DNA of 63,957 bases, the filler included. It is 8 parts of 8 records of this genome, joined end to end, with 100 filler letters (N's around TTAATTAATTAA, not from the genome) between each part and the next. Parts side by side here need not be neighbours in the genome. Positions count along the whole stretch, not along the records: positions 12,629 to 19,747 come from SRR31156797_47758; 7 more parts are not named here. One strand, 5' to 3'. The notes under the pieces were generated by a model that was not told the origin of the DNA, searched no databases, and was given only the letters and a program-made list of their open reading frames with translations. The position numbers and the translations under genes are program-made. Each line of letters opens with the position of its first letter. Positions within the stretch are counted from its first letter, which is position 1. Below are positions 1 to 63,957 of the stretch, piece after piece.

Positions 1-108
1 ACAGCGAGTAATAGAAAAAGTGTTGCCGGATAAGGCAAAGCACTACCTCCCCGCTCAATAATATTCAGAAATCGCTGCATTATCGAAGTTTTGGTTTTCA
101 ATGCTATA

Positions 109-1188
109 TTACATTACGTTATTAATTTTTCGCTTTAATATTAATTGGTTTTTTGAACCTGCCATTAAATCAGCAATTATCTTGGTTCTTGGGAACTGTT
201 CTAAAATAATTCGAATAAATACTGTAATTGGTATAGACATTATCAAGCCTGGGATATTCCATAAATATCCCCAAAACATTAGCATTATTAGAACTGTTAT
301 TACATTTAATGAAAATGTTTTTCCCATAAAAACGGGCTCCAAAATCCCACCCATTAAAACTTGCACAGCAGTAATACTCAGAATAAAAAACAAAAGTGTT
401 CCGCTTGGGTCGAGCTCAATAAATGCAAATAAGGAAAGCAATACTACTGAAACAACAGAGCCAATCATTTGAACAAAATTGATGGCAAAAGCAAATAACC
501 CCCAGAAAATAGGAAAACTAACATCGAATATTAAGCAGGCAATGCTAAAACCGATTCCTGTAAACAGGCTAATTACAAATTTTACTTTCACAAATTTTAT
601 TATGTCTTTTTCAATTTTCACAAAGGTTTTTACTGAAGAGTGTTTTATTTTAAAAATTGTTTGGTTAAGAATGTTCTGAAAATTTATTGACTCTGAAAGC
701 AATAACACAACAAAAAATGCCGTCATTAAAGTCATGGAAAGTGTATCCGTTACAAAGCCGAGTGTATTCCCGAAGTTTTCCATTAAATTGTTTTCTTGAA
801 AATAGTGCATAATTACGTTCTCGCCCTGAAGTCTTCCAACGCCAAAAAATGCTTCAACCGATACAATTAAATCCACTATTTTCGATTCTGCATTTTTAAA
901 AAACACACCTTTGGCAGCCAATATCTCGTTACTTGTAAGTTTAATAAGAACTCCGCCAACTTTTAATATTCCCAATATAATTGCAATTACAATTGCAATA
1001 CTAACTGGTTTTGGGATTTTTCTTTTTTGCATCCATCGCATTAGCGGTAAAAACAAAAGCGCTATAAACATTGAGAATACCAATGGAATAAAAATAAACG
1101 AGAGTGTTTTAAGCAAATAAAAAACAAAAGGTATTACAATTATGAGTAATAAAATATTTGTTGTTTTATGGTCATTCATATGTAACAT
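109..1188 (-). CDS. AI-2E family (PerM/TqsA-like) transporter
   Basis: 359-aa multi-TM protein with family-typical segments 'FWGLFAFAINF..IGS' and 'FWGYLWNIPGLIMSIP'. Confidence 0.85.
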   Translation of the reverse strand: MLHMNDHKTTNILLLIIVIPFVFYLLKTLSFIFIPLVFSMFIALLFLPLMRWMQKRKIPKPVSIAIVIAIILGILKVGGVLIKLTSNEILAAKGVFFKNAESKIVDLIVSVEAFFGVGRLQGENVIMHYFQENNLMENFGNTLGFVTDTLSMTLMTAFFVVLLLSESINFQNILNQTIFKIKHSSVKTFVKIEKDIIKFVKVKFVISLFTGIGFSIACLIFDVSFPIFWGLFAFAINFVQMIGSVVSVVLLSLFAFIELDPSGTLLFFILSITAVQVLMGGILEPVFMGKTFSLNVITVLIMLMFWGYLWNIPGLIMSIPITVFIRIILEQFPRTKIIADLMAGSKNQLILKRKINNVM

Positions 1189-2476
1189 TACTTGTTGTTT
1201 TTAAAAGAATATATCCACTTATTCCTGAAATTAATGAACCTGTCAAAATTCCAATTTTTGCTGAATCAATAAATGTCGGGCTTTGTACAAAAGCCAGATT
1301 AGCAATAAATATTGACATAGTAAATCCAACCCCTGCCAAACATCCAATTCCCAAAATATGTTTAAATGTTGTGTCTTTGGGAAGTACAGTTATTTTTAAT
1401 TTCAAGCTTAGATAAGACAAAACGGTTACACCAATAAAATTACCAACCACCAGGCAAATAGCAGTATTAATAATCAAGGCAGAATCTAAAACCATTTCGG
1501 TGCTAAAAGAAACACCGGCATTTGAAAGCGCAAATATGGGAACTATAAAATATGCAACCCAGTTGTGTAACCTGTGTTCGAGTTGTTGAAGAGGCGATTG
1601 TACTTTATCAGATATTTCTTCGAGACTATCAATTTGTGCAATTTGTTGCTTGGTTAGAATGTAACTATTTTCATCAGAACCTGACTTAATGGATTTTGAT
1701 AGCTCCATAAGTTTATTGGCATAAGTTTTAAAATTCATTTTCTGCCTTATTGGTACGGTAAAAGCAAGAAGTACACCAGCTATTGTTGGATGTATACCTG
1801 ATTTGAGGAACAACAGCCACACAATAAATCCTAATACCAAAAACAAATATCTTGAATGTAGCTTTTTGTGCGAAAGAAATAAAAGAAAAGCCAGTGGAAT
1901 TACTGATATGGCCAGGAGCAGCCAATTAATGCTTGAGCTGTAAAAAATGGCTATTACTAAAACGGCCCCAATATCGTCGATAATTGCAAAGGCAGTTAAA
2001 AACACTTTAAGGCTTAGTGGGACTTTTTTCCCAAGTAAATTTAAAATAGCAAGTGTAAAGGCAATGTCGGCTGCCATTGGAATTCCCCATCCGTCTGATG
2101 TTTCCGGGTTTCTATTCTGCAATATGAAAAGTAGAATCGGGATAACCATTCCGCCCAGTGCTGCAAAAAACGGAAATACCGCTTTTTGGGGTGTATCTAA
2201 TTCGCCAATTAGTAATTCGCGTTTTAATTCTAAGCCAATAAGAAAGAAAAATATTGCCATTAAGCCATCGTTAATCCACAAAATGAGTGGTTTATTCAAC
2301 GAAAAACTTTCTGTTGTAATTCCAATTTTATATTGCCATAACGATTCGTATAAATGCTGGAAGGGTGAGTTTGCCCAAACCAAAGCTAATATTGTTGCGC
2401 CAAACAGGAGTACCCCGCTTAAACTCTCAACTTTAACAAATTTTTGGAAGGGGGTTTTTAATATTTTTTCTACCAT
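1172..2476 (-). CDS. nhaA: Na+/H+ antiporter NhaA
   Basis: Motifs WINDGLMAIFFFLIGLELKRE, GWGIPMAADIAF, AIIDDIGAVLVIAIFY (DD pair), GVGFTMSIFIA. Confidence 0.95.
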   Translation of the reverse strand: MVEKILKTPFQKFVKVESLSGVLLFGATILALVWANSPFQHLYESLWQYKIGITTESFSLNKPLILWINDGLMAIFFFLIGLELKRELLIGELDTPQKAVFPFFAALGGMVIPILLFILQNRNPETSDGWGIPMAADIAFTLAILNLLGKKVPLSLKVFLTAFAIIDDIGAVLVIAIFYSSSINWLLLAISVIPLAFLLFLSHKKLHSRYLFLVLGFIVWLLFLKSGIHPTIAGVLLAFTVPIRQKMNFKTYANKLMELSKSIKSGSDENSYILTKQQIAQIDSLEEISDKVQSPLQQLEHRLHNWVAYFIVPIFALSNAGVSFSTEMVLDSALIINTAICLVVGNFIGVTVLSYLSLKLKITVLPKDTTFKHILGIGCLAGVGFTMSIFIANLAFVQSPTFIDSAKIGILTGSLISGISGYILLKTTSNVTYE

Positions 2477-2616
2477 TTCAATTTACTTTTTAAGTTTATT
2501 TTGGACAACTGTAATACACACGCTATTAAAAAAATAGATAATGGTAACCATGAACAAACAGCACTGAATAGTTAAACTATTAAGTTGTTATTGCATGTGT
2601 GGTAAGTCGCTTTTTA

Positions 2617-3276
2617 CTATAACGAAATAAGTTGATTTTTAAACGCATAAATAACCAGATTGACGGTATTAAAAGTTTCTGTTTTTTGAAAGAGGTTGCT
2701 TTTATGTTTCTCCACAGTCTTGGGACTTAAATAAATCTTTTTGGCTATTTGCTCGTTGTTTAGTCCTTTACAAATTAAATGTAAGATTTGTTTCTCACGT
2801 GAAGTAAGCTTATTAAGTAGTTGCTCACCAGACTTCTGTTCTTTATCTTTATATAAATTGCGGGATATTACTTTTATTATTTCTGACGAAAAGTAACTTC
2901 CTCCTCTGGCAACTTTTTTTATGGCTTTTTCAAAATCTTCAATATCCGAGCGTTTTAACATATAACCTTCAACACCTGCGGAAATCATTTGTTCAATATA
3001 TTCATCGTCGGCAAAAGAAGTTAAGGCAATTACTTTTATTTCAGGATATTTTTTAAGTGCCTGTATTGTAGCTTCAATGCCGTTCATCTTTGGCATATTA
3101 ATATCCATTAAAACGATGTCTGGTACTACTCCATCAATAAGCTCCAGAAATTCTTCGCCATTTGATGCCTGCCCGACAACCGATACATAATCGAAATTAT
3201 TTAATAACATTATCAAACCATCTCTAAAGATTTTATGGTCGTCTACAATAATAATATTTGTTTTTATGTTTTCCAT
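2617..3276 (-). CDS. NarL/LuxR-family response regulator
   Basis: REC domain (VDDH..., MDINMP) and C-terminal LuxR HTH (LTSREKQIL...SPKTVEKHKSNL). Confidence 0.93.
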   Translation of the reverse strand: MENIKTNIIIVDDHKIFRDGLIMLLNNFDYVSVVGQASNGEEFLELIDGVVPDIVLMDINMPKMNGIEATIQALKKYPEIKVIALTSFADDEYIEQMISAGVEGYMLKRSDIEDFEKAIKKVARGGSYFSSEIIKVISRNLYKDKEQKSGEQLLNKLTSREKQILHLICKGLNNEQIAKKIYLSPKTVEKHKSNLFQKTETFNTVNLVIYAFKNQLISL

Positions 3277-3285
3277 TTTAGTACC

Positions 3286-4524
3286 TTAAATATTGAAACT
3301 TAGCATAATTTCAACTCCCTTTCCTTCTGCGCTGTTAATCTCATATTTGCCCCCAAATGACTCAACACGTTTGATAATATTGTGTAATCCCTTTTTTTCT
3401 TCGTCATACGTAAAAATAAGGTCAGGATTAAATCCTTTCCCATTATCGCGATACAATAAAATTACTGTTTTTCTGATATACTGAATATCAATAAATAATT
3501 CTGAAGCACCCGAGTGCTTGAGCGTGTTATTGATTAATTCGTTACAGATACGATAAGTGCTTATTTCCAAATTTGTGTCTAATCTCCTTTTTGAATCGGA
3601 TGAGTTAACCGTGCAATTAACTTTACCGGTATCATTTATTTTATCGCATATTATCTCTAACGATTTTACCAATCCAAATCTGTTTAAATTCGAGGGATTG
3701 AGGTTATTTATCGCAGCTTCGAGGTTTTCCAAAGCTATACCCGATAGTTCTTTTACTTGAATCAGGCTTTTGTTTACATTTTCATTTGTACAATCCTTTT
3801 CAATTAATTTAATAAAAAGAGCAATACTTGATAGAACAGAGCCAAGCCCATCGTGCAAGTCTGCGGCAATTCTTTTACGTTCTCTAAATTCAACTTCAAG
3901 AGATTTAATAACTTGTTGTTTTTCAATTGCATTATAAGAATTAATTAGCTTACGAATTAAAACCACACAAAGCACTAACAAACAGAAAATTAGAAATACT
4001 AATGCAAATATACCTTGCTTAAACTTAATGTTTTCGTGTATTATGTAGTCATTAATACTTTTATGTAATTTTTGATAAGCAATCTGAAAATCGTGATAAT
4101 TATCGAGGATAACTACATCAATTGCTTTTACATTGTTTTGTAAAGACAAAAATATTTGATTATGCAATTGTGCCACCTGGTTATTGACTGATTCTAGTGA
4201 TTTGCGAAGGTTGAACTCCCGGTTTCCTTTGTATTTCTTAACAATAAAGGAGTCAAGTGAGTTAATATATTCATTGGTGTATGTAAAACAATTTAGTATT
4301 GCTACTTTTTTTAGGGTATCGTTAAACAAAAAATAATCATCTAAAAATATTCTGCTGTGAGAAATCTCAAGATCAATGTTTTTAGAATGTTCTACCAACG
4401 AAAGATGTTCGCGGTCTAACTGCAAACTTTTTATTGAAGTATAAATAAGTCCGGCACAAGCAATTACTGTAAAAACGATAATCACTAATAAAACTCTTCC
4501 TCTAAAAATTACTTTTGAACTCAT
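3286..4524 (-). CDS. Membrane sensor histidine kinase (HisKA_3 type)
   Basis: Two TM segments, ERKRIAADLHDGLGS H-box, ELINNTLKH N-box, DNGKGF G1-box; directly upstream of the response regulator. Confidence 0.92.
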   Translation of the reverse strand: MSSKVIFRGRVLLVIIVFTVIACAGLIYTSIKSLQLDREHLSLVEHSKNIDLEISHSRIFLDDYFLFNDTLKKVAILNCFTYTNEYINSLDSFIVKKYKGNREFNLRKSLESVNNQVAQLHNQIFLSLQNNVKAIDVVILDNYHDFQIAYQKLHKSINDYIIHENIKFKQGIFALVFLIFCLLVLCVVLIRKLINSYNAIEKQQVIKSLEVEFRERKRIAADLHDGLGSVLSSIALFIKLIEKDCTNENVNKSLIQVKELSGIALENLEAAINNLNPSNLNRFGLVKSLEIICDKINDTGKVNCTVNSSDSKRRLDTNLEISTYRICNELINNTLKHSGASELFIDIQYIRKTVILLYRDNGKGFNPDLIFTYDEEKKGLHNIIKRVESFGGKYEINSAEGKGVEIMLSFNI

Positions 4525-4670
4525 TAAGTAAATTCGATAATTTAACTGCTAAAATAATGAATTGAGTTATATTCTTGGATAAATACCCCCACTGAAAACA
4601 GCGGGGATTCAATTATGAGAGACCATTCACGTTTACACGCATGAGAATCAGTAAATATCGTAATTCGCCA

Positions 4671-5066
4671 TTACAGACTCATTCTAATTCCCTGAAGAAC
4701 AGAGAGCTGCTTTTTGAATATAAATCGATACTGATGTAAAAGAAATACTTTTAGGCAACAGGAATTCCGCCCATCCCAAATACTGGTCAAAAGTTTGGGG
4801 CCTAAGAGCGCAGATAAAGGTTTTCTGGGAAATTCCACCTTATCTCCAATTTGTGCTCCTGCTAAATCTTCGAATACCTGCATCTGCGCTATCCCGGCAC
4901 CTGCATTTTTCAGGTCCGGATCGATTTGCAAAACCTCGGCTTGCAGTAGTTTTCCATCTACCTCCATTTCTGCTGTTTCACCCATAATAACATCGTCATG
5001 GAATCGGGCATTTACAAACGAATCCTGAATGGATATAAAAGTTCCTGTTCTCTTATTATTGTTCAT
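4671..5066 (-). pseudogene. Orphan N-terminal fragment of V/A-type ATPase subunit A
   Basis: 'AEVLQI...QVFED..G..IGDKVEF..KPLSALLGPKLLTSIWDG' matches the AtpA/NtpA N-terminus; similarity ends after WDG, no Walker A, no other ATPase subunits nearby. Confidence 0.7.
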
Positions 5067-5137
5067 GGTACTTTTGTAAAAAACTATTATATATTACTCA
5101 TGTGATAACCAATAACATTTTTAAAATGGATTTCTCT

Positions 5138-6007
5138 TTATGAAAAAAGATAGTTAAGCGGATTAGGAGTATAATTCACCGTAAACACTGGTATCTTGCT
5201 TCCATGCACTATCTCAGAAACAAACTGGCCAATGTTGGTATTCGAGAATATCGATTCCTGATGGGTACGAATGATTACTAACTCAGGCTTTTTTTCCTGC
5301 AAATATTTTAATATGGCCTCATGTGTTTCCCGGTTGTGAACTTTGATGATTTCAATATCACATTCGACATCATGCTCCCAAAGTAAGTGTCTAATTTTTC
5401 GGGCGTTTTTTAAAGCGAGACTTTTGGATATATCTATATTCGCTTTTAGCGCAGATAGGATTGTAATTTTTGCATCGTGCTTTTTCGCCAAAAAAGTGGC
5501 CCACAGAAGTCTTTTTTTTGTGGATTGAGTAATATCAATTGGGATAGCAATGTTTTTTATTTTGGGTACACCAAAATCCTTATGAACTGTTAAAACCGGA
5601 CATGCTGATCGACTAACCAGTTCATCAATTTCATCGTTTTTCAAGGCTCCACGATAATTGCTGTTGCTTTTATCTATCAAAATAAATTCACGACCATCGC
5701 TTTTTGATTTTTCCAATAAAATATTGATTGGATTACCAGCTCGAACAGATATAACTATATTCTTTGGTAATTCACTGTCAACAACTTTCCGAACAAATTT
5801 TGTAAGCTCTACTCTGGCATTTTTAAGTGCTAAATCAACTTCCTGAGACTGAAAATTCCTTTCAAAAAATGTAGGAGCCTCTATTACATTCAAAACAACA
5901 AGCTTTACATCCAATGTGCTTTGCATGTAAAGTGCTTCTCTTAACACCATCTCGCCTTCCTTATTTGGAGGAATAAGCGCCAAAATACTATATGTTATCT
6001 TTTTCAT
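5138..6007 (-). CDS. Tandem-domain universal stress protein
   Basis: Two USP-like domains, each ending in a (C/I)PV(L/F)TV motif; 'IKNIAIPID' starts domain 2. Confidence 0.85.
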   Translation of the reverse strand: MKKITYSILALIPPNKEGEMVLREALYMQSTLDVKLVVLNVIEAPTFFERNFQSQEVDLALKNARVELTKFVRKVVDSELPKNIVISVRAGNPINILLEKSKSDGREFILIDKSNSNYRGALKNDEIDELVSRSACPVLTVHKDFGVPKIKNIAIPIDITQSTKKRLLWATFLAKKHDAKITILSALKANIDISKSLALKNARKIRHLLWEHDVECDIEIIKVHNRETHEAILKYLQEKKPELVIIRTHQESIFSNTNIGQFVSEIVHGSKIPVFTVNYTPNPLNYLFS

Positions 6008-6052
6008 ACTTCGTTTATTATTTAAGAAATAATATTCTAATTAGCTGACCTA

Positions 6053-6152
6053 NNNNNNNNNNNNNNNNNNNNNNNNNNNNNNNNNNNNNNNNNNNNTTAA
6101 TTAATTAANNNNNNNNNNNNNNNNNNNNNNNNNNNNNNNNNNNNNNNNNNNN
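6053..6152. other. Artificial contig spacer
   Basis: N-run + TTAATTAATTAA (stops in all six frames) + N-run; base composition changes across it. Confidence 0.98.
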
Positions 6153-6720
6153 CTGGCAGGCAAAAATCGATGTCATGAGGGGCAAAGACATTTCACATTC
6201 CCTGAACCGGGGGGATTCCGCCCTGACGCAAATCCTGGGACAAAGGCCTGCCTGTTCCGCCGTTCCCGGTTGGAAATGCCGGGATCAGGTGCTGCTGGAA
6301 AAAGCGAATTTCCCCTTTGCCTACAACAGCGACTGCCGGGGTCGGAGCATCTTCTATCCGGTGGTAGCGGGAAAAACCCTACCCCAGCCACAGATCCCGG
6401 TAACACTTCCCACCTATGATGAAGCAGTGGGACACGATGGCATCGACGAACATAATTTTAATGATTACATGCTGAGCCTGATCAGTCGCACCCAACTGAA
6501 TGTCCTGACAATCCATGCCGAGGTGGAAGGGATCGTCTGCCTGGACATGTTTGAGAGGTTCCTGAAATCCGTCCGATCCATGGGTGCCGGCCTGGTGCCC
6601 CTGGGCCAATTACTCAACAGTGCGCCTCAAATGGAAACAGCCGTCATTGAGCCCCGGGAGATTCCGGGCCGTGAGGGCTGGGTGGCCTGCCAGACCTCCC
6701 TGGACGGCGGCACCTGCTGA
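6153..6720 (+). CDS. arnD: ArnD-like undecaprenyl-phosphate-L-Ara4FN deformylase (5' truncated by contig edge)
   Basis: AVPGWKC, YNSDCRG, QIPVTLPTYDE, VLTIHAEVEG, IPGREGWVACQ motifs; immediately upstream of arnT. Confidence 0.88.
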
Positions 6721-6723
6721 CCC

Positions 6724-8373
6724 ATGAGACGAGCCGCCCCCATACTGCTCTTTCTTTTCTGCCTGGTCTATCTCCTTCCCTTGGGGATCCGGCCCATGAC
6801 CATTCCCGATGAATCGCGATACTGTGAAATCCCCAGGGAAATGATCGCTTCCGGCGACTGGACGGTCCCAAAGCTGAATGGCTTGAAATATTTCGAAAAA
6901 CCGGTATTGGGCTACTGGATCAATGCCCTGTCCATATCCCTGTTGGGCGAAATCCGGTTTGCCATACGCCTTCCCTCCGCTCTGGCTGCGGGCATCTCGG
7001 CCCTCATGCTTTTTTTTCTGTGCAGGCGGTTTGCCAAAGGGTCTTTCACGGGGATACTCGCCGCCGGCATCTATCTAACCTGTCTTGAGGTATTTGCCCT
7101 GGGTGTCATCAATATCCTGGACAGCCTTCTTTCCATGTTCTTAACGGGTGCCTTGATCTTTTTCTTCCACGGGCATCATGCGAAAAGACCCGAAAAAAGG
7201 AGGATTTTCCTGGCGCTTTTCGGCAGCTTTTGCGCCCTGGCCTTTCTGGTCAAGGGATTTCTGGCGTTTGCCGTTCCGGTTATCGTCATTTTTCCCTTCC
7301 TGCTCTGGGAGGGCCGCCTCAGGGAATTCATCAATGACATGTGGATTCCGCTTTTGGCAGCGCTTGTGGTGGCCCTGCCCTGGTGTATCCTTATCCACCT
7401 TCGCGAAGGTGATTTCTGGCACTACTTTTTCTTCATAGAGCACATTAAACGGTTTTTCTCTCCCATTGCGGGCCAGCACCCCAAGCCGTTCTGGTATTTC
7501 CTGCCCATTCTGGCAGGGGGGACACTACCATGGTTCTTCATCTTTCCCTCGGCGGCCAAAGGGTTGAAAGGGCTATCCCTGAAAGATTCTTTTCCCCGTT
7601 TTCTGGTTTGTTGGTTTTTATTCCCTTTTCTCTTCTTTTCAGCCTGCAGCGGAAAATTAATTCCCTATATCCTCCCCTGCTTTCCGCCGCTGGCCGTTCT
7701 ATTGTCCGTCGGGCTGACCCGATATTTCGAAGCAGGCAGACGAAAAACCTTTGATTTTTCGGTCTGTTTTTTCGGGGTGGTGACCGCTTTGACAGCCCTC
7801 CTCCTTGCCGCGAGCCTGCGTGCGGATTTTCCCTGGAAACCCATTTATGCCCCAGGGGAAACATGGAAAGGGGTAGCGGCGGTTATGGGCATTTTTATTT
7901 GGAGTGCTTTAAGCTTTTGCGCGGCAAAGGTTTCGGGACCCACAAAGAAGCTATGGCTATACGGTTCGGCTTCCCTGATGCTGCTGGCCGGTTCACCCTA
8001 CATCCTGCCGGACCGTATTTTTGAGGGGAAAGCCCCCGGTCAACTGTTGGAACGTCATATGGCGAAGGTGCATGCCGATAACCTGCTCGTATCAGACCCA
8101 TATCTGGTCCATGCCCTCTGCTGGTTTTACAAGCGTGACAACGTGTTTCTCTTGGAGAAAAGCGGGGAGTTGGGTTATGGCATTCGCCACGACTTCACAC
8201 AGCCCCCACGCCTGCTGACCCTGAAAGATTTTGGTGAGATGGTGGGGGATAGGGCCGGTAATCATGGCGTGATCCTGGTCATGGAAGCGGATCGGTATGA
8301 CCGATATGGAGATTCACTACCTGAACCCGGGCTCGTGGATCGGGAAGACGGGTTTGTGTTCGCGACCTACTAA
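6724..8373 (+). CDS. arnT: Lipid A 4-amino-4-deoxy-L-arabinose transferase (GT83)
   Basis: PDESRYCEIPREMIASGDWTVPKLNGLKYFEKPVLGYW, FLVKG, SGKLIPYILPCFPPLA. Confidence 0.92.
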   Translation: MRRAAPILLFLFCLVYLLPLGIRPMTIPDESRYCEIPREMIASGDWTVPKLNGLKYFEKPVLGYWINALSISLLGEIRFAIRLPSALAAGISALMLFFLCRRFAKGSFTGILAAGIYLTCLEVFALGVINILDSLLSMFLTGALIFFFHGHHAKRPEKRRIFLALFGSFCALAFLVKGFLAFAVPVIVIFPFLLWEGRLREFINDMWIPLLAALVVALPWCILIHLREGDFWHYFFFIEHIKRFFSPIAGQHPKPFWYFLPILAGGTLPWFFIFPSAAKGLKGLSLKDSFPRFLVCWFLFPFLFFSACSGKLIPYILPCFPPLAVLLSVGLTRYFEAGRRKTFDFSVCFFGVVTALTALLLAASLRADFPWKPIYAPGETWKGVAAVMGIFIWSALSFCAAKVSGPTKKLWLYGSASLMLLAGSPYILPDRIFEGKAPGQLLERHMAKVHADNLLVSDPYLVHALCWFYKRDNVFLLEKSGELGYGIRHDFTQPPRLLTLKDFGEMVGDRAGNHGVILVMEADRYDRYGDSLPEPGLVDREDGFVFATY

Positions 8374-9563
8374 AAACGGAACTGAAACTGAACACCATAG
8401 ATGGCGTATTTGCCGTTATTTACCCGGTTGTCCCAGGCATCCCGGTTGTCATCCCCGTCATCATACCACATAAATTCAGGAATCAGGTTAAACCCCTTTG
8501 CCACCTGTATGGGGATGCTGATCCCCCAGAACCGGGATTTGTACCGCATGGGATTCTTGTCCCCTTCGCTTTTCATTTGCCCATAGACCACATGTGGCGT
8601 CACAATTCCCACCCGGTAAGACCCGTCCACCCACCAGCCGTAGGTGGTTGTATTGTCCAGCCGGCGGTTATAGATGGTGGCGGCGGAGTTTCTCGCCGGT
8701 GGGCTGACGCCCATTCCGCCGCCCGTATTGCTCCAGTTCTGCCCCCAGTTGCCTTCAGCGCTCAACTGGAAGGGTCCGAATGCGGCCAAGACACCCAAGC
8801 TTCCGATGTAGGTGTCGATATGATTATCAATCCCATCAACATCCGGATGTTTGGTAAGGAAGTCAACCTTCCGCCGCTGATAGAGAAAACTGGGGTAGAT
8901 ACTGATGGGGCCGGCATAAATGGGAAGCCCCAGGTCGATCCTGGGCAGCTTGGTATCGGTCTGGTATTCAATGTTCTGGTAAGGGGTATAATTACCCAGT
9001 GCGGCACCGTTGGGATCCACCAGGGCCACGGCAAGACGTACGGTGTTGGTAAGGTGGTAAGTACCCCTGATCTGAGCAAAACGTCCGGAATAGAGTTCAC
9101 CGTAGCCCTCGCCGATAATGTTCAGGCTTCCTGATCGGGTACCCACCATCTGGTGGGGCAACAGGGGAGAAATGGGGGTCGTGGTTTTCCCGAAAAGGAC
9201 CTGAAAGTTCTCCGTTACATCCCACCAGGCGTAGGCATGCCTGAGCGTCACTCCGTCGCTGGTGCTCAGGGTTGTACCGCCACTGATCTGGCCCAGGCCC
9301 AGCTGTATGAACATGCCCACGTTATCTTCGTTGGTCCAATTCACATTAAACCGTGTTATATTTGGAACCTGTATGGCCGTATTGGTAAATGGATCGTTAC
9401 CGAGCTTTTTATATTGCGCATTTTCCCTGTTTCTATCCAGATAGTAGAAATCCACATATACCCGGCCCCCGATGGTGACCTTGGCCGGCGCCGGTCCCGG
9501 CAATACGATCAGAAAAGACAGCCATATGAAAAACACGAATAACCGTTTCAATATCTCCTCCAT
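8370..9563 (-). CDS. Outer-membrane beta-barrel/porin-like protein
   Basis: Signal peptide, aromatic-rich amphipathic strands, C-terminal GVQFQFRF beta-signal; start placed at ATG 9563 after GGAGG. Confidence 0.75.
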   Translation of the reverse strand: MEEILKRLFVFFIWLSFLIVLPGPAPAKVTIGGRVYVDFYYLDRNRENAQYKKLGNDPFTNTAIQVPNITRFNVNWTNEDNVGMFIQLGLGQISGGTTLSTSDGVTLRHAYAWWDVTENFQVLFGKTTTPISPLLPHQMVGTRSGSLNIIGEGYGELYSGRFAQIRGTYHLTNTVRLAVALVDPNGAALGNYTPYQNIEYQTDTKLPRIDLGLPIYAGPISIYPSFLYQRRKVDFLTKHPDVDGIDNHIDTYIGSLGVLAAFGPFQLSAEGNWGQNWSNTGGGMGVSPPARNSAATIYNRRLDNTTTYGWWVDGSYRVGIVTPHVVYGQMKSEGDKNPMRYKSRFWGISIPIQVAKGFNLIPEFMWYDDGDDNRDAWDNRVNNGKYAIYGVQFQFRF

Positions 9564-9703
9564 GGTAGCCCCTCCCGGTATCACCCGGGAGTCATAACAT
9601 ATCATAATGGGTTGACATTTTGAACCGAATACGCATCTAATACCTGTATCGGCGGTATGTTTCAAGCTGGAATTTCCGGAACCCGAAACGGAAGGAGGAT
9701 CAG

Positions 9704-10627
9704 ATGATGAATCGAAGGGAGTTTCTCAAAATTCAGTTCAGGGGTATCCTGTGCATGATGGCGGGAGGATCCGGAATATTGCTTGCCCGGGAAGCAATCG
9801 CTGCCCCCTTTCCCGACATTGCCGTGGTCCGGGGAGGGCCTGCGGCGGCCACCCGGGCCGCGGTGGAGCTCTTAGGCGGCATGAAACGGTTTGTAAGCCC
9901 TGGGAACCGCGTGGTCATCAAACCCAATATGAGCTTTCCCACACCACCCGAAAGGGCCTCCAACACCCACCCGGAAGTAATTGGGGAGTTGGCCCTTATG
10001 TGCAGGGAAGCGGGTGCCGGAAGTGTGCTGGTCCTGGACCATACCCTGGGACCGGAGGAACTTTGCATGGAAAGTTCAGGCATTGCCAGGGAATGCGGAG
10101 CCATCAGTAAAGATATGGTATTTACCATCAACGATCAACGGTTCTACCAGGAGACCAACCTTCCAAAAGGGAAAAGCATGATGAACGCCGACATTGCGAA
10201 AGAGGCCCTCAAATGCGATGTTCTCATCGCTGCTCCCGTGGCCAAAAGCCATTCCAGTACCGGCGTCAGCCTTTCCATGAAAGGGATGATGGGGCTCATT
10301 TACAATCGCAGGGTAATGCACTGGCAATATGATCTCAATGGGTCCATTGTGGATTTATGTACGGTATTGAAAGCCGATCTGACCATCATTGACGGCACCC
10401 GGGTACTTTCCACAAACGGCCCGCGAGGGCCTGGCAAGGTTTTGAAAGAAGACACCATTATCGCCTCAAAAGATATGGTGGCCGCCGATGCCTATGCGGT
10501 TTCAGCCTTTGAATGGTATGGTAAAAGGTTCGAACCAAGGCAGGTCAAACACATCCGTGAAGCCCATGATCGCGGTCTGGGCCGGATGGATGTGAAAAAC
10601 CTGGACATCAAGACCGTTAAACTATGA
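9704..10627 (+). CDS. Tat-exported DUF362 family protein
   Basis: NRREFLK twin-arginine signal; VVIKPN, NTHPEV, PVAKSH...SLSMKGMMG, SKDMVAAD motifs. Confidence 0.85.
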   Translation: MMNRREFLKIQFRGILCMMAGGSGILLAREAIAAPFPDIAVVRGGPAAATRAAVELLGGMKRFVSPGNRVVIKPNMSFPTPPERASNTHPEVIGELALMCREAGAGSVLVLDHTLGPEELCMESSGIARECGAISKDMVFTINDQRFYQETNLPKGKSMMNADIAKEALKCDVLIAAPVAKSHSSTGVSLSMKGMMGLIYNRRVMHWQYDLNGSIVDLCTVLKADLTIIDGTRVLSTNGPRGPGKVLKEDTIIASKDMVAADAYAVSAFEWYGKRFEPRQVKHIREAHDRGLGRMDVKNLDIKTVKL

Positions 10628-12282
10628 TTGCGTTTCGACGCACCATTCAGCTTCTGAGTCTGGGACTTTTTTTCCTGTTGCTGACCCTGGCCGTCATTTC
10701 ATTTCAAAACCCCGAATCTCTCGATCTGTTCATGAGACTGGACCCGGGTCTGGCGCTTTTGACAGCCATCAGCGCCAGAACCCTGGCGGTTGCCTTTGTT
10801 CCGGCACTGCTGGTCCTTGTTGCCACCCTTTTTTTCGGGCGGATTTTCTGCGGTTATATCTGTCCCATGGGGACCACCCTGGATGGCGGAGACAGGCTGT
10901 TTGGCATCAATGGAACTTCCGGCAGGAAACACCGGGATTTCAAACATTCGAAATATCTGGTGCTCTTTTTTTTGCTGGGGGCCGCACTGCCGGGTGTATC
11001 CCTGCTTTTCCTGGCCGCCCCCCTTTCCCTGATTACCCGGTTCTATGGCCTTTTGATCCACCCGGTTCTCGCCCTCATATGCCACAAGTTTCTGGATCTG
11101 CTGCATCCCCTTGCCGAACAATTCAACCTGAGCTCCATTGTTTTTGCTCAGTTGGCAACACCCAAGTTCACCACCCAGATGTTCATATTGCTTTTTTTCG
11201 GTCTGGTCTTCTTTCTGGCACGGCTCTCCCCCCGTTTCTGGTGCCGCAATCTTTGCCCCTCCGGGGCCCTCATGGCGATCTTCTCCATCAAGCCCCTTAT
11301 CCGTCGCCGCGTTTCTCCGGCCTGCACCGCGTGCGGAAAATGCATTTCATCCTGTCCCATGGGGGCCATACCCGTAAAAAACCCTCAAGACACCCGCCAT
11401 GAAGAGTGTATCGTATGCCGCACCTGCGAAGCCCTCTGTCCGGAACGGGCCATCCGCTTTGGTCCGGCACAAAGGGCTCGGGCTGTGGAGAAAACCCCCA
11501 TTTTTTCAGAACGCCGCCGGTTCATTTTTTCAGGCTGTTTGGGCGCCACCGTTGCCGTCACCGGGCTCTCCGGATTGCATGCCCCTGGCGACAAACCCGG
11601 ACCGGGCCAAGCGGCACCGCCAAAGCTTATCAGGCCGCCGGGAACCCTGCCCGAATCTGCATTCCTCTCCCGGTGCGTCCGCTGCGGCGAGTGCATGGCG
11701 GCCTGCCCCACCAATACCCTTCAGCCCATCTGGTTTGATGCCGGTCTCATGGGCCTGTTCAGCCCGGCCCTGACACCCCGGCGCGGTTACTGCAGCCCGG
11801 AGTGCAACATGTGCGGCCAGGTGTGTCCCACAGGCGCCATCAGGGCATTGTCTCGGAAAGAACGAATCTGGGCCAAGACGGGCACGGCCGTTATTTATCC
11901 CGGGCGCTGCCTGGCGTGGGAACAGCAGAAAAGCTGCATGGTATGTGATGAAGTCTGTCCCTACAAAGCGGTTATATTTCAAAAAAAACCGGGCAATCGG
12001 GTCCCGGTCCCCCGGGTGGAGGAAAAAAAGTGCGCCGGATGCGGCTACTGCGAACACTACTGCCCGGTGCACAATGAAGCCGCCATCGTGGTAACCCCCA
12101 TGGGCAGCCTCAGGCTTTCCGAAGGATCCTACATGGACCAGGGAAAAGCACAGGGGCTCAAACTCTCCATCCATAAGGCGGCCGGGCATCCCGAACTCCC
12201 CGAAAATGAAGGCGGACAACCCGGATTCGCACCCGGTTTCGATGATGCGTCGACCCCGGCGCCGGAACGCCGATGGACCTGA
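10624..12282 (+). CDS. Membrane 4Fe-4S polyferredoxin (NapH/NapG-like fusion)
   Basis: TM region with FCGYICPMG and WCRNLCPSG, several CxxCxxCxxxCP motifs, internal RRRFI and IRPPG NapG/MauM-like segment. Confidence 0.85.
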   Translation: MIAFRRTIQLLSLGLFFLLLTLAVISFQNPESLDLFMRLDPGLALLTAISARTLAVAFVPALLVLVATLFFGRIFCGYICPMGTTLDGGDRLFGINGTSGRKHRDFKHSKYLVLFFLLGAALPGVSLLFLAAPLSLITRFYGLLIHPVLALICHKFLDLLHPLAEQFNLSSIVFAQLATPKFTTQMFILLFFGLVFFLARLSPRFWCRNLCPSGALMAIFSIKPLIRRRVSPACTACGKCISSCPMGAIPVKNPQDTRHEECIVCRTCEALCPERAIRFGPAQRARAVEKTPIFSERRRFIFSGCLGATVAVTGLSGLHAPGDKPGPGQAAPPKLIRPPGTLPESAFLSRCVRCGECMAACPTNTLQPIWFDAGLMGLFSPALTPRRGYCSPECNMCGQVCPTGAIRALSRKERIWAKTGTAVIYPGRCLAWEQQKSCMVCDEVCPYKAVIFQKKPGNRVPVPRVEEKKCAGCGYCEHYCPVHNEAAIVVTPMGSLRLSEGSYMDQGKAQGLKLSIHKAAGHPELPENEGGQPGFAPGFDDASTPAPERRWT

Positions 12283-12428
12283 GAGCCTGAATAGGGGCAT
12301 GAGATACGCCCATCTCAGGGATGCGGCCTTTAGGGAAGCGTCTCAGGTAGCCGGCGCCATTGCAAAAAGGGAAATTTGGATACATGGAAAGGTTGGAAAT
12401 AGGGTCGGAAATTGATTTTCCACCCAAC

Positions 12429-12466
12429 AAAAAAGGGGCTACGAAATTAACGTAACCCCTTGTTTT
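12429..12466. terminator. Intrinsic terminator between tRNA and polyferredoxin (probably bidirectional)
   Basis: AAAAAAGGGGCTACG-loop-CGTAACCCCTTGTTTT hairpin with flanking A/T tracts. Confidence 0.65.
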
Positions 12467-12471
12467 ATCTA

Positions 12472-12528
12472 TGGTAGCGGGGGGCGGATTCGAACCACCG
12501 ACCTTCGGGTTATGAGCCCGACGAGCTA
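12472..12528 (-). tRNA. tRNA-Met(CAT), initiator type, 5' truncated
   Basis: Reverse complement TAGCTCGTCGGGCTCATAACCCGAAGGTCGGTGGTTCGAATCCGCCCCCCGCTACCA: CAT anticodon, three G-C pairs in the anticodon stem, GGTTCGAATCC T-arm, CCA end. Confidence 0.93.
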
Positions 12529-12628
12529 NNNNNNNNNNNNNNNNNNNNNNNNNNNNNNNNNNNNNNNNNNNNTTAATTAATTAANNNNNNNNNNNNNNNN
12601 NNNNNNNNNNNNNNNNNNNNNNNNNNNN
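12529..12628. other. Artificial contig spacer
   Basis: N-run/TTAATTAATTAA/N-run. Confidence 0.98.
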
Positions 12629-13201
12629 ATATATCATTGGTAAAATATCAGAGAGTCCGGCAATTCCTCCTGCACTGTTTAATACATCGTGAAAAAAAAC
12701 ACGTTCCAGGGTTTGTCTTCTTTTTTCGTTGCTGATATCTGTTACGGTGAAAATGGTGAATTTATCGCCCTTTAACTTAAATGGAGTTGAAGTTATTTTT
12801 AGGTCGAGAGCATTTGTTTCAGCAGTAAGAATCCTGCATTCTTGTGTTGATTGTGACCCGGTTTGTGCGTCTAAAATAGAATTAACAGCTCCGCAGTTTC
12901 TGCAAAATTCACTGGTTCCACAACCTCCATCTTCTCTGAAAGCATATAAACAATTTACCGCTTCTCCAGGTCGTTTACCAAGTATCTGGTTTTGTTTTTC
13001 AAGTCCTAACAGGGTGAGAAACATTTTGTTGGCATAGATGATCTGTCTTTCTTTATTTAAAATTACAACCATCTGGGATAGGGCATCCAAAAGGGCAACA
13101 AGTACTTTGTTCGTACTGATTAATTCTAAACGTTGTTCCAGTATTTCCTTGGGGGCTCTTTTTGCCGGAGCAAATTTTGTAGATAAAGCATTTTTTTCCA
13201 T
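12629..13201 (-). CDS. PAS-domain histidine kinase, N-terminal part (3' truncated)
   Basis: PAS-like domain with Cys cluster (C...GCGTSEFCRNCG) then H-box LERVFFHDVLN. Confidence 0.8.
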
Positions 13202-13362
13202 ACAGTTAGTTTTATTAAGCTAGTTAAAGAAGACTAATAAAGCTCCTCTTCCTTATAAATTTAATAATAATCAAATTAAAAAACCAGACCAGGAATGAAC
13301 TGGTTCATACTTAAATGGGCTAACCGGAGAAAGATTTTATTGAAATAGCTAATCAAAAAAGG

Positions 13363-14691
13363 TTATCCTAATTTTTGTTGTACAGGTAGATTCCACTCTT
13401 CAATCATGGTTATTCCTAGTTTTTCCAGCTCATTTAAAATAGGCATATATATCGATTTTGAAACGGGAATATGAACACCTGTATCTGTAATTTTACCGTC
13501 TAAAATCATTTTTGTGCCAATAGCAGCCGGAAGTGCAACTGTTCTGGCAATTGAAGTATCTTTATTTGTGGCAAAATCCAGAAGACGAGACTGAACTACC
13601 TCGTTTGTTCCATCTGTCTTTTCAATTAGAAAAGAGTGTAGCATGATTACCATGTCGCGGCCATTATCCGACAACATCATTTTTCGCTTCATCAGGTCGG
13701 TAAGTAGGTCGAGACTCGAACCCTCGCTAAATGGGACAAGGTCGTCGCTAAATAATCCTAACCATTCCATTGCGAGTATAGCCGGACTGTCAATGGAGAG
13801 GTTGAGAATACCTGCTATCTTTTCTTTCATATTAGCCGGATAAACATTTACCTGGCGAGCCATAATCTTTTTATAGGTCTTGTTGTCAAATGATTGTGGT
13901 TCAGTACTCGTTAAGCCCAGGGTTTTTAAAGCATCCATAATTTCGCACCAATTGGGGTAACGGAAAGTTCCCCGGTACATGGTTTCAATATTTGGTAAAT
14001 TATAAATGTTGATGTAGGCCAGCGAATCGCGATTGGGATAAACATCCATTTCTCCAATTTCAGGGAAATTAATTTTCATCGGATTCTTAAATAATTGTTC
14101 GGTTGGGAGCTCAATAACATTTCCGTTTTTTTTGAATTTAGCTCCGTTGTTACCGGCCAATAACACCCCTTTGGGCGACCACGAAAATTTGTATCGGAAT
14201 GGGTTGTTGGCTTCCTCAGGAGCAGGTAAGGCACCGCACAACGAATAAAACTCTTTTATCTTTCCACCGCTTTCATGTACTTTATCGATAATGCGCATGG
14301 CCGTCATGTGGTCGAATCCCGGATCAACACCAATTTCATTTAAAATAATTATTCCGGCGGATTTGGCTGCCGCATCCAATGCTTTCATTTCTTCCGAAAC
14401 ATATGAAGAGGTAAGCATGTTTTTTTGGTGTTTTATACAAAGTTTGGCTACTGCTACATGGTACTGGTAAGGCAGCAAGCTTACCGTTAGGTCGTGTTCA
14501 GCAATTAATTTATCAAGTGTTTCCTCATTAGTTGTTGTCCATTGCAAGGCTTTTCCGTTTGTTCTTCCTGCAATTAATTTTATTGCCTTAGCTACGGTCC
14601 GACTGGCTATGGTAAGTTCTATATGGTTGTTTAGTAGATAATCTACAAGTGGTTTGGCAACCATTCCGGCTCCAAGTAATAGTACCTTCAT
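13363..14691 (-). CDS. Saccharopine dehydrogenase (glutamate-forming, Lys9/AASS-SDH type)
   Basis: VLLLGAGMV Rossmann fold, EIGVDPGFDHM, YSLCGALPAPE, YKFSWSPKGVL, YPNRDSL, RGTFRYP, SIARTVALPAAI. Confidence 0.92.
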   Translation of the reverse strand: MKVLLLGAGMVAKPLVDYLLNNHIELTIASRTVAKAIKLIAGRTNGKALQWTTTNEETLDKLIAEHDLTVSLLPYQYHVAVAKLCIKHQKNMLTSSYVSEEMKALDAAAKSAGIIILNEIGVDPGFDHMTAMRIIDKVHESGGKIKEFYSLCGALPAPEEANNPFRYKFSWSPKGVLLAGNNGAKFKKNGNVIELPTEQLFKNPMKINFPEIGEMDVYPNRDSLAYINIYNLPNIETMYRGTFRYPNWCEIMDALKTLGLTSTEPQSFDNKTYKKIMARQVNVYPANMKEKIAGILNLSIDSPAILAMEWLGLFSDDLVPFSEGSSLDLLTDLMKRKMMLSDNGRDMVIMLHSFLIEKTDGTNEVVQSRLLDFATNKDTSIARTVALPAAIGTKMILDGKITDTGVHIPVSKSIYMPILNELEKLGITMIEEWNLPVQQKLG

Positions 14692-14875
14692 ATTTTCTAT
14701 CTCCTTAATTGTTTCTGTTGTATGAACGAAATTTTCTCTTTTTCGTTTTGATTTTTGTGGTTTTTACAAAAAGCCTGGTAATATCGTAAAATTTAATTTA
14801 ATAATTCCTGACGAAGATCTGTTTTGTAAAACATCACAAAAATCATTATCTATAATACATAATTTTTATAAATTA

Positions 14876-15093
14876 GGCGCATGGTACAATCGTATTCATG
14901 TCCGGTTTTTTTCTATCAAGGCATGCCTGAATGTCTTGATGAAGATACAGTTTCGCACAAGCTGTAATCGCAGCAAAATTTATTCCATTCTTTTATTGGC
15001 ATGTGCCACCTCTTTTAGTAAGGTATTCTTTTGATCGGTTGTCGGTAAAAGAACATCGGAATCTGTCTGAATGCTAACTGCATTCAGTATTTC
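14876..15093 (+). promoter_or_regulatory. Candidate structured 5' leader RNA of the aminomutase operon
   Basis: Four hairpins plus a long-range closing helix, with G-U pairs favouring the + strand (see findings). Confidence 0.5.
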
Positions 15094-15132
15094 AACGTAA
15101 ATAAATATAAACGTACAATTAAAAATTGGAAC

Positions 15133-16692
15133 ATGATGAAAAGTGAACCAAATAACACCGACGTAAAGTCAATGTTGGAAGCCTATGATCTTGCACCAAA
15201 ATCTTTGGCAACAATAGAAGAAGAGAATTTAATTTCCCGGGGATTACTAAAACGATTGCATAATTGTTTCCCGGCTTATTCCGGATTTTTAAAAACCGGA
15301 AAAGCAACCTTTACCAGCAAGATTCATTATACGGGCTTAAAAGGATTTCGCGAAATTATTGATATTTTGAAACAAAAAGGGATTGAAATTGAAGCGATAA
15401 AAGAACGGGAATTCTTTCTTGAAGTTTATCGTTTTATGGCCACTAAACATATCTTGAACTGTATGAACTGGGAGAAAATTGAAGATGATCCGATCTATCA
15501 TCTGATTTTTCCACAGCCCGGAATGATAGATAAGGCAGATGTTCAAAAATATCTGGATACCCGGAATGACGGGGAACGCCGGAAAGTTGTTGAAGCATAC
15601 CAGTTAAAAACAAATCCACACGATGGCAAGCAAAAATTAAACAAACCATTCTTTTACAACGACGAGGGTTGTTTGGAGGTTCTTGAAGGAAGTCAACATA
15701 AATATCCGCCAATTAAACTTGTTCTCGATCAGGGCACTCAAAATTGTTTTGCATTTTGCACCTATTGTTTCCGTCATGCACAAGTTCGGGGCGACGAAGA
15801 TATGTTCGTGCAGAAGGATATCAATCAGGTACATAATTACTTGAAAAAACACAAGGAAATAACCGATGTATTGATTACCGGAGGTGATGGGGGATATATT
15901 TCTTTTGAACGTTTGGAAGAGTATGTAAAACCAATGATTGAGGATGAAGACCTTATGCATATTCGAACACTACGCATTGGTTCAAGAGTACTGACTTTTC
16001 ATCCTGAATTTTTACTCACTGATAAATTCAGAAAGATTCTTGAACTTTTGCGTTTTGTTATCAATAATGGTATTCAGGTGGTTTGGATGTCGCATTTTTC
16101 AACTCCTCGAGAGTTGTTAAATCCGGTTACTATAGCAGCCATAAAACGACTTAAGAATTACGGGCTTACATTAAAAAGCCAAAGTCCGATAATGAATCAC
16201 ATCAGCCTCTTTCGCGACCAAAATGGGAAAGTAGATGTCGATCGGTCGGCTCAAAACTGGATAGACCTGGGGAATGTTCTTGCCATGTTAGGTGTTGGTT
16301 TTCACTCCATGTATTGTGCACGACCAACAGGTGAACATCATTATTTTACTGCCCCTTTAGCTGATATTACAAAAATCTTTAGCAAGGTCTATCGCGAACT
16401 GGCCTCAATTAATCGCCCGTCGCGGCATATAACTATGACTTCTTCAGCCGGGAAAACCTCTTTAATGGGGACAACGATAATCAACGGTGAAAAAGTTTTT
16501 GTGCTGAAATTCAATGAGGCACGGAACATGACGTGGATGGATAGCGTATATTTTGCCGAATACGATGAAGAGGAAAATACCATTGAGAAACTAATACCAT
16601 ACAAGGTTGACAAATATTTTTATGAGGATGAGTTGGCCAATATCGAAAACCAACTTGAGGAAGCACTAAAGAGAGAAAAACATAAAGCTTAA
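15133..16692 (+). CDS. KamA-family radical SAM/PLP 2,3-aminomutase with non-lysine-type substrate residues
   Basis: QHKYP, CFAFCTYCFRH (CxxxCxxC), DVLITGGD, LRIGSR, SQSPIM, SSAGK (putative PLP lysine). Confidence 0.88.
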   Translation: MMKSEPNNTDVKSMLEAYDLAPKSLATIEEENLISRGLLKRLHNCFPAYSGFLKTGKATFTSKIHYTGLKGFREIIDILKQKGIEIEAIKEREFFLEVYRFMATKHILNCMNWEKIEDDPIYHLIFPQPGMIDKADVQKYLDTRNDGERRKVVEAYQLKTNPHDGKQKLNKPFFYNDEGCLEVLEGSQHKYPPIKLVLDQGTQNCFAFCTYCFRHAQVRGDEDMFVQKDINQVHNYLKKHKEITDVLITGGDGGYISFERLEEYVKPMIEDEDLMHIRTLRIGSRVLTFHPEFLLTDKFRKILELLRFVINNGIQVVWMSHFSTPRELLNPVTIAAIKRLKNYGLTLKSQSPIMNHISLFRDQNGKVDVDRSAQNWIDLGNVLAMLGVGFHSMYCARPTGEHHYFTAPLADITKIFSKVYRELASINRPSRHITMTSSAGKTSLMGTTIINGEKVFVLKFNEARNMTWMDSVYFAEYDEEENTIEKLIPYKVDKYFYEDELANIENQLEEALKREKHKA

Positions 16693-16696
16693 AAAT

Positions 16697-17419
16697 ATGA
16701 TCAACAAAGTTGTAAAATCGGCAGAAGAGGCAGTTGCCGGAATTTTCAACGGTGCAACCGTTATGATCAGTGGTTTTGGTGAGGCCGGGAGTCCGGTTGA
16801 ACTGATTCATGCTTTGGTTGATCAAGGGGCTAAAGATCTTACAATTGTGAGTAATAATGCCGGAAGTGGTCATGTTGGGCTGGCTGCTTTAATCGAAAAC
16901 CGGCAGGTTCGGAAAATTATTTGTTCTTTTCCACGAACAGCCATATCCGTTGTATTTCCTGAATTGTATCGTGCCGGGGAGGTTGAGCTGGAACTGGTTC
17001 CCCAGGGAACACTGGCCGAAAGAATTCGTGCTGCCGGTGCCGGAATTCCTGCATTTTATACTCCAACGTCGGTTAATACGCCCTTGGCTACCAACAAGGA
17101 AAAAAGAGAGTTTGGTGGAAAAACATACGTAATGGAAAAAGCCATTAATGCCGACTTTGCTTTGGTTAAATGCCTTGCGGCCGATAAATATGGTAATTTG
17201 ATTTATAATAAAACTGCCCGAAATTTTGGACCGGTTATGTGTATGGCAGCTAAAACTACAATTGTACAGTCAAAACAAGTAGTTAAAGTTGGAACAATCG
17301 ATCCGGAACATGTGGTTACTCCGGGAATATTTGTTCACTGTGTTGTTGAAATTGCTAATCCCGAAGATGAATCAAAACTGGTCTCACAAAATGTAAAATA
17401 CCATGGAATCAAACACTAA
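16697..17419 (+). CDS. pcaI: 3-oxoadipate/3-oxoacid CoA-transferase subunit A
   Basis: MINKVV, GFGEAGSPVELI, SNNAGSG, CSFPR, VPQGTLAERIRAAGAGIPAFYTPT, TARNFGPVM; CSFPR and NNAG are typical of PcaI. Confidence 0.82.
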   Translation: MINKVVKSAEEAVAGIFNGATVMISGFGEAGSPVELIHALVDQGAKDLTIVSNNAGSGHVGLAALIENRQVRKIICSFPRTAISVVFPELYRAGEVELELVPQGTLAERIRAAGAGIPAFYTPTSVNTPLATNKEKREFGGKTYVMEKAINADFALVKCLAADKYGNLIYNKTARNFGPVMCMAAKTTIVQSKQVVKVGTIDPEHVVTPGIFVHCVVEIANPEDESKLVSQNVKYHGIKH

Positions 17420-18062
17420 ATCAGTAGGTTGGAGTACAGCTGAAATGGCACAAAAAGTGGCTATGGATATTCATGATGGAGCCTATGTCAATCTGGGTAT
17501 AGGAATTCCTGAAATGGTTGCGGATTTTATTCCCGAAGGCCGGGAAGTGATTTACCACACCGAGAACGGTTTGTTGGGAATGGGAAAGGTTGCAACAGAA
17601 GGTAATGAGGATCCGGAGTTGGTTAACGCCGGTAAAAAATATGTTACTGCAATTCCAGGTGCAGCTTACTTTCATCATGCCGATAGTTTTGCAATGATAC
17701 GTGGAGGACATATCGATATATGTATACTGGGGGCTTACCAGGTTTCAGAAGAAGGAGACCTGGCGAATTGGTCAACCGGGAATCCTGGTGATATTCCGGC
17801 GGTTGGAGGAGCAATGGATTTGGTAGCAGGCGTGAAAACAATATTTGTGATCACTAAACATGTAACAAAAAACGGAGTGCCCAAAATTGTTAAAGAATGT
17901 ACTTATCCGTTAACCGGAAAGAACGTGGTAAGCCGTATATACACAAACTTAGCTGTTATCGACGTGGTAAATAAAAAGCTCTTTGTTCGGGAAATGGCTC
18001 CCGAAGTTCATATTGATTACCTGCAAAAATATACAGAAGCAAAACTGTATTTGATGGAATAA
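17403..18062 (+). CDS. pcaJ: 3-oxoadipate/3-oxoacid CoA-transferase subunit B
   Basis: YVNLGIGIP, HTENG (catalytic Glu), SFAMIRGGHID, GDLANW, AVGGAMDL. Confidence 0.82.
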   Translation: MESNTKSVGWSTAEMAQKVAMDIHDGAYVNLGIGIPEMVADFIPEGREVIYHTENGLLGMGKVATEGNEDPELVNAGKKYVTAIPGAAYFHHADSFAMIRGGHIDICILGAYQVSEEGDLANWSTGNPGDIPAVGGAMDLVAGVKTIFVITKHVTKNGVPKIVKECTYPLTGKNVVSRIYTNLAVIDVVNKKLFVREMAPEVHIDYLQKYTEAKLYLME

Positions 18063-18074
18063 AAAAACGATAAG

Positions 18075-19412
18075 ATGTCGAAAAAAGAAAATAGTGAGGA
18101 ATTATACTCAAAAGCTAAAAATGTAATTGTTGGTGGAGTGAGTAGGAATACTGTTTTTCGGAGACCGTATCCAAATTATGCCAATACAGCTTCGGGTTGT
18201 TTTATTACGGATATTGAAGGCAATGTACGTACTGATTTTGCAAACAATATGGCGGCCCTTATTCATGGGCATTCTTTTCCTCCAATTATTGATGCGGTAA
18301 TCGAACAGCTAAAAAAAGGAACTGCGTATACTTTGGCTTCAGAAATTGAAGTGGCTTTTGCCACGCACTTGATTGAACGAGGGAAAAGTTTTGAGCGAAT
18401 ACGTTTTATGAATTCTGGGACCGAGGCAGTAATGGCAATGATTAAAGCCTCCCGGGCCTACACTGGTCGTCCAAAAATTGCTAAAGCAGAAGGAGCCTAT
18501 CATGGCACCTATGACTTTGCAGAAGTAAGTCAGACTGCCAATCCATCAAATTGGGGGAAAGAAGACAGACCGACAAGTGTACCGCTGGCACATGGAACTC
18601 CTCCTTGTGTATCGAAAGATGTGATTGTTTATCCTTACAATAATATTGAACGAACATTAAGCATACTCGATAAACAGGCAGCAGATATTGCTTGTGTAAT
18701 TATAGATCCTGTGCCACATAGGGTAGGATTAATGCCCGGGAACGCTTCTTTTATTGAAGCCATTTATGACTGGACCAGAAAAAACGAAGCGCTTCTGGTT
18801 TTTGATGAGGTGATTACTTTCAGGGTAAACTATGGTGGGGCACAAGATAATTATAGCGTAAAACCAGACCTTACATCTCTTGGAAAGATCATTGGAGGAG
18901 GATTTCCGGTTGGTGCTGTTGCCGGAAGTGCAGAAGTAATGCGTGTTTTCGATCCGCATGAAAGCAATCTTCTGCTTCCTTATTCGGGTACTTTTTCGGC
19001 TAATCCTATCACCATGACAGCCGGTTACGAGGCGATGAAATATTTTGATAAGAAAGCTGTTTCAAAACTAAATTCGCTTACCAATGTAGCGGTAACTCAA
19101 ATTTGCGAGGCAATTAAAACTGCCGATGTGCCAATGTCTGTTACCGGTGCAGGTTCAATGTTTCGTATTCATTTAAAACAAACTGCACCAACTACTTATC
19201 GCGAAGCTTTTCTTTCCGACGACGGAAAAAAGCTTATAAACGAATTACTGGATTACATGTATTACGAAGAAAATACACTGATGATCAATACTTTTTCTTG
19301 TATGCTTTCAACTGTAATAACACAACGGGAAATTGATAAATTAACAGAAGGACTTTATCGTGCTTTTGTGAAGCTGAAACCTAAAATTGAAAAGTTAAAT
19401 AAAGAACGATGA
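18075..19412 (+). CDS. Class III PLP aminotransferase (GSA-aminomutase-like / beta-amino acid transaminase clade)
   Basis: RFMNSGTEA, GAYHG, FDEVITFR, PDLTSLGKIIGGGFPVGA, SGTFSANPITM. Confidence 0.85.
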   Translation: MSKKENSEELYSKAKNVIVGGVSRNTVFRRPYPNYANTASGCFITDIEGNVRTDFANNMAALIHGHSFPPIIDAVIEQLKKGTAYTLASEIEVAFATHLIERGKSFERIRFMNSGTEAVMAMIKASRAYTGRPKIAKAEGAYHGTYDFAEVSQTANPSNWGKEDRPTSVPLAHGTPPCVSKDVIVYPYNNIERTLSILDKQAADIACVIIDPVPHRVGLMPGNASFIEAIYDWTRKNEALLVFDEVITFRVNYGGAQDNYSVKPDLTSLGKIIGGGFPVGAVAGSAEVMRVFDPHESNLLLPYSGTFSANPITMTAGYEAMKYFDKKAVSKLNSLTNVAVTQICEAIKTADVPMSVTGAGSMFRIHLKQTAPTTYREAFLSDDGKKLINELLDYMYYEENTLMINTFSCMLSTVITQREIDKLTEGLYRAFVKLKPKIEKLNKER

Positions 19413-19428
19413 GTTACAGGCTGTATGA

Positions 19429-19459
19429 TGGCAGGTTAACTGGTTTTAGTTACCTGCCA
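19429..19459. other. Intergenic hairpin without U-tract (possible mRNA stability element)
   Basis: TGGCAGGTTAACT-GGTTTT-AGTTACCTGCCA inverted repeat with one bulge. Confidence 0.45.
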
Positions 19460-19508
19460 AATACACCGTTCTCATTACAAAGAATCTAAAATCTCAATAC
19501 GAATAAAA

Positions 19509-19747
19509 ATGAACGACGTTTTTATATGCGATGCAATCCGGACACCGGTTGGAAAATATGGAGGATCACTTTCATCTGTTCGTGCCGATGATCTGGCTGC
19601 TATTCCGTTAAAAGAACTAATCCGGCGAAACCCGGGGATGAATCCGGGTGCTGTTGATGACATTATTCTTGGTAATGCGAATCAGGCAGGAGAAGATAAT
19701 CGTAATATTGCCCGTATGGCACTGCTGCTTGCAGGTTTTCCGGAAAC
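19509..19747 (+). CDS. pcaF: 3-oxoadipyl-CoA thiolase (PcaF/PaaJ type), 3' truncated
   Basis: VFICDAIRTPVGKYGGSLSSVRADDLAAIPL and GNANQAGEDNRNIARMALLLAG, characteristic of the PcaF/PaaJ N-terminus. Confidence 0.85.
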
Positions 19748-19847
19748 NNNNNNNNNNNNNNNNNNNNNNNNNNNNNNNNNNNNNNNNNNNNTTAATTAAT
19801 TAANNNNNNNNNNNNNNNNNNNNNNNNNNNNNNNNNNNNNNNNNNNN
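19748..19847. other. Artificial contig spacer
   Basis: N-run/TTAATTAATTAA/N-run. Confidence 0.98.
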
Positions 19848-19987
19848 ACCCGGAAAAATAATGCGATATGGGAAATACAGGATGGGGTCTGTAGAGATCC
19901 TACCTGCCTACAATAATCACAGATGCATGTTCCCTGCAAAAATTAGAAATCTGATACACACAAATTTAATTTAACAGAGGTGTTCCA

Positions 19988-20623
19988 GTGGATAAAGAAA
20001 TCAAACCTTCAATAAAAGTATCAAAGAATGGTCCCTACATTGCGAAAAATGTAGAAACGCTCAGGAATTCAAAGGGTGTTTTCATTGAGACAAAACCTGT
20101 CATGACACTTTGTAGATGTGGAGGCTCTGCGAAGATGCCATTTTGTGACGGAACACATGCAAAGAAAGGTTTTTCCGGGGCAAATGAAAAAGACCGTGTT
20201 CCCTCTGGAGTTGAGACTTACGTAGGGAAAGATATTAGCATCCACCGCAACAAGGATGCGTGTTGCCATGTAGGCCACTGTGTTCGTAATCTGCCTGATG
20301 TTTTCAAAAAGGGTAAAGACCCTTGGGCAGACCCGGATGCTGTAGATAAGGAAGAGATAGCAAAGCTCATCAGGACCTGTCCTTCCGGCGCATTGAGTTA
20401 TACTATCAACGGAGAATTGCATAAGGATTATTCACGTGAGCCTGAGATCTTCATTCTGAAGGATGGACCTTACAATGTCACAGGGATAGAGCTTGATAAT
20501 CCCGATGACTCAGTACCCGAGACCCAGGATCATTATTCTCTTTGCAGATGTGGAGCCTCTCAAAACAAACCATTCTGTGACGGCACTCACCGTGATGTTA
20601 AGTTCAAGGATGAGAAGAATTGA
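19988..20623 (+). CDS. CDGSH Fe-S protein (two CDGSH domains flanking a divergent ferredoxin domain)
   Basis: LCRCGGS..MPFCDGTH and LCRCGAS.NKPFCDGTH; central CCHVGHC...CPSGAL. Confidence 0.9.
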   Translation: MDKEIKPSIKVSKNGPYIAKNVETLRNSKGVFIETKPVMTLCRCGGSAKMPFCDGTHAKKGFSGANEKDRVPSGVETYVGKDISIHRNKDACCHVGHCVRNLPDVFKKGKDPWADPDAVDKEEIAKLIRTCPSGALSYTINGELHKDYSREPEIFILKDGPYNVTGIELDNPDDSVPETQDHYSLCRCGASQNKPFCDGTHRDVKFKDEKN

Positions 20624-20756
20624 ATCCACTTGATTATTTGATACGGTCTTCAGAAAGAGATTTATAAAGCAATAAACCGCTCTGATTGATCGTCCTCAAA
20701 TAATTTACAGTTATGGGACCGCCAGTTGCTTATATTATAAAGTACATATATACACT

Positions 20757-20995
20757 TGGTTACAAGGGAGTAAGCTGTAAAATGGGGCAACGTCTCGGAC
20801 GGGGACTACATTGGAACCGTGCCACAACGAACTTCATTTACGCGTCATTTGAATGAAGCAAATTTTAATTCAGAACGGGATAAAGCTCGTTCATACAGTC
20901 GCAGTCGCTTCATCAACGTATAGCCGAAATGAAGTGAAATTCAGGACGGGATAAAACCCGATCCCGTAATAACCTTCAACACCTTGTGACCACCA
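20757..20995 (+). ncRNA. Candidate structured archaeal ncRNA (~240 nt)
   Basis: 11-bp terminal helix, upstream TATA-like box, internally duplicated two-hairpin module (see findings). Confidence 0.65.
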
Positions 20996-21130
20996 TATTG
21001 CTTTTCTGACTAGATTTTTGATATCTCATCATTCAGCCTTGCCGTTCATTGTTTCTTCGCACAGTATCTGTTGTACTGAATGGAAAAGGATGGAATTTGA
21101 TGAATCAGATAGCTTAAAACAGTAAAATTT

Positions 21131-21394
21131 TCAGTACTTCCGGTATATCATTTTTCGATGACCGACCTCAATAATGAAGATGACCAATTTTTCCCCTTCA
21201 ATGCTCATGATCACACAATAATCTCCCACTCTTAGTGAATACAGGGGAGTGTCGGGAAATCTTTTGAGTTTTTTAACGTGGTCTTTCGGATCTTCACTGA
21301 TCTCCTTGATGGAAGTGACTATCTTTGCTGCAATATCCGGGGGCAGTTTCTTGAGATCTTTTAATGCAGCAGGTGAATAGAGAATAGAATACAT
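21131..21394 (-). CDS. relE: RelE/ParE-family toxin
   Basis: 87 aa, ALKDLKKL...YSLRVGDY.VI...VGHRKMIY; coupled to upstream antitoxin. Confidence 0.88.
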   Translation of the reverse strand: MYSILYSPAALKDLKKLPPDIAAKIVTSIKEISEDPKDHVKKLKRFPDTPLYSLRVGDYCVIMSIEGEKLVIFIIEVGHRKMIYRKY

Positions 21395-21630
21395 TACCTG
21401 AGCCCCAGTTCTTTCTCAACCTCTTCCTGTGTATGATATCTTCCACGTTTGAGGTCTTCCAGTGAATCCTCAATCCTTTTGATCGTATCATCACTCAGGG
21501 GTTTCTGGTCGTATGCCATTTCAACCAGCCGAGAGACCACATCATTATAGGTTTCTCTGGGGAAGATCTTCAACTTATCAAGGCTAACCTTTAGTTGAGG
21601 GTCGATCTTTATAGTTGTGGCTACTGGCAT
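21394..21630 (-). CDS. Archaeal antitoxin (RHH-like)
   Basis: TTIKI...LDKLK...ETYNDVVSRL and ..SLEDLKRGRYHTQEEVEKELG; stop overlaps toxin start. Confidence 0.8.
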   Translation of the reverse strand: MPVATTIKIDPQLKVSLDKLKIFPRETYNDVVSRLVEMAYDQKPLSDDTIKRIEDSLEDLKRGRYHTQEEVEKELGLR

Positions 21631-21790
21631 ATACTTAAGTATAGTATAGTATACTATTTATTGGTGATGCTGACCGGCTTGTTTATGTCGGGAGTTAGTA
21701 AATGATTTGGATGAGCAGATTCTTGATGCAAAATGATCTGTATTCGGATGTGACCTGCTTTTTACGACAAGTCACTCCATATATACGCTA

Positions 21791-22567
21791 TTAGAGTTTG
21801 TTCTTCTGAAAGATATAGAACGCATAACCATATTCATCCGGGCGTTCTCTGAAGAGTTTTATCTCTCTCTTGTTAAACTCGAGTATCATTTCTGCCTCAG
21901 CGTTTCCTTTATAGCTATCACCGATCTCATCGACTCTTTTTTCCAGATTGTCATAAAAATCATACCAGGTAGAAGCTGGCAGTTTAAAGTGATCAATGAT
22001 ATCATATCCTGTTGCCTTGATAAGCTTTTCAGTGTCGGGTATGTTCATTATACCAGGATATATTTCCTGCCAGAATTCAATAACTTCCGGAGAAGGTTCG
22101 TCTGTGAACCATGTGTTCTCTGTCACTGCCATGTATCCTCCATGTTTTAGGAACTGTTTCCAGTAGCTAATTCCTTTTTCAAGGCCGATGATAAAGATGG
22201 AGCCTTCTGCCCAGATGACATCGAACTCTCCTGCTTCGAAAGGCAGTTCATCCATGGAAGCACAAACTGTGCTAATTCTGTCATCAAGTCCTTCTTTAGC
22301 TGCATTTTCCATTAGTTTATCCAGAAAAGGCTGGTAAATGTCAGTTGCAGTGACATGACAGTTCTTGCAGATCCTGGCAAGGTGTAGTGTCTGCATGCCT
22401 ACACCACATCCAATATCAAGGACCTTAGTACCTGCAGGAAGGGAAGAAAGCATATTAAAGGCTTTTTCAGTACATTCGTTACTACCCGGACCCTGTCTGG
22501 GTAACCCATCAAATATCTCAAAAATTGGTGATTCCATAGATTCCATATTTGTACCTACACTCATCAT
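21791..22567 (-). CDS. Class I SAM-dependent methyltransferase
   Basis: LPRQGPGS, VLDIGCGVG, FDVIWAEGS. Confidence 0.88.
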   Translation of the reverse strand: MMSVGTNMESMESPIFEIFDGLPRQGPGSNECTEKAFNMLSSLPAGTKVLDIGCGVGMQTLHLARICKNCHVTATDIYQPFLDKLMENAAKEGLDDRISTVCASMDELPFEAGEFDVIWAEGSIFIIGLEKGISYWKQFLKHGGYMAVTENTWFTDEPSPEVIEFWQEIYPGIMNIPDTEKLIKATGYDIIDHFKLPASTWYDFYDNLEKRVDEIGDSYKGNAEAEMILEFNKREIKLFRERPDEYGYAFYIFQKNKL

Positions 22568-22704
22568 TTATTTGCTTGATATAGATATGTAATAAAGTCA
22601 ATATGACTTTTTGCAATTACAATTTTATATGTTCAAGCGGTGATTCTAAATATCACGCAGAATAGATAACGGTTTTACTTTACAATAAACTCAGAAGTAG
22701 TGAA

Positions 22705-23541
22705 ATGATGGATGAAAAGTTACTTGCAAATATCGGTTTAAACAAATATGAGAGCTCTGTTTACTGGACGCTTTTGAAAAAAGGAGAACTGGAAGCAAGT
22801 AAATTATCACAGTTATCACGAGTTCCCATTGGAAGGATCTATGAGATCTTGAGCGATCTGAGTAAGTATGGCCTTGTGGAGATAAAACCTTCAAAGCCAC
22901 GAAAATACAGGACTGTTGATCCGAAAATTGCTTTTGAACTCATGTACAAAAGAAAAGAAGAAGAAGCACTCAATGAGCTCAAACTACTCAGGGAAGCATT
23001 TGCTGAAATTGAACGGCAACTTTCCAATGAGGATTCACCAAAGGATGTTGAAACAATATTCTGGCCCGAAGAGTTCCATGATAATGAACTAAAAGCGATG
23101 GTGAATTCATTTTTTGAGGATATTGAGAATGAAATATGTGTTGTTACTCCCCTTAAGTATAAGTCAGGAGTGTCAGAACAATATGATGATTCAATGTCAG
23201 TATTCAGCAAGGCTTACTTAGATCTGGCACAACGTGGCATTCATGTTAAGATTCTGGATTCCCACTCTCAACTGTTGCCGTCAATAAAAGAACTTATTAA
23301 TTCAATTGAAGATGAATCGGTGAAAGATCGTTCTAAGGAGTTCCTGGAAATAAGGATTTTGGAAACGGATCATGATTTCGTGATATTTGATTCAAAGACT
23401 CTCTTCCTTGATATTGAAGATCAAATCAATACGGGTACCAGTCTCGGTATGACACAAATTCATGATGAGTCATATACAAAGCGTTTCAAGGCTAAATTCG
23501 ACGACCTCTGGACTAAGGGGAAGCGGTTTGATTTTGTATAG
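22705..23541 (+). CDS. TrmB-family transcriptional regulator
   Basis: IGLNKYESSVYWTLL...SRVPIGRIYEILSDL..YGLV wHTH; C-terminal effector domain ending FDDLW; TAG stop. Confidence 0.88.
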   Translation: MMDEKLLANIGLNKYESSVYWTLLKKGELEASKLSQLSRVPIGRIYEILSDLSKYGLVEIKPSKPRKYRTVDPKIAFELMYKRKEEEALNELKLLREAFAEIERQLSNEDSPKDVETIFWPEEFHDNELKAMVNSFFEDIENEICVVTPLKYKSGVSEQYDDSMSVFSKAYLDLAQRGIHVKILDSHSQLLPSIKELINSIEDESVKDRSKEFLEIRILETDHDFVIFDSKTLFLDIEDQINTGTSLGMTQIHDESYTKRFKAKFDDLWTKGKRFDFV

Positions 23542-23553
23542 AATGGTCCAGGT

Positions 23554-24036
23554 TACAATCTGCAAGAGCCTTTCAGATTCCTTGTTGATCTGTCGGTTAT
23601 CAACTTGATTGAATCTGGTAAAATAGATAATAAGAACTTTATCAGGACTGAGAGTTATTCACTCAGGCTCAAGCCATCAGGAGCTAAGAAGGTCACTGAA
23701 GAGTTCAATAACTGGATGAATAAGAAGGTAGCTTACAAGAAGCAGTCTGTTATGTGGAGCTATGCCTTGTTGTTAAAAACTAGGGAGCTTGTTCAGTATC
23801 TTGTTGAGAAGAGAAAGACAATTGATTTCAGTAAGCCTGTTTATAGTGTTGAAAGACAAGATTCAGATAATATTAGGCAGAAGATATTGAGCATATCTTA
23901 TTCCGACTGGAAAAAGATGGGATTTTCAAAAGGAACTCTGCACTACATGAAGAAGAATGCAATGGGTGATAAACCTTTTACTATGAATGCTCATGTTAGG
24001 GAAAGGCTGGAGATGTGGGATGGAATGTCAGGGTAA
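23554..24036 (+). pseudogene. cas1: 5'-truncated casposase (Cas1-solo with C-terminal HTH)
   Basis: Frame extends upstream of 23605 as YNLQEPFRFLVDLSVINLIE (Cas1 DLxEPFR motif), then FIRTESYSLRLKPSGAKK and WKKMGFSKGTLHYMK HTH; no CRISPR array or other cas genes. Confidence 0.85.
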
Positions 24037-24186
24037 AATTGATCTTCCGATTAGTCAAACAAATAGGAAATATTTTTCCACACCTACTATAGATAACACA
24101 AAATCCGAGATAGTTTAAAAGGAAAAGTCCCATTATTCAGTATGTCGTTGGAGGTTAGAAAAGTGTTACTTCCCATTATTGGCAGA

Positions 24187-24387
24187 CTATGGATGTTCAT
24201 CAAATTTCGATTCTACAGATTTTAGAAATGGAATCAACAAAGCTTTAATTGCCATAACTGAATGCGACGAAGCTTTGTATGTTTTATCGCATTTCATACA
24301 CCATAGTTTTTTATCAGGCGTTGGGATCATTAATTTATTACAGCTAGGACACCTTATATTGATTGAAACTTCTTTTATAATACTCAC
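24187..24387 (-). CDS. Small Zn-ribbon protein (possible casposon cargo)
   Basis: CPSC-x12-CMKC; GTG start; downstream of the MTase on the same strand. Confidence 0.55.
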   Translation of the reverse strand: MSIIKEVSINIRCPSCNKLMIPTPDKKLWCMKCDKTYKASSHSVMAIKALLIPFLKSVESKFDEHP

Positions 24388-24435
24388 TTCCTTTGTTTAG
24401 TGTTATATTCGCACTATTTTCCTTTTCTTGGCAGT

Positions 24436-25263
24436 TTAGGTAATTTCAATCCTGGCTATTTGATCCAGGATCGGATATACCTGTTGAGGCACTACTGCAT
24501 TTCCAAGGGCTTTGATTCTGTCCACCCTATCGGGAATCCCATTAGCCACTCTACAAATTCCGGATTCAGACTGCCATCGTTTAGATCCTGGTATTCCGGA
24601 CGTTTTGAACTGTGGTATCTTGCTTGCTCCATATCTCCGGTTGTCATCATCGAGCTTGTTGGTGTTGGGAACATCCGGACAGCCTGACTCAGGTTCACCG
24701 AATGCATACTCCCGGGCTTTTGCTGTGAGCTCTTGAGCTTGTCCGTGTAACAATCGGCAGTCGTTGGAGTAGGCTACGATGAACACCCTGTTTCTACGGT
24801 GCGGAGCTCCAACTCTGGCAGCTTCCCAACAACACCATGCAACATTATACCGCATCTCGGCCAGGTCTCGGAGAACTCCTGCAAAGAACTGTCCAGAGTT
24901 GCTTGACAAAACCCCCGGCACATTTTCACCCAGGAACCACTTGGGTCTAACTTCGCTAATGACTCTCCGGAGCTCTGGCCAGAGGTTACGCTCATCAGCA
25001 GATCCTTTACGTTTCCCTGCAAAGCTGTGGGGCTGGCAGGGGAAACCTCCGGACAAGACGGTAACATTCCCACAAAGTGATTTAATTTCAGTTCCGCTGA
25101 CATCTTTTATATCCCTCCATTTTGGTACGTCAGGCCAGTGCTTACAAAGAATTCGGAAAGGATAATCTTCTTTTTCAACCTGTCCGACTGTTTGAAATCC
25201 GGCCCATTCCGCAGCAAGGTCAATACCTCCTATCCCAGAGAAGCAGGAGAAGTGAGTTAGCAT
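24436..25263 (-). CDS. C5-cytosine DNA methyltransferase, alpha-type polypeptide lacking motif IX
   Basis: Motif I FSGIGG, IV GGFPCQPHS, VI ENVPG, VIII HRRNRVFIVA, X KALGNAVVP; start placed at ATG 25263. Confidence 0.9.
   Translation of the reverse strand: MLTHFSCFSGIGGIDLAAEWAGFQTVGQVEKEDYPFRILCKHWPDVPKWRDIKDVSGTEIKSLCGNVTVLSGGFPCQPHSFAGKRKGSADERNLWPELRRVISEVRPKWFLGENVPGVLSSNSGQFFAGVLRDLAEMRYNVAWCCWEAARVGAPHRRNRVFIVAYSNDCRLLHGQAQELTAKAREYAFGEPESGCPDVPNTNKLDDDNRRYGASKIPQFKTSGIPGSKRWQSESGICRVANGIPDRVDRIKALGNAVVPQQVYPILDQIARIEIT
24492..25103 (-). CDS. Overprinted alternative-frame MTase beta polypeptide (motif IX), interrupted by one TAG at 24774-24776
   Basis: ORFs 24774..25103 and 24492..24707 are in the same frame and joined by *PTPTTADCYTDKLKSSQQKPGS; C-terminus LNPEFVEWLMGFPIGWT. 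Confidence 0.7.
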
Positions 25264-25389
25264 ATCAAAACTTCCTTTATTATGGGATTTTGGAACCTTT
25301 GATGTAATAGGCAATAAAAAATCTAAGTTTTTTTTGGCAGTATATTTTTTGTAGAAATTATCTTTTGGTTGTGCATTAAGGTTACAAAA

Positions 25390-25420
25390 GCGTTGCCAAA
25401 ATTACAGTTGTATATATCCC
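25390..25420 (-). repeat. Putative casposon terminal inverted repeat (unpaired)
   Basis: Reverse complement GGGATATATACAACTGTAATTTTGGCAACGC resembles my recollection of Methanosarcina/Aciduliprofundum casposon ends (GGGATATA...AACT...GCAACG); needs alignment. Confidence 0.6.
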
Positions 25421-25467
25421 AACACACCAATACGATTGCTATAATTCGAACTTTCCTTAATCCCAAA

Positions 25468-25854
25468 TCAAACTCCATCAACTTTCCACGACACCAACCC
25501 CATAAGATCCTCCAGATCATCACACGAATTCATCTCATCTGCAGCGATAAAAAACTCAAGTTTTCCGAGAGTTTCAATATGGGCGCATGGCAATTCGTCT
25601 TTGATCTCACCGTACTTTTTCTGGAATTCATCCCTGTGCAGGAAATCGTACTGGTATTTCAGTCCTGCAATGAACTCCCTCCAGCTTTTCTTCATGCCAG
25701 TGTTTCCATATGTGATTGCGCAAAGGCGGCAATTATAGGTGGATGGCGAGACTATCTTATGGATGTAATCCGCAGCCATGTTCAATATGCCGCTGTTAGC
25801 ATTATAGACGAAAACTATTTTTTTAGAAATGAAATCTTCCCAGGTGTCTACCAT
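25468..25854 (-). CDS. Conserved hypothetical protein
   Basis: FVYNANSG...HKIVSPSTYNCRLCAITYG..GMKKSW...FLHRDEF, a motif pattern I recognise from an uncharacterised family. Confidence 0.65.
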   Translation of the reverse strand: MVDTWEDFISKKIVFVYNANSGILNMAADYIHKIVSPSTYNCRLCAITYGNTGMKKSWREFIAGLKYQYDFLHRDEFQKKYGEIKDELPCAHIETLGKLEFFIAADEMNSCDDLEDLMGLVSWKVDGV

Positions 25855-25904
25855 TTTTTCCTCTCCTTCTAACGATGAATATGAAAAATACAGAGTACAG
25901 ATGC

Positions 25905-26723
25905 TTATTGTCTGTACCTGCAAGTGCTGTCACATTCCTTATTGTACTGGGTATGATCACACATGACATTGAAGTCTGCCTTCTCATACCATCTAAGGGC
26001 GAACATATCCGACAGGTACTTCATTCCATCTTCAAGGGCAAGACGGGTTGCCTTCTTACAACAACGGGCTCCTCCGGCAGAAGCTATGGAATTGAGCACT
26101 CTTGAAGTTGCCCTGTTGGCATGTGACCTTTCCTCAGGTTTTAGGGGAGTGGCTTCCAGCACCACGCACATGGCTATGCCGATTCCCACACCTGCACCGC
26201 ATGCTCCGTAAAGTCCGCAGTAGCCACCGGGAACCTTGTTTCCGCGTTTGATGGCCTCCAGTATCGGTCTTTTATCCGTGCTACCGATGTAGTTCTGGTA
26301 AGCTGCCACAAGGACGGCAGGAACAAGGACATGGTGCTCCGGTCCGTGCATATGCATACAGGGATGTTCCATGATCGTTTCAGCAATTAACAGCGGGTCT
26401 GCAAGATATGTGGTCCTGCAAACATTCTCTATCACAAATAATGCATCTCTGGAATGGCATCCGGTGCAAACATAATGTCCATCCTCGCACACGAAATATG
26501 TGTCCTCCTCAACCCCGCAGAAGTGACAGGTGGCACTCACCGGTTCGCTCAGGTATTTGACACCACTGGCACAGACAAGACAATCGGTCCTGCAATCACC
26601 ATTACTATTGCAACTATTGCCACTGCTACTATTAGCTGCACCTGAAATCGGTATCGTTGGAATATGAGTATCTTTCACCCCGCAGATATCGCTCCTTGCA
26701 TTCTCCTTATATCCAATATCCAT
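25905..26723 (-). CDS. Cys-rich DUF5714-like protein
   Basis: Multiple CxxC pairs, MHGPEHH, VPGGYCGLYGACGA, RCCK; GAGGTG RBS before ATG 26723. Confidence 0.75.
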   Translation of the reverse strand: MDIGYKENARSDICGVKDTHIPTIPISGAANSSSGNSCNSNGDCRTDCLVCASGVKYLSEPVSATCHFCGVEEDTYFVCEDGHYVCTGCHSRDALFVIENVCRTTYLADPLLIAETIMEHPCMHMHGPEHHVLVPAVLVAAYQNYIGSTDKRPILEAIKRGNKVPGGYCGLYGACGAGVGIGIAMCVVLEATPLKPEERSHANRATSRVLNSIASAGGARCCKKATRLALEDGMKYLSDMFALRWYEKADFNVMCDHTQYNKECDSTCRYRQ

Positions 26724-26745
26724 TCTTAGCACCTCAAATAAATCA

Positions 26746-27633
26746 TTAATCAGCTCCCTTTTCAGGTGAGCAGATGAACATATCTTTTGAAAAACCCCGG
26801 TCGGCATCCCTCAGTTCTGAACGTGACAAACGCATCAGCCAGCTTACAGGCAAATGGCAGGTGATGCGATACAGCAGGCCAAGACCTCTGCCGGGTATCA
26901 CCACGTCCCTCTTGCCTTCAAGTGCATGGTAAGTATCCCTTGCAACAACGCTGGCATTCACCGACATCCACGAACGGAACGCCTTTGTGTGTTCCATTCC
27001 TGCCGCCACCTTGAATCTCGTATCCTTTACAGCAGTGGGACAGACAGCCAGTACCCTAACGTTAAGCCCCTTTTCCTTCAATTCGTAATTCAATGCCCTG
27101 CTAAAGTTCAGCACAAAACTCTTGCTGGCACCATAAGTGGCAAAATAAGGATTCGGCTGGAAAGCCGATATCGAGGCCACATTGATGATGTGTCCTTCAT
27201 TTCTCTCTACCATCTCCTTCAGATAGGACCGAGTGATCTGGTAGAGTGAGATAACGTGAAGCTGCAACATGTCCAGTTCCCTTTCCTCGTCTATCTCATG
27301 GACAAAACCATAGGTCCCGAAACCCGCACAGTTAACCAGCACATCGATATGTAAGGAGTGCTCACGGGTAAATTCACAAAGTTTAGTGGCAGCTTCCGTT
27401 TCCGTAAGATCCTGTTCCAGCAGGAAAATGCGCATATTCAGGTTGATAGCCTGCAAAGTATCCCTGACCTGCTTCAACTCTTCTTTATTCCTGTCGACCA
27501 GCACAAGGTCATAACCATTCCGGGCAAAGAGCTTCGCGAGCTCCTGGCCGATTCCTCCTGCACCTCCGGTAATAAGAACTGTCTTTCTGCCCTTTTCAGT
27601 AACATGGTCTTTTTTACTGTCTGCTTGCCCCAT
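26746..27633 (-). CDS. Short-chain dehydrogenase/reductase
   Basis: TGGAGGIG, LVNCAGFG, YGASK (YxxxK). Confidence 0.9.
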   Translation of the reverse strand: MGQADSKKDHVTEKGRKTVLITGGAGGIGQELAKLFARNGYDLVLVDRNKEELKQVRDTLQAINLNMRIFLLEQDLTETEAATKLCEFTREHSLHIDVLVNCAGFGTYGFVHEIDEERELDMLQLHVISLYQITRSYLKEMVERNEGHIINVASISAFQPNPYFATYGASKSFVLNFSRALNYELKEKGLNVRVLAVCPTAVKDTRFKVAAGMEHTKAFRSWMSVNASVVARDTYHALEGKRDVVIPGRGLGLLYRITCHLPVSWLMRLSRSELRDADRGFSKDMFICSPEKGAD

Positions 27634-27635
27634 GG

Positions 27636-29045
27636 TTACATCCACCTGTACAATGCTTTAACCATCCACAGTACACGGTCATTATAGGGTGGATAGATCA
27701 TACCCAGTGATCCCCACTTCCGATGGATCACACTTCGCTTGTTGGAGAACTCCATAAAGCAATGAAAACCAAGTGACTTACCCATGCCACTGTTGCTGAC
27801 CCCTCCAAAGGGAAGGTCCGGGTTGCTGTATCCAAGCATGTAGTCGTTGATAATTGTTCCACCGGCAGGATTACCATCCATGAAATATTGGATGCCCTTC
27901 CTGTCATTACTGGCAATATAGAGCATCAGCGGATTCGGATGCCTTCGAATGATATCCTTCACCTCTGATCTCTCGTTGTAGGTAATAACAGGTAGAAGAG
28001 GACCGAATATCTCTTCATGCATGATGTTCATGTCCTCAGAGATATTGTCCAGCAATGTTGGCGGAATGAAAAGGTCATCCTCTTCAAAATTCCCTCCTGT
28101 AAGCAGGCTGGCACCCTTGTCCAGTGCATCCTGGTACAGGGAGCGAAGTCTCAGAAAATGATGGTTATTTATGATCCTGCAGTAATCAGGTGATGTTTCC
28201 GTACCCCTGCCGGACCTGTTGTAGAGTTCTGTGATCGATGACCTGAACTCTTCGATGAGCTCTCTTTTTTTAGAATCGTGAACGATAACATAATCAGGTG
28301 TAACACATGTCTGGCCGCAGTTTATCGATTTAGCCCATGCCAGTCGTCTTGCTATCCGGGGGATGTTCGCAGTCTCATCTATAATAGCAGGTGACTTTCC
28401 TCCAAGTTCCAGGGTAACACTGGTGAGATGCTCTGCGGCTTTTCCCATGACTATTTTACCTACACGAGGGCTGCCTGTGAAGAAAATATGATCAAAAGGT
28501 AGTTCCAACAGTTTTGTTGCTACCGTTGCATCACCTTCCACAACAGCCACTTCCTTCGATTCGAACAGTTCGCGAATCATCTTTTTGATGAAGATGGAAG
28601 TATGGGATGAGATCTCACTTGGTTTCAGTATAACAGCATTGCCTGCTACTATGGCATAGACCAGAGGTACAAGGGAGAGGTTGAGGGGAAAGTTCCACGG
28701 GGACATAATAAGAACGACTCCCTTTGCTTCGTAGCGGATATAGGACCGGGTCCCGAGCAATGGCAACGGAGTGGAGACTCTCTGGTCCCGATCCCATTTG
28801 TGGAGATTCTTTTTGATATAGGATATCTGGGTCTGGATAACACCCACTTCTGTCGCTATGACCTCGACCTCTGGTTTTCGCAGATCATTGTAAAGAGCTT
28901 CATAAAGCTCCTGCAGGTTATTCTCATCCTTAAGATAATTATCGATACGAAGTACACGCTCAATCCTTTCTTTTACATCGAGTGTTCCCAATCCGGGAGC
29001 CTCTTCTTTCTGAGACTGGAATATGGTTCTGATGTCTGGTTGCAT
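27636..29045 (-). CDS. Aldehyde dehydrogenase (ALDH3/coniferyl-aldehyde-like)
   Basis: PWNFP, LKPSE, FTGS, LELGGKSP, GQTCVTPD, EEIFGP, PFGGV. Confidence 0.92.
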   Translation of the reverse strand: MQPDIRTIFQSQKEEAPGLGTLDVKERIERVLRIDNYLKDENNLQELYEALYNDLRKPEVEVIATEVGVIQTQISYIKKNLHKWDRDQRVSTPLPLLGTRSYIRYEAKGVVLIMSPWNFPLNLSLVPLVYAIVAGNAVILKPSEISSHTSIFIKKMIRELFESKEVAVVEGDATVATKLLELPFDHIFFTGSPRVGKIVMGKAAEHLTSVTLELGGKSPAIIDETANIPRIARRLAWAKSINCGQTCVTPDYVIVHDSKKRELIEEFRSSITELYNRSGRGTETSPDYCRIINNHHFLRLRSLYQDALDKGASLLTGGNFEEDDLFIPPTLLDNISEDMNIMHEEIFGPLLPVITYNERSEVKDIIRRHPNPLMLYIASNDRKGIQYFMDGNPAGGTIINDYMLGYSNPDLPFGGVSNSGMGKSLGFHCFMEFSNKRSVIHRKWGSLGMIYPPYNDRVLWMVKALYRWM

Positions 29046-29099
29046 CGTGTGTATCACTTCGTTCCGTTTGTTCAAATTTCTCGATTTTTCTGTTGTATC

Positions 29100-29951
29100 T
29101 TAGACTGAGATGAATCCAAGTAAGAGGAATATGTAGAAGGTTGTAAGCATAAATCCGGCAACAACTTCCTTTGTGTTTCTTGATATTGTCCCTTTTGAGA
29201 ATCCATCGATGGTCATGCAGACCCAGAGCAGGAACACATAACCTGCCATGAGGGATATCAGTGAGAATTCCGGGTGTGCCCATGTACCAAGTATTTCTCC
29301 CGTAAGTTCTGTAAGAACAGTGAAGAAAGCCACGAAATATGCAAGTCTTACTCTCTCAAGCGTCCCGAAGAGCATAAGTGCCAGTGCGAACTTCGCCAGT
29401 ATACTGACCGGTTTCAATGCCATATCAAATACCGTGTAGTCAATTGCTATCAATACAGCAAGACTTACCGGGATGAATACACTTGTAGAATTGAACCATC
29501 TCTTCTCAGAATATGTTCTTTCGAATATTTCCCACAGGTTATAGGATGACCAGAATATCGTTCCGTAACCAGGTATGAGCCAGATGGGTGATCCGCCTAT
29601 GAATCCTCCAAGGTATGTGAAATATCCGTATCTGACACCAAGAAGTTCATGGACATAACCGAATACTGATGCTATCACAAGGAATATCCTGCCTTTATGG
29701 TCGGTGTTCTTCCAGAAAAGCATCCATAACAATGAAAGTACTATAGTTGGTACGATCTCGTCAACAGTAGCCCTATAGTATGTCAGGACACCGAATATCG
29801 TTGAGAGCATAAAAATGAAGAAATAATGTGAATCATTAAGAAGGATCTTGCTCTTCTCCTTAAGTGAAAGTTTAACATATTGGAGTGGCAGAGGATCTTG
29901 AAGAACCTGTGTATCTAAGAATATCTTTAATTGAGATATCATATCGATCAC
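29100..29951 (-). CDS. Hypothetical multi-pass membrane protein
   Basis: About 8 hydrophobic segments, with ELLGV..GYFTY and ELTGEILGTWAH half-repeats. Confidence 0.65.
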   Translation of the reverse strand: MIDMISQLKIFLDTQVLQDPLPLQYVKLSLKEKSKILLNDSHYFFIFMLSTIFGVLTYYRATVDEIVPTIVLSLLWMLFWKNTDHKGRIFLVIASVFGYVHELLGVRYGYFTYLGGFIGGSPIWLIPGYGTIFWSSYNLWEIFERTYSEKRWFNSTSVFIPVSLAVLIAIDYTVFDMALKPVSILAKFALALMLFGTLERVRLAYFVAFFTVLTELTGEILGTWAHPEFSLISLMAGYVFLLWVCMTIDGFSKGTISRNTKEVVAGFMLTTFYIFLLLGFISV

Positions 29952-30018
29952 TACATTTTTGTTTATTTTAGATGGAATCGGATTCAGAAATCCAGTTTTG
30001 TTGTTATGTCTCCCTGTT

Positions 30019-30055
30019 AAAAAAATAAAAAAGCCAGTGTTGATAAGTCACTGGC
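30019..30055 (-). terminator. Terminator downstream of mtbA
   Basis: Minus strand GCCAGTG-loop-CACTGGC followed by TTTTTTATTTTTTT. Confidence 0.65.
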
Positions 30056-30208
30056 CAGGGAAGTGTGGAGGTAGATCTCCAGATGAAACCTGTTCTCATG
30101 AATTTACTGTTCAGGCCCACCTAACAAAGGAATAATCTCTCCTGAGGGGAGGTAATTGAACATGAAAGATACACAACTGGAAGAGATTATCTTTGATCGG
30201 GATTTGTT

Positions 30209-31228
30209 CTAATACTTGTGGCCTTTGGCCATTTCGACCATTGCCTGGATATTTGCATTCGGGGTCTTACTGACGATACCGCATCCAGGTCCCAGAAGGC
30301 CTACTCCTGCATCAAGTACATCCTGTGATACAGCTTTTATCTCCTCTGGTGACATTTTCCAGAGGGCACTCACTGGGTCAAGGTTACCGACGATAACTGC
30401 TTTATCTACCTTGCTTAAAGCGTTGGCAACATCCACATTCTGGTCTACACTTATTGCATCCACTCCAGAGGATTCCATAAGTCCGAGACTTGGTGTTGTA
30501 TCACCGCAGATGTGTATCACCGTTGCAACGTTCATTTCATGCATTGCATCAACAATTTTCTTGTGTGCAGGCACGACGAACTTCTGGTAGAATTCGTCAC
30601 CGATGAGCATTGCACTTGCAGTAGGATCGATGATAACCATTGTGTCTGCACCGTTCTCAACCATTTTCTTTGCATATTCGATATTGAACTCGGTTGTAAG
30701 CTCCATAAGTGCTTGTCCGAAATTCTCATCCGTCATGATGGCCATGAACCAGTCATCACCATTCATATGCTGTGCAAGGGAGAAAGGACCGAGCATACTG
30801 CCCATTATTGGCAGTTCATCACCGTATTTATCTGTAAGGATTTTGATCGCCTCACATACAACGCCGATCCTTCCATGGCTGAGGTCATATCCCTTAAGTT
30901 TCTCGATGTCCTCTATCGAGCTAACCACATGTCCAACCACGGATGGCTGCTGTTCTTTAGTACCATCTTTTATCTTACATCCGAAGAACTCGGCCTCTGC
31001 TGTGATATCAAAGGGAACACGAACAGCTTCCAGACCAATGACGGTGTGACCTGCTTCTGCAAGTGTTGCCATCTTCTGTGCATCCTCGTTAGCTTCCGGC
31101 CAGAAGGCACCACAGGCCTCCATCTGTTCTACGGTTCCGGTTTGTGTAACCGAGATAGCTGGCATCCTGTCAACTGTTTCTCCTCTTAATGCACGGGCCA
31201 GTCTCTCTTTAGGTGTGTATTCATCCAT
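30209..31228 (-). CDS. mtbA: Methylcobamide:CoM methyltransferase, methylamine isozyme
   Basis: [12 protein letters not shown]...[37 protein letters not shown], Zn ligands HICG and GC; matches MtbA rather than MtaA as I recall them; start ATG 31228. Confidence 0.88.
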
Positions 31229-31600
31229 TGAAGTGAACTCCTGTAATAATTTGAATTTATACTTATAATTGTGATCTAAGATCCCCAGCAAGGGACCCGG
31301 AAACTATCTTGTTTTTGGTTATTATGTGAAATGGATATAGAGATGAACGGGACCTTTTGATTTCTCAATTCCTGGAATTTCTAGTTGTCAGGGTCCCGTC
31401 ATCATACTGCAGGGATTTGGTGCGAATCGATTGTTGTCAGACTGCCGGGGATCTGAGTTGCATATTTCGTATTTCGACAGTCTTGTGCTTTCTGATGGTT
31501 GGTTTGTGCGTTTATCCGGATGCTTTGACTAGGGTATTATCACAGATCCGGATATGTTTAATGTGCTTATCTTCACCTGGTTCCTGCAGTCATTTTATCT

Positions 31601-32266
31601 TTAGCCCCACCTTTCAGGTGCAAGTGCTGCAGCAGCTTCCTGTGCCCATCTTGCAGCTTCCATGGCATCGGTCTTCGTTGCATCTGCACCGATCTCATCT
31701 GCAAAGTCTGCAGTGACAGGTGCACCGCCGATGATGACCTTCAGGTTATCCCTGATGCCTTTGCTCTCAAGGCTGTCCATGACCCTCTGCATGTTGTCCA
31801 TTGTTGATGTCATGAGTGTGCTCATGGATACGATGTCTGCTTTGTTCTCAGCAGCTGCATCTGCGAACTGCTCAACAGGTACATCCTTTCCAAGGTCAAT
31901 GGCCTCGAAACCTACAGCACTCATCATTGTCTTGACCAGATTTTTACCAATGTCATGTACATCTCCTTCGACACTACCGATAACAAGGACCTTTCTTGCG
32001 CCTTCTCCCTCACTCTTGATGTGTGGTATAAGTAAGTCCATGCCTCCGTACATTGCATTGGAAGCCATCAGAAGATGTGGCATAAATGCCTGCTTTTGCT
32101 CATATCTCTCGCTCATGATCTCCATGCCCTTTGCAAGACCATTGATCACTGCTATGTAAGGGTCAATACCTTCGTCCAGTGCCTTCTGTGACAATTCGAT
32201 TGCCTGGTCTTTCTTTCCGTTAACAACTGCGTCTGTAAGTCCGTTGATGATCTCATTTTCTTCCAT
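31601..32266 (-). CDS. Methyltransferase cognate corrinoid protein (MtbC/MttC-like)
   Basis: B12-binding EGDVHDIGKNLV, SxL-MT, IIGGAPV; GGAGG RBS before ATG 32266. Confidence 0.9.
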   Translation of the reverse strand: MEENEIINGLTDAVVNGKKDQAIELSQKALDEGIDPYIAVINGLAKGMEIMSERYEQKQAFMPHLLMASNAMYGGMDLLIPHIKSEGEGARKVLVIGSVEGDVHDIGKNLVKTMMSAVGFEAIDLGKDVPVEQFADAAAENKADIVSMSTLMTSTMDNMQRVMDSLESKGIRDNLKVIIGGAPVTADFADEIGADATKTDAMEAARWAQEAAAALAPERWG

Positions 32267-32659
32267 AGAATGCCTCCAATATCTTGTCAAGATCCAGGAA
32301 TTGGATAATTTCGTTATCACATTCCTGAACATTGGTTTGTAAATGATTTAGTACGTCAACAGAACAGACACTGGATCTGTAATAGTTGACAATTCTCCAT
32401 TGCCCTTATGAATATATATAATAACTTACAGTAATTAATCAATGAAATAATTATTATCGATACTATATTCTATATTCAAAATGTGAATCCTGCAGATTGG
32501 CTATTCGGAATCTACAGCTTGCAGGAAAACCCAGGTATGGAAAAAATGAATACCTTTGATATTATCAAAAGCATGGATATATCGGTCTCTGGATAAAATG
32601 TAATCTCATTGATCAGAAGAACTTCAAATAAAAATATTAGATACCTTTTAGATGAATGG

Positions 32660-32970
32660 TCAGATATTCCTTGCTATCTCGTTAGCCCCTGTGATAGCTC
32701 CCCATACTTTTCCGGGTTCACTTGCATCCCCCACGGAATAAACTTCAGGTGCAGCATCCATTCTCAGCAGTTCATAATAAAGTCTATCATCCGCCTGTCC
32801 GCCAGTGGCAAAGATCACTAGATCCGTATCGATAACGATATCCTCTACATCGTTCTGATCGGTCTTTTTTTCAAAAGGATTTCTTACATTCTCAGGTATC
32901 AGTGGCTTCCAGGGCATGTAAGGGTCCGTTCTTCCCCTGTTAGCTTTGATATGAACCCGACCATCTGAAA
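32660..32970 (-). CDS. C-terminus of an FAD-dependent (NADH:flavin oxidoreductase-type) protein, 5' truncated
   Basis: DLVIFATG...YSVGDASEPGKVWGAI..ANEIARNI. Confidence 0.75.
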
Positions 32971-33070
32971 NNNNNNNNNNNNNNNNNNNNNNNNNNNNNN
33001 NNNNNNNNNNNNNNTTAATTAATTAANNNNNNNNNNNNNNNNNNNNNNNNNNNNNNNNNNNNNNNNNNNN
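32971..33070. other. Artificial contig spacer
   Basis: N-run/TTAATTAATTAA/N-run. Confidence 0.98.
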
Positions 33071-34665
33071 TCCTGAGAGAGCTCCAGCTTCAGTTCGTAT
33101 GAGTAATCCTCATGATAATCGTAGTTCTCTCCGCTGTAGGCGACGACGGCAAAATACTCCCCCGCGGGAAGATAGCTTCGTATCCTGGCGTTGTAACCGT
33201 CCCCCGAGTCATCATCCTCCTCCAGCATATTGTCTATCACATCTTCCGAATCCCCTTCCGAGGCGCAGAGCCCCATGACCGTGTCCGTATCACCGAAGGT
33301 CTGAAGGATCACCCAGCTCGGCCGTTCCAGGGTAAACCGGAACCAGTCCCAATCCTGCTCATGGGAGAGAGAGCGTCCGCCGAGCCTCTTCCCGACGGGA
33401 ATGAGAGGCGCCGTAGCGGGAGAATTGTCCACATCCTCATAGGCATCGGCGGTGGTGTCGACGGACCTGAGAGAACCGGTCAGACCGTATTCCCCGCTGC
33501 TGCCGGAATCCAGGCTGTAGGGTGTAGCCTTCAGATAGTAAAGCGCTCCCCCCTCCACGGTTTGGACAATCCTGGCGTTCCCGCCTTCCTGGCCCGAATC
33601 ATCGTCGTAGCTGATCAGCTCGAGATTCCGGTCATAGAGGGACAGAAGGGTATCCTGGCTCCCCAATGTCTCGACAGTCAGGATCTGAACGCTTCCAGCT
33701 TCCCCCGGGATCGTAAGGCTGACCCAGTCCTCATCCTCTGACGAAGAGAAGTTTTTGTTCTGTACGCTATTATCCGGAAGGAATCCAGACGCCTGAGAGC
33801 TATCATTGTCTGGTTCAAACTCATCTTTGAAGGGCTCCTTCAAGTCCCAGAAGAGGTCGTAGATCCCCTCGGTATCTGAGCTGTAGCCTTTGACGTTCAG
33901 ATAGTAGGTCCCGGCACGGTCAAGGACAACACGGATAAGAGCATTGCTGTCGCTGCCTGAATCGTCATTCTCCGCCATGACGGAGTAGGGATCGCTCTCG
34001 TGGTAGAGACTGAGAGTGGTATCCAGAGAACCGCGGGTTTCCACGTGAAGCTCGTACCCTGCCTGAGCCTGTTCTTCGGTCACACTGAACCGGAAGAAAT
34101 CCTCGTTTCCCGGGGTCAGGGTCAGCCCCTGGTCCTGGTAGCGGCTGATATCGATCTCGGAGGCATCACTGATCGAATCGTTGGGCTCCAGCATATCGGG
34201 CATCTGGGAACCGCCGGATGCGGAGACGCCGGGCATGAGAATCTGATTCCAGGCTTCGCTGCGGGGATAGGTATACTCGCGGACAGCGAGGAGGAGTGAG
34301 TTCTCCCTCTCCATAAGCCGAAGCATCAGGGAAACGGAAGAGGGAAATGCGGTTGCCGAAAGCTGAACACGGTAATCCGCTGCGTTACCGCTCTGGATTC
34401 GGATCCCCGAAGACCGTGCTGAGGAGAGGAGTGCCTCCTCCAGACGCTGGCCGACATAGGAACTGTAGAATCCCGGGCCCCCGTTGACCAGAAGTGGCTC
34501 CACCTGAAGCGTCGCGTCGCCTTCTCCCGACAAGGCTTCCATTACGGTATGGGAAGCGGCCGTCAGGAAATCATCGAGGACCTCTCCCTCCGCAATCTGC
34601 TGCGAATGAAGAAGCCCTCCCGTACAGACATAAAAGATCAGAAATAAAGTGGAAAAACGTCTCAT
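33071..34665 (-). CDS. Secreted acidic protein with three tandem PPC-like domains (3' end at contig edge)
   Basis: Signal peptide; three repeats of D.xEx(N/D)..S...A / DxF / DTxxxL / (N/D)DDSG...NAxI / YY. Confidence 0.75.
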
Positions 34666-35041
34666 AAATGCTCCTGTTTTATTAATGCCCAGCACCCTGG
34701 TCCCGGCGCTTGATCATAGTGGAAATAGGAAGGCAATTCAAGCCTTGGAAGCCTGTTCCTCCATTCATTATTGAGATGCCTGAGAGGGAATATGCTCATT
34801 AAGAAGCAGAAAGTCAGAGGAGACCGACGATCAGAGGATAGGGCGGATCAGGCTGGTCACAGACCAATCCTTTTCCGGCAGTTCAGGTCTCCGAAGCTTC
34901 CAACAGATGAATCCCCTTTCGAAAATCCAGGGCTCCACAGTTTTTAAGTAAAATTGGAAAATCCTTGTTCCTTCATCCTTGACAGCTCATCCGCAGACAT
35001 ATTATTAATTAACTAAGTAACTACCATACTAGGATGTCAAT

Positions 35042-35770
35042 TTGAAAAACAACAGCTGTTTCGATAAGATCATAGTGCCCGACGCCTCCCGGCTGATCAT
35101 CCGTCAGATATTTGAGAAGGTGAGAAGCGGAGAGCTGAATGGCGGAGAGCGGCTCCCATCGGAAACAGCTCTGCAGAAGATATTCGAGGTCAGCCGCCCC
35201 CAGCTGAGGGCGGCTTTCAAGCGGCTGGCGGAGCATGGCATCGTGGAGACCCGTCCCCAGAGCGGAACCTATATGGCCCCCTTCGGAGCCAAGATACTGG
35301 AAGGCCTTCTCACAAGCGTCCTCCAAGGCGAGGACGAACGGAACGATCCCCTTTCCCTGGCCGACACCCGCCGCCTGATAGAGGTCCATGCCGCCCGGCT
35401 GGCCGCGTCCCGTATGACGGGACAGCAGATGAAGGGTATCAGGGAGGCCCACAAGGTGTTCCGCCGATTTAAAGGCCAGGCCCGGGCTACGGACGACGAC
35501 TTCTATTTTCATCTTCTGATCGTCAGCGCCTCGGGCAGCTCTGTCCTCAACGCCCAGTACTGCGCCCTCATCCCCCGGATGATCCGGTTCTGGAGCCGGC
35601 TGGAACGACTGAATGAAGAAGAGATGAAGCGGCGCTCCGACGAGGCCTGCGGGGAACATGAGCTCCTTCTGCGGGCCCTGGAAGAGGGGGATCCCGAACA
35701 AGCCGCCCGGGCCATGAAGGCCCATCTGGACAGAAGCTATGACTTCGCCGAAGTTCTAAGGAGTAAGTAA
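35042..35770 (+). CDS. GntR/FadR-family regulator
   Basis: GERLPSE..L...FEVSR..LR.A..RL wHTH plus FCD domain (D..FH, EH, AMKAHL). Confidence 0.9.
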   Translation: MKNNSCFDKIIVPDASRLIIRQIFEKVRSGELNGGERLPSETALQKIFEVSRPQLRAAFKRLAEHGIVETRPQSGTYMAPFGAKILEGLLTSVLQGEDERNDPLSLADTRRLIEVHAARLAASRMTGQQMKGIREAHKVFRRFKGQARATDDDFYFHLLIVSASGSSVLNAQYCALIPRMIRFWSRLERLNEEEMKRRSDEACGEHELLLRALEEGDPEQAARAMKAHLDRSYDFAEVLRSK

Positions 35771-36916
35771 ATGACCGGAAGAGAAAGACTTTTATGCGTA
35801 CTGAACCGAGAGATCCCGGACAGGGTGCCGGTCAGTTTTTTCCTCCAGGAGGAGTACCTCTCCTGGTTCTATCCCGAGAGGGAAAAGGTGGGCCGGCTGA
35901 AAGACGCCGTGGACTGCGCCCGCTATTACGGATTCGATGTGACGACCCGGGAGAACGCCCTGATCAAGCCCTATTGGCTTCGGAAAAGCTATCCCAACTG
36001 GGAGCTGGACGATAAGACCTGGGTGGAGGGCGAGGTCTTTCACAGACAGTCCACCATCACCACCCCGGGAGGCGTTCTGACACAGGAGGAAGTGGCTCCA
36101 TACGATCCCCGCACCCTGGCGGGCTTCCACTTTCATACGAATGATTTTTTCATTAAGAGCAGCGATGACTTCGAGATCTTCCGGAAGTACTTTCCCGAGG
36201 ACAATGACGCGGGCTACCGCGAAGAGCGCAGGGAGGCCGCCCGAGCCGCCCGCGCGATCATCGGGGATACGGGAGTCGCCGCGCCCTGGGGAACGGGAGG
36301 CGTCTTCAATCAGATGGCCGAGTGCCGGGATATGCAGGAACTGATGATGGATCCCCTCCTCAACCCCGACTTCTACAACGAGATGGCCGAGTTCTTTACC
36401 CGCTGGCTGGTAAGGGACTACGAAAAGATGTGCGACACCGACTACGACGCCCTGGGTATCCAGGGAAACATCGCCAACGGCGGATTGATGGGAGAGGACT
36501 TCTTCGCCGACCATATCCAGAGCTACGAGCAAAGGATCATCGATGCGGTCCGCGAGGGAGGGAAATACTCGATCTACCACAACTGCGGCTACGCGAAAAA
36601 CCTTTATCCCTGTTACAGGGAGATGAAGATGGATGTGTGGGAGACCGTCTCGCCTCCCCCCCAGGGGGACAACGACCTGGCAGAGGCCAAGGCCTTCTTC
36701 GGAGACAGTCTGATCCTGTCGGGGAACCTGGACCAGGTGGATTTTCTCAAGAAGGCGAGCCCCGGCGAGGTCTCTGACAAGGTCGGGGAGATTATGGAAG
36801 CGGGCAAACCGGGCGGGAATTTCATCTTCGCCGCCTCGGACTTCCTGGAGAAGGATACGCCCGAGGAGAATATCCGAAGCGCCGTGGAGACGGCTAGGAC
36901 AGCGGGACGGTATTGA
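35771..36916 (+). CDS. Uroporphyrinogen decarboxylase/MtaA-CmuA superfamily protein
   Basis: MTGRERLL...PDRVPV, YHNCG, LSGNLDQ, PGGNFIF, TPEENI. Confidence 0.8.
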   Translation: MTGRERLLCVLNREIPDRVPVSFFLQEEYLSWFYPEREKVGRLKDAVDCARYYGFDVTTRENALIKPYWLRKSYPNWELDDKTWVEGEVFHRQSTITTPGGVLTQEEVAPYDPRTLAGFHFHTNDFFIKSSDDFEIFRKYFPEDNDAGYREERREAARAARAIIGDTGVAAPWGTGGVFNQMAECRDMQELMMDPLLNPDFYNEMAEFFTRWLVRDYEKMCDTDYDALGIQGNIANGGLMGEDFFADHIQSYEQRIIDAVREGGKYSIYHNCGYAKNLYPCYREMKMDVWETVSPPPQGDNDLAEAKAFFGDSLILSGNLDQVDFLKKASPGEVSDKVGEIMEAGKPGGNFIFAASDFLEKDTPEENIRSAVETARTAGRY

Positions 36917-36934
36917 GTTCAGGGGATGGGGCGG

Positions 36935-37699
36935 TCAGCGCTTCATCCCCTCGAAAAGCTTCTTTTCGTCGATAAGATCGATGGTGCCGGGCGCGACCTT
37001 CTGCTCGTCGAAATAGTCCCGGAACTTCTCGTAGATGGCGTCCTTCTCGATATTAAGCTTCCGCAGATGGACCTTCATGGCCTTGATGGCCTCTTCCAGG
37101 TTCCGCTCCTCGACAAGCTGAAGGATGCGCCTGTGGTGGCTCAGATTGGAAACGGAAACCCCGCTGACCGACATGGAGAGGTAACGCACCCGCCTGTAGT
37201 GGCTGGCGAAGCTGATGATGACGTTGTAGCACATGGATTTTCCCGCCATATCGAAGAGCATATGGTGGAACTCATCGTCCAGCTCCATAAAACGGGTGGT
37301 CTCCTCGCGGGAAAGGGCCTCCTCCTGAAGCTCGATATTCCTGTAGGCCTCTCTCAGATCGATGTTCTCATGATGCTGGATAAGATCCTCGATCACCGCC
37401 GTTTCCAGGGACTCGCGCAGGAAGCGCTCTTCCTTGACCCGCAGCAGGTTGATCTTGGAAACGAAGCTGCCCTTCTGGGGAACCACATCCACCAGGGCCT
37501 CGTTGGAGAGCTTGATAAAGGCCTCCCTCACAGGGGTGCGGCTGACCTCCATCTTCTCGGAGATATCCTTCTCACTCATCACCGTGCCGGGGATAAGGTT
37601 CAGATTGATAATATTTCTGTGGAGGATATCGTAGACGGTTTCGCTCGCGGTTCTGGGTTTAACAGAGTCGCCCCATTTCATCTTTGCCATTCTATGCAC
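36935..37699 (-). CDS. GntR-family regulator (FCD domain)
   Basis: PGTVMSE...VSRTPVREAFIKL..E.LV..VPQKG; LDDEFH. Confidence 0.9.
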   Translation of the reverse strand: MHRMAKMKWGDSVKPRTASETVYDILHRNIINLNLIPGTVMSEKDISEKMEVSRTPVREAFIKLSNEALVDVVPQKGSFVSKINLLRVKEERFLRESLETAVIEDLIQHHENIDLREAYRNIELQEEALSREETTRFMELDDEFHHMLFDMAGKSMCYNVIISFASHYRRVRYLSMSVSGVSVSNLSHHRRILQLVEERNLEEAIKAMKVHLRKLNIEKDAIYEKFRDYFDEQKVAPGTIDLIDEKKLFEGMKR

Positions 37700-39035
37700 C
37701 TTCCTTCCCAGCGATACGGGACAGCAGCGCTCTGATGTCCAGGACCGTCTTGTTATAGCTAGTAAAATTGGCTTTGCCGTCTACATAAAGCAGAAGTTCT
37801 CCCTCCCGGGAGACAAAGCTCAGCTTATCCAGAGAACCGTTTTTTTTATGAATAACCATCTCGAGAGAGACATCCTGCCCATTATCGAGATCCTGGGGAG
37901 AGCTCAGCTCCCCGGCGATGGTCATGCGGAAAAGGGTCTCGTAAAGCTCCATGGTTTCCGGATAATCCAGATCAAAGCCGTTCACATTGCCGTGAATCTC
38001 CGTCGCCTCACCGCTGAAGCCGATATTATAGTCTTTTTTTTCCATTCCGTCATGGACGGTTATGCTTTCTATCTCAGAAACATTGATATGATAGGCCGCC
38101 CCCTCCAGGAGATCGCTGTAGCGCAGCGTTCGGAACTCCGGGCTCCCCTCCTCCAGGCGGTAGAGCGCGGGATCGCCCTCCCGGCGGACCAGGCCGTCCG
38201 GATAGAAGCTCAGCCGGTAGCTGTTCCCGTCTATGCGGACGCTTAGGATCATCTCGGCCTCATCCCCGCCGCCGGCGGCGTCTTCTCCGATCTTCTCAGA
38301 AGCGGAAAGGGAGAGGACAGGGAAGATCAGATCCGACAGGGCGCTTTCATAGCCGACGCTGTTCTCGATGGGGGCCGTCAGACCGAGAAGGAAATTCCCC
38401 CGGTTTTCCAGGGTATAGGAGGGAAGGTCTTCTCCCGGGAAATCCACAGAGAGGGCTTCCAGGCTGTCCAGGTCCTCCAGATTCACCCTGGGCAGGAGAC
38501 GGAGGGACTCGAAGTCCTCCGGACGGGAGAGGAAAAGATCCCCGTCCTCCGCGGATAGCAGATAGACCCTGTCCTCGTCATCCCGCCGCAGATAATAGGA
38601 ACCGTCCGCAGGAGATTCCCGCCCCAGGGCGAGACGGGTTTTCCGACCGTCCGAAGCGATCAGGGTGATCCGGGCGCGGGGCTCGTCCAGGCCGTATGCG
38701 GCGGGGCCGCCGCTCCCTTCCAGAAGGCCGGCGGCCTCCAGCTTGGAGAGACGGAAGAGGAAGGCCTGAAGCCTTTCCGCCGAGGGATTGAGCCCCTCGG
38801 GCAGGGGCTCCAGGGAGATCTGCCCCTCCCGGTGAATCAGGCCGAACCGGGCCTTCTCATTGATTAGCGCAACGGCGCTTATCTCATAGACGGGACGATC
38901 CACCAGGGGGACCGTTTCAGCAGTGGCATCACGGGCCGGCGCCCCCTCCCCGCCGGGGAGAAACACGGCCCAGGCGGCGGCCGTCAGAATGAGGATAAGG
39001 ATCAGCTGGATTTTAACGCCGCGTCTGTAGTTCAT
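37692..39035 (-). CDS. DUF4340-like membrane-anchored protein
   Basis: N-terminal TM; YGLDEP...LGRESP....YY motif; follows a Gld-type ABC system. Confidence 0.75.
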   Translation of the reverse strand: MNYRRGVKIQLILILILTAAAWAVFLPGGEGAPARDATAETVPLVDRPVYEISAVALINEKARFGLIHREGQISLEPLPEGLNPSAERLQAFLFRLSKLEAAGLLEGSGGPAAYGLDEPRARITLIASDGRKTRLALGRESPADGSYYLRRDDEDRVYLLSAEDGDLFLSRPEDFESLRLLPRVNLEDLDSLEALSVDFPGEDLPSYTLENRGNFLLGLTAPIENSVGYESALSDLIFPVLSLSASEKIGEDAAGGGDEAEMILSVRIDGNSYRLSFYPDGLVRREGDPALYRLEEGSPEFRTLRYSDLLEGAAYHINVSEIESITVHDGMEKKDYNIGFSGEATEIHGNVNGFDLDYPETMELYETLFRMTIAGELSSPQDLDNGQDVSLEMVIHKKNGSLDKLSFVSREGELLLYVDGKANFTSYNKTVLDIRALLSRIAGKEGA

Positions 39036-40405
39036 CCCAGCCGTCTCCTTCTCAGGAAAACGACGATTCCGAGGGCCAGAGCGGTCAGAGGCAGAACGCC
39101 GCAGAGCAGGATCGCCCAGAGGACGAGGGTTCCCGACTGAAGGTTCAGGGGATCGGACGCAATGGTTTTGGGGGCTATGCTCACGCTGGCCTCCTCGGGG
39201 ACCAGCCAGTTGATCAGCTGCACAAGGAACTCGGCGTTGCCGTAGCTGGAGAATCCCAGAAGATCGTCTCCATAGACAAGGCGGCTGCCCAGGACGACCA
39301 TGCGGGAGGGCTCCCCGCCGCTCCTAGACCTGTCCCGCTCACTGCTCAGGACCAGGGAGAAGGGGCCGGAAGGGTCGCCCGCCTCCCTCTCCAGAGACTC
39401 ATAGCGGAATCCCCGCTTTCCGTAGGAACCGGGGGTGGAGCTCAGCACGGAACGAACGTCATAGGCCCCGGCGGACAGGGGGTAGAGGCTGCGGGCGGAG
39501 GGCATGGTCAGGAAGATCCTGGTCTCCATAAAGTAGCGGTTGACCACATGGGGATCGTACATGGGGACGATGTTGACCGGGTTGTTTCCCGTAAAGGCCT
39601 GTTCCTCCAGAACCAGTTCGTTCCCGATCCCTATTCCCCGCTCCTTCAGGAAGGCCTCCAGCCGGGGGAAGGGATCCAGGGAGGGCTCCAGAAAGACCAT
39701 CAGGTTTCCGCCGCTCCGGGCGTAGCCTTCCAGCAGGTCGATATCCTCGGGAAGGAAGTCCCGGCTGGGAGCGGCGATGACGATGATCTCAGGCTCCGCC
39801 TTCAGGAGGGAGGAGATGTTCCCCTGGATCAGCTCGAAGTTGTTGTTCCGGAACAGATCGCTCAGACCGGCGGAGATCCGCTCGTTGTGGCCGTCCCCGA
39901 ATCCCACGACGGGGACCTTCGCCCCGGCGGTATAGCGGAGGGCGCTGACAAGACGCTGCTCCGCCTGGAGACCGGTGACCGCCGTTTTCGACGCATTGGT
40001 GGTATAAAAATCTTCCAGCTGGAAGACCCGGGAACGGACAGGGCCCTCCAGGACCACATCGCCCGGATGGACCTGAAGGCCCCGGGAAAAGAACCCATCC
40101 ATCAGAACGGGATTCTCGTAGGGATCGACGAAGGAGAGAGAGATCCGGGGGCTCAGGGACGCGAAGCGCTTCAGGACCTCCCGGATCATCACCACCGTGT
40201 CCTCCTCCGTCCCCAGAACCGTTATCTCCACAGGCTTATCCAGGGACGCGGCGGCCTCCACGGTCAGAGGAGAAAACTCATAGAGGGCGTTTTCCGTCAG
40301 GTCCAGCTTCCAGCCGTAGCGCTCGACGGCTCTGTGGGAGACCGCTGTGAGGAGGACGAAAATCACGATGCTGAGACCGGCGAATACCAGGCGGCGTCTC
40401 TTCAT
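39032..40405 (-). CDS. GldG-like ABC auxiliary protein
   Basis: KLDLTEN..Y.FS, FVDP..NP, EQ.L.SAL, GHNE, C-terminal TM plus RRRR. Confidence 0.82.
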   Translation of the reverse strand: MKRRRLVFAGLSIVIFVLLTAVSHRAVERYGWKLDLTENALYEFSPLTVEAAASLDKPVEITVLGTEEDTVVMIREVLKRFASLSPRISLSFVDPYENPVLMDGFFSRGLQVHPGDVVLEGPVRSRVFQLEDFYTTNASKTAVTGLQAEQRLVSALRYTAGAKVPVVGFGDGHNERISAGLSDLFRNNNFELIQGNISSLLKAEPEIIVIAAPSRDFLPEDIDLLEGYARSGGNLMVFLEPSLDPFPRLEAFLKERGIGIGNELVLEEQAFTGNNPVNIVPMYDPHVVNRYFMETRIFLTMPSARSLYPLSAGAYDVRSVLSSTPGSYGKRGFRYESLEREAGDPSGPFSLVLSSERDRSRSGGEPSRMVVLGSRLVYGDDLLGFSSYGNAEFLVQLINWLVPEEASVSIAPKTIASDPLNLQSGTLVLWAILLCGVLPLTALALGIVVFLRRRRLG

Positions 40406-40406
40406 C

Positions 40407-41108
40407 CTACTGCCTCCTTCCGTCCAGACGGACCACCGTCAGCAACAGGAAGAGGGCTGTCAGGCTCAGGAAATAGATCACCGCCGCCGGATTGAAGATC
40501 CCGTAGCTGAACTCGATGTAGTTGGACTTGAGGGAGAAAAGGCCCAGAATCTGTTTCATCAGAGGGGAGTCCATGTAAGGGGCCAGGGAGTCGGTCAGCC
40601 AGAGGATCAGGATCACGCCGTAACTGACGATGGCGGACACCACCTGATTCTCCGTCAGGGTTGAGATGAAAAGGCCAATGGCCGTTACCGCCGCCACCAG
40701 AAGGACGGCGGCCAGGTAGTTCCCCAGGGCCGCCAGTCCCTCCAGGGCTCCCAGGGAAGCCAGGATGACAGGGTAGATCAATGTCCCGGCCAGTCCGATG
40801 AGGACGACGCTCAGGGTGGCCAGGAACTTGCCCATAACGATGGAGCCCAGGGAGAGGGGCAGGGTAAAGAGGAGCTGCTGGGTCCTCTGCTTCTGCTCCT
40901 CCGCAAACTGCCTCATGGTGAGCATGGGGATCAGGAAGAGGAGTATCCCGAAGAGGGAGGAGAAGAAGACCTTGATATCCCCGTTCTGGGACATCAGGTT
41001 GGCTGTAACGAAAAGGAATCCGCTCCCCAGAAGGAGTATGGTGAGAAAGACATAGGCGATCATGGAGCGGAAGTACTGCTTCATCTCCTTTATGTAGAGG
41101 GCCGTCAT
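40407..41108 (-). CDS. GldF-like ABC-2 permease
   Basis: KEMKQYF.S.IAY, PMLTMRQFAEE, GKFLA, STLTENQVVS. Confidence 0.85.
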   Translation of the reverse strand: MTALYIKEMKQYFRSMIAYVFLTILLLGSGFLFVTANLMSQNGDIKVFFSSLFGILLFLIPMLTMRQFAEEQKQRTQQLLFTLPLSLGSIVMGKFLATLSVVLIGLAGTLIYPVILASLGALEGLAALGNYLAAVLLVAAVTAIGLFISTLTENQVVSAIVSYGVILILWLTDSLAPYMDSPLMKQILGLFSLKSNYIEFSYGIFNPAAVIYFLSLTALFLLLTVVRLDGRRQ

Positions 41109-41949
41109 CGCTCCTCCCTCCCCGCCGTCAGCTCGAGGAAGATCTCCTCCAGCGTGGGATTCTTCATCTTCATCTGCAGAACGGGACAGCCCGCCCGGCC
41201 CAGGGCCAGGGAGACCTCCCGCCTCAGATCCCTATCCGTCGAGGGACGGATCAGGCAGTCCAGGCAGTCCGCCTCCGCCGCGGCGGCGCTCCGGATCTCG
41301 GCGACCCCGTCCAGTCCGGCCAGGGTCCGGCGGAAAAGCCCTTCGTCCGCGGCGGAGATCCGCAGCTCGAGGAGACGGTCTCCTTCGGAGCTCTTCATCA
41401 GATCCGACGCGGGGCTGTCGGCGGCTATCACCCCGTCGTTCAGCACCAGGACGCGGGTGGAGACCGAGGCGATCTCCGACAGGATATGGGAGCTGATGAT
41501 CACGCTGTGCTCCCGTCCCAGATCCCTGATCAGCTCCCGGATGTCGATGATCTGACGGGGGTCCAGCCCCGAGACCGGCTCGTCCAGGATCAGCAGATCG
41601 GGATCGCCCACCAGGGCCTGGGCCAGGCCGATTCTCTGCCTGTAGCCCTTGGACATGGTCTTCACAAGCCGCCGCTTGACATCGCCGATCCGGCTCATGG
41701 CGCAGACCCGGTCGACCTCGCCCTTCCTCTTCCGCCGGGGGATCTCCCGGACCGAACAGACCAGCTCCAGCTGCTCCTCCACAGTCATATCGGGATAGAG
41801 GGGCGGAAACTCGGGCAGATAGCCCAGTCGGCGTTTATACTCCAGAGGGGCTTCGGCGGCATCGAAACCCTGCAGGGTGATGCGCCCCTCGGAGGGGGGG
41901 AAGTAGGCGGAAAGCATATTGAGGGTGGTGGATTTGCCGGCGCCGTTGG
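41105..41949 (-). CDS. GldA-like ABC ATPase (5' truncated)
   Basis: PNGAGKSTT at contig edge, SKGYRQR signature, LILDEP, SSHIL. Confidence 0.88.
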
Positions 41950-42049
41950 NNNNNNNNNNNNNNNNNNNNNNNNNNNNNNNNNNNNNNNNNNNNTTAATTA
42001 ATTAANNNNNNNNNNNNNNNNNNNNNNNNNNNNNNNNNNNNNNNNNNNN
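41950..42049. other. Artificial contig spacer
   Basis: N-run/TTAATTAATTAA/N-run. Confidence 0.98.
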
Positions 42050-43294
42050 GACGTTCTCCCCCACCACGATGGCGTCATCCACCACAATGCCCAGGGTGAC
42101 GATAAAGGCGAACATGGAAACCATATTGATGGAAAAATCGGTCAGGGGCAGCAGGATAAAGGAGCCGAGCAGAGAGATGGGAATCCCCAGGGAGACCCAG
42201 AACGCCAGGCGGATATCCAGGAACAGGGCCAGGAAGAGAAACACCAGGCCCAGGCCCATGTAGCCGTTCTTGACCAGCAGGGCCGCCCGCTCGCCGAAGA
42301 TCGCCGACCGGTCGTGGATCATGGCCACATCGAGCCCCGGTGGCAGGGACTGTTTGAACCGTGCCACCCCGGCCTTGGCGGCGTCGGCCACGGCCACCGG
42401 CTTCTGGTCCCCCACCCGGAACACCTCGAGCATGATGGCGGGCTTGCCGTTGAACGTGCCATGGTTGTTGGAGTCTTCAAATCCCTCGGTAATCACGGCA
42501 ATCTCCTCCAGGAGCACCCGGGCCCCGTCCTCGAGGGTGATCACGGGAAGCTTGGCATACTCCCGGGCCAGCTCCCGCCGCTCCTTCATCCGCACCATGA
42601 TCTCGCCGGCGGCCGTCTTGAGGCTGCCCCCTGGCAGTTCAATGGACGCATTGCCGATGGTGGCGGCGATCTGGCCAAGGGTGAGGTTGTACCGCCGCAG
42701 GTTCTCCTGGGGCACTTCGATATGGATCTCGTAGTCCCGGACCCCGTTGAGTTCCACCTGGGTGATGGCGGGATCCCGGAGCAGCGTCTCCCGCAGGCTC
42801 TCGGCCCGGTCCCGCAAAACCGTCTCCGGCACATCCCCGAAAAGGGAGTAGGAGATCACCTGGCGACGGCGGGTCACCACCGACACCTTGGGCGTCTCCG
42901 CCTCGTCCGGGAACGAGGTGATGGCGTCGATCTCGGTTTCCACCTCCTGGGCAAAGCTCCTCACATCCACCCCATCCATCACCTCAAGGGAGATCCGGGC
43001 ATGGCCCTCGGATGCGGTGGACCGCATCTCGTCCAGCCCGTCCAGGCCCTGGACCGCCTCTTCAACGGCCAGCACGATGCCCCGCTCCACCTCTTCGGGG
43101 CTAGCACCGGGATAGCTCACAGATACATTGACGAGCCCGATCTCAAACTCCGGGAACACCTCCTGCTTGATTCGGCTGCCCATGAAGAGCCCGCCCACCA
43201 GGAGGACCAGCATCAGGAGGTTGGCTGCCACGCTGTTGCCGGCCATCCACGACACGGCCCCTTTTCGCTCTGTTCGATCTTCGTTGTTTCCCAT
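42050..43294 (-). CDS. RND efflux permease (3' truncated)
   Basis: NSVAANLLM, YPGASPEEVE, GIPIS, LGIVVDDAIVVGEN. Confidence 0.92.
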
Positions 43295-43322
43295 GGTCAC
43301 GCACTCTTTTTCCTGAAATGAT

Positions 43323-44603
43323 TCAACTCTGGGGAGCCTGCTCCCGGATATTACCGCGGGTGTCCCCGTCCACCCCATTACCGGACGATTGGCCGGGGAG
43401 ACCGCCGCCGGCGGTTGCCGGCCCGGTTTCACGGCCCTGGACCCGGATGGCCATGCCGTCCACGGCCGAGGAGAGCTCGGACAGAACGATCTTGTCACCG
43501 GGCTTCACCCCGGATTTCACGAACAGGGTCTCGGCATCTTTCCACAAAATCTCAAGCTGCCCGATGGCAAGCCGGTTGTTCCGGGCAATCCACACCCCGT
43601 TGCCGTCCCGCACCACCTGCCGGGGAAGGGCAATGACATTGTTGAGCCGCTCTCCCTCAATGAAAACCGTCACATAGGAATTGATGAGCAGGGGACTTTC
43701 TTTCCCGGTCTCAAGCCCCAGGGGATCCTTAACGGCGATGAGCACCCTGGCAAGGCGGCTCTGGGGAGCAAGATCCCCCAGCAGCCTCAAAATTTTTCCT
43801 TTATGGGCCCTGTTGTCCCGGGTGAAAACCGTGACAGGGCTCCCCTCCCCTTTCCCGGACAGGGGAAACCGGATCCAGGCAAGCTCATCCATGGGCAGGG
43901 TCGCCTCCACCCAGTACACGTCCGTGGCGGAAAGGGTGGCCAGGGTCTCCTGGCTGGTGACCTGGGACCCCTGCGCCACCCTCTTTTCCATGACCATGCA
44001 GTTGAAGGGGGCGCGAATCACGGTTCGCTCAAGGGCGAGCCGTGCCTTTTCAAGGTCAACCCCGGCCGACGCAACCTCGGCCTCAACCTTTGCCAGCTGG
44101 GGTTTTCTCAGGGCAAGATCCGAATCCCGGAACCGTTTTCCCGAGGTGGTCTCCATAAGCTTCACCTCGGCCCGGGCCACCGCCTGGCGGCCCTTCTCAA
44201 GGTTGAGCTCGGCCCGGGCCCGGGAGACAAGGGTCTTGTTCTTTTCCAGGGCCAGTTTATAGTCCGTGGGATCCAGGGTCAGGATCACCTCCCCCTTTTT
44301 AAAGATGCCCCCCGGGACAAACCGGTCCGACGTATGGAGCACAAACCCGCCCACCCGGGGTTTCAGGGCCATGGACCGGGAGGCGGTCACGGTGCCCATG
44401 GAGGAAAGGGTCACCACATGGTCGGAGGCCCTGGCCGCCATCACCTCCACCAGGGGGGGCTTGACCCGGGGTTGTCCCCGTTTTGCGGCGGGTTTTGTGA
44501 CATAAAGAAAACATGCAAGGGCGACGCCGCAAGCAACGATGAGCATGGGCACAAGCACCCGCATCGCCCTGACGCCCCACCCGGTTTCAGTCTGTTTGAT
44601 CAT
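43323..44603 (-). CDS. RND membrane fusion protein
   Basis: N-terminal TM, GTV...LKPRVGG, LERTVIRAPF; ATGA overlap with OMF stop. Confidence 0.9.
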   Translation of the reverse strand: MIKQTETGWGVRAMRVLVPMLIVACGVALACFLYVTKPAAKRGQPRVKPPLVEVMAARASDHVVTLSSMGTVTASRSMALKPRVGGFVLHTSDRFVPGGIFKKGEVILTLDPTDYKLALEKNKTLVSRARAELNLEKGRQAVARAEVKLMETTSGKRFRDSDLALRKPQLAKVEAEVASAGVDLEKARLALERTVIRAPFNCMVMEKRVAQGSQVTSQETLATLSATDVYWVEATLPMDELAWIRFPLSGKGEGSPVTVFTRDNRAHKGKILRLLGDLAPQSRLARVLIAVKDPLGLETGKESPLLINSYVTVFIEGERLNNVIALPRQVVRDGNGVWIARNNRLAIGQLEILWKDAETLFVKSGVKPGDKIVLSELSSAVDGMAIRVQGRETGPATAGGGLPGQSSGNGVDGDTRGNIREQAPQS

Positions 44604-46021
44604 GATGATTTCCATGCAGTTAAAGGTGATAACGTTTCGGTCCAGGTGCCGCCAAGGGAGCGGTGCAGGGAGACCCTGGCAATAATAAGCCGGGCCTGCT
44701 GCTTGACGATCTCCCGCTCCAGGCCCTGGACATTGAGTTGCTCCCTGAGCAGGGGCACAAAATCGGAGAGCCCCTTTTGATAACGGTTGGTGGCCTCCCC
44801 CAGGGCCAGGCGGGCCGCAGCGAGCTCCTTGCCAAGGGACGCGAGCCACTCCCGCTGGTGGATCTCTTCGGACAAGGCGTCCTCCACCTCCACCAGGGCC
44901 GTGAACACGGTTTTCTCATAAACGGCAAGCCGCTCGTCCACAACAGCGTCGGCCCTGTCCACGGCCGCCGCCCCCTTGCCCCCGTCAAACAGGTTACCGG
45001 CAAGGTTTGCGGCCAGGGAGAGGACCCAGGCGTTGAACAGGTTGTCCAGGCCGGAATTCTGGTAGACCATGCTTCCCGTGAGGTTCAATGAAGGCAGCCG
45101 GTCGGCCCGGGCCCCCTGGCTGTCCCATCTGCCGGCCACAAGCCTCAGCCAGGCCGCCCTGACATCGGGCCGTTTGGCAAGAAGATCCGCGGGAAGCCCC
45201 ACGTCGGGCAGGGGGGGCAGTTCTGTCAAACCGGTCTGATCCAGGGGCAATTCCTTTACCGGGGCCCGGCCCTGCAACAGAAAGAGCCGGTTGGTCAGGG
45301 TGTTGATGCGGTGCTTCAATGGCGGCATCTGGGCGTTTGCCCGGGCCACCACCTCCTGCTGCTGGAGGAGATCCAGGCCCGTGGATAGGGCGTTTTCAAA
45401 CCGCAGCGCCAAAAGGTCCAAGAGCATGGTGTTGGTCTGAAGCTGCTGCTTCACCAGATCGAGTTCCCGGACGGTCGAGACAAGCTCCACCCAGGTGGTG
45501 GCCACCTCTGCCGCCACGGTCATGGCCGCGGCCTCGAGGTCCAGGCGGCTGGCCCGGCCGGCCGCCTCCCCTGCCCGGGCCCGGGACCGGACCCCGCCCC
45601 ACAGATCCACCTCATAGCTTGCGGCCGGCCCAAGGGAAAGGGTATCCTGGGTGATTTCATGGCCATCGGCCCGGGTGCGCCGCTGGCCGGCCCCTGCCTG
45701 CAAGTCCAGTTTGGGAAAAAGAGAGGAGCGCTTTTCCCTGGAGACGGCCCTTGCCTGGTCAAGCCGTGCAAAGGCCTCCCGGAGGGTGAAGTTGCCGCCA
45801 AGGGCGTTCTCCACCATGCGGTTCAGCTGATCGCTGCCAAAGCTTTCCCACCACCGCTCCTGGACCTTTGGCCCTGAACCCGACACCTGGACATACTGAT
45901 CCGGGAACGGTTCGGGCACCCGGGACTCCGGCGACGGCTTTACCCCCAGGCAGCCCTGGGCCAGCAGTAACAGCCCCCAAACGGCCATGGTGACGATGAT
46001 GACGATAGTATTTCTTCTCAT
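44600..46021 (-). CDS. Outer membrane factor lipoprotein (TolC/NodT family)
   Basis: Lipobox AQGC, WWESFG...L, YEVDLWG, GLPADLLAKRPDV. Confidence 0.92.
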   Translation of the reverse strand: MRRNTIVIIVTMAVWGLLLLAQGCLGVKPSPESRVPEPFPDQYVQVSGSGPKVQERWWESFGSDQLNRMVENALGGNFTLREAFARLDQARAVSREKRSSLFPKLDLQAGAGQRRTRADGHEITQDTLSLGPAASYEVDLWGGVRSRARAGEAAGRASRLDLEAAAMTVAAEVATTWVELVSTVRELDLVKQQLQTNTMLLDLLALRFENALSTGLDLLQQQEVVARANAQMPPLKHRINTLTNRLFLLQGRAPVKELPLDQTGLTELPPLPDVGLPADLLAKRPDVRAAWLRLVAGRWDSQGARADRLPSLNLTGSMVYQNSGLDNLFNAWVLSLAANLAGNLFDGGKGAAAVDRADAVVDERLAVYEKTVFTALVEVEDALSEEIHQREWLASLGKELAAARLALGEATNRYQKGLSDFVPLLREQLNVQGLEREIVKQQARLIIARVSLHRSLGGTWTETLSPLTAWKSS

Positions 46022-46033
46022 TTGAATATACTT

Positions 46034-46630
46034 TCAATGGTTACGGTGCGATTCATCCAATCCTCCCAGACGGTTGCCAAGTTGTTTCCTCAAGGTTCGC
46101 CTCCCCCTCACCAGCAGGGACTCCACGGCAGGGGTAGACACGCCCATGACATCCGCGATTTCCCTGTAGCTCAGCTCCTCGGTATGACGGAGGATCACCG
46201 CGGTGCGCTGATTTTCCGGGAGCGCCCGTACAGCCCTGGCAAGGGTGGCCATTGCCTGCTTCCTATCAAGATGGTCATGGGGCGTTTGATGGTCCGGGGG
46301 ATCGGGAAGCCTGTCCGGCAACTCGGGACGCTTTTTCCGATACCGGTCGATGCACAGATTCCGGACGATCCTGAACACAAAAGCGGTCAGGGCACCCCTT
46401 GCATCATAACGCCCGGCCCCCTTAAACAGTCTCAAAAAGGTCTCCTGGACCACATCCTCGGCCTCCTCCCGTGAACCCAGGAACCGGAAGGCAAAGTTGA
46501 GGACCCGCTGTTGATACCGGCCGGTCAACTCCAGGAACGCGGCCTCGCTGCCCCGGGCGATGGCCTGCATCATCTCGGCATCCCCCCGGTTCTCTCGTTT
46601 TTTGCCCAACAGGTGCAGCCAGTTGCCCAT
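46034..46630 (-). CDS. ECF sigma factor
   Basis: AEDVVQETF, RNLCID, LPENQR...LSYREIA.VMG...AVESLL.RGR. Confidence 0.92.
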   Translation of the reverse strand: MGNWLHLLGKKRENRGDAEMMQAIARGSEAAFLELTGRYQQRVLNFAFRFLGSREEAEDVVQETFLRLFKGAGRYDARGALTAFVFRIVRNLCIDRYRKKRPELPDRLPDPPDHQTPHDHLDRKQAMATLARAVRALPENQRTAVILRHTEELSYREIADVMGVSTPAVESLLVRGRRTLRKQLGNRLGGLDESHRNH

Positions 46631-46645
46631 GCCATTCCTTAACGG

Positions 46646-47119
46646 TCAATGTCCCCGTCGCCAGTCGATCTTCTGCTGCTTGTACTCCCGTAAGAGGGAA
46701 AAGAACTCCCTGGCCTGGTCGTCGGTCAAAACATCCTTGACCTCCAGGAAATGCGCGATCCGCTTCTCCGCCTTGAGGGTTTCAAAGGCCACCATCTTCC
46801 GGGTATGGCCGTTGATGAGCACCCTGTCCGGTTCCGCCGTTTTCATGATGTGGTCAATGATGGCCAGTTCCTCCGCCATGCTCCCAAGATAGATCTTTTT
46901 CATCTCGGCCCTGAACGCCTCGCCCATGACGTCGACCCTGGCCTTCCGGCCGGCATCCAGGTCCAGGCGATCATAGGGCCGCATATGCCGGAACCGGTGA
47001 TGTACGGCAAATTTGTCTCCCCATCCATGCTGAAACAGCACATAGCCGGCCATGATCAAAAACCCCAGGTTAAGCCCCAGTGAAAATATCACCACAAGTC
47101 GTTTTGTCAATAGATTCAA
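46646..47119 (-). CDS. Periplasmic heavy-metal-sensor/Spy-CpxP-like protein
   Basis: SLGLNLGFL TM, His-rich HHRFRH, LTDDQ (LTxxQ) motif. Confidence 0.75.
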   Translation of the reverse strand: MNLLTKRLVVIFSLGLNLGFLIMAGYVLFQHGWGDKFAVHHRFRHMRPYDRLDLDAGRKARVDVMGEAFRAEMKKIYLGSMAEELAIIDHIMKTAEPDRVLINGHTRKMVAFETLKAEKRIAHFLEVKDVLTDDQAREFFSLLREYKQQKIDWRRGH

Positions 47120-47598
47120 TACGCCCCCCCTTCTTCCGCAAACAGATATCCGGCATAGCCCTCCTCGAGCGCCACTGCGGCAACCATATCACCGCCATCC
47201 ATGGGGGACGAAAAATAGTCCAGAACCGTGGCCCCCAGAATGCAGCCGGTCACCACCCCCGCGGTCACGGCGACATAGGCAAGGGAGCGCCATTGCCGCT
47301 CAAGCCGCTGCCACAGGGAAACGGTTTCAGGGGCGGAACGGACGGCCTTCGGAATGGCGGCCACCCTGGCCTCCGCCGCCCGGGTCAGGGCCAGGGACGG
47401 CAGCCGGTTCAGGGCGTCACACAGGATCGTAAGCTCCCGGGCCCGCACCCGGCAATGCCGGCACCGATAAAGATGGTCTTCCACGGCCCTTTGGCGGCGT
47501 CCCCCGAGGGTCCCTTCCGCCCACCGGTTCAATTCGGTCTCCTTGATATGTGCCATTTTTCCTCCCCATTCCTGAACAGATTCCATGCCCTCACCCAT
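47116..47598 (-). CDS. Zinc-binding (HxxxCxxC) anti-sigma factor
   Basis: HLYRCRHC plus single TM. Confidence 0.8.
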   Translation of the reverse strand: MGEGMESVQEWGGKMAHIKETELNRWAEGTLGGRRQRAVEDHLYRCRHCRVRARELTILCDALNRLPSLALTRAAEARVAAIPKAVRSAPETVSLWQRLERQWRSLAYVAVTAGVVTGCILGATVLDYFSSPMDGGDMVAAVALEEGYAGYLFAEEGGAY

Positions 47599-47748
47599 GT
47601 CAACGGATCAGCCTCCAAAACCCTGCGCACTTTTTCCATATTATTTTGAAGAACAGGGTGTCCGGCCCATCATAGAGCTTGTTTTTTTACCAGTTCCGGG
47701 CTATCTGCTTAAGCGAAGCAAGCCTCCTCAGGCTCAGGCTGTAACCAG

Positions 47749-47852
47749 CGGGGTCAGGCTTTCTGTATTGGAATAGACGGGGTCAGGCTTTTCTTATTGT
47801 GTTTTATTGGGATCAAACGAACAGAAGGACAATAAGGAAAGCCTGACCCCGT
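47749..47852. repeat. REP/MITE-like 24-bp inverted repeat with a third partial copy
   Basis: ACGGGGTCAGGCTTTTCTTATTGT (47777-47800) and ACAATAAGGAAAGCCTGACCCCGT (47829-47852), one mismatch; CGGGGTCAGGCTTT at 47749. Confidence 0.75.
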
Positions 47853-47892
47853 ATGATGCCCCGAATTAAATACCTTGAAAGGAGTGTTGATC

Positions 47893-48669
47893 ATGGGCTC
47901 GATCGAGCTTACGCCCCACCTGTTTTTACTCTTGTTTGGCACCGGGTTTTCCGCGGGATTTGTGGATTCCATAGCCGGGGGAGGCGGATTGATCGCCCTG
48001 CCGGTGCTGCTCTCCACGGGAATCTCGCCCCAGATGGCCCTTGGCACCAACAAGCTCCAGGGGAGCTTTGGCACCCTGTCCGCAACCTACAACTACATCC
48101 GAAAAGGGGAGGTAAAGCTGAACGAAACCTGGACCGGCGCCCTCTTTACCCTGATCGGCGCCATGGCCGGGGCCTGGGCCATCCAGCACCTGGATGCCGG
48201 ATTCCTGAACAGGATCATCCCGTTCCTGCTGGTGGCGGTATTTCTCTACACCCTCTTTTCCAAGGACCTGGGGAAGGGCACCGCCCGTCCCAAGCTGCCC
48301 CGGAACCTGTTTTTCCTCATCTTCGGACTGGGGCTGGGGTTCTATGACGGTTTTTTCGGTCCCGGCACCGGCAGCTTCTGGACCGCGGCATTCATTGCGG
48401 TCATGGGGTTCACCATGACCCGGGCGGCCGGACTCACCCGGATCATGAACTTTGTCAGCAACATCGTTGCACTTACCATGTTCGTCATCGGGGACAACGT
48501 CCTCTACTCCGTGGGGCTGAGCATGGCCCTGGGCCAGGTACTGGGGGCACGGGTGGGATCCAGCCTTGCCATCCAAAAGGGCGCGAGCTTTATCCGGCCC
48601 ATCTTCCTCACCGTGGTTTTCCTCACCATTGTCAGGCTTGTCTACCTCAACTACGCCACCCTGGCATAA
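47893..48669 (+). CDS. TSUP/TauE-SafE (YfcA-like) transporter
   Basis: AGFVDSIAGGGGLI, ALGTNKLQ, GFYDGFFGPGTGSF. Confidence 0.9.
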   Translation: MGSIELTPHLFLLLFGTGFSAGFVDSIAGGGGLIALPVLLSTGISPQMALGTNKLQGSFGTLSATYNYIRKGEVKLNETWTGALFTLIGAMAGAWAIQHLDAGFLNRIIPFLLVAVFLYTLFSKDLGKGTARPKLPRNLFFLIFGLGLGFYDGFFGPGTGSFWTAAFIAVMGFTMTRAAGLTRIMNFVSNIVALTMFVIGDNVLYSVGLSMALGQVLGARVGSSLAIQKGASFIRPIFLTVVFLTIVRLVYLNYATLA

Positions 48670-48671
48670 AC

Positions 48672-48707
48672 AAAAAGGCCCCTTGCCTTAGGGAGGAAAG
48701 GGGCCTT
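48672..48707. terminator. Terminator hairpin between convergent genes
   Basis: AAAAAGGCCCCTT-loop-AAGGGGCCTT; T-tract on the minus strand. Confidence 0.65.
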
Positions 48708-48735
48708 GGATTTACAAAATGGATGTTCCTGTCAT

Positions 48736-50502
48736 TCAGGCCAGGGGCAGGCGGAGTTCAAACACGGACCCCTGGCCCGGGGCGCTCTCCACCCGGATCT
48801 CGCCGCCGTGGTACTGGACAATGTGCTTTACAATGGCAAGCCCCAGCCCCGTGCCCCCCAACTCCCGGCTGCGGGCCCTGTCCACCCGGTAAAACCGCTC
48901 GAATATCCGCGGAATATGTTCTGGACTGATGCCGGGTCCTGAATCGGTCACCCGGATCACGGCATATCCCTCCTTCTCCCCCCCTTCCACCGAAACCTCG
49001 CTTCCGGGCTCGCTGTACTTCACGGCGTTGTTCACAAGATTCACGACGGCCTGCTCGATGAGCAGGGGATCCATCAAGGCGGCGGGGGCGCCGGAAACAG
49101 CGGCATGGAGACGGATCTCCCGCGTTTCAGCCATATACCGGCAGGCGGAAAGGGCGGAATTGACCACCGGGGTGAGGTCTTCCGGGTCAAACACCGGCAC
49201 CAGCCCCTCTTTTCTCTCAAGCCGTGACAGCACCATGAGGTCATCCACCAGGGCGATGAGGCGGTTGACGTTCTTCTCCAGGATGGTCAGGAACTTGCTC
49301 CTTTGATCCATCACCTCTTCGCCGTCCAGGTCCTGGAGGGTCTCCACAAACCCCTTGAGGGTGGTCAGGGGGGTCTTGAGTTCATGGGAGACGTTGGCGG
49401 CAAAATCCTTGTGCATGGTTTCGAGCCGGCGTATCCGGGTGATGTCATGGAAGATCACCAGGGTCCCCATGCGCCCCCCCCGGCTGTTGCAAAGGGCGGT
49501 GGAATGGATGTTGAACACCCGCTCCCTCTTGCCCGTGAAGATGATATCCTCCTCAACGGCATCATGGCTGGCCAGGGCCTTGTTGAGGAACTGCTGAAGG
49601 TCGTAATTCCGGGCGATCTCATGGACGTTCCGGCCGGCCAGTTCCCGGGCAGGCGCGTCAAATATCCTGGCGGCCGCCCGATTGACCATGAGAATCCCCT
49701 CATTGAGGTCAATGGCGATCACCCCCTCCTTCATGCTGGAAAGCACCGCCTCGAGCTCCATGGTGCGACTCTCGGCGCTCTGGATCTTCTCATCCAGGCG
49801 CTCGGCCATCTGATTCATGGTCACGGCCAGCTGGGAGAGCTCCTCGGTATCGGGCACGGCCAACTGCCGGGTCAGGTCGCCCGTGGCAAACCGCCGGGCC
49901 CCGGCCCGCATCTCCTCAAGAGGACGGGTGATGCGCCTGGACACCAGCAGGCCCACACCGGCAACGGCAAGGACCGCGACCACCAGGGCGGCAATGATAT
50001 TCTGCTGCACCGACCGGATCTCGCTGTCGATGTTTGACACGGACACCGCGGTCCTCACAACCGCAGACACCCTGCCCCTGCTTTCCATGGGCAGGGCCAC
50101 GTACATCATCTTCTGGCCCAGGGTGTCGCTGTCCCGGACCGACACCCCCTTGTCCCCCTTCAGGGCCGCGGTAATTTCCGGCCGGTTCCGGTGGTTCTCC
50201 ATCTCCCGGACGCTCCCGAAGGAATCGCCGATCACCCGGCCCGACGGCAGCACAACGGTCACCCGTGTCTGGGTGGCCCGGCCGATCTCCTTGCAGATCT
50301 TATTGACCCGGTCCGGGGAGTGGCCCAACAGCTCCCGCCGGATCAGGGTGCCCTGGGTGGTGAGATCGGTTTCGCTGTTGATCAGGTAGTACTTCCTGAA
50401 AAATCCCGTGGAGTACCAGGTCACGGCAGTGAGGGAGAGCACCATGATGAGGAGGAACGACGGAAATATCTGCCACAACAGCTTTCTCTTTTTTTCAGGC
50501 AT
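48736..50502 (-). CDS. phoR: PhoR-like sensor kinase (HAMP, PAS, HisKA, HATPase)
   Basis: MENHRNRPEI periplasmic motif, FAANVSHELKTPLT, FERFYRVDRARSRELGGTGLGL. Confidence 0.85.
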   Translation of the reverse strand: MPEKKRKLLWQIFPSFLLIMVLSLTAVTWYSTGFFRKYYLINSETDLTTQGTLIRRELLGHSPDRVNKICKEIGRATQTRVTVVLPSGRVIGDSFGSVREMENHRNRPEITAALKGDKGVSVRDSDTLGQKMMYVALPMESRGRVSAVVRTAVSVSNIDSEIRSVQQNIIAALVVAVLAVAGVGLLVSRRITRPLEEMRAGARRFATGDLTRQLAVPDTEELSQLAVTMNQMAERLDEKIQSAESRTMELEAVLSSMKEGVIAIDLNEGILMVNRAAARIFDAPARELAGRNVHEIARNYDLQQFLNKALASHDAVEEDIIFTGKRERVFNIHSTALCNSRGGRMGTLVIFHDITRIRRLETMHKDFAANVSHELKTPLTTLKGFVETLQDLDGEEVMDQRSKFLTILEKNVNRLIALVDDLMVLSRLERKEGLVPVFDPEDLTPVVNSALSACRYMAETREIRLHAAVSGAPAALMDPLLIEQAVVNLVNNAVKYSEPGSEVSVEGGEKEGYAVIRVTDSGPGISPEHIPRIFERFYRVDRARSRELGGTGLGLAIVKHIVQYHGGEIRVESAPGQGSVFELRLPLA

Positions 50503-51199
50503 CTGGCTCCTCCTCCTTGAACCGATACCCCACCCCCCGGACCGTTTCAATGGATGTGGCGCAAGGGCCCAGTTTCTTGCGCAGGCCCGCAATGATCACG
50601 TCAACGCTTCTCTCGGTAACGGCATAATTTTCCCCGTGCACGGCATCGACAATCTGTCCCCGGGTAAACACCCACCCCTTTTTCGCGGCCAGAAACGAGA
50701 CCACCTGGAATTCCGAAAAGGTCAGCTCTATATTTTTCTTGTCCACGGTGACCCGGTGCCGGCCATGGTCGATCACCAGGGAACCGGCCGTGGTGATCTC
50801 CGGGGCCCGCCCCGCATCGCTTTTTCGCCTTCGACGAAGAATGCCCCGAATTCTGGCGACCAGCTCCCGGGGACTGAACGGCTTTGACACATAATCGTTG
50901 GCCCCAAGCTCAAGCCCGGTAACGATATCGGCCTCCTCGCCCTTTGCCGTGAGCATCACGATGGGCAGGTCAACGATCATATCGCTATTTCGTATCTGGC
51001 GCGTCACCTCCAGGCCGTCGATGCCCGGCAGCATGAGGTCCAGCACCACAAGATCGGGCCGCTCCTCCAGGGCGAGGGTCAGGGCCGCTTCCCCGGAAAA
51101 GGCCACAAGGGTTTCAAATCCCTCCTTTTCCAGGTTGTATCGCACCAGTTCGACGATGTCCTCTTCATCATCAACGATCAGTATTCTCTCTTTCGGCAT
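50495..51199 (-). CDS. phoB: PhoB/OmpR-family response regulator
   Basis: VDDEED, LDLMLPG, KPFSPREL.AR, ERSVDV.I..LRKKL, ETVRGVGY. Confidence 0.85.
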   Translation of the reverse strand: MPKERILIVDDEEDIVELVRYNLEKEGFETLVAFSGEAALTLALEERPDLVVLDLMLPGIDGLEVTRQIRNSDMIVDLPIVMLTAKGEEADIVTGLELGANDYVSKPFSPRELVARIRGILRRRRKSDAGRAPEITTAGSLVIDHGRHRVTVDKKNIELTFSEFQVVSFLAAKKGWVFTRGQIVDAVHGENYAVTERSVDVIIAGLRKKLGPCATSIETVRGVGYRFKEEEPDA

Positions 51200-51282
51200 A
51201 TTACTTCCCTTTATTTGACTGTGGCCCGCCCGTATCCATCCGGGACGGGAGCATTACAAGAGCTTTACCAGAACCATGTTAG

Positions 51283-51382
51283 NNNNNNNNNNNNNNNNNN
51301 NNNNNNNNNNNNNNNNNNNNNNNNNNTTAATTAATTAANNNNNNNNNNNNNNNNNNNNNNNNNNNNNNNNNNNNNNNNNNNN
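51283..51382. other. Artificial contig spacer
   Basis: N-run/TTAATTAATTAA/N-run. Confidence 0.98.
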
Positions 51383-51722
51383 AGGTGGAATAGGTGTAAT
51401 GAATATAATGCTGGTTAGTGTAACAGAGAGAACGAAAGAGATAGGAATACGAAAAGCAATTGGTGCAAAGAACAGAGATATACTTTTACAGTTTCTAATA
51501 GAAGCATTAACTTTGACTCTGATAGGTGGAATATTAGGACTCTCATTTGGTTATATCGGAGCAAATGTAGTTGGGCATTTCGTTAAAATAAAGCCGATAC
51601 TAAGCATAAATATGATGATTGTTGCAGTATCAGTGTCATCTGCTATCGGCCTAATATTTGGAGTATTTCCGGCAATGAAAGCATCACAGCTTAATCCAAT
51701 AGATGCTCTTAGACATGAGTAA
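51383..51722 (+). CDS. MacB/FtsX-family ABC permease C-terminus (5' truncated)
   Basis: GGIGVMNIMLVSVTERTKEIGIRKAIGA...PA.KAS.LNPIDALRHE. Confidence 0.92.
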
Positions 51723-51758
51723 GTTATAAAGGGGAATTTATGAAGAGGAGTAAAGATA

Positions 51759-52436
51759 ATGATAAAATTAGAAGGAATAAATAAAGTTTATGAGACAGGT
51801 GAGATAAGTGTTAGAGCACTTGATGAAGTAAATTTGCATATTAAAAAAGAGGAATTTGTCGCAATAACGGGAAAAAGTGGAAGCGGAAAATCCACTATGA
51901 TGAATCTGCTGGGCTGCCTAGATAGTTCGACATCTGGTACATATATTCTTGATGGATTAGATGTGTCAAAAGTAAAAGACAGTCAATTAGCAGAAGTTAG
52001 AAATACAAAAATAGGTTTTGTATTTCAATCATTTAATTTATTACCAAGATTAACAGCTCTTCAAAATGTTGAACTTCCTATGATTTATGCAGGACTTGAT
52101 TCAAAACTTAGATTAGAGAGAGCAAACAGTGCTTTAAGAAGAGTTGGCCTGGAAGATAGAGTTCATCATAGACCAAATGAGCTAAGTGGAGGACAGAAGC
52201 AGAGAGTAGCAATAGCAAGAGCACTGGCAAACAGTCCTTCGATAATATTGGCTGATGAACCAACAGGAAACCTAGATAGTAAGTCAGAAGAGGAAATTAT
52301 CAAAATATTTAAAGAGTTAAATAATGAAGGAGTAACAATTGTAATGGTAACTCATGAACCTGAGATAGCTGCAAATTGCAAAAGAACTGTTATTTTTAAA
52401 GACGGGAAAATAATAGAAGACAGATATAATAGCTGA
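51759..52436 (+). CDS. MacB/LolD-type ABC ATPase
   Basis: GKSGSGKST, LSGGQKQRVAIARAL, LADEPTGNLD. Confidence 0.93.
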   Translation: MIKLEGINKVYETGEISVRALDEVNLHIKKEEFVAITGKSGSGKSTMMNLLGCLDSSTSGTYILDGLDVSKVKDSQLAEVRNTKIGFVFQSFNLLPRLTALQNVELPMIYAGLDSKLRLERANSALRRVGLEDRVHHRPNELSGGQKQRVAIARALANSPSIILADEPTGNLDSKSEEEIIKIFKELNNEGVTIVMVTHEPEIAANCKRTVIFKDGKIIEDRYNS

Positions 52437-52620
52437 TTGAAATTGGAGGGGTAATGGAAGAGGAAAAAAATGAAATAAGCGGGGAAAATTTACTCTCAAT
52501 ACTTTGGTTAAATGATTGGTTCTTAATAGATGAACCTATTGAAAAATTTGAAGAGAGTAAAGCTGATAATAGTGAAATAGATAAAGCCGAGAGATAACAA
52601 AAGAGACAGATTAATGATTT

Positions 52621-53382
52621 TTAATCTGTCTCTTTTAATTTCTCCCATGCAATCTGCGCAAACTCATCTAAATCTTGGTGAAGAACATAGTCTATTTGCC
52701 TGTCATAAGAGGTCGCTTCCATATTAATAATAATTGATGGAACTCTCTCAGCAAGAGTCATAATTACTGAAGCAGCAGGATTAACAGTAAGTGATGAACC
52801 CATAACAATAACTAAGTCATAATCAGGTCTGTTGTAATAAAGATCATAAAATTCCTCAGGTAAGTTTTCACCGAAGAAAACCACATCAGGTTTAATTATC
52901 CCTCCGCAATCACATTTAGGAATATTTCCGTCTAAAATTGCGGGACTATATTCATCGGAAAGATATTTTTTATTACAACTTTGACAATGAGCAGTAGTAT
53001 ATGTACCATGGCACTCTAAAACTTTTTCGGAACCTGCAATTGTATGAAGCATATCGATATTTTGAGTAACAATAAGAGAAATTTTACCTTGTTCCTCAAG
53101 CCAAGCTAAAAATTTATGGCACAGTGAAGGATGTACATCTTCGTAGAACAGATCTCTGGAAAGCTTAAAAAATGGAACTGGATCATCTCTAAAATAGTTA
53201 ATATCAAAAATAGCCTCCGGATATGGTAAATTACCATATTGCTTAACTATATTGTATAAACCTCTTTCACCTCTAAAATCAGGAATACCACTATTTGTGC
53301 TTATTCCGGCACCTGTTAGAACTAAAATTTTATTTGCTTTTCTTATTGCTTCAATTGCATTTTCAAGAACATTATTTGTCAT
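52621..53382 (-). CDS. Sir2-family NAD-dependent deacylase
   Basis: TGAGIST.SGIPDFRG, TQNID, HG, two CxxC/CxC Zn pairs, KPDVVFFGE, GSSL.V.PA. Confidence 0.93.
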   Translation of the reverse strand: MTNNVLENAIEAIRKANKILVLTGAGISTNSGIPDFRGERGLYNIVKQYGNLPYPEAIFDINYFRDDPVPFFKLSRDLFYEDVHPSLCHKFLAWLEEQGKISLIVTQNIDMLHTIAGSEKVLECHGTYTTAHCQSCNKKYLSDEYSPAILDGNIPKCDCGGIIKPDVVFFGENLPEEFYDLYYNRPDYDLVIVMGSSLTVNPAASVIMTLAERVPSIIINMEATSYDRQIDYVLHQDLDEFAQIAWEKLKETD

Positions 53383-53391
53383 GCTTCACCT

Positions 53392-53474
53392 CACTTATTT
53401 TTTTAAGTCAAAATGCCTTAATTTGACTTTGGTTTAAAAAATAACATATACACACTTATTTTTTTAAGTCAAAA
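53392..53474. repeat. 22-bp perfect direct repeat with an operator-like palindrome upstream of the sirtuin
   Basis: CACTTATTTTTTTAAGTCAAAA at 53392-53413 and 53453-53474. Confidence 0.7.
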
Positions 53475-53542
53475 CGTTTTGAGTGTTCTTATAATTATAG
53501 TTTCTTTTTGTATGAAAGTAAATAGGCAAAGAGTTAAAAAGA

Positions 53543-53571
53543 TTGACTTCTAAAACTAAAAAAAGTAAAAT
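53543..53571 (+). promoter_or_regulatory. Sigma70-type promoter of the LysE gene
   Basis: TTGACT-17 nt-TAAAAT. Confidence 0.65.
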
Positions 53572-53599
53572 AAGTTAACTATAATTAGAGGGGGAGAAT

Positions 53600-54226
53600 A
53601 TGTTTGGAATAATTAACTATAAGCTTTTTATTATATCAGGGATAATGCTTAACTTAACACCTGGCTCAGATACGCTTTATATTTTGGGTAGAAGTATGCA
53701 GGGGAAAAAAGCAGGAATAGCCTCTGTATTAGGAATCTCTACAGGAAGTATAGTTCATACCGTTATGGCAGGTTTTGGCTTATCCATTATTTTGGCAAAA
53801 TCAGCAATGGCATTTAATATCATAAAATATCTAGGAGCAGGATACTTAATATATTTGGGATTAAAATCAATATTTACAAAATCAAAATTGGATTTAAGTA
53901 ATAACAACCTAGAAAAAGAGAGTATAAAAAAAATCTATATGTCAGGTGTAATAACAAATGTGTTGAATCCAAAAGTTGCCTTGTTCTTTTTAGCTTTTTT
54001 ACCTCAATTTATAGATGCAAACAGCAGCTACGGAGCTATTCCATTTTTATTACTGGGAGGAACATTTATTTTTACCGGAACAATCTGGTGTTTAATTTTA
54101 GCTTTTATTTCTTCACTTGCATCTAATAAATTAAAAGAAAACGTTAATTTTTCTACATATATGAATAAGATTACAGGTTTTATTTTTGTAGGATTGGGAA
54201 TTAAGTTATTAAAGACAAAACAATAA
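53600..54226 (+). CDS. LysE/RhtB-family exporter
   Basis: LTPGSD, KYLGAGYLIYLG, NVLNPKVALFFLAFLPQF. Confidence 0.92.
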   Translation: MFGIINYKLFIISGIMLNLTPGSDTLYILGRSMQGKKAGIASVLGISTGSIVHTVMAGFGLSIILAKSAMAFNIIKYLGAGYLIYLGLKSIFTKSKLDLSNNNLEKESIKKIYMSGVITNVLNPKVALFFLAFLPQFIDANSSYGAIPFLLLGGTFIFTGTIWCLILAFISSLASNKLKENVNFSTYMNKITGFIFVGLGIKLLKTKQ

Positions 54227-54235
54227 AAAATTCTA

Positions 54236-54261
54236 ATAGAGTCGAGTCCGGCTCTGTTTTT
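54236..54261 (+). terminator. Intrinsic terminator after LysE
   Basis: ATAGAGTCG-AGTC-CGGCTCTGT followed by TTTT. Confidence 0.6.
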
Positions 54262-54268
54262 ATAAAAT

Positions 54269-54323
54269 AATTTTGTAATAATTACAAAATTGTATTGACA
54301 AACAAAGTTTGGTGTATTAATAT
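54269..54323 (+). promoter_or_regulatory. Zur-like box adjacent to a sigma70 promoter
   Basis: Perfect palindrome AATTTTGTAAT-A-ATTACAAAATT (54269-54291), then TTGACA (54295)-17 nt-TAATAT. Confidence 0.7.
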
Positions 54324-54517
54324 TAAGTAAAGAATAAAAGGATAATTAATTTTTTCTCGAAAGTATAATAATGGAACGAATAAATAAAAAAATGAAAAAT
54401 AAAATACAAGTGAACGAATAAATCTAAAACTTTAACAAATAAAATAGCTGTTGAAGCAACAGTGATTTTATTTATTAGAGTAAGATTTATACAGTTAACT
54501 TCAGGAGGTCGGTCAAA

Positions 54518-55459
54518 ATGAAAAAAGTATTAATATTAATTGCGGGTTTAATAGTTGTATTAGGAATATTTCTAGTTACAGCTAAAAAAGATAATGGAGA
54601 AGACGGAAGTGCGAATAAAATAAAAGTTGTAGCAACAACAACAATGGTAACTGATTTAGTTAAAGAGATAGCTGGAGAGAAAATAGAAGTAAATGGTTTA
54701 ATGGGTGCAGGAGTTGATCCGCATCTATATAAAGCTAGTGAAGGAGATGTAGCAAAATTATCTGAGGCAAAAGCAATATTCTATAATGGTTTACATTTAG
54801 AAGGAAAATTAGATGATATATTTGAAAAAATGAAAAGCAGAGGAATAAAAGTATATGCATTAGCAGAAAGTATAGATAAATCAAAATTAATTCCATCTGA
54901 TGAGTTTGATTCTAATTTTGATCCTCATGTATGGTTTAGTACAAAATTATGGAAAGAGTTAGCTGAGCATACGGGAGAACTTTTAGGTGAAGTTGATCCT
55001 GAGAATGCAGATTATTATATATCCAGAGCAAGTGATTATGTGAAGAAAATAGATGAATTTGAAAGATATTCTTTTGATAAAATTGAAAAATTACCTAAAG
55101 ACCAGAGAATATTAATCACAGCTCATGATGCATTTAACTATTTTGGAAAAGTATATGGCTTTGAAGTACTTGGATTGCAAGGATTAAGTACAGCGTCTGA
55201 AGCAGGAGTTCAGGATGTTAAAAATTTAGCTGATTATATCTATGAGAAAAAAGTTAAAGCAATTTTCATAGAATCATCAGTTCCAAGAAGAAACATAGAA
55301 GCATTACAACAAGCTGTAGAATCCAGAGGATTCAAAGTGGAAATCGGTGGAGAATTATTTTCTGACGCACTTGGTAATCCCGGGACAGCTGAGGGAACTT
55401 ATTTAGGAATGTTCAAACATAATATGGATACAGTTGTAGGCGCATTAGCAGGAGAATAA
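54518..55459 (+). CDS. TroA-like Zn/Mn ABC substrate-binding protein
   Basis: GVDPHLY, YNGLHLEG, DPHVWF, TAHDAFNYF, LFSDALG. Confidence 0.93.
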   Translation: MKKVLILIAGLIVVLGIFLVTAKKDNGEDGSANKIKVVATTTMVTDLVKEIAGEKIEVNGLMGAGVDPHLYKASEGDVAKLSEAKAIFYNGLHLEGKLDDIFEKMKSRGIKVYALAESIDKSKLIPSDEFDSNFDPHVWFSTKLWKELAEHTGELLGEVDPENADYYISRASDYVKKIDEFERYSFDKIEKLPKDQRILITAHDAFNYFGKVYGFEVLGLQGLSTASEAGVQDVKNLADYIYEKKVKAIFIESSVPRRNIEALQQAVESRGFKVEIGGELFSDALGNPGTAEGTYLGMFKHNMDTVVGALAGE

Positions 55460-55481
55460 ATAATTTTGGAGGTATATTAAG

Positions 55482-56216
55482 ATGCAGGAATACGCAATAG
55501 AAGTAAATGACCTTACAGTAGCATATAAATATAAACCTGTACTTTGGGATATAGATCTGAAAGTTCCGGAAGGAGTCCTTATGGCAATAGTAGGGCCGAA
55601 CGGAGCAGGAAAGTCAACACTTATAAAAGCAATACTTGGAATAATCCAGCCTGTTGCCGGAGATATTCAGATCTATAATAGACCTTATGAGAAACAAAGA
55701 GATTTGGTAGCTTATGTTCCTCAAAGAGGAAGTGTTGATTGGGATTTCCCTACGACGGTATTTGACATAGTTTTAATGGGAACTTATGGTCAATTAGGAT
55801 TATTTAAAAAGCCGGGCAAAAAAGAAAAAGAAAAAGCTGAAGACGCTCTTAAAAAAGTTGGAATGTATAACTTTAAAGATAGGCAGATCAGTCAGCTTTC
55901 CGGAGGACAACAGCAAAGAACTTTTTTAGCCAGAGCACTTGTTCAAGATGCGAAAGTATATCTAATGGATGAACCTTTTCAAGGAGTTGATGCAACAACT
56001 GAAAAGGCAATAATTGAAATATTAAAAGAACTTCGAAAGCAAGAAAAAACTGTTGTAGTTGTTCACCATGATCTACAAACGGTACCTGAGTATTTTGACT
56101 GGGTAACTTTTCTTAATCTCAAAAAAATAGCGACAGGTTCAATAGAAGAAGTTTTTAATGATGAGAATTTAACTAAAACATATGGAAAACATTATGAAAG
56201 TATTAAAAAAAGTTAG
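55482..56216 (+). CDS. TroB-like metal ABC ATPase
   Basis: GPNGAGKST, YVPQRGSVDWDFP, LSGGQQQR.FLARAL, VHHDL. Confidence 0.93.
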   Translation: MQEYAIEVNDLTVAYKYKPVLWDIDLKVPEGVLMAIVGPNGAGKSTLIKAILGIIQPVAGDIQIYNRPYEKQRDLVAYVPQRGSVDWDFPTTVFDIVLMGTYGQLGLFKKPGKKEKEKAEDALKKVGMYNFKDRQISQLSGGQQQRTFLARALVQDAKVYLMDEPFQGVDATTEKAIIEILKELRKQEKTVVVVHHDLQTVPEYFDWVTFLNLKKIATGSIEEVFNDENLTKTYGKHYESIKKS

Positions 56217-56228
56217 TAGGAGTTAAAA

Positions 56229-56525
56229 GTGAAATATAATTCAGATATACATAAAAGGAAAAGTATAAGATTGAAGAGTTATAATTATTCACAAAAAGGC
56301 TTATATTTTATAATAACTTGTTCGTTTCAAGGAGAATATTTGTTTGGAGAAATTGTAGATGGGAAAATGAGACTAAATAAATATGGAAAGATAGTTGTAG
56401 GAGAATGGTTGAAATTAAAAGAAAATATGAAGATCGAATTACATTCTTTTATAGTAATGCCAAATCATTTTCATGGAATAATTGAAATCTTAGAAGCTCC
56501 TCGTGTAGGGGCAATTCATGAATTG
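56229..56525 (+). mobile_element. REP-associated tyrosine transposase (IS200-like HUH), 3' truncated
   Basis: RKSIRL..YNYSQ.GLYF and FIVMPNHFHGII (HUH); GTAG-type REP palindrome inside the ORF. Confidence 0.85.
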
Positions 56526-56625
56526 NNNNNNNNNNNNNNNNNNNNNNNNNNNNNNNNNNNNNNNNNNNNTTAATTAATTAANNNNNNNNNNNNNNNNNNN
56601 NNNNNNNNNNNNNNNNNNNNNNNNN
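56526..56625. other. Artificial contig spacer
   Basis: N-run/TTAATTAATTAA/N-run. Confidence 0.98.
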
Positions 56626-57057
56626 CCAAATTTTCCTATTTCTGGATGCACACTTCTTAGTTTTTCGTTAGCCGCGATAAGACTATTTTTTGTTTCAATC
56701 CAGTTGTCTTTCATCAATCCAATCAGACAACCCGCCATGCCGCCAATAAGAAGGGGGATAAAATACCGATAAATATCGCACTCAGATCCCGTGCCATGTA
56801 AAGCGAGACGACCAAAAAAGGGCACTTTCGATGTCGCATAGAACCTTGCGAACCGGTCCCTTATTTAAGTGCAACCAGGTGAAGGTTGTGCTTAAAGAGG
56901 GCAGGGAAGTAGAACCCAGAAAAGCCATTGATTTTGATCTTCGTGAACATTATAATTCGACCGGTCTTTTTAAAACAGCCAGATTCAGGGGGCACAAAGA
57001 AAGCCTGTTTGATCTGTCCATTGTCACAACAGATTTCAATAGCTTGGAGGCACCGCG

Positions 57058-57951
57058 ATGTTTAAAACCGTCCTCTCCGCATCGAATGATCCGGAAGGCA
57101 CATGGCTGCCGGCCGGCCTGCCGCCTGTGATTGACGCCCATGTCCATGTTTTTCCTCGCGACATCTTTAGCGCAATCTGGAAATGGTTTGATGAGAACGC
57201 CTGGCTGATCCGGTATCGAATGACAACGTCCCAGATATTCGGCTTTCTGCTGTCGCGTGGGATCAGGCACATCGTTGCGCTTCAGTATGCGCACAAGCCC
57301 GGTATTGCCAAATCGCTGAATCTCTATATGCAGCAAAAATGTGCCGAATACGAGGGGCGTGTGACGGGTCTGGCCACCGTGTACCCGGGAGAGGAAAATG
57401 CCGAAACGATTTTGCAGGAAGCATTTGACGCGGGGCTGGGGGGCGTCAAACTCCACGCGCATGTGCAATGTTTTGATATGAACGCCGATCAGATGGATCC
57501 TTTGTATGAATGCTGCCGGAAAAATGGGAAGCCGATTTTGATGCATGTCGGCAGGGAACCAAAAAGCCCGGCCTATCATTGCGACCCCTATGAACTGTGC
57601 AGCGCCGAAAAACTGGAAAATGTCCTGAAAGATTTCCCGGGACTCAAACTTTGCGTTCCGCACTTGGGGTTCGATGAGACAGCCAAATACCGGAAACTGA
57701 TTGAAAAATATGACACCCTTTGGTTGGACACGACAATGGTGGCCATCGATTTTTTCCAAAAAAAGGAACCCATCAACCTCGATCGTTACAGGCCGGACCG
57801 GATTTTGTATGGCTCGGATTTTCCGAATATTCCGTACGAATGGGATAGGGAACTCAAAGGATTGACAAAATGCGCAATTTCTTATGACGCCCTGGAACAA
57901 CTATCGTGTAAAAACGCAGCCGAGTTATTCGGGATCCGATGCTATGCATGA
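57058..57951 (+). CDS. Amidohydrolase_2 family metal-dependent hydrolase
   Basis: IDAHVH, GVKLH, MHVG, PHLG, LYGSDFP. Confidence 0.9.
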   Translation: MFKTVLSASNDPEGTWLPAGLPPVIDAHVHVFPRDIFSAIWKWFDENAWLIRYRMTTSQIFGFLLSRGIRHIVALQYAHKPGIAKSLNLYMQQKCAEYEGRVTGLATVYPGEENAETILQEAFDAGLGGVKLHAHVQCFDMNADQMDPLYECCRKNGKPILMHVGREPKSPAYHCDPYELCSAEKLENVLKDFPGLKLCVPHLGFDETAKYRKLIEKYDTLWLDTTMVAIDFFQKKEPINLDRYRPDRILYGSDFPNIPYEWDRELKGLTKCAISYDALEQLSCKNAAELFGIRCYA

Positions 57952-58022
57952 GGGGCACCAATCGCGTTTGAAAATTGTATCCTATCTTTGATGTTAACAC
58001 TCTTAATAAGGTTTTTACTACA

Positions 58023-59905
58023 ATGATACTTCGCGTATTTTTACTGTTTGCCGTGGCAGTATTGTTCATCACCTTTCTTGCCACACCAAAAGCGATAATC
58101 CTGAAGAATTGCCCAACATCTTAATGATAACCACGGAGGATAACAGTGCCGATTTCCTGGGGTGCTATGGAAATGAATATGCGACCACACCGAATCTGGA
58201 TAGTCTCGCTTCTCAAGGTTTTCTCTATACATATGCATATGCCAATTGTCCGGTATGCGCACCGGCACGGAACACGATCATTACAGGTGTCTATGCTGCT
58301 TCGAACGGGAACGAACAGATGAGAAGCATGTATGCCAAATCGGAAATGGTGAAAACCTATCCCGAATATTTGCGTGAAGCCGGTTACTATTGTACCAACA
58401 ATTCCAAGACAGATTATAATTATGATGGCGACTGGCTTGCTTTATGGGACGACTGCGGGAAAGATGCCACCTATAAAAACAGGGCTGAGGGCCAACCTTT
58501 TTTTGCAGTTTTCAATAACGGTTCAACGCACGAAGGCAGTCTACATAGATCCATTCCAACACATGAACTGAAACACGATCCCGCTCAGGTTGAAATTCCA
58601 CCCTACCATCCGGACATTCCTGAAATTCGACACGATTGGGCGCAATATTATGACAAGCATGAACAGATGGATGTCGAGGTGGGGGCGTTGCTTCAAGAAC
58701 TGGAAGAGAGCGGGGAGGCGGAAAACACGATTGTCATCTACTATGGAGATCATGGTGGTGCGCTTGCCCGCAGCAAGCGTTTTGTCTATGAAACAGGAAC
58801 GAGGATCCCGATGATTATCCGCATTCCTGAAAAGTTCAACGATCTTTATCCTTCGGCCAAACCGGGAGATACAGTTGACCGGATCGTGAGTTTAGTAGAT
58901 CTTTTCCCGACATTTCTGAGCATTGCAGGGATCGAGGCGCCCGAATACCTTCAGGGAGGAGCATTTTTGGGGGATCAACAAACACCGGGGCCTGAATATT
59001 CGTTCATGACCCGCCAGCGTATGGATGAACGTTACGATATGGTTCGGGCGGTGAGGGATCATAAGTTTCGCTACATCAGAAACTATATGCCGTTCCGCAT
59101 CACCCTGCAGCATTTGGATTTTTTATTCAGAGCACCCTCTGCACAGGCATGGAAGGATGCATTTAATGCCGGTGATACCAATGCGTTGCAGAGCAGATAC
59201 TTTTTGGAAAAACCATTGGAAGAGTTATACGATACAGAAAATGACCCGTGGGAGACCAATAACCTGGCCGATGATCCGGTCTACTTAGATGTTATGACGC
59301 GCATGCGAGAAGCTCAAACAGGATGGATGAGGAACATACGCGATGCAGGGTTGATCCCGGAAACAGAGTACCTCGAATTCTCGAAAGAGAGATCCCTGTA
59401 TGATTATATGCATTCCGACGAATGCCCTTTCGAAGAGTTGCTGCAGGCAGCGCAGCTTGCAGCAACACCTGGCGATGGCGATATTGATCAATTTATCGAT
59501 AACCTGGCAAGTGACCACAGTGCGATTCGTTACTGGGGCGCTGTGGGATTACTAATTCACAGGGACAGCGCAGCATCTGCTATACCTGTCTTGGAAGAGG
59601 CGACAAATGACGAGACCGGTGCGGTAGCAACAATCGCTGCAGAAGCATTATACAGGATGGGGATGGAAGAAAAGGCCCTGAATACGTATTTACGTATCCT
59701 GACCGACACTGCAACCTTTGCCATGCTTGACCGTAGTTTTGCGTTGAACAGCATCGATGCGATCCATGCCCGGTCACCTGAATTAACAGAAGTCATAAAA
59801 ACTTACTATGTTGCGCAAAAGGAAACCCTGAAAGGAGCAGCGCGTTACAATCAATTCGATGTGCTGATGTGTGAAACATTGTTAAAAAAATGGGGTGAAA
59901 TTTAG
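58023..59905 (+). CDS. Cys-type sulfatase with C-terminal HEAT-like domain; signal peptide separated by a 1-nt frameshift
   Basis: PNIL..T.ED, CAPAR (CxPxR), GDHG, RYDMVRAVR, ELYD; ATG 58023 signal peptide is out of frame near 58074-58076. Confidence 0.88.
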
Positions 59906-60086
59906 GGTTCGGGAAAAAATAAGTTCGCAGAATTGGGCGTCCAGCCGCCCGCCCGACAAAGCGCGAAAACGGAAGGCATCGTCGGACTATTCCGGCGCCA
60001 ACAATTATTTTGGTTCAACACTACAAAGAATTGAGATCCTATTTCGGAGCTGTTTGAAAAGGAGGATGTCGGAGCCGTAAACATTG

Positions 60087-60833
60087 ATGAAAGAAAATAA
60101 AAAGATTGATTTTTCCTTTATCATTCCAGCGTATAACGAGGAAGAATATCTACCCAGAACACTGGCAAGTCTGAAAAATGCTATGAATGCTCTTGGCGAA
60201 TTCAGCTGTGAGATTGTTGTTGCCAACAATAACTCTACGGATCGCACTGCTGCCATTGCTGAAGAATTCGGTGCGCGGGTTGTTTTTGAAAAACACAGGC
60301 AGATTTCCCGGGCTCGGAACGCAGGCGCAAAAGAAGGTCTCGGCAAATATCTTATCTTTGTTGACAGCGATACAACAATATCTCCTGTTCTCTTGAAAAC
60401 GACCTTAACAGCCCTCAGGTCTGAAGAGTGTTGCGGCGGCGGCGCAATCGCGGAATTTGACGGATATTTACCCTTGCTGGCAAAGCTCTCCATAAAAGTT
60501 TGGGAATTTCTTTCAAGAACTTTCAAATGGGCCTGCGGAGCCTATGTTTTTTGTACGCGAGAGGCATTTACGCAAGTCGGTGGGTTTGATGAACGTTACT
60601 ATGCATCGGAAGAGGTTCATCTCTCTCGGGCTATGCGGCGCTGGGGTAAAAAGAAGGGGAAAAGGTTTGTGATTCTTGAAGAGCCCATTCTCTCAAGCAG
60701 CAGAAAGCTGGTATGGTACAGCACATGGGAACTTTTGATGATGACCTTTGGATTGCTGCTCCATTTCAAACCCCTTCAAAGCCGAGATGCCTGTTACAAA
60801 ATGTGGTATCGCCACCCCGAAAAACCGGACTAA
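60087..60833 (+). CDS. Family 2 glycosyltransferase
   Basis: IIPAYNEE, NNSTDRT, ARNAGA, FVDSD, GGFDE...EE. Confidence 0.9.
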   Translation: MKENKKIDFSFIIPAYNEEEYLPRTLASLKNAMNALGEFSCEIVVANNNSTDRTAAIAEEFGARVVFEKHRQISRARNAGAKEGLGKYLIFVDSDTTISPVLLKTTLTALRSEECCGGGAIAEFDGYLPLLAKLSIKVWEFLSRTFKWACGAYVFCTREAFTQVGGFDERYYASEEVHLSRAMRRWGKKKGKRFVILEEPILSSSRKLVWYSTWELLMMTFGLLLHFKPLQSRDACYKMWYRHPEKPD

Positions 60834-61031
60834 CTGCGGTTTAACCAAATCGGACAGGGTAACATGATGGTCCCGTCACATGTACCTCGAAGGGGCGGGG
60901 CCCTGGGGACGTGTAGGCGTATTCCAGGTCTCGGAGATGCTCTTTATTCGTGGGTGAGGCATAAGCGCCCTTTATTACTTGAATTTTGCATGAAAACAAT
61001 TGCGACACGCAATAGCGTGTTGCGTTGTCCT

Positions 61032-61787
61032 TTATTCCTCCGCACCCATCGATTCTAATTTATCCATCTGATCTTCCGACAACACCGTCGACAATTTAGA
61101 CTTCGTCTCTTCATTCAAAAGGGTGATCTCGGATTCAAACGCACGAATTTTTTGGCGTCTTTCCTTGTTAAATCGGATTCGGATGGCGTGTCTTCTTTCT
61201 CTCATCTCTTCAAGAATTGCATCGCTTTTTTCTACTTGTTCCGGCGTTAAATCAAGCTCTTCCTGAAAATGTCCCGGCGTGGGGATATCACCTGTTTGTC
61301 CCATAAAAGGGGGGCCCATCGGCCCAATATCGTTTTCTTGAAAACCACCTGCTTCTTCACGGAACCGGGGTGGCTGGTGCAAATCGCCTGGTTTAGGAGG
61401 AGGCAAAGGTTTCATGTGCATCATTCGTTTTTCAACACGTTCCAACGTTTTATCCAGTCTTCCCTGCTGTACAGGATCTAATTTCTCCTTGATTTTGAGG
61501 GTATATTGGTCGAACAATTCTTTCAGTTGTGGAACGGATTGTCTCATGTGCTTGGCAGCTTCCCGATGCATTTCATCCAATAAAATATCAATCTCGATCC
61601 GCCGATCCTCGGAAAGGTCCATCCGGTCAAGTTCCCGGTGAAGAACACGAATGGGTGGGGGAGGTCCTTTGGGGTTCATGAACTGACGGATCCGGCTTTT
61701 GAAGAACATACCGGTTCCTATCGTCCCGGTCAGCCCACCGAGAGCGAATATCAGAAAAATACCTGCAACAACTTTCCATTTATTCAT
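61032..61787 (-). CDS. Spy/CpxP-like periplasmic protein of the ECF operon
   Basis: N-terminal TM (LIFALGGLTG), repeated L(T/S/D)xxQ motifs, Pro-rich linkers. Confidence 0.7.
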   Translation of the reverse strand: MNKWKVVAGIFLIFALGGLTGTIGTGMFFKSRIRQFMNPKGPPPPIRVLHRELDRMDLSEDRRIEIDILLDEMHREAAKHMRQSVPQLKELFDQYTLKIKEKLDPVQQGRLDKTLERVEKRMMHMKPLPPPKPGDLHQPPRFREEAGGFQENDIGPMGPPFMGQTGDIPTPGHFQEELDLTPEQVEKSDAILEEMRERRHAIRIRFNKERRQKIRAFESEITLLNEETKSKLSTVLSEDQMDKLESMGAEE

Positions 61788-61798
61788 CGAATACCCCT

Positions 61799-62134
61799 TT
61801 ACATCCCGAACATCTGGAACATGCTGAATTGGTCCGGATTGTTCATGGCCAGTGCGGCAATATCAATATCAGGGCTCAACCCGCCTTTATAAATCCACAA
61901 GGCCATCATGAACGCCAACCCGGCTGCAGCAGGTGCTAAACGCCAAACAGTCTGCTGAAACAAACCCATTAAGGTTAGCTGCCCCTTGATATCATTTTGC
62001 AGTGAGCGAATTTGTTGTAAAACATTCGTTTTCCACTGAGTGTCCAAAGACGGAACGGGAGAGTTACCGGTTCTTCCGTATACGTCTTTTATGACCCGTT
62101 CCAGTTTCTCATACCGCAATTTATCGTTTTTCAT
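61799..62134 (-). CDS. Putative anti-sigma factor
   Basis: Small single-TM protein overlapping the ECF stop; W...V.QQIR segment. Confidence 0.6.
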   Translation of the reverse strand: MKNDKLRYEKLERVIKDVYGRTGNSPVPSLDTQWKTNVLQQIRSLQNDIKGQLTLMGLFQQTVWRLAPAAAGLAFMMALWIYKGGLSPDIDIAALAMNNPDQFSMFQMFGM

Positions 62135-62738
62135 AGGTTCTCCTATCTTTGCGTGACAGGTCTTCAATAATTATTTTAAGCTTTTTTCGTGACCGGTGGG
62201 CGCGGACTTTCACATTGGCGCTACTCCAACCCAGCAATTCGGCTGTCTCTTTTATGGATAACTCCTGTAGGTGAACCAGCTCGACCACCATGCGATCCTC
62301 AGGTGACAATCGGGACAACGCCCAATTCAATACCTCACTGGCTTCCTTTTTCGCCAATTGACGATCATAATCCTCTCGAGATTGTTCTGTCATTACCTGA
62401 TCCAACCAATCGTCATGAACGGTAGAAAGGCTACTGATTGCTTTTTCTTTCAGGCGATAGCGTTTGCGCAATGCATCGTAACATGTTTTCATCGCGATCG
62501 ATGAGAGCCAGGCTCCAAACCGATCATGCTTCCTGCAGGATGCAAGTGACCGATACGCACGTATAAACACCTCTTGAACGGTTTCCTGTATAACATCTTC
62601 GGGAATGTGCCATCTCACCCGGTTCAAAACCAGGGATTCATATTTGACCATCAGCCGTTCGAAGGCGTTTGTGTCGCCGTTCAGAACACATTCAATGGTG
62701 GCAGCGTCTTCGTTTGTCGTATTCTGTTGCGTTTCGAT
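62121..62738 (-). CDS. ECF sigma factor (start codon uncertain)
   Basis: VQEVFIRAY, WL..IA..TCYD, LSPEDR...LSIKETAELLGWS.ANVKVRAHRSR; homologous region extends upstream of ATG 62651 to a TAA at 62742-62744. Confidence 0.88.
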   Translation of the reverse strand: METQQNTTNEDAATIECVLNGDTNAFERLMVKYESLVLNRVRWHIPEDVIQETVQEVFIRAYRSLASCRKHDRFGAWLSSIAMKTCYDALRKRYRLKEKAISSLSTVHDDWLDQVMTEQSREDYDRQLAKKEASEVLNWALSRLSPEDRMVVELVHLQELSIKETAELLGWSSANVKVRAHRSRKKLKIIIEDLSRKDRRTYEKR

Positions 62739-63125
62739 GGTTTATTCCACTATCCGCTGTGGTGTCAGGTACTCAGGCGCTTGGCACGTTGTTGTTTATC
62801 CCCGTTCCCAATCCACTGGCTTCGGATCTTTCAAATCGCTTTCATCACTTATTTAAACGGTTTTCAAATCGTTGATAAACGTTATTGCCTGTACCTGTTC
62901 CAATACCTCACCTTTTTCACGTAGAGCAGATTGATCCATTTCCGGTGCCTGCATCTGAGTTCGATGGATTCGATGGTAAGGCCCCAACGAAATTTTGTCC
63001 AGTTTTCCCGAAAGGGTAACAACAGCTGAAAAATAATAGTTTACCAGGATTTCAACCTTTGTGCATCCCTGAATTTCTGGTGATTGTTGTGATTTGTCCT
63101 TGTTTGCATATCTCATATTCCATAA

Positions 63126-63187
63126 GTCGCTCGAACAGAGAAAAGGGTTACATTTTTTGTTGTAACCAAACTGTCGTTTGGATCGAC
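63126..63187. promoter_or_regulatory. Back-to-back ECF-type promoters TGTAACC-N16-CGAC
   Basis: Plus strand 63161-63187 and minus strand 63152-63126 share identical -35, -10 and spacing. Confidence 0.75.
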
Positions 63188-63229
63188 ATCTATACTGGAT
63201 TCATACCCATTGCCGGAGGTAACGACAGG

Positions 63230-63880
63230 ATGCACAAGCTCTTTTTTTTCAATACATATAGGCGAACCTTCCTGATCTTTGCTATCACAACGCTGGTTCT
63301 TCTAGCCACAGGCAGGCACATTGATGCGCAGCCTAAAAAACCGGTACGCTATCCTCCCGGTAAGACCATTCAACGGCTTCCGCCCGGCCATCGATCCGTT
63401 TACGATGGCAGATCAAAATACTATTTTTATAAAGGCTCATTTTTTGTCCGAAAACCTTCCGGGTATGTCTGTGTACGCGCACCTGTAGGGGCGGTGGTCG
63501 TCACCATCCCAATCGGTGCCCGGGTCCTACTGATCGGCGGTGTTACCTATTATCTGTACGATGATGTCTACTACCGCAAAGTGCCCCAAGGGTATTTGAT
63601 TGTTGAACAACCTTCAAACGTTGCCGAGGTGATACAGGCATCTCCCGTTGTACCGTCCAAATCGGTAGTGGGCGAATCGGTACTCGTCAACGCATCAACA
63701 CTCAATGTCCGCTCCGGTCCAGGGCTTCATTTTCCAGTGGTCAAACAAATTCACCGCCACGAGACGCTGGGCATATACGGCTATGCCCCCGAGTGGCTCT
63801 ATGTGAAAATGCCTGGCGGTACTTTCGGTTGGGTGATGCTCAAATACACAACGGCTCATGATCCCGATGCCTCCGGTTGA
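63230..63880 (+). CDS. Secreted DUF6515-like + SH3 domain protein
   Basis: Signal peptide, YYFYKG/APVGA.V..IP/YYLYDDVYY repeats, SH3b LNVRSGPG...WLYV...GWV; GGAGG RBS. Confidence 0.8.
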   Translation: MHKLFFFNTYRRTFLIFAITTLVLLATGRHIDAQPKKPVRYPPGKTIQRLPPGHRSVYDGRSKYYFYKGSFFVRKPSGYVCVRAPVGAVVVTIPIGARVLLIGGVTYYLYDDVYYRKVPQGYLIVEQPSNVAEVIQASPVVPSKSVVGESVLVNASTLNVRSGPGLHFPVVKQIHRHETLGIYGYAPEWLYVKMPGGTFGWVMLKYTTAHDPDASG

Positions 63881-63957
63881 TCGCAATAGAAAATAGGAGT
63901 CCATCCATGAGATCAGATTTAACTAGACAGTGTCCATCCAGAAATAGGGAAATTTGG

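Follow-up and report, generated by a model that had tools for sequence, protein, structure and literature searches.

A conserved gene module with a divergent KamA-family enzyme as a candidate route from 2-aminoadipate to succinate and acetyl-CoA

Lysine fermentation in clostridia and fusobacteria uses KamA, KamDE, Kdd, Kce, Kal, AtoDA and a thiolase, and its products are butyrate and acetate. Aerobic catabolism of 2-aminoadipate by the HglS route is oxygen-dependent. Within the KamA family, the two Asp residues that hold the ε-NH3+ of lysine in canonical lysine aminomutase (LAM) are reportedly both replaced, by Lys and Asn, in the glutamate 2,3-aminomutase (Ruzicka and Frey are said to have described this in 2007). 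A preliminary description of the locus examined here proposed that it encodes an undescribed pathway for 2-aminoadipate, and our full-text literature search aimed at such a pathway also found no description.

The window, that is, the whole stretch of 63,957 nucleotides analyzed, consists of eight MAG contigs with N44-TTAATTAATTAA-N44 spacers between them, and the contig of interest covers only 12629-19747 (7.1 kb). Five genes are closely packed on its plus strand, separated in turn by a 4-nt gap, a 17-nt overlap, 12 nt and 96 nt. They encode a divergent KamA-family radical SAM/PLP enzyme of 519 aa (15133..16692), the two subunits of a 3-oxoacid CoA-transferase (PcaI/ScoA family, 16697..17419; PcaJ/ScoB family, 17403..18062), a class III aminotransferase (18075..19412) and a PcaF-type thiolase (19509..19747). 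A saccharopine dehydrogenase (SDH) gene of the LYS9 type, glutamate-forming, lies divergently on the minus strand (13363..14691; PF16653, Sacchrp_dh_C, 268.3 bits; PF03435, Sacchrp_dh_NADP, 83 bits). The PDB entries that it matched best were the saccharopine reductases of yeast (2axq, 314.1 bits) and Magnaporthe (1e5l, 312.9 bits), together with the SDH domain of human AASS. The genes from SDH to the aminotransferase were thus found where the preliminary description had placed them, but only a fragment of about 80 N-terminal residues of the thiolase is present: the contig end at 19747 cuts the gene, Ns start at 19748, and the listed end of the thiolase ORF (19799) falls within the spacer.

The assignment of the 15133-16692 protein to the KamA family held, but the sequence supports it at family level only. 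A profile of the enzyme family matched LAM 2a5h with an E value of 8.8e-40, and an AlphaFold model (pLDDT 91.2) gave the same structure as its best fold match (E 7.5e-17; runner-up 5.9e-5), while the scores against all curated aminomutase models were far under their cut-offs (79 bits against 199.2 for TIGR00238). The Fe-S motif C205-x3-C209-x2-C212 is present, R214 aligned to the α-carboxylate Arg of LAM (R134), and K441 aligned to the PLP Lys. The two Asp positions that hold the lysine ε-NH3+ are occupied by R397 and T434. These residues are identical across the nine aligned members of the clade, which include proteins labelled Lentimicrobium, Chlorobiaceae and Acidobacteria. R397 was found too in most out-group KamA-like proteins, which have no assigned function, and therefore the Arg does not single out 2-aminoadipate. 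Canonical LAM (TIGR03820, about 770 bits) was found elsewhere in three of the five genomes tested; the clade enzyme is not a spare LAM. A related KamA-like paralogue was located in a housekeeping context.

The downstream genes were characterized by the same comparisons. Both transferase subunits scored above the cut-offs of the PcaI and PcaJ models (TIGR02429, 350.5 bits against 128.5; TIGR02428, 299.3 bits against 243.55; PF01144, 223.8 and 153 bits), as the preliminary description would have it, but these models are drawn at subfamily level, include acetoacetate transferases and do not separate them from 3-oxoadipate enzymes. The best PDB match of subunit A was 3cdk (230.9 bits), subunit A (ScoA) of the B. 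subtilis succinyl-CoA:3-ketoacid CoA-transferase. The aminotransferase (PF00202, 180.3 bits) belongs to the GSA-aminomutase/β-transaminase branch. HemL was considered for it and rejected, since its TIGR00713 score (328.6) was below the cut-off of 527.3. Judged by sequence, it is closest to a β/γ-amino-acid transaminase, in agreement with the earlier claim: its best PDB match was 6k8h (364.2 bits), ahead of GSA aminomutases (about 215) and the β-Phe aminotransferase 4ao9 (182.9). According to PMC10589169, 6k8h is an ω-transaminase from Sphaerobacter thermophilus that has been applied to β- and γ-amino acids. The thiolase piece aligned to positions 1-80 of two pcaF models (NF006551, 134 bits; TIGR02430, 131 bits), and a full-length orthologue in a related locus (L002:14381-15583) passed the pcaF equivalog cut-off of TIGR02430 (657.6 against 597). 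This orthologue matched the β-ketoadipyl-CoA thiolase 6pca with 534.9 bits, compared to about 320 for acetoacetyl-CoA thiolases. By these sequence matches the thiolase is PcaF-type, of the dicarboxyl-CoA (PcaF/PaaJ) branch, as had been claimed.

A survey of 80 related loci showed that the five genes belong together. The order aminomutase-pcaI-pcaJ-aminotransferase-thiolase on one strand was found in 67 of the 68 loci whose downstream flank extends for 3.3 kb or more, and in the 12 truncated loci each gene that fits is present. This conservation exceeds chance, and it bears out the core linkage that the preliminary description had proposed to survey. The loci carry labels of several phyla (Bacteroidota, Ignavibacteria, Chlorobi-like, Acidobacteria and other MAGs); the cluster is conserved across many anaerobic bacteria.

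The link to the genes leading from lysine to 2-aminoadipate is narrower. SDH was linked to the module in 25 of the 80 loci, and the orthologue of the divergent upstream SDH was found in 19 of the 80; the named taxa among the 25 are all Prolixibacteraceae genera. An AASA dehydrogenase (AASADH) gene was found at 24 of the 80 loci (NF050084, 808.5 bits against a cut-off of 730), 3' of the thiolase gene in 23 and immediately 3' of the aminomutase gene in one (L014); a second SDH gene follows AASADH in 23 loci, and LKR is in the operon of two (L001 and L003; 133 bits to the human AASS LKR domain 8dda). The window contig ends upstream of where AASADH would be visible. The window lineage is Prolixibacteraceae, and there the module is joined to the lysine-to-2-aminoadipate genes; the confinement of this link to loci named Prolixibacteraceae means that it may reflect one ancestral fusion. 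In a sample of 151 genomes of this family, AASADH was present in all 13 genomes with an orthologue and in 27 of the 138 without one (Fisher p = 6e-9, phylogeny ignored). At class level AASADH was found in 268 of 301 genomes (a sample including the two unpublished genomes G271 and G357); with the gene near-universal, broad co-occurrence has no weight. Among 25 sampled core-only genomes, which are MAGs of unestablished completeness, canonical AASADH was not found in 15 and was present in 10 (1, 4, 0, 3 and 2 of 5). Five of the AASADH-negative genomes were searched further, and an SDH of about 450 aa was found in four and an LKR-SDH pair in one. A relative without the module (G058) carries an AASADH-SDH-HGLS operon, and the same AASADH-SDH pair thus couples either to a known 2-oxoadipate enzyme family or to the module. 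An HGLS homologue was likewise found in each of the 13 family genomes that have an orthologue, and the HGLS and module routes are therefore not complementary.

Read together, the five plus-strand genes would make up a self-contained catabolic module whose substrate is an acidic α-amino acid, L-2-aminoadipate being the most likely one. A route from 2-aminoadipate through 3-aminoadipate and 3-oxoadipate to succinate and acetyl-CoA is our best reading and, we believe, probably the correct one; from the sequences we infer its substrate, each of its reactions, and whether transamination or CoA transfer comes first. The KamA-type radical-SAM/PLP enzyme, a proposed 2-aminoadipate 2,3-aminomutase, would shift the amino group from C2 to C3 to give 3-aminoadipate, from which the class III aminotransferase, as a 3-aminoadipate (β-amino) transaminase, would pass the amino group to a 2-oxoacid and leave 3-oxoadipate. 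The PcaIJ-type transferase would convert 3-oxoadipate and succinyl-CoA to 3-oxoadipyl-CoA, and the PcaF-type thiolase would cleave this to acetyl-CoA and succinyl-CoA, the latter recharging the transferase. The predicted net reaction, 2-aminoadipate + 2-oxoacid + CoA -> amino acid + succinate + acetyl-CoA, would be oxygen-free with zero net redox change. The divergent SDH and, in relatives, the downstream AASADH, the second SDH and sometimes LKR could together supply 2-aminoadipate from lysine. The 2-aminoadipate proposal as a whole thus gains from the core linkage, the lysine genes, the replacement of Asp by Arg and Thr, the PcaF-type thiolase and the nearness of the aminotransferase to a β/γ-amino-acid transaminase, but the Arg is non-specific and the AASADH-negative core-only genomes weigh on the other side.

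Those same two points would suit a glutamate 2,3-aminomutase. Where LAM has Asp, an Arg would fit any distal carboxylate, including the γ-carboxylate of glutamate, a much commoner substrate, and most loci consist of the core without nearby lysine genes. Glutamate would then be converted to β-glutamate and 3-oxoglutarate, which would either lose CO2 and yield acetoacetate, whose activation and cleavage would give two acetyl-CoA, or be activated and cleaved to malonyl-CoA and acetyl-CoA. In the PDB the CoA-transferase is closest to acetoacetate enzymes of the ScoA type, which speaks for the glutamate reading. The lysine-gene linkage in one family would be secondary, because the saccharopine route also releases glutamate. 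We nevertheless consider this unlikely. The enzyme scored only 59.8 bits against the glutamate model TIGR04368 (cut-off 650), the thiolase scores higher against the β-ketoadipyl-CoA enzyme than against acetoacetyl-CoA thiolases and passes the pcaF equivalog cut-off, AASADH, whose product is 2-aminoadipate, shares the operon at 24 loci and once adjoins the aminomutase gene, and the route would leave a succinyl-CoA-dependent transferase without recharge.

With 2-aminoadipate kept as the substrate, the transferase might instead activate 3-aminoadipate, and the aminotransferase would convert 3-aminoadipyl-CoA to 3-oxoadipyl-CoA with no free β-keto acid. The transferase genes do precede the aminotransferase gene, a class III acyl-CoA β-transaminase is known, and 3-aminobutyryl-CoA transaminase acts in this way in a variant lysine fermentation. 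This order appears quite unlikely, as the transferase subunits scored well over the cut-offs of the 3-oxoacid CoA-transferase subfamily models, and the closest relative of the aminotransferase with a solved structure acts on free β/γ-amino acids.

The sequence of α-to-β shift, β-transamination, CoA activation and thiolysis would suit other α-amino acids as well, and the enzyme clade fits no curated substrate-specific model. Lysine could pass through β-lysine and 3-oxo-6-aminohexanoate to 4-aminobutyryl-CoA and acetyl-CoA; leucine could pass through β-leucine, reportedly an old scheme of Poston, and β-ketoisocaproate to isobutyryl-CoA and acetyl-CoA; a longer dicarboxylic substrate such as 2-aminopimelate is also conceivable. 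We give these substrates a very small chance between them. Both ε-amino-binding Asp are gone and three of the five host genomes tested already carry canonical LAM, which argues against lysine; the conserved Arg at the distal-group position and the dicarboxyl-CoA branch of the thiolase argue against neutral amino acids; and no gene in the neighborhoods pointed to leucine or pimelate metabolism.

A conserved micro-ORF lies about 165 nt 5' of the aminomutase gene on the plus strand (14881..14967). It encodes 28 aa in the window and 26 aa in most relatives (26-28 residues), contains a Cys, and was present in 24 loci and the window, which are all the extended-type loci having upstream DNA; a motif search found it absent from the other 56 loci. 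Variable alignment columns fell at codon positions one, two and three in 7, 7 and 24 of 26 cases, a coding signature. A Pfam search with it gave no match. Its stop codon is overlapped by a short, terminator-like stem-loop (14961..14974, plus strand), followed by a T-rich tract. In an 18-sequence alignment the pairing of the 5-bp stem was retained through two-sided changes at the third pair (L003) and the fourth pair (L012 and L019), but was poor in L006; an Rfam search over 12629-19747 at E<=1 gave no match. From these sequence features the micro-ORF product is a candidate for a leader or sensor peptide, though it may also be a small protein, and the stem-loop is a possible attenuator or terminator. 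It is highly improbable that the radical SAM enzyme modifies this Cys-containing product or another protein, or that the module makes a β-amino dicarboxylate, despite the sub-threshold KamA score, the position of the micro-ORF just 5' in the window's lineage and the housekeeping context of the related paralogue: the motif search did not find the micro-ORF in the 56 loci, yet clade members of other lineages have the same active-site motifs, the enzyme retains the PLP Lys and α-carboxylate Arg, and the fixed partners are catabolic enzymes with AASADH feeding oxidatively.

TnaC and SpeFL, which are metabolite-sensing leader peptides, are likewise encoded by short conserved ORFs before a catabolic operon; here the stop codon overlaps the stem-loop, and any likeness of mechanism is putative. 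The aminomutase shares with LAM (KamA/AblA; 2A5H), its best PDB match in sequence and fold, the CxxxCxxC motif, the Arg after the third Cys, the GGD motif and the PLP lysine. It differs from LAM in several ways: the two are about 17-19% identical, its TIGR03820 score is 68.6 (cut-off 525.4), it is longer by about 100 residues N-terminally and about 80 C-terminally, and it has Arg and Thr in place of the ε-amino-binding Asp pair. Glutamate 2,3-aminomutase is also a KamA-family enzyme with the Asp pair reportedly replaced and an acidic amino acid as substrate, but the window enzyme has Arg and Thr there, and its genomic partners suggest a skeleton of six carbons, not five. The transferase models and the match of the orthologous thiolase to the P. 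putida-type 6pca are shared with the lower β-ketoadipate pathway (PcaIJ and PcaF). The 7.1-kb contig is too short for the reported lack of ring-cleavage, kamDE, kdd and kce genes to say much, and related whole genomes were searched instead: intradiol dioxygenase and BKACE/Kce were each found in none of five, as was KamD, for which the same search is weak as it matched no control genome either. Unlike the β-ketoadipate pathway, the module would be fed by an amino acid via a β-amino compound, and would operate in anaerobic or facultatively anaerobic hosts. In lysine fermentation, too, a radical SAM 2,3-aminomutase acts first and a CoA-transferase and a thiolase act last, but the aminomutase here is not lysine-type, and the proposed flow runs from 2-aminoadipate to succinate and acetyl-CoA. 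The saccharopine/2-oxoadipate/HglS route has the upstream SDH and AASADH genes in common with the module, which would, however, bypass 2-oxoadipate in an oxygen-free way; the HglS family is a dioxygenase by its Pfam name. If the proposed pathway is correct, the module would represent an undescribed, oxygen-free breakdown of the lysine product 2-aminoadipate.

The 63,957-base window is split into eight contigs by seven N44-TTAATTAATTAA-N44 spacers (6053-6152, 12529-12628, 19748-19847, 32971-33070, 41950-42049, 51283-51382 and 56526-56625). The G+C content of the individual contigs ranged from 0.32 to 0.64, and the bin they represent may be mixed in origin; open reading frames spanning a spacer (for example 12581-13201 and 19509-19799) have artefactual ends. 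The operon occupies a 7.1-kb contig (12629-19747), and all genome-wide statements below were drawn from the genomes of relatives. A saccharopine dehydrogenase (SDH) gene on the minus strand (13363-14691), recognised by Pfam and PDB matches, is separated by 441 nt from the first gene on the plus strand, which encodes a KamA-like radical SAM protein of 519 residues (15133-16692). Genes for the two subunits of a 3-oxoacid CoA-transferase come next on the same strand (A, 16697-17419; B, 17403-18062), and then those for a class III aminotransferase (18075-19412) and a thiolase (19509-19747); the four successive junctions are a 4-nt gap, a 17-nt overlap and gaps of 12 and 96 nt. The gene set agreed with the preliminary description except at its 3′ end, where only ~80 N-terminal residues of the thiolase precede the contig end at 19747. 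The contig also stops ahead of the site that an aminoadipate-semialdehyde dehydrogenase (AASADH) gene occupies in relatives. Scans for promoters (18 vs 20.0 ± 4.6) and terminators (11 vs 6.2 ± 2.7) did no better than shuffles, and a permissive Rfam scan of 12629-19747 gave zero matches at E ≤ 1, indicating that no known riboswitch is present on the contig. At the contig start, a truncated PAS-domain protein (PAS_9, 33.9 bits; 12629-13201, minus strand) takes the place where relatives have an AI-2E transporter. The previous contig (~0.54 G+C) encodes a DUF362 protein followed by a 552-residue poly-ferredoxin with NapG/NapH-like 4Fe-4S domains (9704-12282, plus strand), and the next contig a 211-residue protein that combines two CDGSH iron-sulfur domains with a divergent mono-cluster domain of the 4Fe-4S type (19988-20623, plus strand).

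The radical SAM protein scored 79 bits against the KamA family model TIGR00238, short of the cut-off of 199.2, which makes it a divergent relative of KamA and not a member by NCBI's threshold. Curated models for lysine, arginine and glutamate 2,3-aminomutases and for EpmB gave 57-69 bits against cut-offs of 369-650; the lysine 2,3-aminomutase (LAM) model TIGR03820 reached 68.6 of the 525.4 bits needed and the glutamate 2,3-aminomutase model TIGR04368 59.8 of 650. A profile built from the protein's family and its nearest relatives matched LAM (PDB 2A5H) with E = 8.8e-40. The same structure was the best fold match of the AlphaFold model (pLDDT 91.2), with E = 7.5e-17 and a TM score of 0.66 when normalised by target; the next radical SAM enzyme followed at E = 5.9e-5. 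The ESM Atlas labels the protein's cluster only as 'hypothetical protein'.

The radical SAM motif is present as C205-x3-C209-x2-C212, each cysteine being at least 90% conserved in an alignment of 40 sequences, and the GGD motif is kept. R214 aligned with LAM R134 and, in a profile-profile alignment against the canonical Draconibacterium orientale LAM, K441 aligned with the Lys of ...VVDAPGGGGK, so that counterparts of both the PLP lysine and the α-carboxylate arginine of the KamA family were found. In the same alignment the Asp of the ...VVDAPGGGGK motif corresponded to T434 and that of ...YQCD to R397, and the Asp pair of LAM is thus replaced. The Asp of YQCD is D293 of the Clostridium enzyme by the numbering in the 2A5H match, and D330 and K337 were placed by spacing. 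In the 2A5H structure, D293 and D330 reportedly bind the lysine ε-ammonium group, K337 binds PLP and R134 binds the α-carboxylate. Such a charge reversal at the site of the distal group fits a dicarboxylic amino acid, and 2-aminoadipate is, in our judgement, close to isosteric with lysine. The motifs surrounding R397 and T434 were identical in nine aligned clade members, including Lentimicrobium-, Chlorobiaceae- and Acidobacteria-labelled sequences, which makes a single substrate specificity across the clade likely. Arg at the R397 position also occurred in most of 31 out-group KamA-like proteins, and is therefore not peculiar to this clade.

Of 5 genomes tested, 3 encode a canonical LAM at another site, at ~770 bits against the TIGR03820 cut-off of 525.4, which indicates that the radical SAM protein of the operon is not a spare LAM. 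This gene was located in G006, a D. orientale genome (G006:C67:59759-61006, locus L095), and also in G007 and G008 (Draconibacterium, Maribellus). Draconibacterium and Maribellus genomes encode a further KamA-like protein of ~735 residues, which together with the canonical LAM brings the KamA-family paralogues to as many as four per genome. A second KamA-like paralogue of ~435-455 residues, 30-37% identical to the operon's enzyme, is much more frequent than that enzyme in the bacterial family; it was found in D. orientale (L086:7286-8638) and, at ~180-235 bits, in 60 further genomes of a 151-genome family sample. The D. orientale gene lies downstream of mreB-mreC-pbp2-rodA and two genes from an HGLS homologue; by their coordinates, the paralogue and HGLS are a few kb apart in many sampled genomes. 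The context of the nearest paralogue (35% identity; after mreBCD-pbp2-rodA) gave no hint of a substrate.

Transferase subunit A scored 350.5 bits against TIGR02429 (cut-off 128.5) and subunit B 299.3 bits against TIGR02428 (cut-off 243.55), placing both in their subfamilies; neither the pcaI/scoA and pcaJ/scoB models nor the PDB matches tell 3-oxoadipate enzymes apart from those for acetoacetate, and the best solved relative is Bacillus subtilis ScoA. The 80-residue thiolase fragment in the window gave 131 bits against TIGR02430, whose cut-off of 597 applies to full-length proteins, and the full-length orthologue in D. orientale (L002) passed this NCBI pcaF equivalog at 657.6 bits. The D. orientale protein matched the β-ketoadipyl-CoA thiolase 6PCA at 534.9 bits, compared to ~320 bits for acetoacetyl-CoA thiolases. 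For the aminotransferase, identity with HemL was ruled out (TIGR00713, 328.6 vs cut-off 527.3). Its closest solved relative, at 364 bits, was 6K8H, and lower-ranked relatives included GSA aminomutases (~215 bits) and β-phenylalanine/β-transaminases (171-183 bits). 6K8H is an ω-transaminase from Sphaerobacter thermophilus that has been applied to β- and γ-amino acids (PMC10589169). The SDH of the window is of the glutamate-forming LYS9 type (PF16653, 268.3 bits; PF03435, 83 bits), with PDB matches to 2axq and 1e5l at ~313 bits.

The radical SAM protein belongs to a large family whose gene neighbourhood is strongly conserved. A word-filtered search returned 1436 proteins at E ≤ 0.001, of which the best 120 were 66-83% identical; most family proteins are unnamed, 'hypothetical' or titled 'L-lysine 2,3-aminomutase'. 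In an exhaustive search of representatives, similarity fell from 60% to at most 37% at the clade edge. A pattern scan restricted to a single genome for each species gave 223 matching stretches, and the best 80 of these served as our locus set; their record titles name Draconibacterium, Sunxiuqinia, Maribellus, Mariniphaga, Lentimicrobiaceae, Salinivirgaceae, Ignavibacteria, Melioribacteraceae, Chlorobiaceae, Balneolales, Acidobacteria and Candidatus Edwardsbacteria. The linkage of the aminomutase gene to pcaIJ, the aminotransferase and the thiolase, which the preliminary description had proposed to survey, was kept in order and strand in 67 of the 68 loci whose downstream sequence reached 3.3 kb or more, and in the 12 truncated loci all genes that fit are present. 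The one exception, L014, has AASADH directly 3′ of the aminomutase gene. In this Tangfeifania-labelled MAG contig (L014:49-3269), transferase, aminotransferase and thiolase are absent from the 4.5 kb downstream. The orthologue of one family member (G101:C169:4470-6026) carries an in-frame TAA, which may mark a pseudogene or stem from an error in sequencing.

The expected linkage to SDH held in part: clustering of all flanking ORFs told two locus forms apart, and 56 of the 80 loci consist of the core alone. The other 24 loci are of an extended form, which in 19 loci includes the divergent upstream SDH of the window type, are the closest relatives of the window (67-76% identity) and, where named, all belong to genera of the Prolixibacteraceae. 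In these loci the thiolase is followed by AASADH (NF050084, 808.5 bits vs cut-off 730) and then by a second SDH-like gene, whose product shares 32-35% identity with that of the first SDH; LYS9-type saccharopine reductases are the nearest matches of both. In two Sunxiuqinia loci a lysine-ketoglutarate reductase (LKR) gene is inserted between AASADH and SDH, its product scoring 133 bits against the human AASS LKR domain, and a 60-61% identical LKR is encoded elsewhere in Draconibacterium and Maribellus genomes. The contexts of stand-alone LKR homologues in two genomes, G006 and G167, were unrelated. The genes of the extended form would jointly yield 2-aminoadipate from lysine.

Within a 151-genome sample of the family, the aminomutase orthologue was present in 13 genomes and AASADH in 40, and all 13 fell within the 40 (Fisher p = 6e-9, a value that ignores shared ancestry). 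At the level of the class, AASADH occurred in 268 of 301 genomes, a sample including two unpublished genomes (G271 and G357), and its broad co-occurrence with the module therefore carries no meaning. Among core-only genomes, MAGs of uncertain completeness, a canonical AASADH was found in 10 of 25 (1/5, 4/5, 0/5, 3/5 and 2/5). A ~450-residue SDH was present in four of five AASADH-negative genomes, and one of the five, core-only G165, has an adjoining LKR-like (AlaDh_PNT) and SDH pair (L101:7940-10642), so that the first two steps of the saccharopine pathway exist there. These observations allow the guess that in AASADH-negative genomes the semialdehyde may be oxidised by a different aldehyde dehydrogenase. 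All the named loci behind the lysine link belong to a single bacterial family. In G058, a member of that family without the module, AASADH, SDH and HGLS form an operon (L093:7258-11160); the AASADH-SDH pair thus has two alternative partners, the known 2-oxoadipate enzyme family and this module. Complementarity of HglS and the module within the family was rejected, as all 13 orthologue-bearing genomes have an HGLS homologue, indicating that the two routes are not mutually exclusive.

On balance, we think it rather likely that the 2-aminoadipate scheme of the preliminary description is the best fit to these gene contents. The aminomutase would convert 2-aminoadipate to 3-aminoadipate, and transamination would give 3-oxoadipate. 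This would then be activated at the expense of succinyl-CoA to 3-oxoadipyl-CoA, which thiolysis would split into acetyl-CoA and succinyl-CoA, closing the CoA cycle. As read from the sequence, the scheme would give each operon gene a role without O2 and without net redox, which suits anaerobic or facultative hosts. A glutamate route through β-glutamate is unlikely, since both the PcaF-type thiolase and the adjacency of AASADH count against it. We consider it improbable that 2-aminoadipate is the substrate with CoA transfer preceding transamination. Another amino acid, for example lysine or leucine, appears a poor candidate given the loss of the Asp pair, the conserved Arg and the separately encoded LAM. 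A non-aminomutase or biosynthetic role is very improbable.

The extended form also carries a candidate regulatory element. A conserved block in the 441-nt gap contains a plus-strand micro-ORF (14881-14967) of 28 residues, 26 in most relatives. It was present in the window and in 24 loci, that is, in every extended-form locus with upstream DNA, and a motif search of the other loci found none. Variable columns at codon positions 1, 2 and 3 numbered 7, 7 and 24 of 26, which indicates selection on the peptide sequence itself; Pfam gave no match to it. A stem-loop with a 5-bp stem (14961-14974) overlaps its stop codon, and pairing is preserved through double changes in three loci (L003, L012 and L019) and poor in L006. 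TnaC and SpeFL are models for a ligand-sensing leader peptide, and by analogy the micro-ORF may be such a leader, governing read-through into the operon. In 19 core-only loci, a gene for an XRE-HTH/cupin (PuuR-like) regulator lies just upstream. We regard as evenly balanced the joint reading in which the protein would be the first 2-aminoadipate 2,3-aminomutase and would form the core of a widespread O2-independent pathway from 2-aminoadipate via 3-aminoadipate and 3-oxoadipate to succinate and acetyl-CoA, linking lysine breakdown with the β-ketoadipate branch in anaerobes of the Bacteroidota, Ignavibacteria and other groups, and in which the Prolixibacteraceae would have a lysine-to-succinate operon switched by a 26-residue metabolite-sensing leader peptide.

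The preliminary description knew of no characterised 2-aminoadipate 2,3-aminomutase, and the full-text literature searched (subscription journals and ~1.7 million further PMC articles lie outside it) likewise held no description of such an enzyme, of 3-aminoadipate as a pathway intermediate or of this gene cluster. Full-text searches for the β-glutamate route and for lysine or saccharopine in Draconibacterium found no such pathway described, and mentions of 3- or β-aminoadipic acid were confined to lists from metabolomics or from meteorites and to one reference with a misprinted title ('{beta}-aminoadipic'). If the 2-aminoadipate scheme is true, radical-SAM aminomutases gain a new substrate class, 3-aminoadipate becomes a new natural β-amino acid intermediate, and lysine or 2-aminoadipate has a redox-neutral, O2-free route to succinate and acetyl-CoA. 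The label 'lysine 2,3-aminomutase' would then misdirect reconstructions of metabolism in anaerobes from sediments, digesters and the gut. The idea is testable in harmless cultured strains, among them D. orientale DSM 25947 (orthologue at L002:10001-11551), D. sediminis, D. mangrovi and Maribellus spp., and the enzymes run in reverse would be relevant to bio-based adipate and β-amino-acid chemistry.

The absence of genes for other pathways, to which the preliminary description had pointed, says nothing by itself on so short a contig; in the genomes of relatives, Kce/BKACE (PF05853) and an intradiol dioxygenase were each found in 0 of 5, as was KamD (PF09043) in a weak search in which no control genome was positive. 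PF05853 and PF09043 were also both missing from the annotated neighbour genes of the loci. The relatives of this operon differ from the canonical lysine fermentation cluster, whose kamDE and kce were not found with them in these searches. The AASADH-SDH-HGLS operon of G058 looks like the O2-dependent route from 2-oxoadipate to 2-hydroxyglutarate. The enzymes themselves are of known families; the novelty, if real, would lie in the activity of the aminomutase and in the junction of lysine catabolism with the β-ketoadipate branch.

Follow-up and report, generated by a model that had tools for sequence, protein, structure and literature searches.

A divergent KamA-fold aminomutase predicted to act on 2-aminoadipate, in an operon that may feed the 3-oxoadipate end steps

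Introduction

The lysine 2,3-aminomutase (LAM) of Clostridium subterminale (KamA/AblA, PDB 2A5H; TIGR03820) has two aspartates, D293 and D330, which we take to bind the epsilon-amine of lysine. In the 2a5h alignment that provides the LAM numbering used here, the segment YYIYQCD ends at D293 and FVVDAPGGGGK spans D330 to K337, as the original prediction for this locus had it. The characterised glutamate 2,3-aminomutase has Lys and Asn at the two Asp positions. The lysine fermentation set of clostridia and Fusobacterium comprises KamA, KamDE, Kdd, Kce and Kal. According to one report (PMC9850924), mutation of a single active-site Asp, D331G in the B. subtilis enzyme or D339H in that of P. gingivalis (numbers not mapped onto D293 and D330), converts lysine 2,3-aminomutase to alanine 2,3-aminomutase.

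Neither a 2-aminoadipate 2,3-aminomutase activity nor a route through it was found in the literature searched. From sequence comparison and modelled structure, we predict, with a probability of about 0.55, that the ORF at 15133-16692 encodes such an enzyme and that its operon feeds the 3-oxoadipate end steps.

Results

A divergent aminomutase with the LAM fold

The window, meaning the whole stretch of DNA analysed (63,957 nt), consists of eight concatenated contigs, and linked DNA around the mutase operon is confined to positions 12629-19747. The operon contig and its boundaries carry the following features.

12529..12628, no strand: artificial contig spacer (N run, TTAATTAATTAA, N run), left end of the operon contig
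13363..14691, minus strand: saccharopine dehydrogenase-family protein, upstream of the mutase and divergent (Pfam Sacchrp_dh_C, 268 bits; Sacchrp_dh_NADP, 83 bits)
15133..16692, plus strand: mutase, a divergent KamA-fold radical-SAM/PLP aminomutase of 519 aa, predicted 2-aminoadipate 2,3-aminomutase
15745..15774, plus strand: CFAFCTYCFR, with the cluster cysteines C205, C209 and C212 and R214 (LAM R134)
16303..16323, plus strand: HSMYCAR, with the Arg397 codon CGA (16321-16323) at the LAM Asp293 position
16429..16455, plus strand: ITMTSSAGK, with the Thr434 codon (16432-16434) at the LAM Asp330 position
16453..16455, plus strand: Lys441 codon, last in ITMTSSAGK, PLP lysine equivalent to LAM K337
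16697..17419, plus strand: 3-oxoacid CoA-transferase subunit A (TIGR02429 pcaI_scoA_fam)
17403..18062, plus strand: 3-oxoacid CoA-transferase subunit B (TIGR02428 pcaJ_scoB_fam)
18075..19412, plus strand: class-III (GSAM-like) aminotransferase (Pfam Aminotran_3), predicted 3-aminoadipate transaminase
19509..19747, plus strand: thiolase, first 80 codons, cut by the contig end (tblastn with the L015 thiolase)
19748..19847, no strand: artificial contig spacer, right end of the operon contig, with the N spacer starting at 19748

An ALDH (27636-29075) was rejected as an operon neighbour since the N/TTAATTAATTAA spacers place it on another contig. The CDGSH protein, the TrmB regulator and others beyond 12528 and 19848 were rejected on the same grounds.

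The mutase is only about 16-19 % identical to LAM and scores below the cut-offs of the curated models, with 79 bits against 199.2 for TIGR00238 (KamA family radical SAM proteins), 68.6 against 525.4 for the lysine 2,3-aminomutase equivalog TIGR03820 (EC 5.4.3.2) and 59.8 against 650 for the glutamate 2,3-aminomutase model TIGR04368. A phmmer search matched it to 2a5h with an E-value of 8.3e-12. The LAM fold was found with the AlphaFold model of the mutase (mean pLDDT 74.2), both by VIA-align to 2a5h_B (Z 22.5, rmsd 2.8 A over 287 residues; the next-best match reached only Z 9.9) and by Foldseek (E 3.7e-11). It is thus by fold and by the profile-profile match given below, and not by a curated model, that the protein belongs to the KamA superfamily.

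The likeness to LAM extends to the CxxxCxxC motif of the [4Fe-4S] cluster, to R214 in place of R134 and to K441 in place of K337, and the 1,2-amino shift chemistry is presumably common to both enzymes. R134 is the residue that holds the alpha-carboxylate in LAM, with R214 as its counterpart in the mutase. In contrast to LAM, the mutase is about 100 aa longer (519 against 416 aa), has an insertion of ~12 residues ahead of the strand leading to the Arg, carries TSSAG where LAM has the Gly-rich PGGGG loop, and lies in a different operon. The mutase family has just four invariant Cys, so the LAM zinc-site cysteines have no counterpart there.

Arg and Thr at the two lysine-binding positions

Plain HMMER alignments to PDB sequences, whether by phmmer or by hmmsearch, extend no further than LAM residues 263-266, short of the specificity sites, and a profile-profile alignment was therefore needed to reach them. 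When a 26-sequence alignment of the mutase family (A1) was compared with 34 canonical KamA proteins by hhalign, R397 fell opposite D293 and T434 opposite D330, with no gap between the two sites, while R214 matched R134, K441 matched K337 and C205, C209 and C212 matched C125, C129 and C132. This register was obtained in global mode (probability 99.4 %), in local mode (98.9 %, E 2.8e-17, per-column confidence of 8-9 here, K441 included) and with a broader clade profile (100 %, E 6.7e-49), and an independent MAFFT alignment concurred. The absence of the LAM Asp pair, on which the original prediction was built, was thus recovered in three hhalign runs and with MAFFT, and HSMYCAR and ITMTSSAGK, chosen in that prediction by manual alignment, are indeed the equivalent segments within the ORF. 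The predicted replacement of the Asp pair by Arg and Thr stands for Arg397, but the Thr opposite D330 is T434 and not T436. There is also no shorter loop, as had been proposed, because R397 and K441 are separated by the same 44 residues as D293 and K337; TSSAG and PGGGG are likewise equal in length.

All 34 canonical KamA homologues have Asp, Asp and Lys in the D293, D330 and K337 columns. Conservation in the mutase family was counted over 201 sequences, duplicates included (the window protein, 120 among the matches listed and 80 locus translations). R397 was present in 201/201 and T434 in 197/201, with Ser in the other four. T436 and the residues expected to be kept, namely the three cluster Cys, the Arg that follows them (R214) and the PLP lysine (K441), were each found in 201/201, and the block F390-H403 is extremely conserved throughout this tight family. 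In the AlphaFold model, a strand (389-395) leads into the Arg397 loop, and the model is unreliable at the specificity loops themselves, with pLDDT below 50 at 397-399, 401-403 and 437-440.

The substrate would carry a negative charge on its side chain, and L-2-aminoadipate, close to lysine in length, is the most likely candidate. Its distal carboxylate would find a partner in Arg397, and with Thr434 the second negative charge of the LAM site would be gone. Since an Arg side chain reaches several angstroms further than that of Asp, the site could accommodate the shorter glutamate just as well.

We considered whether the protein might instead be a divergent lysine 2,3-aminomutase, with beta-lysine losing its C3 amino group to a transaminase and then yielding acetyl-CoA and 4-aminobutyryl-CoA on cleavage. 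JGI records do name several members of the family "L-lysine 2,3-aminomutase", and lysine-pathway genes lie nearby. Yet both lysine-binding Asp positions are changed, one of them to a cation, the TIGR03820 score is far below its cut-off, and a canonical lysine 2,3-aminomutase scoring above it is already present in each of the three operon genomes searched, the one in Draconibacterium adjoining an AblB acetyltransferase. The nearby lysine genes, moreover, are those of the saccharopine route, in which the epsilon-amine is removed before the mutase step. We therefore regard this alternative as highly improbable; the protein is best explained as a PLP-dependent radical-SAM enzyme, a 2,3-aminomutase for an amino acid that is very probably not lysine.

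The Arg is found across a larger clade

Arg was also found at the R397 position in 32/48 distant, uncharacterised KamA-like relatives (25-37 % identity), with a second-site residue that varied (V in 13, S in 11, I in 3, C and M in 2 each, A in 1). None of these 32 has Thr at the second site, and the Arg/Thr pair is confined to the tight mutase family. Nine of 57 distant relatives (P0150, P0160, P0169, P0194, P0198, P0206, P0223, P0234 and P0255), whose C-terminal region is frameshifted or unalignable, were left out of these counts and of the tree. Judged from these sequences, Arg at the R397 position is not a signature of the mutase family, and it may be a clade-wide feature rather than a reader of the side-chain carboxylate. 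A second member of the Arg-bearing clade in Draconibacterium (L088/L130) follows mreBCD-pbp2-rodA, a context that is uninformative.

The two best matches to TIGR04368, L123 and L124 (632 and 608 bits, just under the cut-off of 650), have Lys and Thr at the D293 and D330 positions. The mutase family resembles these glutamate 2,3-aminomutase-like proteins in having a basic residue for the first Asp and a neutral polar one for the second, with Arg/Thr in place of Lys/Thr. In a rough, midpoint-rooted FastTree, support values aside, the clade of canonical Asp/Asp enzymes takes in the glutamate-like proteins, whereas the mutase family falls in the separate Arg-bearing clade; if this tree holds, the swap of the Asp pair arose independently in the two groups.

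The original prediction took a carboxylate side chain to follow from the residues and to lend independent support to aminoadipate. The swap to a basic and a neutral polar residue, the Lys/Thr pair of the glutamate-like proteins and the gene context are all in keeping with a carboxylate. The Arg is not fully independent support, however, because it may be clade-wide; the swap cannot separate a C6 aminoadipate from a C5 glutamate, and the AlphaFold model is poor at the very loops concerned. The residue argument for aminoadipate is thus weaker than first proposed.

The same counts bear on a different reading, in which Arg397 is structural or contacts a cofactor throughout a large KamA-like clade and the substrate is neutral or of another kind, for example leucine used by a beta-keto route, with its 3-oxo acid processed by the transferase and thiolase. 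In addition to the Arg in two thirds of the distant relatives next to an otherwise varied second site, R428 and R431 are likewise conserved across the clade, model confidence at the Arg loop is low, and in one distant relative, P0138, a fused histamine/diamine N-monooxygenase-like domain hints that the substrate is not acidic. Against this, the tight family has an extremely conserved F390-H403 block and its own Arg/Thr pair, a dicarboxylic C6 skeleton is favoured by the PcaF-type thiolase together with the linked genes for aminoadipate production described below, and genes for branched-chain catabolism are not recurrent in the 80 loci. On balance, we consider this reading unlikely.

The operon encodes candidate enzymes for 3-oxoadipate breakdown

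Some 70 of 80 genome loci share the gene order of the operon (mutase, 3-oxoacid CoA-transferase A and B, class-III aminotransferase, PcaF-type thiolase). CoA-transferase A adjoins the mutase in 77/80 loci, and subunit B, the aminotransferase and the thiolase were found in 75/80, 74/80 and 70/80, with the thiolase directly 3´ of the aminotransferase in all nine loci scanned with Pfam. The operon is widespread, its carriers being sediment and digester Bacteroidota, Ignavibacteria, Chlorobi-like, Acidobacteria and Desulfuromonadales genomes. When Bacteroidota were sampled evenly, however, the mutase family proved rare, being present in 1/121 genomes, the query's own.

The transferase subunits score 350.5 bits against a cut-off of 128.5 (TIGR02429) and 299.3 against 243.55 (TIGR02428), models that do not tell PcaIJ from ScoAB. 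The thiolase fragment in the window is 75 % identical over 80 aa to the thiolase of locus L015 (tblastn), which belongs to the cultured Draconibacterium orientale DSM 25947 and has its mutase gene at 8001-9566, and this full-length orthologue exceeds the PcaF equivalog cut-offs (657.6/597 and 678.2/605). The aminotransferase is under every NCBIfam equivalog cut-off; its PDB relatives include beta-phenylalanine aminotransferase and beta-transaminases. In the predicted pathway, the mutase would shift the amino group of 2-aminoadipate from C2 to C3, giving 3-aminoadipate, which the aminotransferase would convert to 3-oxoadipate; the CoA-transferase would then form 3-oxoadipyl-CoA, and the thiolase would cleave it to succinyl-CoA and acetyl-CoA.

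The last two steps resemble the end of the beta-ketoadipate pathway (PcaIJ, PcaF), as the transferase subunits and the L015 thiolase orthologue pass the curated cut-offs. Unlike that pathway, the operon would be fed by an aminomutase and a transaminase rather than by aromatic-ring cleavage or phenylacetate, and among five operon genomes no PcaD exceeded its cut-off and no PaaA matches were found, these being the usual sources of 3-oxoadipate. The operon also resembles the clostridial and Fusobacterium lysine fermentation in starting with a radical-SAM 2,3-aminomutase and ending with a CoA-transferase and acetyl-CoA formation. It differs in that a predicted transaminase removes the beta-amine, and homologues of the B12 5,6-aminomutase, dehydrogenase, cleavage enzyme and ammonia-lyase do not recur in the 80 loci. 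In this gene context, the product expected two steps after the mutase is 3-oxoadipate.

Possible supply of aminoadipate

L-Piperideine-6-carboxylate dehydrogenase (P6CDH) is the enzyme that makes 2-aminoadipate. A P6CDH equivalog (802.8/730) is encoded in 25/80 mutase loci and saccharopine dehydrogenases in 22-24/80, and these are the only metabolic genes that recur beside the five-gene core. The saccharopine dehydrogenase-family protein upstream of the mutase has orthologues of 69-77 % identity in the same position in Prolixibacteraceae loci. P6CDH adjacency to the operon is almost confined to the Prolixibacteraceae; one P6CDH-bearing locus outside the Bacteroidota was found, in a Desulfuromonadales MAG (L049), and no P6CDH is encoded on the operon contig of the window (12629-19747). 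Among operon genomes without a linked P6CDH, all MAGs of unknown completeness, 5/10 have the gene elsewhere, compared with 58/121 in the Bacteroidota background. P6CDH is thus not enriched in these operon genomes, and obligate coupling outside the Prolixibacteraceae is unsupported.

These observations bear on the possibility that glutamate 2,3-aminomutase activity evolved a second time, independently, in the mutase. Transamination of beta-glutamate would then give 3-oxoglutarate, which would be activated and cleaved, or decarboxylated to acetoacetate and converted to acetyl-CoA by a ScoAB-type transferase and thiolase. Glutamate is available everywhere, including in the five of ten genomes tested that lack P6CDH; the transferase models span both PcaIJ and ScoAB, the basic/Thr pattern is like the Lys/Thr of L123 and L124, and the long Arg side chain could offset a shorter substrate. 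The L015 thiolase, on the other hand, exceeds the cut-offs of 3-oxoadipyl-CoA thiolase equivalogs, the sole metabolic genes recurring by the core are P6CDH and saccharopine dehydrogenases, and the mutase is distant from the glutamate enzymes both by its TIGR04368 score and by its clade in the rough tree. We judge a glutamate substrate to be distinctly unlikely. The context instead favours an acidic C6 substrate: an acidic amino acid is probable, and 2-aminoadipate specifically is the somewhat favoured choice.

Discussion

A broader interpretation, which we put forward tentatively and at slightly less than even odds, is that the mutase is the founding 2-aminoadipate 2,3-aminomutase, with Arg397/Thr434 as its specificity switch, and one tip of a large, uncharacterised Arg-bearing clade in which the residue at the second site (V, S, I, C, M, A or T) would encode further substrate specificities. 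As part of this interpretation, the operon would allow lysine or aminoadipate to be broken down to succinyl-CoA and acetyl-CoA without oxygen, by way of 3-aminoadipate and 3-oxoadipate. The Arg at the first site also carries a caution, namely that a residue swap noted in one family can turn out to be shared by a whole clade instead of determining specificity.

If the aminoadipate assignment is true, these proteins would have an enzyme activity that is new and would fill a gap in lysine catabolism as its missing anaerobic branch, and the records that call them "L-lysine 2,3-aminomutase" or "hypothetical protein" would be corrected. It would also provide a two-residue rule for substrate charge in KamA-like enzymes that can be tested by mutagenesis. 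A natural route from 2-aminoadipate through 3-aminoadipate to 3-oxoadipate would, in addition, be of interest for the engineering of C6 dicarboxylates and beta-amino acids.

Replacement of the lysine-binding Asp pair

The mutase, a divergent KamA-fold protein, is encoded in the window as follows:

15133-16692, + strand: mutase ORF, 519 aa
16303-16323, + strand: HSMYCAR, with the Arg codon at 16321-16323 (residue 397)
16429-16455, + strand: ITMTSSAGK, with the Lys441 codon at 16453-16455

Against curated models the protein scored 79 bits (TIGR00238; cut-off 199.2), 68.6 bits (lysine 2,3-aminomutase, TIGR03820; cut-off 525.4) and 59.8 bits (glutamate 2,3-aminomutase; cut-off 650), and its sole Pfam match, Radical_SAM, was sub-threshold. 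By these models it is only a remote relative of KamA.

In lysine 2,3-aminomutase (LAM), D293 and D330 reportedly bind the lysine side chain, and glutamate 2,3-aminomutase is said to have Lys/Asn at these sites. Plain HMMER alignments of the mutase with LAM (PDB 2a5h, the only solved relative) stop at LAM residues 263-266, short of the specificity region. The numbering was therefore anchored on the canonical enzyme of Draconibacterium orientale locus L083 (770 bits, TIGR03820), which aligns gap-free with 2a5h over the region; in that alignment D293 is the last residue of YYIYQCD, and D330 and K337 are the Asp and the final Lys of FVVDAPGGGGK. Using hhalign, an alignment of 26 members of the tight family of close mutase homologues was compared with 34 canonical KamA proteins, taken from the three operon genomes and an even Bacteroidota sample. 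The probability was 99.4% in global mode and 98.9% in local mode (E 2.8e-17, per-column confidence 8-9 in the region), and reached 100% with a wider-clade profile (E 6.7e-49). The register was identical in every run, and an independent MAFFT alignment was concordant: R214 = R134, R397 = D293, T434 = D330 and K441 = K337. The replacement of the Asp pair proposed in the original prediction is thus borne out, with Asp/Asp/Lys at the last three columns in all 34 canonical homologues.

Among 201 tight-family sequences (the window, 120 listed matches and 80 locus translations, duplicates kept), R397 is invariant and T434 is present in 197, with Ser in the other 4. The CxxxCxxC motif, the following Arg and the PLP Lys are retained as proposed: C205, C209, C212 and R214 (CFAFCTYCFR in the mutase) and K441 are each found in 201/201, as is T436. 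The proposed Thr opposite the second Asp also stands, its position being T434 and not T436. The loop had been thought shorter than that of LAM; it is not, since residues 379 to 450 align without a gap, with TSSAG replacing PGGGG at equal length.

An AlphaFold2 model built from the 26-member alignment (mean pLDDT 74.2, pTM 0.79) had 2a5h as its top Foldseek match (E 3.7e-11). VIA-align superposed model residues 53-466 on chain residues 3-390 of 2a5h with Z 22.5 and an rmsd of 2.8 Å over 287 residues; the next entry had Z 9.9. In the model, strand 389-395 is followed by the Arg loop and T434 lies within strand 433-437, and the two predicted strands match the sequence register on LAM. The pLDDT is below 50 at residues 161-227, 397-399, 401-403 and 437-440.

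Arg at the D293 position beyond the tight family

Clustering at 50% reduced the tight family to about one representative amid uncharacterised KamA-like proteins of 25-37% identity, and all 12 of these distant relatives that were scanned fell under every curated NCBIfam cut-off. A strand of the type PYYMF-x-x-RD-TG and a segment R-G-P-x-M-S...GK are common to this large distant clade (P0124-P0265, ~390-610 aa). With nine broken sequences removed from 57, 48 relatives were usable; the D293 position is occupied by Arg in 32 of them and by Ser in nine. The D330 position in the 32 Arg-bearing proteins is V (13), S (11), I (3), C (2), M (2) or A (1), a variability that may encode different substrates. 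In one member of the clade, P0138 (882 aa), the Arg-bearing KamA-like domain is fused to a domain resembling histamine/diamine N-monooxygenases (TIGR04439, 259 bits; cut-off 700), and this protein may be a natural-product enzyme.

In a rough, midpoint-rooted FastTree of 273 columns, the window family fell within the Arg clade, apart from the Asp/Asp proteins, and the Lys/Thr proteins were nested among the latter. These Lys/Thr proteins come from a search of 251 Desulfobacterota genomes, where the glutamate 2,3-aminomutase model was the best match for seven proteins: the two best-scoring ones (632 and 608 bits; cut-off 650) have Lys/Thr at the two sites and the remaining five Asp/Asp. The 608-bit domain is part of an open frame of 872 aa, roughly double the normal length (L124 1486-4101, - strand), and may be fused to another domain. 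One active-site Asp mutation turns lysine 2,3-aminomutases into alanine 2,3-aminomutases (PMC9850924); the Asp concerned may or may not correspond to D293 or D330.

Given the counts in distant relatives and the tree, Arg at the D293 position appears ancestral to the broad clade, which makes the side-chain reading uncertain: R397 may not read the substrate side chain. What is specific to the tight family is the R/T pair alone, and the swap has no power to separate C6 from C5 substrates. The original prediction took a carboxylate side chain as independent support for aminoadipate. A carboxylate is reasonable and matches the gene context; the support is only partly independent because Arg is clade-wide and the inward orientation of Arg397 is putative.

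Gene context of the mutase

The remaining features are:

13363-14691, - strand: saccharopine-dehydrogenase-family gene, preceding the mutase on the operon contig
after the mutase: 3-oxoacid CoA-transferase subunit A, 350.5 bits (cut-off 128.5)
after subunit A: 3-oxoacid CoA-transferase subunit B, 299.3 bits (cut-off 243.55)
after subunit B: GSAM-like class-III aminotransferase, fitted by none of the curated equivalogs
19509-19747: thiolase, first 80 codons, completing a five-gene operon
6053-6152, 12529-12628, 19748-19847, 32971-33070, 41950-42049, 51283-51382 and 56526-56625: artificial spacers (N run, TTAATTAATTAA, N run)

The thiolase is partial because the contig ends there, and not through a deletion. 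The seven spacers divide the window into eight contigs, so genes on separate pieces are physically unlinked and linkage to the mutase is limited to 12629-19747. The GC range of the contigs (0.32 to 0.61) points to a mixed bin or to metagenome contigs simply joined end to end. PDB relatives of the operon aminotransferase include beta-phenylalanine aminotransferase and beta-transaminases.

The tight family had 1428 matches among 8000 candidates scored, with 66-83% identity among the 120 listed. In species-representative genomes, 223 stretches encode relatives, and 80 were retained as loci. Downstream of the mutase are CoA-transferase A in 77, B in 75, the aminotransferase in 74 and the thiolase in 70 of these (75, 75, 71 and 68 by stricter-coverage clustering); the thiolase was found in 9/9 Pfam-scanned loci and exceeds the PcaF equivalog cut-offs in L015. 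Only two further kinds of metabolic gene recur: an L-piperideine-6-carboxylate dehydrogenase (P6CDH) equivalog (802.8 bits; cut-off 730) in 25/80 loci, and saccharopine dehydrogenases in 22-24. Most of these loci belong to Prolixibacteraceae, and one comes from a Desulfuromonadales MAG. In that MAG, the mutase is immediately preceded, in the same orientation, by P6CDH (L049 5933-7453, + strand; 67% identical to the Draconibacterium protein), which gives a second instance, this one outside Bacteroidota, of a link to aminoadipate formation. Two of the 80 loci (L001 and L012) carry an AlaDh_PNT_N (LKR-like) gene. A ~184-aa HTH_3 and cupin protein upstream of the operon in 15/80 loci (for example L029 3570-4118, + strand) may regulate the pathway by sensing a ligand.

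Among ten operon genomes without a linked copy, P6CDH occurs elsewhere in five, versus 58/121 genomes of the even Bacteroidota sample, in which the tight family itself is found once. The aminoadipate-supply link is weak outside Prolixibacteraceae. Neither PcaD above cut-off nor a PaaA match was detected in five operon genomes, and the 3-oxoadipate enzymes therefore need another feed.

A canonical lysine 2,3-aminomutase is also encoded by each of the three operon genomes that were searched. In L083 it is AblA (1423-2754), directly followed by the AblB equivalog, beta-lysine N-acetyltransferase (2747-3583; 283 bits, cut-off 205.1), the pair for the osmolyte N-epsilon-acetyl-beta-lysine. D. orientale also has an HGLS-family (2-oxoadipate dioxygenase/decarboxylase) gene (L130 12452-13372, + strand), which hints at a second, oxygen-dependent handling of lysine-derived C6 acids.

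A putative route from 2-aminoadipate

In the simplest reading of the operon, the mutase would convert 2-aminoadipate to 3-aminoadipate, the aminotransferase would yield 3-oxoadipate, the CoA-transferase 3-oxoadipyl-CoA, and the thiolase succinyl-CoA and acetyl-CoA. Searches for a 3-aminoadipate (beta-aminoadipate) route returned nothing relevant in the searchable literature, much of PMC and the subscription journals lying outside its reach; no paper was found there on an aminoadipate-acting radical SAM aminomutase or on aminoadipate, aminomutase and thiolase together, and the matches listed for a saccharopine-to-3-oxoadipate lysine route in Bacteroidetes held nothing relevant. It is reasonable, from the residues, that the substrate of the mutase is not lysine but probably an acidic compound, and this agrees with the gene context. 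The residue swap fits the 2-aminoadipate chain because the site that holds the cationic amine in LAM is now cationic and neutral, while the Arg for the alpha-carboxylate and the PLP Lys are kept.
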